This document shows positions 1 through 52,171 of a DNA stretch of 52,171 bases, piece after piece. Both the position numbers and the translations under genes were made by a program. Below the pieces are notes generated by a model. The model was not told the origin of the DNA. It worked only from the letters and a program-made list of their open reading frames with translations, and did not search any database. This stretch comes from Klebsormidium nitens. Its lineage: Eukaryota > Plantae > Klebsormidiophyceae. The stretch lies in contig DF237553.1 of the NCBI GenBank assembly GCA_000708835.1, forward strand, positions 1-52,171. Reading direction: 5' to 3'. Every line of letters begins with the position of its first letter. The stretch's first letter is position 1.

Positions 1-314
1 AAAATGACCAAATTTCGCGATTTTTGCAGATTTAGAAAGCCCAGAAAATGGGTGATTCCGATGTTGATATGTCGGGGCTAGAGAGTTCAAATCAGGTTTT
101 CTCCAGGTCGAAATTCCCGGCCCGGAAGCTGATAGTGAAACGCTAGCTATAGCATTTTTATGCATGCAAAATCAATTTTGACAATTATGTACACGTTACT
201 GAGTGCACACGTGGGCATATATTGCGCGCAATGATCTTATATAATCAGTGTAGTATAGCACTTGAAACATGCTTTTATTGATCCATTAATTTATTGACTG
301 TAGTACGTAATATT

Positions 315-945
315 GCACGGGCTAGTTATATACACTTTCCGGTGTCGCGACAGTCTGTCGACGGTTGGGGAACTGTTGCCCAACGGTTGCCCGACCGTCG
401 CCGGCAACAACTCCGCGATAAATTTGAAAATGTCGCAACAGTGTTGCGATACTGCGTCAGTAATTTGCCCGTAAATAGGGGCAAAAAAGAAAATTACACG
501 GCGTTTCAAATTCGCTCGATGACACACTCTCTACTTCAGGACTTAAGCAGCCTAGGACATTAGAAACATACTGTAACTTACAGCAGAGTGTGTCAATCGG
601 GCATTTGAAAATGGGAATGGTGTCAATGTGCTTCGACAATGTGCTTTTACAGGGTTGAATAAGTCGAGTCTCCGGAGCCCGGCACTCGAGTTTGACCGAT
701 CCGGCTATCGGCAAAATCTGAGTCCAGGATCGGAACATTGTAGCCTGAAAGTTTGACTCGGCGGTCGGTTATGTCAACCCCGTATGAAAATCGAACGTCG
801 AAAACGTACTTCCGGTGTTGCGACAGTGTCGCGACAGAGTTGCAACCCTGTTGCAATGTTGTCGGGCAACCGTTGGGCAACCGTCGGTTCCCCGACCGTC
901 GACGGACTGTCGCGACACCGGGAACTGCATATAACTAGCCCATGC
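315..945. mobile_element. MITE-like non-autonomous element: ~80-bp imperfect terminal inverted repeats, no coding capacity
   Basis: Left arm 319-395 (gggctagttatatacactttccggtgtcgcgacagtctgtcgacggttggggaactgttgcccaacggttgcccgac) is the near reverse complement of 861-941. The 10-bp palindrome TGTCGCGACA recurs at 343, 827 and 908, with degenerate copies at 431, 442 and 816. No target-site duplication found, so the superfamily is unassigned. Confidence 0.6.
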
Positions 946-1046
946 TGTGGGTTTTGTATAATGCTGGCGTGTTGCATGGCGTGCACATGGTAAGACCGCC
1001 CGTGCAGCTAGAACTTAGGGCGGCGGGGGCCGGGCCCTTTGCCTGA

Positions 1047-1076
1047 TCGCCCCACAAAAGATCTTTTGTGGGGCGA
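1047..1076. repeat. 30-bp perfect zero-spacer palindrome
   Basis: tcgccccacaaaagatcttttgtggggcga is its own reverse complement, centred on AGATCT. Confidence 0.95.
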
Positions 1077-1558
1077 CCGGACGGGGCAGAATTTCAAAAA
1101 GTGCATTGATTTTGTGCGTATCCTTAGACAATTGGACCATATTTGAAGCAGTGGTAATGTCACAGTAATTGGTCCGTGAAAATTGCGAGCGCGCAGCATG
1201 TGTGCTGCTAGCATGCGCATGGAACATGGTTGTACTATAGCTACCGTACTTCAATGTAAACGCATATAAACACTGTACTATCCGATCGGTATATGACGAC
1301 GCACTGCAAGCTCTATCCTGGCCTGACTCATCCGACTATTTCAATAGTTCAACGCATGCTTTGTCCGGCGCATACCGTATGTCAAATGATCAATTCAATG
1401 GCACATCGATATGCATGTTCCACTGTTAATTATACTGAACCGTCCTGATCGATCTCACAATAATGAGCTAGTCTTGCCAGGCCGGGCCGGGTACAGCCCA
1501 TGCCGATCGCCCATCCGAAAATCGATCCAACGAGCAGATCTCATGCAGTGCGAATCCG

Positions 1559-1732
1559 ATAATTAGTGGTGAAGTGGCCGGCTTGGAGCCTCAGGCCATC
1601 CTGTGCCCCTGGGCCCGATCAATGCAATAGCCTAGGTCACATAATTATTGGTGAAGTGGCTTGGAGCCTCTGGCCATCCTGCCCTGCCCCTGGGCCCGAT
1701 GCAACAGCCTAGGATGCAATAGCCTAGGTCAC
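1559..1732. repeat. Imperfect tandem duplication, two units of about 82 and 92 bp
   Basis: 1559-1640 and 1641-1732 both read ataatta-tggtgaagtggc...ttggagcctc-ggccatcct...gcccctgggcccgat...gcaatagcctaggtcac. The second unit has an extra internal gca-agcctagg copy. Confidence 0.9.
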
Positions 1733-1988
1733 AGTGGTAATCCCTGGTACCATTGCCAATGATCACTAGAGTACCGCACCGGATAATTGATTAGTAGCTT
1801 ACATAAATTGACGTAAAAAATCTACCAACCCATAGATCAACCCGGGTGCGCATCACATTCAGATCAGTCACCATCACTACCTTCTTGACAGATGGGTACA
1901 ACATTCGACCGCAAGCAAGACGGTGTGCTGTTGGAGCCTATCTAAGGTCATTAAATCTTCTCAATCATATCTTTCAGACGCAATAACT

Positions 1989-4900
1989 TCATCCAGTTGC
2001 GCTAGGATTATTTACATCTAGCTCGTGTTTGCTACACACGAAGGACACTACTACTGTTATGTCATCCAATTTACCCCCTGTGTACAAGTGACCAGCATCC
2101 ATGGCAGCCTTTGCAAATGGAGAGTGACGTTGCGTGTCCTCCCCCCTGGCCCTGGCACAGCTTGCCAAGTGGTTTGCAATTTCGTGCGGAAGGAGTTTAC
2201 CCCTGCACAGGTCGATCAGAATTTTAAGCCGCAACAGCAAGCACAAAAGTCCTCTACAGCTCTGTAAGTAGACTTCAGGGACTGATCTGCATGGCGAATC
2301 GGCAGTCACCCCAAACACATGGATCTGTGTCAATCGCTATGCCGGAGGTGGCATCTTGCTTTGCTGAAGCGGAGCCTTGCAGCAACTTGCACCTAACAAC
2401 GCTTATTGGTTTAACGCCTCACCTCTTGGCTACATTTACGATGTTGAGCAACTCGAAGTCGAACACGTTATCGAACAGCCCGTCTGTGCCCATCACAACA
2501 ATGTCCCCTGGCACAGCCTTCAACCGGAAGGTCTGCGCATGCCAGCAAGCACGGGTCAGATGGGACGCCGTGCCGCACCATGCCGGCTGCTAGTGTACCA
2601 TAGCGGTGGCCGTGCACGAGGATGGGGTGCGGCAGGGCACATGAGCGGGCCACAAACTGCGACAATCATGTAGCGCCTGGACGCCCTGCCACACTGTCTG
2701 TTGTCCAAACAAGGTGAAGGGTGCTCCATTCTCATCCAAGGTGCAACTCGGGGTGAAGGTTGTCAGGACGGTGCATCATCTCCAACTACAATCCTTTCAT
2801 TTTGGGTGTCCCTCACCTCCGCACTTGTGATGGGGTCCCCGCGCGTGCGCGCCAGCTGGAAGGGGAAGTTGAAGCGGTGCTGCTGCACGGGGGACTTGAA
2901 CACAATCCGGTCGTCACGAATGACCACAAACGCGCTGTCCCCGACGTTCACCGCAGAGAGGGCCTGCCAACAGGAGGCCACCAGACCAGTGTGAGAGTGT
3001 CTCCATGCAGGGGCACGGGTCGCGGTTCAGCCCTTGCAATGCACCAGGGAGGAGACCAACAGCAACGTAAGGGCCCACCTCGCGCAAGGCAGCTGGCGCG
3101 CAGCACCTCACGGCAGACTCAGGAGGACCACCCTTGGGTTCGAGCCCAAGGAGCAGCGGAGCAAGGTCACAACCCCAAAACTTCTAACAAAAAGTGGCAT
3201 ACAGCCAGACACTTCCGAAGAAAACCACCGATACAGCCAGTCCAAAGCTGTCATCAGAAGGGCCTGGTCATCTGATCGCGTCTCAATGCCTGTGACGCCT
3301 TGTGTAAACAAAAGTTGGTGGGGAATGCCAGACTCTCCATTCCACAAAATGTCACAAAGGTGATAAAGGGTTTCGACCTTTGGATCTATAAACCAAGATA
3401 GCTGAAGACTGGCCTCAAAACAATAACTGCTATTCGCTGGTCAAGCGCAATGAAATAGGTCGAACATACTGAGGCCGAATGCCCGAGCCCTGCAACACGG
3501 GTGGAAAGTTGTGGCGGGCAGCTCTCCCTCACATCATCATTGAGCACCAGCACGCACGCCGTGGCGGACCCCTGGCTGTGCGTCTCCGCGTGAGCGCGCG
3601 CCAGGGCGTCCAGCGGATCACGCACGGTAGCCGCGCTGTCGCGGATGGCGTCGCGCGTGCGCATCATCAGCTCCTTGGCGTAGATGCCCGCGTCCACGCC
3701 CACGTTGGCCCACCCACCCACGCCGTCCGCCACCCCGATCGCCTGCGCCTCCCCATACACAAAGTGCGCATCCTCGCCCCCCTTGAACTCCTTCTCGGGG
3801 TGTGGGACGCTTGCCGCCGCGGAGCGCAAGCACAGTGATCCCGTATGGACGTGGGGCCTGCGGGGGAGGGGCAAGGTGGACGGGGTGAGGCACAAGGACA
3901 CGATGCATAACACACAAAAGGTTGCCTTAAGACCGGGAATGAAGTCAAAGCCTAAGCTGACCTCCCGCACACCACCAGCTTGCCTGCATGCTCGCAAGCC
4001 AAGTCCAGAGGTGCTCACTTGCGCGCGGCGCTTTCTGCTACATCTTCATCGTCGTCGTCTTCCACTTGCCCCGGGAGCGGCCTCGGGAACCCCGCATTGT
4101 TGAGCTCCTTCCAGTAGAAGTCCGCTGCGACGGGCAGCTTGATGGCGGAGGCGGTCATGGGGTGCACAAAGTGGAACGCCGCAGCCTGCTCCAGCACGGC
4201 CTGGCACCCCACCCCAAATGGGGGCACCGGCTTCGCGGCCCGCATGTCCGGGGACTCATCGGGAGATTCCCCGCAGGCCCTGCTGGTCCGCCAAAAGCTG
4301 GCCTCTACAGCTGCTTGGATGTCGGGCTTCTGAAGAAGAGCCAGCGTCTTGTCCCGGACTGCCAAGTCCACAGCAGAGGCGGCACCTTGGCGCTGCTTCT
4401 GTATCAGATCCTCAAACTGGCTGCGGAACCCGGCAGAGGCGGTGGATACGACATGACGCTGCAGGGCCAGGTGTGGGCATTAAAATAGGGGCGGAGACAG
4501 GACATGCAAGGCAGGATTGGCAAGCCTTGGTTCTTCGAGGAGTTTGACAAGAACGTGACACAGAGTCGCTGAGACATTACAACTCTATTCTTAAATCGAA
4601 CATTTTCAGTAGAAATCTGAGAGTCATGACTGGAAAAGCCCTGCTTTCTACAGCCACTTGAAACATACATTAGCACCATCAGGCGACTTGGCATATCACT
4701 TCAAAGCTCCAAGGCTCATGGGAAACTTGCATGTCGTGACCTCTCGCTTGCGCATTTTGCAAGGTGGGCCGAACAATCATGCTGACCCCCAATTGCAAAC
4801 TTGGCAGCTCAACTGAGCAGCTCAACTCCATCCAACAGAAAGATGCCACCACAACAGCAAAGTTCGTAAGCACAAACATCACGATTGATCCAGAGACTGA

Positions 4901-5123
4901 CTTCTTGAATACAAAATACTCTCATGGATGATGTGATCCCAAAGTGCCAAGAACCTTTTACCTCGCTGTTTGCGGCCTCTGGCATGGCAAAGAGCTTGAG
5001 TCCCACCGCATCCCCAATAGGACGCGCCAGGTCCCTGGCCCTCCTGGAGGACACCCGGGCCCCCCATGCTGCGACCGTCTTGTGGAGGGACGCGGATGGC
5101 CCATGCATCATGCGAGAGGACAT
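1989..5123 (-). CDS. PTC7: PP2C/PPM phosphatase of the PTC7 family with N-terminal extension (6 or more exons; 5' end uncertain)
   Basis: Exons 5123?-4962, 4458-4019, 3857-3533, 2963-2817, 2532-2423 and 2202-1989 join in frame at GT-AG sites. Family motifs: PHPEK..GGEDAHF, GVADGVGGW...GVDAG, GSATAC, NVGDSAF, QQHRFNFPFQL, GDIVVMGTDGLFDNVF, GGKLDDITVVV. Confidence 0.9.
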
Positions 5124-5920
5124 GAGCAGGCCCTGCACAAGATCAGCAGCTACGGCACAGTGAAGTTCCCCTCATCTTTGATCCTCCTCGCGACAAACAT
5201 CCACCTCAAGGTCCCACACCCTCCTGACAAGACTGGGTCGTCAGTCCTCCCAATCTCCCCTAAGCTGGAAACGTCTACCTACCTAGCGACCTTTTGTAAA
5301 CTCCCTGGCCCGGCCCTGGCGTAGCTGGGCGTAAGCTGGGCGAGATCGCGTCTTGTCATGACTGCCCTTGCAGGCCTGCCACCCACTGGCACCAGGTCAG
5401 CAAGCATACAATGGATACATACATGTGTGGGCTCTGCCAGTCCTGGCGGAAGTGACCAGGCTGAATATGTATATATTTAAATTTATCAAATACCGTAAGT
5501 AATTTCTTCACAGGCTGGTACCGGTAGTCTGAACCGACGGCGATGCGCAGCTCCAGTACGAAATTTGTGTCAAAAAACCGCTGTTTCTAGTACAACTTTC
5601 AGGCAGGAGTCAGGACGCCAGATCTATATTACCGGTACCTATTACGGTAGTGCACATCCGGTCTCCTTTCCCGGCCCCTGGGGTTGCCATTAAAACGACA
5701 TGACAACAGAGGTCCTGCCGGAATTCTGGAGCTGCATGTGAGCTGAGCTGACTCGCACTTTGTTAAAATCGTAGATCTTTCCTCCTTCACAGGCTTCAGC
5801 ATCGCTGCATCTGGCCCTCAGTGGGGCAAGCTTCACGAGCTTGGCATGTCGACCATGGATCCGGGTTTCTGAAGGGCTCTCAGGCTCGTTGAGAGCAGCT
5901 GACCTTGTGCGAAGCTGAAG

Positions 5921-8900
5921 ATGATGGCACATTCCTTGCTTTGCACAGGTGTGGCTCCTCTTCAGGCGGCAGCTGTTCTGACGGCAGGATCACGAGGTAC
6001 AGAGTTGGGATCCGTCCGCCGCGGTGCGTGGGGCCCCTACTTGGAGAAGCACCGCGGGCACAGCCTGTTCCGGGCGCAGCTGGCCCAGGTGAGCTGCAAA
6101 CCTGCCTCACAGGCACACCGGCAGCGCTGAAGCACCCAAATGCTGAGTTGGTGCAAAGGCAGCGCAGCATTGCCTACCATATATAAGTTTGTGAATAGGA
6201 GATCCGTTTGCGTGTATTGCCAAAAACTACAGGGTGTTCATTCTTCCATGCTGGATACCTAGAGATTCAAGACCCCATTGCATTGGTTGGATGTTTCTAA
6301 AGACAGGATCTCGGCAGATCTATGCACCCTTCATTTGTGCTGCTTTTGTTATTGGAATCCATCATGTGTATGGGAAGTTGTTCCAGCTCGCTAGAGTCCC
6401 GGTGTTCTACTGGCCTCCCTGACTGGTTCTGGGTTGTCAATACGTGCAGCCGTGCAAAATCTGTGCCAGTGCCAGACCAGGGGGCCAAGCGCCAGGTTAG
6501 TTACCCCTTCCTTTCAGATTGTGGGACCATTGTGGAATGGTTACTAAACGAATGAAAACTTCGTGCCAGAGGCCACAAGGGATTTGAAGTACTGTCTGGT
6601 TTGGGTACCTTCAAAGAGTCTAGATGGTCCACCTGCCTGCAGACTGAAACACAGATGATCAGTGTATGCACCCTCATGTCACTTGTGCAAATCGTGCTCA
6701 ATATGCAGGCCGGGGGCGCCGCGGGCGCGGCAAGGCTGCGGGCCGGGGCACTCGGGGCCGCGACGCTGGGAGCCAAGGCGGCCGCCCTGGTGGGCGGAAG
6801 GAGGGGCTGAGAGATACCCCCGCGCCACCGCCGCCGGACAAAAGCGGTGAGGAGGAGGGGGTCATAGAGGGGGGCGCTGCGGTGTTGACGGCAGAGAGGG
6901 AGCCCCTGGAAGAGGAGGGAGCTGACAGCGGCGGGGCTAGCTCGAACGGGCATCCAGTCGCGGAAGGCACCAGCCCGGCAGAGGCAAGCACCACGTTCGC
7001 AGATCCGGAGTCAGGGTCAGAGTCGGAGTCGGAGGAGTCGTTGCGCGCGGATTGGGAGCGGCTAGAGCGGGAGGCAGCACAGCGCCTGCTCGCCCTACAA
7101 ACCAGGCAGGCAACTGAAAGGGGCCAGGAAGCACAGGGAGGGGACGAGGCAGAGCCGGAGAAGAGATCGCAAAGCAGGGACAGCGGCTTGGAAGATGTCG
7201 ACACAGCTACGGACCGCGGAGCTGAGGAAGGCTCCAGCGCCAGTCAGGAGCGGGCTGCCACAGAGGCAGGCGCATCCGACAGTGAAGAGGGCGGTGTCTC
7301 CGAGAGCGGCCAACAGAAGGAGCCCAGCCCCGCACCACCAGCGGCTGCCGAGGGCGGTGGGGCCAAGGCCATCGACCAGAGAGCAGCTGAGCTGCAGGCG
7401 CTGGCACAGGCCCATGCTCTGGACCGCATGTTCTTCTACCCTGAGCGCGTGACGGCCGGGGGCGACGTGGAGGTGTTTCTGAATCGTGGAGTGAGCACGT
7501 TGGCAGGGAAGGGTGAGATCGAGCTGCTGGGGTCGTTCAATGATTGGCAGTACCAGCAGCTGGGGGTGCGCCTGCAGCCAAGCGCGGAGCTAGGGGAGCC
7601 CTGGTGGACCGCCACATGTAAGGGCACCCCGCCACGGGCAGCTGTGATCAGATCTTGCTGCCTGTGTCTGCTTTAAAAAAAACTTGCCACTATTTTGTCT
7701 GTTGAAAAGTGGCTTGCTCAGTCTAGTTCTGGCTTCTCCTCTGCCTGGTGTGAAGTATTGGACATCTTGTGATCGGATTGATTTCGAGATATGTTGATCA
7801 AGAAGGGACCATTGCAGACAGTGCAGTCGATAGTGCAGCCATTGGAACCAAGTCGACAGTTCGACTTCCTCGTTGTTGGATTTTATGGGCCCTTCCAAAC
7901 AAAGAGATGTGCGCTCTGCAATAGCAAGCTGGAATTGCGAGCAATGGTGTCTTATTTGTGGATATAAGGCTTCCAGAATCAGTGGGGGATGATCTAGTGG
8001 CGGTGCGATTCACGACAGTCTATAGAACAGGCATCATTAGAAAAGAATATTGCGCGTCAGCTCAAGCGATGCCTTGCAATCGAGCTGGCAACGTTCTAAT
8101 GGTACATGGCGCAGGATCCGGCGGGGTTCTTGGCATCTCCTTGACTCAGTGCTGCATATAGTCAAACCGGGGCCTTGGCTTGCTGCTGCTCCCTTGGTCG
8201 GCTTGCTTGCCATTGCTGGCGGCTGATTGCTCACGACATGGTCCGTTGCTGTGGCAGTGCGCGTGCCGCGGGAGGCGTACAAGCTGGACTTCGTGTTCCA
8301 CTCGGGGGAGGTGTATGAGAACAACGCGGGGCAGGACTTTTTCGTTGCCGTGGACGGGGGCCTGGACGAAGCCAGCTTTGGGGCTTGGGTGGCGCAGCAG
8401 AAGCGCGAGGAGCAGCGGCGGCAGCTCCAGGAGAAGGAGGCCGCAGAGGCGGCGGAGCGCGAGCGGCGCCGCGTGGAGGAGGAACAGGCGCAGGACGCCA
8501 GGGACCGCGAGGCGGCAGCGGCAGGTGAGCCGCACCGGCAGGACGGCGGGTCCCGAATGGACCCAAGGGAGCACCTCGAGTTCCCCCTTTGGTCTCGTGC
8601 CCTTCCGGAGGGCAAGTCTATTCCTTCCAACGCTGGATTTCCATCTTGAAAGGCCTGATCGTCTGGTCCTGGCTCCGCTGGAAAGAAGGATTTTTTCATT
8701 ACTGTTTGCTGATTCGCTGCGGTAAGGCCCGAATCTGTGATTCTGTTTGTAACCTGTTGCTCCGTCCACTCGTAGGCCGCCCTCAGTGTATCCTGTCCAT
8801 TGTAGGGAGCCGGTAAAGCATTTGGGAAATGTTGGGCGCAATACACCCGAGTATTGGACATCAGGACGGCTTAACACCGTTCTTTGCCCGGCGTTTTGCT

Positions 8901-11900
8901 GGGCCTTGAGTCCGGTCCAGCTGTGTTTGCCTGTCCTGCTGCCTGACCTTGCCGCCCTCCCCGCGCCATGCCCAGCTGCGGTGGCTGTGCGCTCCGCCCT
9001 GTCTGCGTCCCTGGCCGTTGCTGCCCCGCGCGTGCCCAGTGTCTTCTTCACGGACCCGGAGCCGGTTGCTGCGGGCGGCCAGGTGCGCCTGGTGTACAAC
9101 CGGTCGTATCGGCCGCTGTGCTTTGCGGGCGAGGTGTGGGTCCACGCGGGGTACAACGGGTGGCAGGACGGCGTGTCCACTGTGGTGCAGATGGCACCCG
9201 AGACATCCGTGGAGGACAAGGGCGACTGGTACTCTGTCGAGCGTGAGTGCACACACCCTTCTTAACCGCACAGTGCTCCCTTAGCGGAGAGAGTTCGGGC
9301 GCTTCGACCAGCAGTCCAAGCCGGATCACTCTTGACGACGGCAGCTCTAGGAATTGGCAACGGCATACCTGTCGGGACAGGATTGACAAGCTCTTGTAGT
9401 TGCTAAAAATCCACCTTTCAAGTGCTGATTCTCAAGGAGGTAACTTTGGAATTCTGGAAAAGACCATCATGCATGCCCCCCCGGTCCCAGCTTTGTTACC
9501 GATCCTTCAACGTTCCTCTTCTTTTGGCAGTGGAGGTCCCTGCGGATGCTCTGGTGCTGGACTGGGTCTTGGCGGACGCGCCCCCCGAGCGCGCGCAGTA
9601 CTACGACAACAACGACCTGCGCGACTTCCACGCCCCCGTGGCCCGCTCAGAGGGGCTGGAGGCCTACCTGGCCCGCCTCGAGGACGAGGCATATGCGCGC
9701 ATCCGGGCGGAGCGCGCACAGCGCGAGCAGGAGCGTGCACAAAGGGTGAGCCCCAGCGCCGACCTTGATTGTACGGTCTATTCTCGTCTTTCATGCATAG
9801 CGTGGCTTCAAGTGGCAAGTCCGCTGTGCCTTGATGACAAGCGGCTACCCATCTTTTGGCTAGTCGAGAGCACTCTTCGTATCAGTTTCGCGGACCAGTT
9901 GGGATCATCGACAATGCGGCGCGGCCCTCTTACCTTTCCCCGACGCCCTCTTCGTTCCTGACGCGTGTCCCGCCTGCTCCCCTGCCAGGCTGCGCGGCGG
10001 GCCGCTCTGCGGAAGGAGGTGGCTGCGCGCACGGCCGCGCAGTTTGTGGCGGTGCAGTCGGCGGTGCTGTACACGGAGCCGGCGCCGCTGCAGGCGGGGC
10101 AGGAGGGCAGCGTGTTCTACAACCCGGGGGCCACCGCGCTGGCGGGGCGCAGCGAGGTGTGGATCCGCGGCGGCTTCAACCGCTGGTCGCACCGCGACGG
10201 GACCTGGGGGCCCATCCGGATGGAGCCCACGGAGGACGGGCACCACCTGAGGGCCACCGGTGAGAGTCACGGACGTGATACGAACGGGCGCCGAGGAGGA
10301 GGCGGCGCCAGCCAGCAGCTCTTGAGATCCGGCCATAGGACTGAGTTCGTCGGTCAAAGCTTGGAGGAGGCGGCTTAAACGGTCGCCGGTCTGACTCTGA
10401 GTTTTAGCAGCACAAGGTCCGAAGGAAGAGGAGGACTAGCTTGCGCAAGCCATCTGTGCAAACCAGTGGGCATTGCCTTCCTGCCCATCGCCTTTACGCT
10501 CCTGCTGAAGTCCGTGTGGCCATGGCTTGGTTGCAGTGGAGGTGCCGGCCGATGCGTACGTGCTGGACTGCGTGTTCAGCGAGCGCGGGGGCGGCGACGG
10601 CGGGCTGTACGACAACAAGGCCGGCCTGGACTACCACGTGCCCATCAACGGCAGCACCGCGCAGCCGCCCCCGCTGCACGTCGTCCATATCGCGCTGGAG
10701 ATGGCGCCCATTGCCAAGGTAGGGCGTGGCTTTGTCTGAACGGTGGAAGAATTTTGCGCTTGGAGCCCGTCTGCCATTGGAAAAGTCGTCCACGTCAGCT
10801 CAAACAGACACCTCGCAAAAGTGTTTTCTGTTTGAAACACTCTGGCTTGTCTCGTGATGTGCGCCTGCTTTGGTATTACTGCGCTGCTTTGCCGTTTGAT
10901 TGCGGCTGCTCCGGGCTGCGCCTGACGGCGCGGTGGGGCATGCGGTGCAGGTGGGCGGCCTGGGCGACGTGGTGACGAGCCTGGCGCGGGCGGTGGAGGA
11001 GGCGGGCCACACTGTGGAGGTCATCCTGCCCAAGTACAACAACCTGGACTACTCGCAGGTCAGCACAATCCCCTGGCGGCTCTCTCCCGGTTTGACAGAT
11101 GATGCCGGTCTGAAACCGGACGACTGCTCTGCCCAAAGACCCTGTTGCATTTGTAACAATGTATCTCGCCTCTGGCGGTCGTACCAGGCTCTGCCCTCTT
11201 GGGAAAGTCGTATGCATTGCCGGGAGTATTCTGGCGGGGGCCTGCCCCGGCCGCCGCTGCACGCGCAGTGGCGACCTGAGCGTTGTGCGCCAATGATGTG
11301 TGGCAGGTGCACTTTTTGGAGGAGACGGAGTCGTTCTCGTTCGGCAGCACCACCATCCGCACGTGGCAGGGCAAGGTGGAGGGCCTGCTCGTCAAATTCA
11401 TCGAGCCCGAGAACGGGTGAGCCATTCCCCTGCCACCACGGCGCACAAGCAAAGCCTGCCCGCACTGGAGCATATTTCTTTCCTCAGCTTGCATGCCCAG
11501 CTTCGACCATGAGGTGCGCGCTCACAGTTGCTGTTTCTTTACGCCTGCTGAGGGCCTCTTCGGCCGCGGGTTCCTTTGCTGCGATACCTGATCCGCTGCG
11601 GCTGCGTTGGTGCGTGCAGCATGTTCTGGGTGGGCACCATCTACGGCCGCCGCGATGACGGGCCGCGCTTCGAGTTCTTCTGCCACGCCGCACTGGAGTA
11701 CCTCCGTCAGACCAAGCAGAACCCGGTAAGCTCACGCTTCGCCCGGGCCCTTCTCATGATCACCATCTGGCACTGACGATGCGTGCACTCACTCTACGAG
11801 GACCGCCCCCGGCTCCAGAGTCGTTCGCAGCGATCCTTACCGGGGCGGATGTGTGCTGTCTGATAAAAGTCACCTCCTGGCCCCGCTTGCTGACTGCGTA

Positions 11901-13527
11901 ACTGTGCATCTGCGGCACAGGACATCATCCACTGCCACGACTGGTCGTCCGCTCCCGCTGCGTGGATGTACTGGGACCTGTACCATGCCAACGGCATGCC
12001 CAACCCGCGCGTCGTGTTCACCATCCACAACCTCGAGTTTGGCGTGCCCCAGATCGGCCGCGCCATGGCCGCCGCCAACAAGGCGACCACCGTGAGCACC
12101 ACTGCACCCCTCATCCCCTCGCTGTTGTGGCCCGGTTTTCGAGCGAGGGCCAGTCGAACTTTTGCACGCCAGGCGCTCATTTTCGAGACAAGGTACGAAA
12201 AGGACCTTCGTTGAGAATTCTTTGCTGACCGCCACCCTCCGCTTAAGTCGCTGCCCCCGCTTTGCTGCGCAGGTGTCTCCGACGTACGCCAGGGAGGTGT
12301 CGGGCCACGGCGCCATCGCCCCCCACGTCGGCAAGTTCCACGGCATCCGCAACGGCATCGACGCCGACATCTGGGACCCGCTCGGCGACGACTTCCTGCC
12401 CGTGAGTGCCGCGCACCACCCAGCACGACCGCACTGAGATACTCTGCTCGAGCCACAATCAGTTTGATAGAGTATGCGGCAGCCAATCAGGGCGCCGCGA
12501 TTGCCTCCCATTTCCTGGGCCGCCTCAATGCTTGTGACGGCTCCTGTCTTCTCTAAGCCCCCGGTATTCAATTTTGTCATCGCTGCTAACGCGCGCACCT
12601 CCGCTTGCGCTGCAGTTGCCGTACAGCCCTGAGGAGGTGGTGGCGGGCAAGGCGGCGGCGAAGGCGGAGCTGCAGCGGCGGCTGGGCCTGGTGGAGGACG
12701 CGGGGCGGCCGGTGGTGGGGTTCATCACGCGGCTGACCGCGCAGAAGGGCATCCACCTGATCAAGCACGCCCTCTGGCGCAGCCTGGAGCGCGGCGCGCA
12801 GGTCGTCCTGCTCGGCAGCGCGCCCGACTCGCGCGTGCACAACGAGTTCGCGGGGCTGGCCAACCAGCTGCAGGCGCGCTTCGGCGGCCACGCGCGGCTC
12901 TGGCTCGGCTACGACGAGCCGCTGAGCCACCTCATCTACGCGGGCAGCGACGTCATCTGCGTGCCGTCCATGTTCGAGCCGTGCGGGCTGACGCAGATGA
13001 CGGCCATGCGCTACGGGGCAGTGCCAGTCGTGCGCAAGTGAGCCGCGTCAACTCAACTCTGAGCCGGCCTGTTTGGATGTGCCCAACTTGAAGTGGAGAA
13101 ATCAAGCCTGCAACTGAAACAGTGTTCTTAAACTCGTGTATGACGCAGCGTGCCACTCTCGAACACTAGACATCATCTTTTCGACGGCAGGCTGTTCTGG
13201 CCTACAGCTGGAACGGGCCCTCAAAGCACCGCGGCCAGAACGCCCTTGCCTGTGTGTCCTCGCAGGACGGGGGGCCTGGCCGACACCGTGTTCGACCTGG
13301 ACCACGACCGCGAGCGTGCAGGGCGCGAGGGGTTGCAGCCCAACGGGTACTCCTTCGAGGGCACCGACGCGTCAGCGGTGGACTACGCCATCAACCGCGC
13401 GCTGGACCACTGGTACAACGACCGGGCGTCGTGGAACACCCTGGCGCGCACTGTCATGGAGCAGGACTGGAGCTGGAACCGGCCTGCGCTCGACTACCTC
13501 GAGCTATACTATGGCGCACGGAAGTAG
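5921..13527 (+). CDS. SS3: Soluble starch synthase III: transit peptide, acidic low-complexity region, three CBM53 starch-binding domains with coiled-coil spacers, GT5 catalytic domain
   Basis: Transit-like first exon MMAHSLLCTGVAPLQAAAV (5921-6088). Three repeats of the type FFxxPxxxxAG...GxFNxW...VPxxAYxLDxVF...YDNN. GT5 motifs HIALEMAPIAK|VGGLGDVVTSL, DIIHCHDWSSA, VFTIHNLEFG, NGIDADIWDP, GFITRLTAQKGIHLIKHA, PSMFEPCGLTQMTAMRYG, KTGGLADTVFD, EQDWSWNRPALDYLELY. All introns checked are GT-AG. Confidence 0.96.
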
Positions 13528-15587
13528 GACGGAAACACATGTAAAGCAGACAGTACCAAGCCCTATGACCACCGTGTCGTGGAAGATCTGGTCTGGCGAA
13601 GGGAAGCAGTGTTTGAGGGTTTCCACACGCGAGTGTTTCTGGTATCTCGCGTCACGTAGCGACTTTGATACCGTCCCAGCTTGTCAACTGATTTGATTAC
13701 CTCACTGCATCCAGGGACTTCCCTTCCGTGGCTGTGCACAGCACTGTAGGGACGTCCATCCATCCTGTCAATCCACATTCGAAGTCCGAGTCAGTGAACT
13801 AGGTTTAGCGTCGACAAGCAATCGTCAACTTAGCAGGCTTGGGGCAGCATTTGCGAGGCGCCTCCATTTGAAAATGGAGGGAGCACAGGTTCACCTGACA
13901 ATTGCATGCCAATGGAAGCCTTTTGTATTATCGATCAATTTAGGCACGGGCGAATACCAGAGGATTGGAACTGGATCATTCGACTCAGCCCTATGGTCAG
14001 AAGCAAAGTTGAGTCCTGGTGCGCGACTCAGTCAGTGACTTTGTGTAGCACGTACATACGAGACAACGTGCTCTTTGGTGCCAGCTACTGATGATCAAGC
14101 TGCATTCCCTGATTGCATGATTGCTGCTTTTATCAGTGAACCCGATAAATCGGCCCGCTCGGCGACCCTATCAAAGTTCCAAGTCTAGGGTCGCAACAAG
14201 GTCGATCGTGATGATCCGATGCACATCCATGTTTGTCGTCAGGACCTGATTGCGCGGCTGCACGTTACTTAGTAGCTCACCGTATGTGCATGTACGTGCT
14301 CACATGATCATATGCGCGCAATGCATAGCAGAGTATATAGAGTGCAGCTTGTACTAATCGTTCATTCGCAGCGCTATAGTCGTCTAGTCACGTCTTGATT
14401 GCATGACTGAACAAGAACTTTGGAACAATCCCAAAGAAGTTCAGGTGCTGGTACTTTCCATCCATTTTCCAGTGGTAATGTACATCCGATCGCTGAGCAG
14501 CTTTTGTGTTATAGGAAAATACATTTCTAGTACGATCTGCGGTGTATACGTACTAAAGAGAAGTTGGAATTGGAGTACACATGTTGAATTGCATGCACTT
14601 GAAGCATGACGGTTAATTCGATCGAGAAAAACACACCACAATGATATGTGTGCCATGAGAAGCCTAAGCTAGCTACTATTGCATGGCCTCTTTGCAATTA
14701 CCGTATACATGATGGCTGCGGCGAAAATCCAGTAGATGCTGGCGCCGCGGACTGATTGAACTTATACTCAAAACATGCATCTCTTGAGTTCAATCATGGT
14801 TCGCGGCGCGCCGCAAAGACTCGTCGGACCTGTACCAAGTTAGAAATGATTCTAGCTAGCGCGCCAGCTTAGTATAGCTCATACTATAGGACTTACTCAT
14901 ATCAAAGCATAGTACATCAGATATGCTATATAGCTCGTATATGTATAACGGGATGTGTCAAATTCTCCATCGAGTCTAGCTAGAGCCATGTTTAATCGTC
15001 AATGGCCCGGCATCGGCGGCATGGCCCCGCGCGCCGTTGTAGTGCAGATTTTCCAGTACATCCAGTGAATTGGCATCGGGTCACTGATATATGGACGCGC
15101 ATTCAACCTCAAGTATTTGCATGCCGATGTCACATGTCGCGAAACATGGTATCTATGCGCGATTTGCCGACCGTAAAGTACACTGCATGGCTTGTCACTG
15201 AGTTGCATGGCAACTCGAACTAAGTGACTTACTTAGTAGGCCTTTATGTGCCATGGCATTTATGAATAGTTTTTAATGCTAGTACATACGTGTACGAAAG
15301 CCTGGTCATTATTGCGTATGATATCTCTATGATCTGCATCCAGTAGCATTCACCAACTTCGGTACGTTGGGCTAGCCTTACAAGGGGTGATGAAGATTGC
15401 AACAAATAGAGAGTCACCGACATCAGCCTAGCTATGCACAAGATGGCAAATGCATGTGCAGCAGCGGGCCCGTCCTGGGCCCCATAAGCTTTTGACATAA
15501 CCGCAGCTTGATGCATCTCGAAAAAGGTCGATGACTTGGCCGCGGCGCTCCAGATAACGTAGTTCTCTCCGGCTCCTGCTTCAGCCT

Positions 15588-18500
15588 CTACTTCTCGAAC
15601 ATGCCCTTCTTGACCCAGCCGGGGGCCAGCACCTTCTTGCCCCGCGCGAAGCTCCAGCGCAGCGCCAGGTCCGCTTCCCGCAGGACCAGCACGTCCCCCG
15701 GCAGCCCCGCCTCCACCCGGCCTGCCACCAAGCAGGAGGGGTAAGTGCGGGGAGAGCGCCGATGCTTGTCAACGTGCGAGCGGAAAGCTCGGTGGTTCCG
15801 GTCGACCCTTCTTGAGCAAACAGGCTGCCTGTGAGCGGCGACGCAACAAAGGGAGCGCAGCAGGCACTATAGTCCACCACGAGAAGTTGTCTTGCCCCGC
15901 TGCACAGCCGCTGGTCCAATTGTGCGATCCCTCAGTCAGACACGGAGATCGCAGCGCCAACTCAATCAGTATGGCGGCCTCGAGGGCGGGCAAGCGCTCG
16001 TCCCCGTAGGTGCACCCCGCGGTCACTAGGTGGACTTCAGTGTAGAAGCAAGTGTATGACCGTGTCAAGCCATCACGTGCAAACAAGAGATAGGATGGCG
16101 CCGTCACCTGCGGCGAGCAGGCCGAGGAAGTGGGCGGGGTTGCGGGTCACGAGCTGCAGCGCGGTGGGGAAGGCCCACCCGTGCGCGAGCACCAGGGCGC
16201 GCACCGTGGCCAGCAGCGATGCCGGCGAGAAGGCGCCGTAGCGCACCAGCCGACCCGCGCTGTCGTACTGCGGCAAGTCGACGGGAAGGGTCGACAAGCC
16301 CAGACCACAATTCTGCTACGTGCAATTGATCTGGAAAGAGAACACAGCCTCTCGACCGATCGCAATGGTACTTTTGACAATATCCAGGCATGATCATCAG
16401 CGCTGGCGAGGCACACGGAAGCGCTTTGGATGGGGCGAAGAAGCCTTTCAAGAGGAAGGCGGGCAGCGGGTCGTACTTCGGGGAGCGAGCCAAAGGCGTC
16501 GGACGAAAGGGAGACACCCGAGAGCGGCACCCCGACGCGCCGCCACTCCAACAACGCCGCTACAGACGCATTCTCGCCCGCCTGCACCAGAAATGCACCA
16601 AGCGGTCAATACCAGAGACGCATACGCCTGCATGGTCAGCGACCAGATACAGGCCCCGCAAGATCTGCCCCAAGCTGCTCCTATGCCGAGCCGGCCTGCT
16701 TTCTCCAGCCAGATGTTGAGACCAAAGGGCTTTCCTTTGTGCCTTGACATTTTCAATTTTTCGTTTGACTATTACAACAGATTTAGCTCAGAGCACGGCC
16801 GTTTCGGGAGTGCATCAGAGAACCCCAGCGAACCTCGCTGATCGTTTGTCTTTCTGGCCCACCTGGTCAGCCGTGAAGTCGACGTGGCCCCCCTGGCGTA
16901 CCCAGCGCGCTGCATCGGCCAGCAAAGCGGGCCCGCGCAACGAAACGTGGGTGGGCAGCAGGTGCGTCATCGGGAGCGCACCGCCGGTCGCGTTCACCAC
17001 CGCCCACAGCGGGCCCAGCAACGACGGCGCCTGCAGGGCCAAGGGAAGGCGGCATCAGGAGCTGCCAGTAAACCAAATGACTGCCAACAAAGCAAGCATG
17101 GGCCTTAGGGACGGGGCGAAACGCCCTGGTGTTAGCGACAAAGTAGACTGATGGCCTCATAGCGCTCCTAAGACACAGGTCGCCCACCAAAGGTCCACAT
17201 GACTCTTTTCTTTCGAATCAGACACGAGGGTGGTCTTGGACACCAGTCAATTGAGAGGGCTCCCCAGCGTACATGGGTGGAGCGGCGGCGCGGCGCCCCG
17301 ACGTACATCGCCGACATGCAGGTGCAGCACGCCGCGCTTGCCAATCAGCATGCCGCCCACGCGGGCGTCTGCCGCCAGGCTCAGCAGCTCCGCTGTGGAC
17401 GGCCAGCTGCTGCGGTGGTCGCTCACCGCCACCTCGCCCGCGCCCACCACCTGTGCGGAGCAACCGAGAGAACGCTTCAGAAACGATGACAACGACTGCA
17501 CCACGAGCTTCAAGGTGAAAATGTGGCGTGGCTGCTTCGACGGGAAGGCAAGGGGTTTAGTTGCGGACACTGTGCGTCCGGGTTGGACGGCCTGCATTGG
17601 AGCTCAAAGCTTCTAGCTTGCCTATGGCGGCGATTGAATTGATCCAAGCCCAGCCATCAGTGGACCAGGTGGCATGCTTGCCTGGTCCACAAGGGTCATG
17701 TCCCGCACGAGGGAGCCGGTGAGGGTGGGCGACGGCACGCGGTAGCAGCCGACCCACATGTGCGCGTGCAGGCCATCCGCCTCCAGGGCAGCCACCTGCG
17801 GGAGCATGGTTGAAAATAGAGGGAAGTCGAGTTTGTTGCCTGGGAAATTTTCAAACAAATTGGGCTCTCACAATCGAGTAAACACAGCGTCAACAAGATT
17901 GCGCAGCACGGCGATTTTATTGACCAAGAAGGTACCGAGCTCATTTTCACCCCGACAAACGATAGCCATGCAAGTCCCATAGCCCTACCTTGGCGCGCAG
18001 GTTCTCCAGGCTGCGGCTGACGCAGTCGGTGCCCAGAGTACCCACCACTGTGGTCACGCCCGCCGCGATGATCTCAGAGAGCTGGGCCTCCGGCTGCAGA
18101 TCAACGTAGACGACACGGGTTGGAAACAAGATATTTATCCTCGAAGAACCTGGTACGAAAAACTGAGTTAGCCATCTCAGGTCAGGAGGCATATCAGTCT
18201 ATAGGCCCCGCTTTCTGCTTCGCCTTCCAACCCTCCCTCTCGTGGGAGTTGGAGACCATTCGTAAAACATCAATGCATCACCGCTGCGTCATTTCATTGT
18301 TTCACCAGGTTCTAGTGACCAGGCTGTTTTAGACACAACGACAAGTCCGCTAAGGTTGGAAATTCTGGTGGTTGAAGAGCCCTCACCGTCCTGCTTGCGG
18401 GTCCTGCTTCTCCGCCCCCGCCTGTGATGTGCTCGTGGATGTCCACAAATCCAGGCACTACCACATGTCCCGCAGCGTCAATCACCTGGGGGGGGGGTAG

Positions 18501-19486
18501 GACACAGACCTCAGGCTGCCAATAAAAGCAGTCAGATCTGACCCGCCATTGCAGAAGCTCCCGACTTGCAAGTCACCGGCACTAGAGTTCTTGACCGGCA
18601 AGCAGTCAACACACTCTGGGACCACTTTCCCCAGATATAAGCTGGAATACGGATTGGCATAATAGATCCGGCCAGATGCTGACAGGGTGAGCTTTTGCCA
18701 CAGTGGCCTAAGTGGGTGGCATAGTTGAGCGCTGCACTGCTGTCCCCTTTGACTAGACCCTCTACAGAGCAGCTTTTAGGGGCGCCTACCAGTGTCCATC
18801 ATGAGAGGCTCACCTCGATTGGCAGGCCAGAGAAGTTAGCGGCGGGCATGTCTTGCGGGTCTAGGATCGCTGCAATCATGCCCCCCGCCAGAAGCACATC
18901 TTGACACCCTTCACACAACAAACAGTCAGGTCAGGGAGCAGGGAATGGCACCTGCTCCACCACTGTTGGAGCGCTACAAGCTGCAGTGAGGGTCATCAGG
19001 GAGGGGCATGGAGCACAGCGCAGGTCCACACTTGACAGCAGCATCCTCAAAAGTAAAGGACCTGTAGCAAGACACCCCTGAAAAGATGCCAGATGAAACC
19101 AGGATACCAGCAGCTGCACATATGTGTATTGCAAGATTTCTTGATGCAGTCTTACATACCAGGGGCTCGGGGGTGAAGACCTTTCCATTGATCAGCAATG
19201 TCATGGTAGGAGGAGTCTGAGTATCATGCTTTGGCGCAGCTTTGCTCAGATGACTGTCAAGGGCTGCGTCACATGTGGCAGCTCCTTGGCCTCCTTGCAA
19301 GCACTGATCAGCGGCAGCCCCGCTATGCGCGTCTACCTCTAGAGTGTGAGCACTATGCATAGCCCAGATTTGGAGCATCGCTGAGACGACAAAGAAGTAC
19401 AGAACAAACTGCATTTTGCGGGGTGACCGCAGCATTGTAAAATGCGATAGAATCTTGTCCTCTGATGCAAGAGCTTTAAGGCTCAT
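15588..19486 (-). CDS. iadA: Isoaspartyl dipeptidase (beta-aspartyl peptidase, IadA; amidohydrolase superfamily) with an N-terminal hydrophobic extension
   Basis: The spliced exons give TLLINGKVFTPE...PGFVDIHEHITGGGGEAGPASRTPEAQLSEIIAAGVTTVVGTLGTD...GCYRVPSPTLTGS...GEVAVSDHRSS...ARVGGMLIGKRGVLHLHVG...LLPTHV...GGHVDFT...VSLSSDAFGSLP...NPAHFLGL...KKGMFEK*. This is colinear with my recollection of E. coli IadA (GFIDQHVHLIGGGGEAGP, SDHRS, LLPTHV, LSSDGNGS, KGTFE). The start could be ATG 19486, 19435 or 19414. Confidence 0.9.
17451..17681 (-). other. Predicted GC-AG intron in iadA
   Basis: The exon ends GACCAG|GCAAGC and the next starts cacag|GTGGTGGGC. This phase-0 join restores DQ-VVGAGE as in IadA; I found no suitable nearby GT donor. 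Confidence 0.75.
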
Positions 19487-19849
19487 CACACGCCTGACTA
19501 GTTGAAAAAAGGCGTTGCTGGTGATAATCGCCGGCCCGGCCCCTGCAGCCTAAAAAGCTGCTTGCACCCACGTCTTGTAATCTGTTCTGGCCGATCTACG
19601 CAGGACCTGCCACTTCAAAAACGAGCGGTTCCATCTTTGGGCATTGGCCGCATTAATTGTGATTGACCTTGTGTGCAAGTTTGCCCAGAACTTGAGAGCT
19701 CAAGATAGCAATGGCCGCCATGCACGCCGCCGCCATGCACAGGCTCGGAATTGCAGTGCCTGCCCGCAGAGCCGGCCGCGTGACACCGCCGCCGCAGGGT
19801 TTGAAGGGTTGGCTTGATTTTCATCAATGGTAGCCGTGCGATCTCGCAG

Positions 19850-22800
19850 ATCGACGGTCGAAGTGGACACGCATCGTCTGCAAGCGGCCTTGAGGGCCGT
19901 CAACGGCCAGCGACCTATTTCGAAGACTTTCGCAGCACGCAGGGGCGGCGCCAGAACCTTCGACATCTTGCACACTCCTACTGTAAAGACGACCTGAGGC
20001 CTTATCATAAGACGCAAGTGGTGCGCCCTGTGCTGCGTCTCAGAAGACCCCACTTTAGCGCGCTAGCCTTTGCTCTTCTGCTCTGACTTGAGGCACTGCA
20101 CCGCCTGCAGACCACAATTGACGGCATTGGAGCATTGCTTCTACGCTGCGCCTCCAGAACCAGGGCAGCATTTGGACACACCTTGACAGAGTTGCCACGT
20201 CGGTTTGTTGACTTTCAGAAGAGCAAGCGGCGCAGTTGCTTCAGTTGCATGGTTTCTTGTGTGTGGAGAGGCGCGTGCAGCGTTGTGCTCGCCATACGGC
20301 AGTGCTTCGGGCTAGAAGACGTCAACAGGCAGGAGGAAGACAGGCTGGCCGTGATGGATGTGCTGCTGCACAAGGCTCTCAGTCCAAGTAGCAGCACTCC
20401 GAGCCCGCCTCGCGGGAATGCTGAACTACACCACCAGAGACGAACAAAGGAAGGCTCACGGTAAGCCCTGCATGCCATCAAGCCTGAGCCCTTCTGAATC
20501 AGGCTGAAACGAAGCAGGAAGTTCAAGTGATTGTATTCAAAGGATCGTTTTCTGCAATGGTGATGAAGTAAGTGTTTTGGAAGCGTTGCAAGAGCACTTC
20601 AGCACCTTAAACGTTGCATAGAAGTTTCAAAGAAAGAACAGAATTCATTGTGGGTGCGCATGACAGGGTTCCTAGCAAATGGTCTTCACCTTGTAGACAG
20701 CAGTATCTTCTGAAAGTCGACCTTCTTTTGTGGGATTTTGACTACCATGCAACTTTTGACAATAGGGGGGTTTGTAAGAAAGACTGATTGACAACATTTT
20801 GAAAGGGGTTTCAACAACGGCCTTCTGGCCTAGGGGTTAAGTATGATAACAAAACCTTAAAAAAAAAGTGCTTGCTACTACAGAAGGCATCCAGGAGACT
20901 CCCCTTGCCAAAGCCAGCAATCTGGCTTTTGCCATCTGACAGGTGTCAGCGCTGGAGGGTGTTCAATTGAAGTTCATATACAGCTGTCTGGAGGTTGAGA
21001 GGTTCCTTACTCTTTCAAGGCTCCTATACATTAAAGCCTATTAACGAGGGGGGTGTACTAACAAAAAGGTTCAGAGTCATGGTATTGAAGTGCAAGCCTC
21101 TGCCAAAAGATTGCATCTGTTCGTTTGGCAAAGTGGTGCTCAGCATTGGCTGTCCGCTAGACAGCTTCTTGCTCAAGCACAGGTGTCCCTGTCATGAAAA
21201 GGTGTAGAAAGCCGTTGTGAGGAGCCTGGTGCGTCCTGTTCCCGCAGGCCCGCCAGCGCAAGCATGCTGCAGAAGGCTCTTGTCAAGCTGGTGCCCAAGG
21301 CCAAGCCTCCGCCCCCAAGCACCATGGAGACACCGGAAGGCTCGTACTTCGCGCTTCCAGTAAGTGCATACAAGGTCGATAACCCTGCCAAATACATTCA
21401 TAGCGCTGTTGCATAGATAACAACTTTTGCATTATTCTCAGATCCCGAGAGCCTGGGTGTTTGGCTTTGCAAACCTCGTGTCCTGAACCACACATTTCGA
21501 AGATGCACAGGGAGACTCCAGCTGTCTGCTTGTATGTCCTGGGCATTCTGTTGGAAGCTCGTCGATTCGTTGTCATCACCACGCAATACTAACCGTTTCG
21601 CTCATCCAGGTGGCAAAGCTTGTAGCCAGGCCTTCATCGCTTTTCATTCCTGGACTAAGAACCTATGTAAAACTATGCATCTTTTCGAAAGCAAACATGA
21701 ATGCTGACAACTGCAATCACATCCAACGCCAAAACCAAAGAACTTGAAACTGTTTCAGAGTTCCTCTCTTTGCCACCTGTCTGCCGTCCGAAAGATTCCT
21801 TGACATTCTGATCATCCCTAACGTCCCTGTCTCCCAGGCGGCTGACTCCGGGGTTCTCGCCCCCCCGGGCGGTATTCTGCGGCGCAACCCTGGGCTGGAG
21901 AACGCGGTTCCGCAGGCGGGCACGAGCGCGCGGCCGCCCGCGAGCAAGACGCCCGTGCGCAAGCAACTAGAGGAGGCGCTGCGGCACTACGCGCGGCTGC
22001 AGCAGGAGCTGGTGCTGGAGCAGGGGGCGAGGACCAAGCAGGGCGAACAGGTCAGTGACGCACTGGTGAAGGAAGAACTTTATAGGAAGTTATGAACTTG
22101 CTGTTGCACGGGAGAGTGGAGGGCAGCTCGTCATCCTAAATGCTTAAGCGGTTGATTGATTTTCTATTCTTCACTGCTTCCAAAGCTACGTCATTTAAGG
22201 GCCACGTTTTGGTGGTCGAGTGTTTGTTGCTTTTGCGGCAGATGCACATCAAAAGGTCCGCATCGCTCGAATGAGACGTTCATTTTTGATTATCTAGAGA
22301 CGACAGATACAGCCACGATTGCCAGGAATGAGTCATGATTGGCTGGCGGCTCGCAGGTGCGGGTGCTGACCCGCGAAAACGAGGAGCTGCGCCTGAAGGT
22401 GACTACTTTGGAGGGAACGATCACCGGTCTGCACGCGGTAAGCAGTTCACGAGCAATTTGTAGAAACAGATTTCGAACACATTTCGTCATCAAGTGTCAT
22501 TCGTAGAATTTGGCACCGTTCTTCTTGCTCTGATTGGAGTGAAAAGAGGGGGGTGAATGAAATCGACCCTGATCGAGGACTGGGGGCCGTAGCTTAAGAA
22601 AGTGGATCCTTAGGGTCTAAGCTAGACATTGTTGACAAAGACTAAGCTGTTCATACATCTATTTTTGGATTTGCAGGGATACCAGAGCAAGTTGCTCCTC
22701 CTCGAGAACGCGTTGCAAGAGTCGGAGAGCAAGAGAAAAGAGGGTGAGGATGCCAGAACACCAGAAAAGGCAGAATACTTAAAGATGCTTTCAATCACGC

Positions 22801-24545
22801 TGGGAAATAGATCTGAAACTGAACACAAACATTGAAACAAAAGATTTGATGTTGTTTCCGTCTTCGATCGTTCAATCTGATCGTCTGGCGTTTCAACGAT
22901 CTCGGACGCTTACACGAAGGCCATTATGACAAGTGACAGATCGTTCGAAGCCTTGGGAGTGTCTTGAGGTCCTAATTGTTAGTTAAGATTCATCTTGACA
23001 GGTGTCAGTCAGCTGTCAGAGGAGAGCGGCCTTCTGCCTGGAATTTTGACGGCACAGAGCGAGGTGAGGAAGCAGGCTCTGGCTTCAGATCGTTTATGAG
23101 AGTCCGTTTTGAGTCATATATGACCTTCCACGGCGTCCAAACGAGTTGCTGACTGAGTCGTACACGCAAAAGGCCTTCCTGAACCCGCAAGCTCTGCTTT
23201 GAACCCAGTGGCTGAACTCGCAAGCAGATAGCGTGTTTTTCGGTTTACGCAAGACGGCTGCGCTTCTAATCCCGTCATAAAACACTGCCAAGCAAGTAAG
23301 ATGAAGGGCTTCTCGAGACCGTTTAGACGCTCCCCTCCTAGCTTCGCCTGCCCAGTGTTGCGTCCATTGTCTCAACTGGCTCCTTTCCGCCCAGGCCCCG
23401 GGCGGTGACGCGCCATTCCGCGCCCCGGCATCCGACGGCCCCGCGGCAAGCGACGACGCGCGCGCTCTGGAAGAGGCCCGCGCCAGGATCCAACAACTAG
23501 AGAAGGAGCTCCACGACTCGCTGCAGGTCCGCCACCTCAGCCGCCCGGCGCTCCTGCCGCAGGGGCGCTCCGACCCGCGCTGCTCGCGTTCGTTCCGGTC
23601 GTCCGCGGTTGCAAATTCTCTTCTCAAAAATCTCTCGCCGCTCCTCTTCTCAATTCTGTCTCCATGAATACTGTAAACTTGAAATCCATCCGCAGAGCAA
23701 GGTCGACGGGGAAGTCGATTCAAACAGGCATTGTTTTAAGCCGTTCATGGTCCCTCGTCCTCCATGGCCGCTCCCTCACTCGTACCTCCTCTCGCTGTTT
23801 ACCCCGCAGATGGCGCTGCTCCCCCCCACGGCCCCCTTCCCCGCATGCGCGTGCCGCGTGGACCGGCTGGCGGAGGAGGAGGCGCGCTGCCTGGAGTCGG
23901 CCGCGCTCGCGCGCATCACCGCGGGGGAGTACGTGGACACGCGCTTCATCAAGAACATGACCGAGCGCGAGCAGGAGATCCTCCTCGTCGAGGCCATCAA
24001 GCAGGTGCGCGCGCAAAAACCTGCCGTTAAAGGGATTGTATTCTTGCCCGGCTTGCAATCCTTTCATAAGGATGATGTGAGTGTGGCATTGCGACCAAAG
24101 AGACCTTTCAGAACTCGCATGCCTTTCATTCGGCTCGTGCCTGTTCTTCTGTTTGCTCTCCCAGGGACTTGTTCTGACGAAGCGGCTGGCAAACAGAGGG
24201 ATCAAGGAAGAAGCCGCAGCGAGTTGGTCGCTTTCGTGGAATCGGCTTCTGTGCTCCGTAAGCATGGGATTAGGGGACCCAGGTTACGTTGAGAGCGGGA
24301 CCCCAGCAGTCGATGATGGGTCTCCAGCTTGGTCGCACTTTGTACTCTGTCCTGCCGATGTGAACGCCCGTGGGCGTGCTTTGCAGGAGCGGATGGCGAC
24401 CGTGGTGCACATGAAGGACAAGTTCTTCGCAAGCGAGGCCAAGCGCAAGCGCGCCGAGGAGACGGTGGAGCAGTACAAGCGCCGCCTGCACGACCTCGAA
24501 CAGCAGCTGCACGCGCGCACGGCGCCCGCCGCTGCGCAACAGTGA
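19850..24545 (+). CDS. Uncharacterised multi-exon coiled-coil protein (5' end unresolved)
   Basis: In-frame GT-AG exons at about 19850-20020, 20219-20460, 21247-21359, 21838-22050, 22337-22417, 22677-22743, 23002-23063, 23394-23525, 23810-24004 and 24387-24545. They encode heptad-like segments such as KQLEEALRHYARLQQEL, ENEELRLKVTTLE, LEEARARIQQLEKEL and RAEETVEQYKRRLHDLEQQL. I do not recognise the family. Confidence 0.7.
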
Positions 24546-25837
24546 TCTCATAGGAAAAGGGCCGGCCTTAGGTGCAAAGCGGAAGCTACAAGGAGAAAAT
24601 GCAGAAGAGAGGTACTGTTTGGAAAGGTGTTGAGTCGACAATGGTTTGCGACGGGTAACGGGTGACAATCTTCTCATGTATCGAGACATGGTTCGTCTGC
24701 ACTGCATCTGGTAGGAAGTTGAAAAGGAGGATGACCTCTCTGGTCGTCGAAGAAAGTAAATTCTGGTGGGTTGTAGGATATGATCATTTGTACGTGCCAT
24801 TATCCCGAATAGGCGCACGAACTTCGGCGCGAGTCGTGAGGGATAAGACAAGGGTGAGAGCCATATCCTGAAAGTGTAGAAAGGCAAAATGTAGTCGAGC
24901 ATTCAGCATTCTGGAAAAGGGGTAGAAAAGTAAGCCTTCCTTGGAGGAATGTTTACACTTGCTGACGTTCGGAATTTTTCGACACTGATCATCGATGGCC
25001 CGGGTGCATGTGGTCTTAATTAAGCACTTTTTGCTTCCGAGTTCCAAACGGCTTGACAAGCATCAAAAAGCGCGTTTAATGTCCCAGTCAATTCGAATTA
25101 ACGGAAACACTTCGGTCGCGAGTTGAGTCTCCCAAAAATAAATGACTTCTTGAATTCTCGAGAAATGAGGGCACAAACGTCGAGCTAGGTGTGAGCGAAC
25201 CATAAGAGTGCGTCTTTATACATGATAAACCTAGGAGTGCAGCCGGTCTTCGTGCCGAGCCCCGTAAGAGCATGGCATGAGTATGTGGAGTGCACAGTGT
25301 CTGATTCCTGATCTGAATTAAACTGGGCAAGTTGCTCGCAAGACGTTACGTGTTACCCCCTCCCTTCACTGGCAGCAGCCCTTCTCGTCGGCCGCCGCGC
25401 GAGCTAGCGCACTGATTGACCAAGTGCTAGCTCAGCTGTCGCGCCGGCTCCGCGTTGACGCGGCCGCCAAACCAGATGTCGCGGCTGGACAGGACTCACA
25501 GTCACCCGGAACTTGGGTAACAAACCTGGTTAGTGCATATTGACAACCCCGGTTAGTGCAGGTGAAGGTCCGATGCAAGCTGCCCCACTGGGCCAGAGCT
25601 GTGCAATGTGCGTCAGGGTGTGCCGCCCCATTGATCGTGCTCAAGCCTCAAGGCAGCAGGGCACAATGCTGCTCCTTCCAGCCGCTAGAGAATCGGAGGA
25701 TTTAGGTAGCGCAGAGCGGTACTGGGTGGAGGGTCCAAATTTGAAAGGGCTTCAATCTGACATGAGTCTCATGCTTCACAAGAATCACTTCGCAGTCCTG
25801 AGGTAGAACCTAAAAGTGAGCTGCTTGCATACACAAG

Positions 25838-28800
25838 ATGGCCAGCTTTCGGAAGCGGGGTGCTGTCGCCCTTGCATTGGACCCGCTGCCCTTCAAGAAG
25901 CTGCGCCACATCACAGCGGAGGGGGGTGAAGAGGCCAGCAAGTAAGCGCACCAATCAAAGGAATTTTAGAGTTGCCATTCTGGTCCTAATCATTGGCAGC
26001 TCAGTGAATCCCGCTTGTTCCTTAGACTCGGTGGACTACTGTGCCATCTGCCACGAGCAGGATGGACCTCGCTCTGCTGTTGAAGCCCTTGCTTCGGGGC
26101 CACCTGATTTCAGACTGAAAAACTTCTTAGCGGGCTTCAGGGAGACTCTGATAGACAGAACAAGGATCGGGCCTGGACCTTGATAGTCACTCCATATCGG
26201 TGTCCAGCTCCTTCCTCACCACCTCATGGAACTTTTGTGTACAGGGAGCCTACTCGCGATGAGCAGTTGGGCGCCTTGCTTGGGCGCCTCCCCTTCCAGG
26301 CCGATGGCGCCACCCTTCCTGCGGCCCTGGGGGGCGCTGCCGGCGGGGCGGCGGAGAATGCGGGACGGCAGCAGTGGATGCGCGAGCTGGGGGAGCAGCT
26401 GGCAGCCGCCCAAGAAGAGCTCAACATCATGCTGGATGTCATTCACCAGGTGGGGAGCTGCTGCATAACTATTGAAGTCGGAGCCCCTGCGGCGGCCTTG
26501 ATCAGGAGCCTTGTGTGACCCAACCTAGCGTGAGCGCCACCATGCTTGGGCGCACACTGGGTCATATTTTGGGTACCGTGTGCGGAATGCAGACAAGGAC
26601 ACCCAGTTGAGATTTCGACTTTCTTTGCATCTTGATGAGTGCCTCAGTGGAACATTTGTCTAGGGTGTGTTGTGCCCCTACACAAGCCATGCACTTGACT
26701 TGGGCTTGGTGTAAGTTGGAAGATGGCGCTGGCCCCTGCAGGTGGAGGCCGGCACGCTGGTGACCGTGGAGAATGTGCAGCGGCCCAAGCCCACGCTGGC
26801 GGAGCACAAGGACGATGTGGCCAAAAGGGTAAGTCATTTGTCTTTGGTGTCTGTCCCCCCTAGCCCACCAGGTGCCTTTTTGTTTTTGTGGACTCTTACC
26901 ACTTTGATGAGCAAGGCGCATGATCTGCGGAGACACCCTTTGTACCGTTGTCTCCCAGCCAGTCGAATCTGCTGGCAGTTTGAGTATGGATTAGAATGAA
27001 GCAGATAGATGCTACCTGCATTGGTAGCTAACGAGTTCTGGTGCTTGTCTCAGAAGGCGTTTCTTTCGGCTGCGAAAGCAGCTTGAATGCTCCTAAGTTT
27101 GTGTGTACATTCGATCCCACTCTGCCAAATCTGGCGCAAGGCCTGAACAATGGCTGGTTGGGGGTGGTGCTGCAGGTGGGGATGAAGCAGGCTGCCACGC
27201 AGAGCGCGCATGAGCGGCTACAGGCGGTGGCGCAGCGCATCAAGAGCACGGTGGACACGGACCAGGCCTTCTACGACGACCTGCGCAGGTACGCCAGGCA
27301 GATGTAATGGTGCGCTCACTTGAGAAACTCGTGGTCGAAGAGCTGAAGTATCATGCAAAGAGCTACTGGTATTGGGCGCGTTAGCCCAGTACGTAATTCT
27401 TATGCACGTTTGTCCATGTCCAAAATACTTTTCCGATATCGAAGCACACTTTCTCCCCGTAACCAGAGATGCTTTGCCCCTTCTGATGACCTTTCTGTTT
27501 CGGTCCGTACAGACTGCAAGCAGACTGGAAGGTGAAGCGCCTCGTCTCCCATGGTCGCGTGCGCTTTCTGGTGGACCTCTCCTTGCCCCCCCCCATGCGC
27601 GGCGCCCCGCCCGTCTCGAGTCGTCTCCGGAGCAGCCTCCCCGAGCGAGAGCAGGCTGCGGCGCAGGTCGAGCTGACACGTGGCAAGGACGGCCACGTGG
27701 CAGCGGTGCCAGAAGCACACCGCCCGCAGTGGGAATTTGTGGTGCAAATACATGAACAGGGGGGGCACATACAACGGGAGTCAGAGGCAACGGGGGCCAG
27801 TGAGCATGACGGACCTGATGTTGCCATGATTGACGTCAAGGAAGGTGGTGAGGCCTTCGTTGGCGAGAAGGCCGAAACCGCTGTTTCGAACCTTGGTCGG
27901 GGACGCGAGGCGGGGCCAAGTCAAGGGGCAAATATTGAGGAAGTGCATGTGAGGCTGCGGCGGCTGCAGGCGAGCCTGATTGCGGAGGGGGTGTTCGACT
28001 CTCATCTGGGCGAGGCCGTGGCGCACCCCCCCTCGGGGGCCCTGGTAGTGCGCGCCAGTACTAGTGAGCTGGAGCTCAGCCTGGCACACGGCCAGCGGCT
28101 GCGCTTGTATCTGCGGCGAACGCCGAGAGGGGGGGTCGAAGAACATGGCCGGGCAGGGGAGGGGAAAGCAGCAGAGGCACGCGCTTTCCTGATGGAGCAC
28201 TTCATCGAAGTCAGGTACGGGGGCCAGAAGCGGGGCAGGTCAGGAACGGAAGAAGAAGAGAAGAAGCAACGGCGGGGGGGTGACCATGGGGGCAGTGGCA
28301 GTGCGGAGGCGGAGGGGGGCCTGGCGCGGCTGTGCCGGGCACTGCAGCAGGAGCATGCGTGGAGCATCATCCAGCGACAGGTGGAGAAAGCGGTGAGCCG
28401 CAGCCGCTCTTCTCATCGAGCCGCTGATTGAATTTAAGCAGCCTTTCATTTTTCGATTCTCACTGCCAGAGCCGCAAAAGATGTAGATGGAGGTCGAAGG
28501 CGTCACAATGGTCCTCTGTGAAGGCCCGCTCTTTGCAGGACTGCGCTTCTGGGATTCAACGGAGCAGCTCTAGGTTCGACAGTATGCTGCTAGAAAAGGA
28601 AAAGTCGAAGAAAAATGTGCTGCAAAAAGACCTTCCGGCCCTGTGTCCGTTTAGCTCGACTGCATTTCCTGCTGCAAACCCCGCTGCTCCTTGCGGAGTT
28701 CCTGGCCCCCCACCTATTCTTCATTGCTGAAAAGTCTGACCGCTTCAGAAGCCGTCAAAAGTCCGCACGAGCTTCTCGTCTTATCTGACCCCATAAGTTA

Positions 28801-29968
28801 GCAAGTCCGCTCGTGCCAAACCTCTTCTCGTCTCTTTCCGCGCTCTTTTTCTCACCATGTTCCCTCGTTTCCTCCCCGCCAGGTGCGCGCTATCCCTGGT
28901 GCGCACACCACGGCGTGCCTCCCTTCGCTGTTCCGGTCGCCGCCAGCGGAGTGGTGGCTGGCCGTCCACGTGGCAGGCCGGGAGGTGGTCACTGTGCTGG
29001 ACGACGGGACGCGGTGCCAGATTCGCGGGCAGGGCGCGCCGCACCACGGCGACATCAACGCTGCCTACATAACGGCCTACGTCCAAGATGAGGTCAGCGC
29101 CCGCTGCATGAACCATAATCGAAATTCTGAAGCTGGGTATGTCCTTGCACAAACTGCGGCTGCTGAATCGACAACGTGCTCCACAATCTGGTTCTTTCCT
29201 AAGTCCGACATCTGTACTCCTCAGTTGTGAATCTGACAAACGGCATCCTCTGCAGAAGAAGCCTACTCTCACATTGTAGGAATCAATCTGTTTCATTTTC
29301 TCCTCGAGAATCCAAACACTGTATCTTCTGCCTTTCCGTCGACTTGTATGATCGTGACCGTCCATCTTTGCTCCATCAACAGTGTGGGCAACCCGGATTT
29401 TCACCTTGGCGTCTCTCTTCACGTTCGAGGGCAGGGGCAAATTCTCACGTCGGCGGCTGAAGGTCCCGAACTTTTAGTATCACGGGTCGGTGGAAAGGGT
29501 TGTGTGTCTCGCTTCCTTAGCGTTACCCTAGTCTGACCCTGTCCGTCATCGTCACTTGCTAAGATCGCCCGGTATCAAATCCGGCAAGTCTGCACGGCTG
29601 CCCTGGAGCGACACCTTGCGGCGGAGCTGCGCGGCCTGCTCACTGTGGTCCTGGTGGCAGCCCTCGACGACGAACACGAACGGACGGGATGGGCCTCGCT
29701 GCGGCGCGCGCTAGTACCAGAAAACGGCTCCAAAATCGATGCTGACGTCGAAAAGGCAGAGTTGTGGGTCACGGCGAGTCCCGCATCGTCCGATGGGGGG
29801 ATCGGATGGCAGGTGACGTACAAAGCGCAGCGGAAGGGGTGGCGCGGCAAGAGGGAGGGGGTCAAGGGCCACGACGTGCCGCTTGAGGTCGTGAAAAAGA
29901 TGGGCGGTGAGGGCAAGCTGGGGGAGTTCCTGACGTGGCTCACGGGTGTGATTTCAACAGGTCAATAA
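25838..29968 (+). CDS. MED17: Mediator of RNA polymerase II transcription subunit 17
   Basis: Exon 1 LALDPLPFKKLRHITAEGGEE resembles plant MED17 ISLDRLPIKRLESIEENG. Next come ELGEQLAAAQEELNIMLDVI, VTVENVQRPKP and DQAFYDDLRRLQADWKVKR (plant: RFYGALIRLQRNWKVKR). The stop codon ends at 29968. Confidence 0.85.
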
Positions 29969-32465
29969 CCTGCAAGCTGAAATGTACAGAGATCAAAGCA
30001 TACAGAGGCTCTCCATGCCGACCAGCTCAAAAAGTCAACACAGAGCGCGCCGATATACACTGGATGTAACCAGGTCATACTACGGCAACACTGGCCTCGA
30101 GTCGGTCAATCTGCCTCTGCCACACCGGATTTAGGGCTGATGTACAATGGCTACTTTCAAATATCGGGTTGTGCCCCAGATTGACTACAGTAGTTTGGCA
30201 TCCTCCCCCTCCCAATCCAGTTCAACTCAGTCCTCCCTCTACTATCATTTTATGTCGATCAGGGATTATTTTTGGTGAGTTCGGCAGATGGGGATACCCG
30301 CACTGTTCTCTTTCATTCGAGGCCCTTATACGGACACATCTTAAAGAAGATACGGCGAACTCGTAAGTTCAAGGGGCGAATGGTTGGCCCAAACCTCACG
30401 AGTTCTACACAAAAACGTTCTTCTGGGACAGATGGGGCCATCATATGTCGTCTGGCGTCCACACTTCTCGACAGGTTCCAGGAGGTCTGTCTGAATTTCG
30501 AGTGGCATCTTATCACAATTCTAGATTGGCACGATATCTGGTTTAGCGTGCAATGAGTAGTCCCCTGTCTTGTGTGCCACGTTGGCCGTTCTTATGGCAT
30601 GACCCTCCAGTTCGAAGCTAGCAGCGTAGCCGGGCTAGTCGTGCATGGCGGCAAAGCGTTCATCAGGCTTTAAGCTTGTTCTCGATCAGGCTCATGCATG
30701 ATGGATCAGGCGCCTCGATCGTCCATCTCATACATATGAACATCTAATCAATGGCCCTGTTGAACGGGCAGTGCTCACGAAGGCATGCGCCCGGCCATGA
30801 TATTGATCGATGAGAGCGAATGAGAGGATACATAATTCGGTATGCATAGCATGTAGATGTAGAGCATTTTGCAAGACGCGGTTGCTTCAATCAATTAACT
30901 AATATTAAGCATCGTGCAACAAACATTCGGGCCTACAAGGTCTTTTCGAGTATCCCGCCCAAGCGAGTAAACACCGTACTGCATCGATCATGACAAAAGC
31001 TCCGCGCTCGGGATGGATGCATAATCATGCATGCGGCGATCCGACGCGACCGTCCGTTGCACTGGCATTGATCTGGAGCAACTTCTTGCATGTCCAGCAG
31101 CGGCGGAACCAACTTGAAAGCTGGTTCGCAGCGTGTTTGTTCCGCGACTGGCAGTCACTGGTTCTGCTTCAAAATTAGCAGCCTTGCATGATCAGAGTCG
31201 ACTGATGGGAGATCTCGCGACGAGTATTGTATAGGATGTTTCCAGAAAGAGAACTAGGGGGCTGCTCGGAACTCTGCTATTGTACAGCAATTTGAGGGTG
31301 CTTGCTGCCTACGTTGGCCTATGATATTGACACTGGAACACATCGCAGCTTGTGTTGATTGTGTACGTAGCATAAGAACCTCGAACGGTTATCATTCTGC
31401 AGCAATGCAACGGCCGAAGCGGTGAATGCATAATCTGAGCAGGCTTTGATTCCTTTGCAAGCCTTGCTTCGAGCGTCTCAATCAATTGCTTCAAGCTTGT
31501 GGCATGCCGAATCTTTTTTTGTTCGTTGCAAGAGAGTGCCTGGATAGTTGCCGGCACGCTCTTTTATGCGGACTGGCTCGCTTTCCTCGATTCCCCGGCG
31601 CTGGCCGCGCCACACGAAGCAGCTTCAGAGTCACAAATTGTAGACGAGCTCAGTGCCTTGCGACGCCGGAAAGCTTGCGAAAGTTAAGCTGATTGCCAAC
31701 GTCACAACCTTTCGGCTCGCTCGCGCACGATTGGAAGGTTCGCTGTTGCGTGCGGGTGTCACCCGCTCTTCGTCTCGTGCGGTTTGCAGGGCCTCAGGAA
31801 ACTCAAGCAGGATCCTTCAATCATGATGCGGACATGCAAGGCTGTAGTGGGTTTCGGGGGAGGATGCTGACTCGGCAGCTCCTTCACGTGCGTGTCAACA
31901 TATGCCTACCAGTTCTTTGATGCTAATACAACCCAATTGACGAAGCGGCACTTCCACTGCCGTCATGCTATCATCTAGACATCCACTAGCTTGCCCGTTT
32001 CGTTCTGCCGCAGTCTTTTGGGTATTGACAAATCTCTGTAACGCCTGCATCGACTGAAAGCTGCTGCAGTTGCAAGCAGTTTTGCTTGCCGCCATTGGCG
32101 TGCCCTGCATTTTGGGTACTTTGAAAGTCCGAAAGTTGCAGGTCTGACGTGCTCCCTACGACCCATGAGAATCTGAAGTACCCAGGTCGGACTCTTCTCC
32201 TCACCAAACAAATCCGCTTCTCATGTGGCAGTCTCAGCTTCGAAGATCTTTCCAGACTCCTTTTCCTACGAGCAGCCATTCTACGAGCAGGCCGATTGCA
32301 AAGCGGATTCAGAAAGCCAGATCCGCTCGCCCTTCAAAACCCTGTGACCTCCGTCCATCTCATTGAATCCAGGTTAAGTCTTCCTTCCAACGTCCCAGAA
32401 GTCCTCTGCTTACCGACCATCAACTTTCCCAGAAGTTTTGGAGCAAGCAGCATGGCTGGCCCTAG

Positions 32466-35384
32466 CTGCGTGACATTGTGCATGCAGCCTTTGGCGCGCT
32501 GATCTTCCTGGTACTTCTCACGAGAGGCGAGGTAGGCACTGGCTTCTCTTGATCTACCGATAAACTCATCGTGCATTTCCATCCCTTTCCCTAGATTGAA
32601 TGTAGTATATGTATTCTTCCGCCTTGGATTGAATCTGGCTGTTTCGTAAAGAGCTTCTTTCTTCGTAAAACGGAGTACTCCCATGCACCTGGCTGGATGT
32701 CAACGCAGTTCAAGTAGAGAGTTGTTTCTTCGCTCGCTCCTGAAACAGGCTTGCTGGAAACTGCTTGACTATGGCATTAGCTGCTCTGATGCCTCAATCT
32801 TTTGTGCTTAAATCATCTGCGCTTTCCTTGCCAGGTCACCGCTCGTCCTCTCAGTTCTTTGATCCCGAATGCGCACTTCTTGAGAAGGCAGGTGCTGCAA
32901 GCCGCTGATCTAGAACGTGAGGAACTCAGACCCAGTGATTCCAGCCTGTTTTCTGCGGCATTTTTGTCTTAGTGCAAGTGCTACAATTGCCTCTGTCCAT
33001 TATTTCTGTCCTTAGATCTGGATGCTGAACCATGCTTTAGAATTTTGAATGGTTTTTAGGGTACCACCAAATTCTTGCAGAGATTGAATTGAGATGTCAT
33101 CTTCATTAATTTCTGGTGAGACCTTTTGCTCGGCTTCTGGTTATACCAGTCTATCTATTCTTTGTTACAGAGAACTGGGACCCAACCTGATCCAGAATGG
33201 AGATTTCGAGAACCCTGGAAATGTCCGTGACTATTCGAAGAACACCCCAACTGACCTTCACTACAAGGTTTGCGCGCCTGGTCCATAATTGCTTTTCACT
33301 TATCCTGAGAAATCGGATGCACGTGGATTGAGCATAGTTTTGAATCTTATCATTTGCAGATGACCCTGTATATGCTTACTCAAGTCTTCCAAAAGCTGTA
33401 CAAACCGAAACTAGATCAGATCATGTTGAGAAGCATAAGTGATGAAAATTCAGGACCCTACTGACATGCTTCTGACAGTACCTTGTGCTTTATCTCCTCC
33501 AGATCTGGTCAGCAGCAACTGCACCTACTGCTATTCCTGGCTGGACCGTCGAGAATGGCACAGCGGAGTTGGACGACTCGCAACTCGTGTGGGCTCAGCC
33601 AAATGGGTCACACTGGAACCTCGATATCTCAGGTGAGAAAGCTGTGAGCTTCTCTTTGCCACGTAGGCAGAAATGATGTGTAGCTGGACTTCGTTGGGAA
33701 AGGCAAATTCATACTCAAATCATACTGGGTTTCTATTCGAGCGTGTCCATGACATGCTGGATACCTCTTCCGAGAAAACGAACAGACCTACTTAAAACTT
33801 CCACATGGTCTCAGTACAGTACCTAAACAGTGTCTGACTGTTGCAACCGTCGACCTGCAAGCGATGGACCTGGAGGCATTTGCCAGGTGGGACACCTTGC
33901 TGAACTCCTAAAAATAGTCTGGTCTGGATGCTCTTCATTGCACAGAAGAGGAAAGCAAAAGCTTGTGTTGACAAGAGGACGTCAGTGGCGTATATTTCCG
34001 AAGCACCGTAGAAGTGTTCCATCAACGTAAGGGTGTCCAAAAACTGCAACCTGTACCCTCAAAAATCATTATGTAGCCTTGCGGAAGCGTCGGTCAAAGC
34101 ATTCTTCTGGGCTGACCCGTCTTCTGACCTGCCTGCAGACTTTCAACACCACCGCCGGACAAGTGTACCAGGGCTCCTTCCTACTGGCAGGTGAGAGAGG
34201 CCATCTGCGTAACTTTCTCGTCTTGTTTGAAAGTGCTTGCTGCATATGCTCCAAAAGAAGAGAGGTCGCGAGGCTACCATTAGGGCACCAGGAATTGCCT
34301 CATTTTCTAAGCCAGCTGCGCTTCAACGTATCCTTACTGTGACCTTCTTCTTCTCTTCTCCTTGTTTTTCTTTTCTTTCTCTATTTCTTTGTTTCTCGAC
34401 GTTTCTTTCGCAATGGTCCTTGCACCCTATCCGCTTCTCTCCTCTCTTCTATACTGACTGTTCGTCCTCGGTGCAGGCAACGTGTACGGCCCGCCCCTGC
34501 TCAAGACGGTGGATGTGAACGTGTCCGGCGGCGGCTCCTTTCTGTTCGCCAACAGCTACACGTTCGACATCGCGGGCAAGACGCGCAACGCCATGGGCTA
34601 CGTCAGCAAGACCTTCACCTTCACCGGCGGCGCCGGCAACTCATCGCAGCTCTGCTTCGCCTCCAAGGATCCGGCCACCACCTCCTGCGGAGCGGTGCTC
34701 GACAACATCGTCGTTGCAGCAGGTGGGCTCCCGCAAAGGTCCCCCCCTTCCGTCGGACTTCTCTCTAGTAGTCTCGGAAACGGACGTCACCAACATCATT
34801 GCCAATTTCTTAAGTCGCTCCAAACTGACTGCTTCCAAATTCCGTCATTGTTGATTTGATCTGCCGTTCAGAATTTCCTCGTTTATCCCTCGTCAGAATC
34901 TCGATCTGACTCCTCACTTTAATCATTTTTGAAAGGTCTGCTGTCAAGAGTCAAATCTTGAACCCTTTCTCTTTGCTCAGAACGGTCTAGCTTAAGAAGG
35001 ACGTGAGGCTGCCTGTCGGATCGCCTACGTGAACAATCAAATCCGTTTCCTCTCGCAGTGTTGCCGCCTGCTCCGGCCCCTGCTCCCGTGCCCGGCCCCG
35101 CCCCAGCTCCCCTCGTCGCGCCTGCACAGCCTCCAATCGTGGTTCCCGCGCCGCCGCTCGTCGCGCCCGCGCCTCCTCTGGTCGTGCCATCCCCTCCCGC
35201 TGTCGTCATCCTGCCACCGCCCAGCTATCCGGGGCAGCCAACGGGCTACGGAGCGCAGCCCGGGGGCAATGGTGGCGAGCCTACAGGGTACGGAGGACAG
35301 CCAACCGGTTATGGTTCCCAGCCCGCCCAACCGACAGGTTATGGAGCCCAGCCCGGCCAGCCCACTGGTTACGGACAGCCATAG
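32466..35384 (+). CDS. Probable secreted DUF642 / choice-of-anchor-C (galactose-binding-like) domain protein with Ala-Pro-rich linker and (Q/E)PTGYG repeat tail; start codon unresolved
   Basis: Signal-like exon 32466-32531 (LRDIVHAAFGALIFLVLLTRGE) is spliced to VTA-RPLSS (32835). It continues NLIQNGDFENP, IPGWTVENGTAEL, W..PNGSHWNLDIS, TFNTTAGQVY..SFLLAGN, FDIAGKTRNAMGYVSKTFTF, LCFAS....SCGAVLDNIVV. The last exon 35059-35384 is the Pro-rich and repeat tail. Confidence 0.8.
35235..35381 (+). repeat. Coding repeat: five copies of (Q/E)PTGYG at the protein C-terminus
   Basis: Translation QPTGYGAQPGGNGGEPTGYGGQPTGYGSQPAQPTGYGAQPGQPTGYGQP*. Copies differ at synonymous sites (Thr codons ACG, ACA, ACC, ACA, ACT). 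Confidence 0.92.
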
Positions 35385-36951
35385 AAGTTGACAAATGGCA
35401 AGGTGTAGTCGGATATTATTATTCAAAGCAGGTGCAGCCGATATCAGATGAACTGAAGATAGACAATTGAGAGTTGATACGAGAACATTTGTTGTTGTTA
35501 GGAGCTGTCTCGCGTCTGACGTTGCTCCAGCTAGTGGTTTGAGAGGTCTATCAAGTTCACGAGTTGACAATCCTAAGGAGCACGACCATGTACAGACGGT
35601 TTCATAAAGTTCGAGTCCGGTCGTAAGAAGTGGGACGTACGAAAATAGAACTCTTTGTGGGCGGTTTAACGAATCATCACTTCGAGTCCAAGTGAATTGG
35701 TCCGGTCTTGTTCGAGCAGATCCGATGAAACGTTCTCCCCTTGTTTTTTGTGCAAACGCTCATGAGAAGGTTGATATGATCCCCGACTGTCATGCACTGC
35801 ATATGCTTAATTGACTTAGCGACCCGCTCGAGCGCTTCGCATTGTAAGGAGGAGTTCAGTCTGCCAGGCGAAGAACCCGGACATGATTGACCATATTTGG
35901 GTTGGTCTCTTGTTTGATTAGTGATACACTCGATCATCGAGTGTATCGCAGATCTGAAAGGATTACTTTCAACTATAAGCGCGAGGGCGCGATCGGACCA
36001 TCCGCAATCATGAACATTGCAGGTAAAATTGTTGAAACTACTAGGTCGGTTGAACGTTTCAAAAGCAAGCTCATGGCACGCAAAGTTGATCATTTCTTCC
36101 CGCATCATTCAAGTTGATTCTAAAGATCAGTGGCCGTCATATCTGATATATGAATATCCACGACTCTTGCAGTACGTACAGCTCTGAGTCTAGGCTGTAC
36201 TATAGATAACGGCTGCAACGTCACATGCCACTGGACCCGATTCCATACTAGCTAGCATCCATGTGCGGCTAGCTCATGCACATGATGGGCCAGTCACCCG
36301 GACCATGGGCGGGGAACGATCAGTAGATCGCAATGGTGCGGGATTTATATTGCAATACTGCCAGGTCCCGGTACAAATAAAGAGCGACATGGATCAATAT
36401 GGGTATCGATCAATGTGTCGATAATACTACTCTAGGTATAAGTATGAGTACCGGGCCTGCCAGTGCAGATCCCATCTGATCATCTTGAAGCGATTGTACT
36501 ATTTATTCAACAACCCTTTGAACTGGTTGGATCGTGCTAGTGCGGCGGGCTCAACAACTGCGAGGCGACTTGCTGGGCCTGAGCGGCCCGCCACCCTTAT
36601 CAGACAAGACAGTCAGCCCTCAGAGGTCCGGTCAACATGCAAAACTTCAACCGTTTTTGACAAAGACAGTACGTTTGTCTGTTTGACCGGGATCGTGGAG
36701 TTTGTCGTACGTCTGATCGTCTGAAGTTAGCACCTGAGAGAATTAACCAGTCGGTCTCCGAGTGTCCTGCTTCAGCAATCTCGACCTGTCGGGAGTTGGT
36801 GCATTTCAATGCATTCATATGCAGTCTACGTTCGATCAACGCGTTCTGCGGCTGCCATTCGGCCGCCTTTTAATTGCTCAAAATATCTCGTGCCGCCGGA
36901 CTGGGCCGCTCGAGAATGCGTGCAATTGTCTCCAATGTTTGTCCACCGTGC

Positions 36952-39900
36952 CTACTCCTGCGCCTTGGGCCTGGAGGGGAGTCCCCCCTTAAACAGCTGC
37001 TCCACCTCGTAAGCACGCATGTTGAGCCGGTTGAGCAGCTTCTTCTCATCCTTGTCCAGCGTTTTCAGCAGGAACGCCTCCTCCTCCTCGATGATCTTTT
37101 CCAGCTCCATCTCCTCGTTCTGCAGCGACTGCCACAGGTTGTCCAGCCCCATCTTGGCCTGCGTCGCCAGCCGGTACACCAGCGGCTGCTGTGGGCCGCA
37201 CGTGTTGTCCGTCATCTTGAACTGGCTGCACGCGCACCAACACCCGCAGGCAAAAGGTCAGCACCGCCGGCTGACCGCACTTTCTCCGGCTGACGTCATG
37301 CACCAGATCGATCCCGGCGACCGAAGTTTCTCGAGGCTCGAGGAGGTCCTTGTATCGTAAGACCGCAAATCACTGGGGTTTGACAACAATCCAGCAACAA
37401 TCTGTTCCGGCATATCAGGGCCTGTGAATCACATCACAAATTGACAAGAGTTGGAAAAGCCCAAGTTCGACAGACGAGATCAAAGCTTTCGAAGCGTTCA
37501 ACACCGCGCAAGGACTGCCTCTCGTACCTGTAATCGAGGCCGACTCTTTTTGCCGCCTCCTTGATCTCCGGCAAGACGTTGTCCGGTATCGTCTTGGCGC
37601 GCGTGTACACGACCGCGCCTCCATAGCCCGTCCAGGCGTCGTTGCGGCCGCGGTAGTACACAAATACGTAGTCGTCGGGGCCGCCCTCAATCTTGCTCGA
37701 CACAATGTACCTGTGTGCACCGGAGGGGCAGAGCAAAGTGAGCGGCCGGTTACAAACGAGGGCTTTTTACTGCAGCAGGGGACTGCTCATTGCGCATGTA
37801 CTTGCACATAACCTGGGGTCTCACTTACTGGTGCTTTTATCGGACGATGTTTCAGCTTTGTGCATCCGGAATAGCAAATGCTTTCACCTCAATAGAGATT
37901 GATTCCTTGATTCGACTCCTTCTCTTTCATTTGGGCGATGGCTTTTCTTTTACCTTCTCTTCCAGATCAGAGCGGGGTCTGAGGAGAGCTGCTTAGCTTT
38001 CTACAGAGAATGAGGCGGGCTGCACCGGTCATCCAATTAGTCTCATTGAGGAACACTTCTTCGGCCCAGACGCCCTCACCAGTCGTCCTCGTAGTGCAGG
38101 AACTCGTTGCCGTGGTTGTACAGTATGCCCGGGCGCTGCGGGTCCTGCTTGAAGTTCTGCACCGCGGAGCGCGTGAAGAAGCCGCCGTCAGGCGTGTTGA
38201 TGCGCCACGTCAGGTTCCCCGTCACCTGCTGCGGTGCGGGCGCCTCAAAGTTGTGCAGCTGGCAGTCGAACGTGTCGAAGATCCGGTTCAGCCCCGCGCT
38301 GATGTACCACTCGCCCGTGAACTTGGACGTGTCGAACTCGGGGACGAGCGCATCCGGCTTGGGCTCCTGCACAAAACGAAAATGGTCGGTAAGCCTTGAG
38401 GCGGCGCTCGAGCAGGTAACAGCCAAGGAAAGCTACCGTTGTTTGCATCGACACTTGGCACCCAGATTTTGATGTGGGTTCTTGATGTCAGCCAAGCAAG
38501 CCCCCCCGGAACACTGATTGTGTTGAGACCGGTAGACCGTAAGAGCAACCCTGGGGCTCGGGAACAAATCGACTTTGCACTGCTAACTGACACCCGGGCT
38601 TAAGTTCTTGTGGCATCTGCGGAAGCCAGTTCAGCCGTTCTTATCGAGGGAGAATGCCTATTGACAGTCAGGAACCAACGTCGGGGATGAGGACAAACAT
38701 TCAATCAAGAAACTGCTGTTGGCACCCGAGCTAGACACACCACCAAATACATGGATACCAATCGCCCCAGGGAGGACTAGAACGTGAAAATGAACTTCTC
38801 ACTGTACAGGAAATTACCCCTATAAACGTGAGTGACAAGCTCAAGAGAATTGTGAATAGAAGCGAAGGCCTTAGGAGACTTAACTTGGGCAGCACCTACT
38901 TAGTGGTCATGGAAAAATATGAAACAGAGGTCAGGCCTCCACAACAGAGCTGCCCAATGAAACACGATAGCTGCAAACCTCCGGAGAGATGAGGTGTACA
39001 ACACTTTGAAAACCCTCCTCAAAAAGTACATGGAGTCTCTGAGTCTGATATGACGCTCAGATTCTGAAACCCTGCCTTGTCAGGAGACGGCGCTGTTTCC
39101 TCTCTGGTCCAATCAAATCCTTAAAATGGAGGTTATATGTAGAGAATCGAGTGGGGCAGGCAGTGGAGAGGCACGTGACAAGAGCCCGTACCGGGAACTT
39201 GCCCTCGTCCTGCTTCTGGGGCACACACCCCTTCTCTGAAACAGCACACTTGTTGAAGTTGTCTACCACACTGTTCTGGAAAAGATCTCCGCATTGAATC
39301 TGCACACAAGAAGCAGGCATAGAGTTGAAGTTGACCATCTCAATGTGTGTCAAAGTTCAAGAGTAAGGCATGTCAACATCATTCTTTCGATCTTGCTCCT
39401 CGAAATTGGCACTAAACAGAGGCATTTAGGGGATAGTTGAACGTTGTCTTGCTTTCCAAGTTCCAAGCATCCCTTACAAACAAATTGCAGAGCAATCTTT
39501 GAAGGCATGCACAAATTGCAAGTAACATAGCAAAACAGGCTGAATAAAGGTTTGGGTCAAAGCTTGTGTGCATTTCTGATGCAAATGACTTCAGGAAAGA
39601 GTTAGCCAAGCCCACAAGTCCCAAATTCAGAGGGTCGCAGCATTGTGCAGAATGTCACATCAGCAGGCAGCTGATTTACCCACATAGTTAACTGATATAC
39701 GCTGGCGCACATCTTTGCTGCTGCACCTCGGTTCTTACCTGGCACTCGGTCTCATCCGGCCTGCCATTGCATGTGTTCAGGCATGCAATGTTGGCTGCAC
39801 ACGAGGGGTTCTCCAGGCACTCCGCGAGTTGAGCGCTGCAAACAGCAGAGAAGTCTGAATGTGACCAATCTTCTGCAGCGATGGAGCTGGTGGTAGTGAC

Positions 39901-40601
39901 CAAAGCACTGAGAGGATAATATCAGGGCATCTCTGAAAGGCCACCTTGCTCTGCACTGATTTGACATTGTAGAGGCGAGCCATCATGTTTGCAGAATCTC
40001 TGCCAAAGCACCTTGTGCGAATCTGCGGCCATGATGTGTTGGCAGGGGGTGTCAACTTGGAAAGAGCAACGCTTTTCGTTCGTTTGTCTCGTATAAGAAA
40101 TTGTCACCAAATGAATGCAAGCACAGCCGTCGCAAAGCAGCTGCCTCACGCGCAATTCTGCAGCAGGCATTGGCAGGTCTTGAGCGCGTCCGCAGCGGAG
40201 GCAGAGGGCACAGCTCCCCCGAGTAGTGTGACCGCCACCCCCGCAGCCAGCATTGGCACCACGACCCGCTTCTGCATGCTGCGCCAAAATGGAGCAGCCG
40301 ACGCGCCGTTTGCTTCTTCAGAAGGTCCAACCGGGGGAGCCCTCACATGGGGCCGCTCCTGCTTTTGTGAAGCAGAAGCTACCGTGCATCCCAACGGTCT
40401 AGAGGAGGATAACCGTTTGGATTTCCGCAGCGCGTTCCTCGACTTTGGTCCCACGAGTGGGGCAAATAGTCCATGCTTCTGCAGCGCACCGTCAAGAGGT
40501 AAGCTGGCCGCAGGCGACTGCCTCGAAGAATCTCGCCGGAGCGCAGTGCCTGCAAAGGGCGCCACAGCGCCCACCACAGGGGAACACACAGCGCTCGGCA
40601 T
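36952..40601 (-). CDS. VDE: Violaxanthin de-epoxidase (land-plant type), thylakoid lumen
   Basis: Bipartite transit peptide ending [12 protein letters not shown]. Cys-rich domain [46 protein letters not shown]...[15 protein letters not shown]. Lipocalin domain [67 protein letters not shown]. Glu-rich C-terminus. Six exons. Confidence 0.97.
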
Positions 40602-41106
40602 TATTTTAATTTGCTCTTAGATTGTGGAGGATGTAGCTTTGGAATTGATTGCCAAGCTTGTCGGGAGAGCACTTGCAGAGTACAGCGCTTGCAAAGGTAT
40701 TATGACATTGACAATGTCTATCCAAGATTCAGAAGAATGCAATGCAGCTTTCTTCAAGCTTGCAAAGTTGAAGTACCGTAGGTACCCCAACGTACGTAAC
40801 TTCAAGACCACCCGCGAGTTGCAAAAATCTGCACTTTCCACGTCACCCAGCTTCAGAAAGCAAAAGCGTCTTGGAGGATATTCGCACGTCTAAACCTTGA
40901 GGGCCCGTTGAGATTGAGAAGCAAAAAACCCAGCAAGTGAGAACACGCCCAAATATCCTAGAAAGGGAAGTTGGTACATACGGTATGAATTCACTGCAAC
41001 TTCAAGCTGCAGCAACCCTGATTCAAGAGATCCGCCATATTGGCCAATGCCTCGTCCTGGGGCACGTCCGGGGTGAACTGCACTGGGCTCCAATGCCGCG
41101 CACGTG

Positions 41107-42971
41107 ATGGCCTCCTCTCTGCAGGCTTGCATTCACGCCGCTCTCTTGAGCCGGGCTTTGTCCCCGTCCTTTGCGCCCCGCCAGGGCCGTAGTCCACATC
41201 TGTGTCCCCTCGAGTTGCAGGTGCCTGCTTCAACGCACGTCGTTATTTGCGCCCAGTCCAATCACTCTGCCGGGGCAAAAAGCACAGGGAATAGAGCAGC
41301 GCCTGGTGGGAAGTTCCAGCGATCAGCCGCGGCGAGGAAAGCAAAAGAAGGTGAGGGGCAGAAGCGCCCGGGTTTGTTGCATTGCAGTTGGAGAGCACTT
41401 TTACTGGCATCCATGTGTTTGGCAAGACTTTTCTCTCCTGATAGTTGCTTCATCATTGAATAAGACCACTGCCTTTGCAGAATGTGGACAGAAACTATGG
41501 ACAACAAGAAACTTCATCGCCCATTGCTGAGAATCAAGACCTGCAATGCTGCCCAGTCTCATCCTTCCTCTCTTGATGCAGGTGAAACTCCTTCCACCAG
41601 GGGCCAACCGCAACCGCCAAAGCCCGCTGCTGACAGTGCTCCCCACGAGTACCACCATGATGTGTCGCTCACTGTCCCAGCGCCTCTAAAGCAAGTGTGG
41701 GAGCTGTGGACAGACCTTGAGAGTGCTCCAAAATGGTGAGGCACGGGATGGCTGCTCTGAAGCAGAGGGTAAAGTGCTTCGATGGGAGATACAGAATTGC
41801 TGAAGCTCCACAGAGTGCCCACGTTAGTCAAAGGACCACTTCGTATGTGAAAAGGATATGCCTTCAACGCAGAGAAAAGCGCCCGGAGTTATAGCATTAT
41901 CTACGAAGCTCCACCAAATTTTCTAATCGAATCACGAGAAGTGTGCCCCCAATCTTGATCTTCTCCCCCTCTCCCAGGATGCCCTGGATCACTGCAGTAG
42001 AGCTCTCCTCCGATGAAGGGGCGCCAGCCCGGCCGGAGGCGGCGCAGCTGCGGGGCGGGGCGGCTCTGCACGCACGGCCACTGTCCAAGTGGATCTGCAG
42101 CACGTCAGGCTTCCAGGTATGCAAAGTCATGCTCTTGTTGGTTTGCCGCCCCTCTTTGACTCAAGGAGAATGAATCCTCAGTCCACCTCCAGCTCTCAGT
42201 GAAGTGTAAGGGTTGTTTGTTTGCTGTTTACAATTTATTCTTCTGCCTCTTAGCCTGATGTAAAAAAATGTCCGATCTCGACAAGTCAATTACTCATGCA
42301 ATTACACTTTTGATAGGTCGAGATGGACATCCTGCAGATCCCTAAAACAGGAACAGTGAGAGTCTGCAACGCTCCCTAGCCGACACCTTCTCATTTGTGG
42401 CGCTTCTGGTGCAGATAGCCTGGACTGCGCGGGTGACTAATGTGACGGAAGAACTGCAAGCGGTGGCACCCCACTGTGCACTCGAGTGGGCCACCACCGA
42501 GGGTCTACAGAGCAGCGGGCGTGTCACCTTCATGCCAGCACAGCCAGGGGACGATGGCAGGGACAGCACCAGCATCGAACTCAAGGTGCGCATTGCTGCT
42601 TGACGTTTTCACGTTTTAAATCCAGAAACATCATGAGTTCTCTCCTCTAGAACTGGCAAAGATTGAATTGGGAGAGAGATTGAGGTGGAAATGTTGCAAC
42701 TGAGCTGCAGTGAAAAGTGAGTCTGTAAGACATCTTTCATCTCAGGTACCTAACAATACAGTATAGTATTTTGAGTGGATACTCTTGTAAAAGAAGAATA
42801 CTCTCCGACACGTCTCTGTCACTCCAGATTGTGCACACTCTCCCGCCGGCCCTGGCGCGCGTGATGGACGGGAGCGCTCTGGGGGGGCTCATCCGAGCAA
42901 CGCTGCGGAGCGACCTCGAACGATTTCAGCAGGTGAAGGCCGCACCAACCTCGCTGGCATATTTTCATTGA
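41107..42971 (+). CDS. Plastid-targeted SRPBCC/START-like polyketide cyclase/dehydrase family protein (3' end approximate)
   Basis: Transit-like MASSLQACIHAALLSRALSPSFAPR. Then HDVSLTVPAPLKQVWELWTDLESAPKWMPWITAV, LSKW.CSTSGFQIAWTARVT, LEWATTEGLQSSGRVTF and IRATLRSDLERFQQ, which match my recollection of cyanobacterial/plant cyclase-dehydrase SRPBCC proteins. Five exons. Confidence 0.85.
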
Positions 42972-44233
42972 ACCAGTGATGCGAGCGGACTGAATCGTGT
43001 ATAACTGGATTTCCAAGGCTCTGCTTAAGCTTGTCTTCCCAACATAGGCTCCTGGCCTGCTTTGCGGCATGCTTGGAGGACCCATGCGCCAGGAGAAAAG
43101 TACATCATACCGCTCGCTCTTACTCTTTCATTCTTCATGGCATGGAGCTTTGCGTTCATTTTCGCCGTTCGCAACCAGGTGGATTGCCCCCGTACCACGA
43201 CTTCATGGTGACTCGCGAAGAAACTCGAACTGACAAGCGCGCTGACCCTAGCCTTCACCTCCGTGCAGTACGTTATCAAAAGCGCCTCGGGAGCAGCCAC
43301 GGCCTCCAGACATTCACAGCCCGCACAACAAGACCACGGTTAGCAAAGGTCCCAGTCTCTTAGCGTGTGATGTCATGAGCAAGAGTTTTTGTCATGGACA
43401 TGTTGCCAGTCTGAACGGTCTAAACGGATGTCGTGAAAAAGTGATCTGCTGCTACACGCCAAATGAGTCATCCGCGCACACTTACACCACGCCAAGTCGA
43501 ACGGGTGTGTTTAAACATGTGCAAGTGGACTTTCGAGGTCTTCCACTGGACCTTGATACCGATGCAATCCGACGCGAACTTGCGAGGCGCATGGTACGCC
43601 AGTCTTGACAAGGTGCGGCGAAGGAAACAATCCCACATGCACGTGCAGCTTGTCACTGTGTGTGGGCGGGCCGATCGATTGAGCTTCTGAGATGGATGCA
43701 ATGGTGCCTAGATCGGCTGGTGCACACGTGGCCGCACCATTGATATATCATACTTAAATTGTACATTGATTATACAAATGCCGCGGAATCCATACATGCA
43801 TGCGGCGGTGCCCGTCATGCGGATGCCAGAGGGCGCAATGATGCCCTGAGCCCGGCACATTGCACTTGCAGAATCCAGCCACCTGAATCATATTCATATA
43901 TGAGATGTGTGTCCGTCGCGCAGGCCTCAGAACTTGAAAACGGCTACGTCATCATGCCCACAAGCAGGCCGTCCTTCCATCATGAAACTTCACAACCGAT
44001 GCCATGTCTTGCTGGAGGCCCTGCATTCAGTAACTGCGGAGACACTGACGCAGAAAAAATCCTCCGTGCCAGAGTTGAAGCGATTGAGGAAAGACGTGCA
44101 TCTCAGAGACGCAAGACGCCGGGCCTCCCCGTCTTCTCCACAACACCGAATTACATGACAGCATTGCGTACGCTCTTTAGGACCTACATGTTTGAACACA
44201 TTGTAACCCTCGCTTCCGCTGCGGCGCGGCTGT

Positions 44234-47200
44234 CTACCCAACAATCTCTTCCGTGACGGCGATGACCTCCTCCACCTCGACCTCCTCGTACTCGTAGTCC
44301 TCCTCGTCGTCGCTCTCGTCGCCGTCGCGCAGCGACCGCCGCAGCTCGCGCTCCTCCTCGTAAAACTTGTGCCAGTGCTCCTGCACAATTGCAGCGGACG
44401 GGCGAATCAGCGGCAATCCATGTACGACACGCAAAGGAGCGCAACTTCGAATCTCACATGCTTCCCAGTATTCAAACAAAGCACTGGACCTTTGAGGTCG
44501 ATATGCCAAAACTTCGACTCTCACTCGTTCCAGTAAACCTCTCCCCTAATGTCTAAACTCCAAAGATCACCACCGACTCCCGAAGCGTGTCGAAGGTAAT
44601 TGAAAATGCACTATAAAGTCTCAGTACAGGACTTGAGGAAACCAAACATCGTTGCGGCCGTCTGCACCTGCACACGTAAAAGAACAACTCCGATAGCCAT
44701 TGACAAGACGACATTCGTTTTTCAGGGCCGAGATTTCGTGCAAATAAACGATGGTGGCAGCCCTCACTTGTCGCGCCTTGAACTCGTCCATGAGCTGGCG
44801 CCGCTTTTCTAGTAGCTCCTTGTTCTGGCCCTGCTCCGCGGCCTCGTCCTCCTCCAGGTACTTCTTGCTTAGGTCCTTCAAGTTCTTCAAAATCTCCGCC
44901 TCCGTCGATGCGTCCAGCAGGCTCGCTGGCCGGGGCCGCCACAAAAACTGCAACGTGCCAGGGTGGGGTGGATTTCCAGGTCGTTTCTGGGTCTACTCAA
45001 ACGAAAGCGCTGAATTCACCGCAGCCAAGAGACACAGGCGGTAAAAAGAACGAGCGGTATCAGACAACCCGCTCGGAGTTGCTGTTTTCCAACCCGAAAG
45101 CGCACCCCGTTGAATTGGACGCCGTCATCGACAACCCACCAAGTGTTTGTGAAAGCCGCCCCTTTCAGACCTAAGCTTGAACTTGAATCGAACGGATCAG
45201 AATTCCTCTGTCGAACGCGAAGGTTTTCAGTGGGCTACCAAGCAAGCCGGCCAAAAAAGCCTCCCAGTCCAGCAACGTTCTCCACGCTCCCTCAGCCGGA
45301 GAGCGACGTCAGAGGGCAGGCGGTGCGACTGCTGACCTGGAAGAAGCGGTCGCGGGTGACGCGGTAGAGGAGCTTCCCCTGGAAGGACCACACCTGGAAC
45401 CCGTTCTCCATCGGCTGCACCGCTGTCACGCTCGTCGCCACGAACCTGTGCCACCACCCAGCACAGAAAACAATCAGACTAAAGTCGTGGCTTTTGAAGG
45501 CTGCTGCATGTAAGCTGAGTAAGCAGCAACAGTCCGCTGAGTGTCGGAAACGGGAGGACAGCATCTCGTGGGTGCTGTTCTAGCCAAGATTTAACACAAA
45601 CCTCTTGCCTGACTTCAAATCATCTCCTATTGCACATCAAAACCGGCACTCCTCAAAACGTTTGACCTTCTAGAGTACGCATGCGCAGACCCTATGTGGC
45701 AGAAGTGCGACTCGCTGTCTCCACTTCCTCTCATCCATCTTAAACCAGCTCAGAATGTTCCCCGATCATCAGCGCCAAGAGATCGATTGCAGAACAGAGA
45801 GCAGGCGTGGCTGGCTGCTGCGCTGACCTGCCGGTGGGGTCCCAGTCGACGTCGGTGGCCATGTAGTGCTCGCCGGTGGCCATGGTCTCCAGCTCGTCCA
45901 CGTTGAAGAACTCGAGCTGACCGTTGATGGCCTTCAGCCCCGCCAGCACGATGAACTTGCCCTGCGCACACCACCAGCAACCAGAGGCTCAGCCTCGCGC
46001 TCACCTTTGGAGTCCGAAAAACGATTGAGCGCAGAGCCTCAATCCCAGGGTAAGCAGAGAGCTTAGGCAGGGAATTTGAGATTTCCGTCAAGTATGTACT
46101 TGCTGTGCTCGTCAGTCTTGCTGGACGCGGATTCTAGCCAGATTGCCTCTTTTGGCAGACGTCTCCATGCAAATTTTAGTTTGTACCTTCAATCCGTAGC
46201 GCCAGATCTTGGCACATGGGACAGTTCTGTTGGAGAAGACGCCTCGCGAAAGCAAGCTAGTCCCGACAATGCCTACTTACTCTACACTGCCTTCAAAAAG
46301 ATCGACGGCCTTAACAAAGTCACTCCAATACGACTTGGGAGCTCACGTCCAGACTCGGACAGAGAGATAGCTTTCCTCTTCAAGCGCAGCCGCCCTTGAA
46401 CGAACACGTTCCGCGGCGCTTACCTGCGGCGACCAGTAGAGCGCGTTGGCCTGCTTGGCCTTGAGCGTGGTGAGCAGCGTCAGCTTGTCCTGCCCCGTCT
46501 TGGACTTCATGCTGTAGAAGCTGACGTCAGGGCGGGGGCCCTCCCCGTGGATCAGCGCAAAGCGGTGCCCCTTGGGCTCCCACGCGAAGGCAACCACCTT
46601 CTCGTTCTTGTTCTCAATCTCCAGAACCTGCGCCGACCAAAGCATAGTGTCAGCACTGTCACAAGTCCCACCTCCTCTGTGCTTCGAAATCTCGCTTAAA
46701 CTTTACACGAACCAAGTCAAACGAAACAATCGACTGTTGCAAGCAAAGAGACAGGATCTTTGAAACCCAGGCTGTCGAAAGAATACAAGTGAGAGGGCCA
46801 CGCTGTATCAAGAAGAAGAGTGATAAAGGAGGCGAAACGTTTGGCGGAGGGCCAACGCATTTTTTTTTTTTGGACAGACCTCAAGCATGCAACAATTGCT
46901 CCTTCTGCCTCGAAAGCTCCTTTCAGGACATCCAGATACTAATAGCATCAGACTTAATCATCTGACTGCCCAGCACGAGGTTCAGAAACACATGACAAAA
47001 TCCTGGCGGCCAACACTGGGCGTTACCTCGATGGGGATGTCCCGCTCCTTGATGCGGAACAGCTCGAAGCCGGGGTAGGTGCTCTTCTTGGTCTTGGTGT
47101 AGCGGTCCACCTTGACGGCCAGATACTCGCCCGCGGGGTGCCAGTACATCTTGCACTCGCTCACACTGCAAACACGCAAGCCTCCGCCACGTCAGATCTG

Positions 47201-50200
47201 CGGTGCTGTAAAGCAACTAGGCTCCTCACGGCCTATCACAGTAGCTCGTGGGTCTATTGACAGATATAGGTAAGGTGGGTGTCCGGGGGTCAGACTTGCC
47301 GCTCAAAAAGACAAACAACTCGGAGAATTTGTCTCGCAAGTGGCTGCGCTTAAGAGACACCAAAGCCTGAGACCCGGCGTACTGCCGAGCCCACAATCAA
47401 GGCCGCATAAATGAAATTATGTAGAGCGAAAAAGAGATTCACGCACGGACGGCTCGAACGCCCTTGTAAGTACCAAAAACAAGACGACAATGACAAGCAG
47501 TCATCTAACGGCTGACCTGAAGAGGTTCTTTTGGCGCAGTTCAACACGGGAGGGAATGGCGACGAGCGAGACGCGCGCGGGGTTGTTGCCGGACTGCGTC
47601 TCGGGGGTGTAGAGCGCCAGCAGCGGCTCCAGGGGGGACCAGCTGAAGCTCGCCACGCCCTCCGCCTTCACCGACTTCTTGTCCAACAGGCCTGCGCGGA
47701 AACGGAGCGGAAACAGCAATCAATCGGTGATTAACTCACGAGCAACGGGGGTAGAGGAAAATATGGCAGGGGGGGTAGAGTGCAACGGCGAACGATCAAG
47801 GAGCACTCAAATTCTGATCAAACAACATATCGCTCGATCCTGTCTGGTATCCTCTGATATCCTCTGAATATTGGCTGATAAAGAAAGATCGGAGACCGTT
47901 ATTGCCACAGAAACGAAGAGGCGACCTGCATTTCCCCCAGATACAACACCCGAGCGATCTGTTCCCAACGAAGGGCATCCTTGTCGACGGTATCATCAAC
48001 GCAACAACCTAGCTAAATCCAAGCGCTTTTCCAGACCGGACCTCAGCAAGGAGGTGGAAACGAGCTCCGAATCGCCGTGCCCGCTCACCCATGTCCTTGG
48101 TGTCGTAGACGCTAATCGCGTTCTTGCCCAGCCGCGCAAAGTACTTGTCCTCCTTGCCCCCCGCCCAGTGGAAGATGGGCCACTGGATGCCCGCCACGCC
48201 CGCCGCGCCCCCCACCGCAAAGTCGTTGGCGTTCCCCGCGATCTCGCGCAGCTTCTTGCCGCTGCGGATGTCCCAGATGGACAGCGTCACCTTCTGCGTG
48301 TCGCGCGGGTTGGCCGGCTCCTGGCTGCTGTACGTCACCAGGTACTTCTCGCCGGGGCTGAAGTCCAGCAAGCGCACCTGCGGGGCGAAGAAGTCGAGCG
48401 TCAATCGTTGAGCAAATGGTTCATATAATTTGGGCGACGCAAGCTTAAGGAAAGCCAAGCTAATATGTCCAGCGTGTCAAAGACGCCGACTTGCAAAAGA
48501 TCGTCGCCCAGATCGTTCAGAAAGTTGAGAGGTAGGGTACGTGAATAACAGACAAAACAGACGCAGTTGAGACAGGATCTTCGAAGCAAACAAGACTCGA
48601 ACCGACCCTCCTGATCCAGAACGTGCTCTAAGAAGCAGCATGCTAAATTCCAGCCGCAAATGCGTGCTCACCTGTGGATGTGCAAACCGCGCAAGCCTGC
48701 CCCAGCTCTCCCCTCCCCAGATGGCCGCTCCTGGTCGATGCACTGTTGCGATGTAGCTGCCAAGAGGCGACCACTGGACAAAGCTCTCCGTCCATACCTG
48801 CACAAAGAAAGGGAAAACAAACCGCTCAAAAACAGGAAAGCTGCCTCCCTGGGCCCGGGGCAAACGGCGGTGAACTTCTGATGGCAATTGCACACTCAAG
48901 TACTGGCGAGCTAATCGTAAATGTCACTTTCAGTCGATCTGTGCTGAGACTGGTGAATGCGCTGCTTACTAGCGGGTCATCAAGCGGAGCCTATTCGAAG
49001 AGGACCCGTGGCACGAGACCTTCAGGAGCTATGCGAAACCCTTCCTTTCGAGTGACGAGCAAGATCGAGGAGATCTTGTGCTATTTAAGGTTTTCGTTAA
49101 AACTGCTGTCGCTCCTCTGATACTCAGCTCGGAGTGTCTTGGCCTTGCCAGTGAGACGGAGAAGCAACGCCCCACTCAAAGGGTAGCCAAAACGTGCTTT
49201 ACCATCCCAGCCAAGCGCACCAGAGGTGCTTGAAGCAACATAGGGCGTCGGCATGGGGCAGCCCAAAGGGTTCAACCAAGCAAAACCTCAAGATGAAAGC
49301 CCTATCCAGCAACGTTTCCATTAGGAATAAATTGAAATCACGGTGGCTGGCCCTCTTACAGGTCGGTGGTACACAAGGTCCGGCTTTCCTAGCCGTGCAT
49401 CATTCCAGTACACCTCCGTTTCTGCTGCATATCGGATCACGAACTGGTCCCGCGCCCGTTCGTCTTGCAACCACCACAGCAAATCCTCCTGCAAAACATT
49501 TGATGCGAGAATTCTTGCAAAGAGTCCTGAGCATGCTCTGCTGAGAACCACTTACTTTGCAAACGGACAGAACGAGATTATTGAAGAGACACCGGCTGGT
49601 CTCTCGAATGCAACTTTCGATCGTACAACTACATTCTCCTCGCAAAGATCAGTAGGTTGCAAAAACCAGCCTACGCGATGAGCCCTTGCAATAGGGCCAC
49701 TCAAGCATGGGGCCGTTTGGCATACGGGTTGTGCTATCCGGAGTCCCAAGCCTAGCAAATCTGAACACAACCAAGTAACCGTCACAAATCGACAATCCAT
49801 GCCTGCCCTCATGCCGGCATGTGGCAGCAGGCTTTACCTTTGTCTGGTAGGGCTTCTTCTCAGGCGCCACGTACTGGTCAGGCACCTTGGAGTACTTGTC
49901 AAAGTCGTCGAACTTGGTGACCTTGAACACGTGGTTCTTGTCCAGCTTGTACTCGTCCGTCTGCTCCTTGGTCACGTCAGCCTCCTGCGCACACCACCGT
50001 CACTACTCAGCTTTAGACCTGACTGCACTCAGAAAGAGCCCCTCTAAAACAGTGTTATGAGAATAGGAATGAGTCCTTGTGGTGCGCTATGTGTAGAACT
50101 TGGCCGCTGCAAAAAACATTTGAAGGGCACAGGGAACACAGTCTCGATGATGGAAAACTACAGCCTTCGTTGGCTCAGCAGCTCTAAAAAACAGGTCCTG

Positions 50201-51807
50201 ATTGTTTGAACTATAAGCACCACCCAACAGTCAGACGCAGACCGTGATGCCAACCCGCTCGACCTCGCACATGAAGTTTCAAGAAAGTGCGTCGGGTGTC
50301 TTGCCTGCGGCGTGTTGTACTCGATGAACGCGTAACCCTTGGACTGCTTCGTCTCCTCATCGACCGGCATCCAGAGGCCGTTCTCGCGGATGGTGCCCGT
50401 CCGCGCAAAAATCTTGCGGATGACCCCCACCAGCTTCTCGTACTTCTCGGGGGGCACCTCCGGCAGATTGTCCACCACGATGATGTTCCCAAACCCGGAC
50501 TCCGTCTCCAGATCCGGCTCGTCGTCCTCCTCCTCATCACTGCAAACGTGTCAAAATGGGAGATGAGAGATCCGTGCCCTCTACTGGCATTGGGCGGGTC
50601 GGCGTCAGATAAAAGGAGGGATTGCACGGTTTCGGACTCCGGTGGCTTTGCCTCCTGCACGGAGATGGGAATTGCTTCTTGTGAAGCGCCACAGAGCCAC
50701 AGGAATACGAGTTTTGCAGCCTCGTTTGATGGCTCAATGCGGGGTGACTTTCTGAGACGCCAGAAAAGACAGCTTCACATTCAAAAACCAATCAGTGAAC
50801 CAGGAGCCATGCTGGAAGCGTTCATTGCTGAAGCCAGTCAAGTCAGACACACAGTGCGACTTTGGATGCTAGTGGGCCATTGCTGATGGCGCCCTATCGG
50901 GCTAGTTTCACTCACAGCTGATGCCCAGATAGGACAGGTCTGCACAGAATGACTAGCTCAAACTTGTAGGCTGAAATCCGAATGGCGTCTCTGTGCCAAA
51001 TGATGCATGTTCGGGCGGGCGCTGCCTAACATGCCTCTCCAGTAGTACACATGTTGCCACCTGCTTCATGGCTTCCCTTGGATTTAACAACCGTCTGTCT
51101 TGCTGCTCAACGCTTGTTGGTGCTTGGATCACAAGCTGGGCATGCGCTGCCCATGGCAAATGAGTGCTAGTCAATGAGCTGACGGGTGCAGATAAACCCT
51201 CTGGATACACCATTACCAGCACCCATTAAAACGCAGGTATATAGAAGGCCAGCAAATTCAAGCACACCAGAAACAAGTAGACAACGAATAGCAAATCGCC
51301 TGCCAGCCTTTCCCTGCTTGATTTTCGCCGCCAAAACCAATTGCAAGTGCAAATTGCCACAACTGATGTGTACTTTTTGACTAGACTCTTAGGGGAGCTT
51401 TAACTTGCCCCGTGAGCCTCATGCACCATCGAGAGCATGGGTTCTATTACATTTACTGGCCAGCCCGATGACCTGGCCGACAACATGGCAAACAGGCAGT
51501 CAAGCGACTCAGCAGCCGGAATTGGCCCTCGTTCAGGGCATTATACTTTCCCATTGACCACCTCAGTCTGTACGAGCCACTCCCAAGGACACAAGCGGAC
51601 TGAACAGCTCTCCTATACCACTACCAGGTATGGGTGCACGGAAGGCACCCCAGAGAAGCGGCGCCCCCACCTGTGAATGCCCAGGTCGTCCCCTGGTGGC
51701 AGCTGGATCTCATCAAGGTTCACTTGGCTCCAATCAATATCCAGAGTGATATCGTCTTTTGCGGCCACCTCATGGGGTGGCGTCGGCGGTGCCATCACGT
51801 CCGCCAT
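44234..51807 (-). CDS. eIF3b: Eukaryotic translation initiation factor 3 subunit B
   Basis: RRM: NIIVVDNLPEVPPEKYEKLVGVIRKIF...KGYAFIEYNTPQEA...YKLDKNHVF. WD40 propeller: WTESFVQWSPLGSY, DFSPGEKYLVTYS, FHWAGGKEDKYFAR, ELRQKNLFSVS, VAFAWEPKG.RFA, ANALYWSPQGKF, DVDWDPTGRFV. Ends with LWRPRP and an acidic tail. About 13 exons. Confidence 0.97.
49985..50304 (-). other. Predicted GC-AG intron in eIF3b
   Basis: CCGCAG|GCAAGA ... gcgcag|GAGGCT. This phase-0 join restores the conserved NTPQ-EA motif. Confidence 0.8.
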
Positions 51808-52171
51808 CGTGGCTGAGCGATGGTGAATGAGCGAGCACCAATGACACTATAACTTGCTGAAATTGCTCGTCCTCAGGAATAGAATCGTACTTCAAAGCTG
51901 CTCCTTGTGGAGCCCCTTGAGATCAGATGATTCAAAGGAAGATCCAGCACCTCCACAGGCTTCAACTTCAAGGTTTCAAGCTTCACGAGCGCTGTTTATC
52001 GGAAATTATCCCAAATCTGAACAGCCTTCTTCCAACATCCCAGGACCCAAGTCATGCATCCCAAGTGAAGTCTGGCAGGTCGAAGGACTCCGGGGGGACT
52101 CCGGTAACGGAGCTTCAAGTGAAGCCAACGGAACCCGTCGTTACCATATACCGACTCACTTCGGAACTTAC

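Follow-up and report, generated by a model that had tools for sequence, protein, structure and literature searches.

The Klebsormidium nitens homologue of iadA lies on the minus strand at 15588-19435 of the window, the whole 52,171-bp stretch of DNA analysed here, and is made up of ten exons and nine introns (Table 1). Intron borders are GT-AG throughout, except for a likely GC donor after exon 5. The donor that closes exon 1 (T/GTAAG at 19155) is the sole GT donor compatible with the reading frame. Exon 1 is part of the gene, since MTLLINGKVFTPEPL aligns to the domain starts of the Marchantia and Selaginella orthologues and exon 2 matches the Sphagnum protein (69% identity). Summing the exon lengths gives 390 residues for a start at 19204, which equals the bacterial length, and 467 residues for a start at 19435. 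Precursor and domain lengths were taken from these exon-length counts, and whole-protein comparisons used the public gene model (P0159). The C-terminus of the protein (...KKGMFEK) is without KDEL or HDEL.

Table 1. Features of the K. nitens iadA locus, listed from the 5' end of the gene
Feature	Position	Strand	Remarks
In-frame TAG	19550-19552	-	upstream limit of the exon 1 open frame
First in-frame ATG, MSLKALASEDK...	19484-19486	-	possible start; 24-residue n-region ahead of the core; fails the simple signal rule
Favoured start codon and basic n-region MLRSPRK	19415-19435	-	A at -3
Hydrophobic core MQFVLYFFVVSAMLQIWAM	19358-19414	-	candidate signal-peptide h/c-region or signal anchor
Linker, 51 residues, two Cys	19205-19357	-	sequence not conserved; model confidence low
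Start of the IadA domain in exon 1, MTLLINGKVFTPEPLV plus 1 nt	19156-19204	-	placed by alignment to orthologues
Exon 2	18814-18908	-	N-F-S sequon; ATG 18849 is the start of the public model
Exon 3	18387-18485	-	HxH metal-binding motif DIHEH, and GGGGE
Exon 4	17989-18093	-	
Exon 5	17682-17795	-	3' end at the likely GC donor CAG/GCAAGC
Exon 6	17307-17450	-	GAGEVAVSDHRSS ... HLHVGD
Exon 7	16863-17030	-	N-A-T sequon and LLPTHV
Exon 8	16477-16581	-	N-A-S sequon; LSSDAFGS (catalytic Asp)
Exon 9	16108-16267	-	end placed at the G before GTGACG
Exon 10	15588-15721	-	stop codon TAG at 15588-15590

Over the ~2 kb that lie 5' of exon 1 (19550-21700), neither strand carries a high-GC3 open frame, and the next candidate coding stretch upstream of iadA is found near 21750-22090. 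Thus, nothing in this long intergenic region constrains where transcription starts.

The public K. nitens model, KFL_006040030 (P0159), begins inside exon 2, and neither exon 1 nor the earliest conserved strands are included in it, so that conserved residues of the domain are missing as well. It also omits three residues (VDQ) at the junction of exons 5 and 6 (17680-17690). The junction that is consistent with homology probably uses the GC donor, a GC-AG intron that the predictor would have avoided. A corrected gene model for K. nitens iadA is a practical by-product of this analysis.

Judged by its sequence, the gene is the K. nitens orthologue of the bacterial isoaspartyl (beta-aspartyl) dipeptidase IadA, which is assigned to the binuclear metalloenzymes of the amidohydrolase fold (MEROPS family M38). 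The exons match the NCBIfam family TIGR01975 (beta-aspartyl-peptidase) collinearly, over profile positions 49-345. P0159, which is without profile positions 1-41 and the three residues at the exon junction, scores 308 bits against a curated cut-off of 331.25; the cut-off is passed by the orthologues from Marchantia (368.8 bits) and Selaginella (389.1 bits). P0159 aligns to residues 51-388 of E. coli IadA (1ONW) with E=1e-71, and the binuclear metal site is kept: DIHEH, HLHVGD, LLPTHV, and LSSDAFGS align to H68/H70, H201, H230, and D285 of 1ONW, respectively. The equivalents of Glu77 and Tyr137 of the E. coli enzyme are also retained. The carboxylated, metal-bridging Lys162 of E. coli is replaced by Glu in K. 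nitens (exon 6, GAGEVAVSDH, at ~17430). The same Glu is found in a bacterial homologue (P0004) and in the plant orthologues, and is thus a common variant of the family and not a defect of this gene; because most of the retrieved homologues carry it, E. coli IadA is the unusual one in this respect.

All IadA structures matched in the PDB carry the bacterial-type domain. The algal protein shares this domain with E. coli IadA (PDB 1ONW/1PO9), and in both it runs for 390 residues from the equivalent of the MTLLING Met, but the algal gene adds nine introns and an N-terminal extension of 77 residues composed of a signal-like segment and a linker. E. coli IadA is a cytosolic enzyme that has no N-terminal extension. 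To our knowledge, all IadA enzymes characterised to date are cytosolic and bacterial.

A preliminary description of this DNA had claimed an open frame of about 95 codons upstream of MTLLINGKVF, encoding a basic n-region (MLRSPRK) and a hydrophobic core, followed by a flexible linker with two Cys, and each of these elements reads as it had been described. The frame of MTLLINGKVF (ATG 19204) is open for 115 codons upstream, as far as the TAG, and for 94 codons when counted from ATG 19486. It contains five in-frame ATGs ahead of 19204 (19486, 19435, 19414, 19378, and 19360), and just two out-of-frame ATGs fall between 19486 and 19204, at 19274 (a 1-codon ORF) and at 19227 (an 8-codon ORF). The core MQFVLYFFVVSAMLQIWAM has a Kyte-Doolittle mean of 1.71 over 19 residues, with 2.49 in its best 11-residue window; these 19 mostly hydrophobic residues, two Gln among them, sit within a run of 25 uncharged residues. 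The 51 residues of the linker are mostly small and polar. In a single-sequence AF2 model of the 92 residues from 19435, the core is helical (pLDDT ~91), one long helix spans residues 5-46, and the linker is modelled with low confidence. The Met of MTLLING, whose ATG has an A at -3, falls exactly at the bacterial start and matches profile position 1-2 of the bacterial family; the extension thus lies entirely outside the enzyme domain.

Read from ATG 19435, the N-terminus has the tripartite anatomy of an ER-type (Sec61) signal: a 7-residue basic n-region (MLRSPRK), then a 12-residue core (FVLYFFVVSAML), within the range of 7-15 uncharged residues that defines an h-region, then QIWA ahead of a candidate cleavage site (QIWA/M) with a small residue at -1. 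Translation would most likely begin at this ATG, with 19486 or 19414 as less likely starts. We applied a simple signal rule, a home-made one distinct from SignalP, which looks among the first 31 residues for an uncharged 10-residue window whose hydropathy reaches 2.2 or more; the n-region must be non-negative, and positions -3 and -1 must hold small residues. Of the three candidate starts, 19435 and 19414 pass the rule and 19486 fails it. It is positive for 3.4% (7/203) of the ATG-started open stretches in the window. Among homologues, it accepts 20 of 25 with a hydrophobic extension (not an independent validation, as these had been classed as hydrophobic beforehand by a related criterion), none of nine with other extensions, and 5 of 120 without an extension.

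With 19486 as the start, the n-region would be long and the core might act as an anchor; a core of 19 residues would suit an anchor as well as a cleaved signal. If left uncleaved, most plausibly after a start at 19486, the core would hold IadA as a type II membrane protein with its catalytic domain in the lumen or outside the cell, which is a variant of the main secretory reading. The length of the hydrophobic and uncharged runs and the single long AF2 helix are in keeping with such an anchor, as is the 19486 start itself, from which the core begins only at residue 25 and the signal rule is failed. Against this stand the two Gln within the core, the classic A at -1 that follows it (IWA/MH), and the cores of the orthologues, which are shorter, typical of signal peptides, and followed by small residues. 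Retention as a membrane protein is, in our view, unlikely.

No Pfam or NCBIfam family matched exon 1, as is expected of a signal and a linker. A word search with exon 1 (109 aa), covering exon-sized fragments, gave seven word-sharing candidates, none of them at E<=0.01, and a metagenome scan with the exon gave 168 pattern matches, none of which was confirmed. Scanning with a degenerate NGKVFTPEP pattern retrieved a single chance match on a bacterial contig (L009). One Logan contig from a close relative (L001, 88% identical in exon 6) starts at the last codons of exon 2.

We collected relatives of the protein by a HMMER search with exon 6 and two word searches, in which the 8000 candidates sharing the most words were scored. 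The word search with P0159 returned no relative nearer than land plants, and neither it nor the word search with exon 1 retrieved a transcript-derived protein from K. nitens or a close relative. The closest relatives, with 57-65% identity in the domain, are from Selaginella (LOC9634176, P0002), Sphagnum (P0151), Calypogeia (P0152), Marchantia (P0153, annotated as 'beta-aspartyl-dipeptidase (metallo-type)'), Riccia (P0156), and Ceratodon (P0157), together with one moss transcript. All six land-plant orthologues have a hydrophobic N-terminal segment, a non-conserved linker that often contains Cys, and a domain start of the form M-x-L-L-x-N-G (MILVKNG, MVLLHNG, MILLLNG, MTLLVNG, TLLLNG, and MLLITNG). 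Their extensions measure 39-177 residues overall, and the maximal hydropathy over 10 residues is 2.5-3.35, compared with 2.45 in K. nitens. The match to TIGR01975 begins at residue 97 in Marchantia and at residue 54 in Selaginella, and in both genes the signal, the linker, and the domain start are all encoded in exon 1, as proposed for K. nitens. The orthologues differ from the algal protein in that their linkers bear no sequence similarity to the algal one, and the land-plant genes are poorer in introns (five exons in Marchantia versus ten in K. nitens).

The called protein of the moss sequence (P0155) begins with the domain Met and looked signal-less, yet four contigs (L005-L008), intron-free Logan contigs assembled in several runs that were taken as moss transcripts, carry MKFLYSVTIFLLGLLYVPSVAHS in frame 37 codons (~110 nt) upstream. 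On this reading of the contigs, the caller chose an internal Met, which is an error of the same kind as in the public K. nitens model. Because gene callers systematically miss the signal in this family, counts of secretory proteins in the clade come out too low where members seem plain. A signal that is neither predicted nor conserved had been named beforehand as grounds for refuting the idea of a targeted enzyme; the segment and linker are present in every full-length streptophyte orthologue found (7/7).

A rival reading is that the upstream frame belongs to an untranslated leader or a promoter and that only chance has kept it open, in which case translation would start at 19204 and the enzyme, as in E. 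coli, would be cytosolic. Frames open for this long are not unusual in the window: across its six frames, at least 94 open codons precede 8.5% of codon positions and at least 115 precede 5.1%, and a first-order Markov simulation with local composition places such a stretch at 1.6% of positions. Yet an open frame together with a signal-like start is expected in only ~0.1-0.3% of genes. At 0.48, the extension has the GC3 of non-coding DNA (intron GC, 0.48-0.59), well below the 0.79-0.98 of exons 4-10. Exons 2 and 3, whose status is not in doubt, have low values too (0.65 and 0.58), and with such a 5'-to-3' gradient within the gene GC3 does not settle whether the extension is coding. The Met at the bacterial start, with its A at -3, would suit a cytosolic enzyme, but five of the six land-plant orthologues, and the moss transcript as well, retain the equivalent Met while clearly having a signal upstream of it, and hence it is not evidence of a start. 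That the extension is without sequence relatives in the word search and the metagenome scan would also suit this rival. Against it, a start at 19204 would leave a leader of less than 23 nt, or one that contains upstream ATGs, and would make K. nitens the sole streptophyte orthologue without a signal. We regard a frame open by chance as quite improbable.

A FastTree phylogeny built from 155 homologues places K. nitens in a clade of 34 rows (SH-like support 94) that also contains the land plants and many eukaryotic transcripts. By inspection of their N-termini, 24 members of this clade bear a signal, six are N-truncated and thus uninformative, and four are full-length and without a signal; counting the moss signal read from the upstream contig, signal-bearing proteins make up 24 of the 28 informative members. 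A signal-bearing protein from Rhodelphis is placed in a neighbouring eukaryotic branch. The chlorophyte homologues from Micractinium, Coccomyxa, and Myrmecia are without a hydrophobic extension and belong to a different branch of the tree, and bacterial and archaeal homologues, located elsewhere in the tree, likewise have none. The chlorophyte proteins (Micractinium, Coccomyxa, Myrmecia, and Chlorella) are of the same family and are 46-52% identical to that of K. nitens. Chlamydomonas has been reported to lack M38 altogether (review, PMC8643629). The extension is shared by the streptophyte orthologues and by most of the wider clade, and not by the orthologues from Micractinium, Coccomyxa, and Myrmecia.

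No seed-plant or fern protein occurs among the best 120 relatives in the word searches, where vascular plants are represented by Selaginella and the other land plants are bryophytes. The gene may have been lost in euphyllophytes, which we note as a lead from these best 120 relatives and not as a finding.

The domain-start Met is kept, although internal, in seven of eight streptophyte sequences (P0002, P0151, P0152, P0153, P0157, and L005 included). A second, cytosolic isoform might be initiated from this Met, or its presence may be plain inheritance. Targeting by an organelle presequence (chloroplast or mitochondrial), or a pair of isoforms in which a long secretory form is accompanied by a short cytosolic one made from an internal transcription start or from this Met, appears very improbable: relatives with non-hydrophobic extensions exist (Tetraselmis P0008 and P0009) and the internal Met is well conserved, but the K. 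nitens segment is strongly hydrophobic and not of the hydroxylated or amphipathic transit-peptide type, the five in-frame and two out-of-frame ATGs ahead of 19204 make leaky scanning unlikely, and a Met that opens the first beta-strand could be kept by inheritance alone.

Two further features of the domain were noted. K. nitens IadA has three N-x-S/T sequons (in exons 2, 7, and 8), and that of exon 7 (VVNATGG) is shared by 19 of the 34 clade members, including most of the signal-bearing homologues, compared with 11 of 121 sequences outside the clade. Independently, and with less weight, these sequons hint that the protein passes through the ER.

A pair of Cys, one in exon 4 (GTDCVSRS, ~18030) and one in exon 5 (VGCYRVPS, ~17745), is present in all streptophyte orthologues; the two are not found together in E. 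coli, in chlorophytes, or in most other homologues. They may form a disulfide, which would fit an oxidising compartment.

Since a signal is the rule in the clade, and K. nitens has an open, signal-like extension of similar length at the right place, we favour the reading in which its IadA is synthesised as a precursor that carries an ER signal. We consider targeting to the secretory route in some form to be highly probable, and routing into the secretory pathway with a cleaved signal to be likely. The gene would be transcribed and translated through exon 1 to give a precursor of ~467 residues, consisting of the basic n-region, the hydrophobic core, the flexible linker, and the 390-residue enzyme domain. 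The hydrophobic core would take the nascent chain into the ER, and cleavage of the signal would then leave the mature enzyme in the lumen of the secretory route. From there, the favoured destinations would be either a lytic vacuole or similar compartment of lysosomal type, or else the apoplast or wall space.

Isoaspartyl residues accumulate in long-lived proteins, and the beta-Asp dipeptides that remain after proteolysis require dedicated enzymes. Beta-aspartyl peptides are also hydrolysed by the Ntn-type isoaspartyl peptidases (plant-type asparaginase/EcAIII/ASRGL1 and glycosylasparaginase), which resemble IadA in this activity but are unrelated to it in fold and mechanism (a Thr nucleophile exposed by autoproteolysis) and have no sequence relationship to it. 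Among them, the lysosomal glycosylasparaginase is a precedent for beta-aspartyl hydrolysis in a lytic compartment. In K. nitens, the substrates of IadA would be beta-Asp-X dipeptides left over by ordinary peptidases. One source would be aged proteins in which Asp has isomerised or Asn has been deamidated, and another would be cyanophycin, from which beta-Asp-Arg is derived. A lytic vacuole or the wall space is favoured because beta-Asp dipeptides are end products of the proteolysis of aged proteins, and because IadA also cleaves the beta-Asp-Arg derived from cyanophycin (PMC10206079).

More tentatively, and with somewhat less than even confidence, we suggest that an IadA clade spanning eukaryotes (Klebsormidium, bryophytes, a lycophyte, Rhodelphis, and protist transcripts) works in the secretory or endolysosomal route. 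Its role could be to complete the degradation of isoaspartyl peptides, either in lytic vacuoles or in the wall space. Alternatively, terrestrial algae and bryophytes might harvest beta-Asp-Arg from the cyanophycin of neighbouring cyanobacteria.

The IadA family is well known, and the sequences of the orthologues are already public. In the full-text literature we found neither a study nor a mention of a signal-bearing eukaryotic branch of IadA, nor an experimental study of the bryophyte and lycophyte orthologues; the sole near match is a single M38 entry in a table of the predicted Trichoderma secretome (PMC3533174). The signal-like extension is thus without a published description that we could find, but it marks a whole eukaryotic clade and is not particular to this alga. 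Secretome predictions overlook the protein, as the K. nitens model and several automatic calls in the family begin with an internal Met. Marchantia is transformable and has a clean orthologue, so the reading is directly testable there. If true, the conserved signal of the streptophyte and protist branch would place isoaspartyl chemistry in a vacuolar, lysosomal, or extracellular setting, and a secretory IadA would suggest the recycling of aged wall or vacuolar proteins, or the scavenging of nitrogen, for example from cyanophycin dipeptides.
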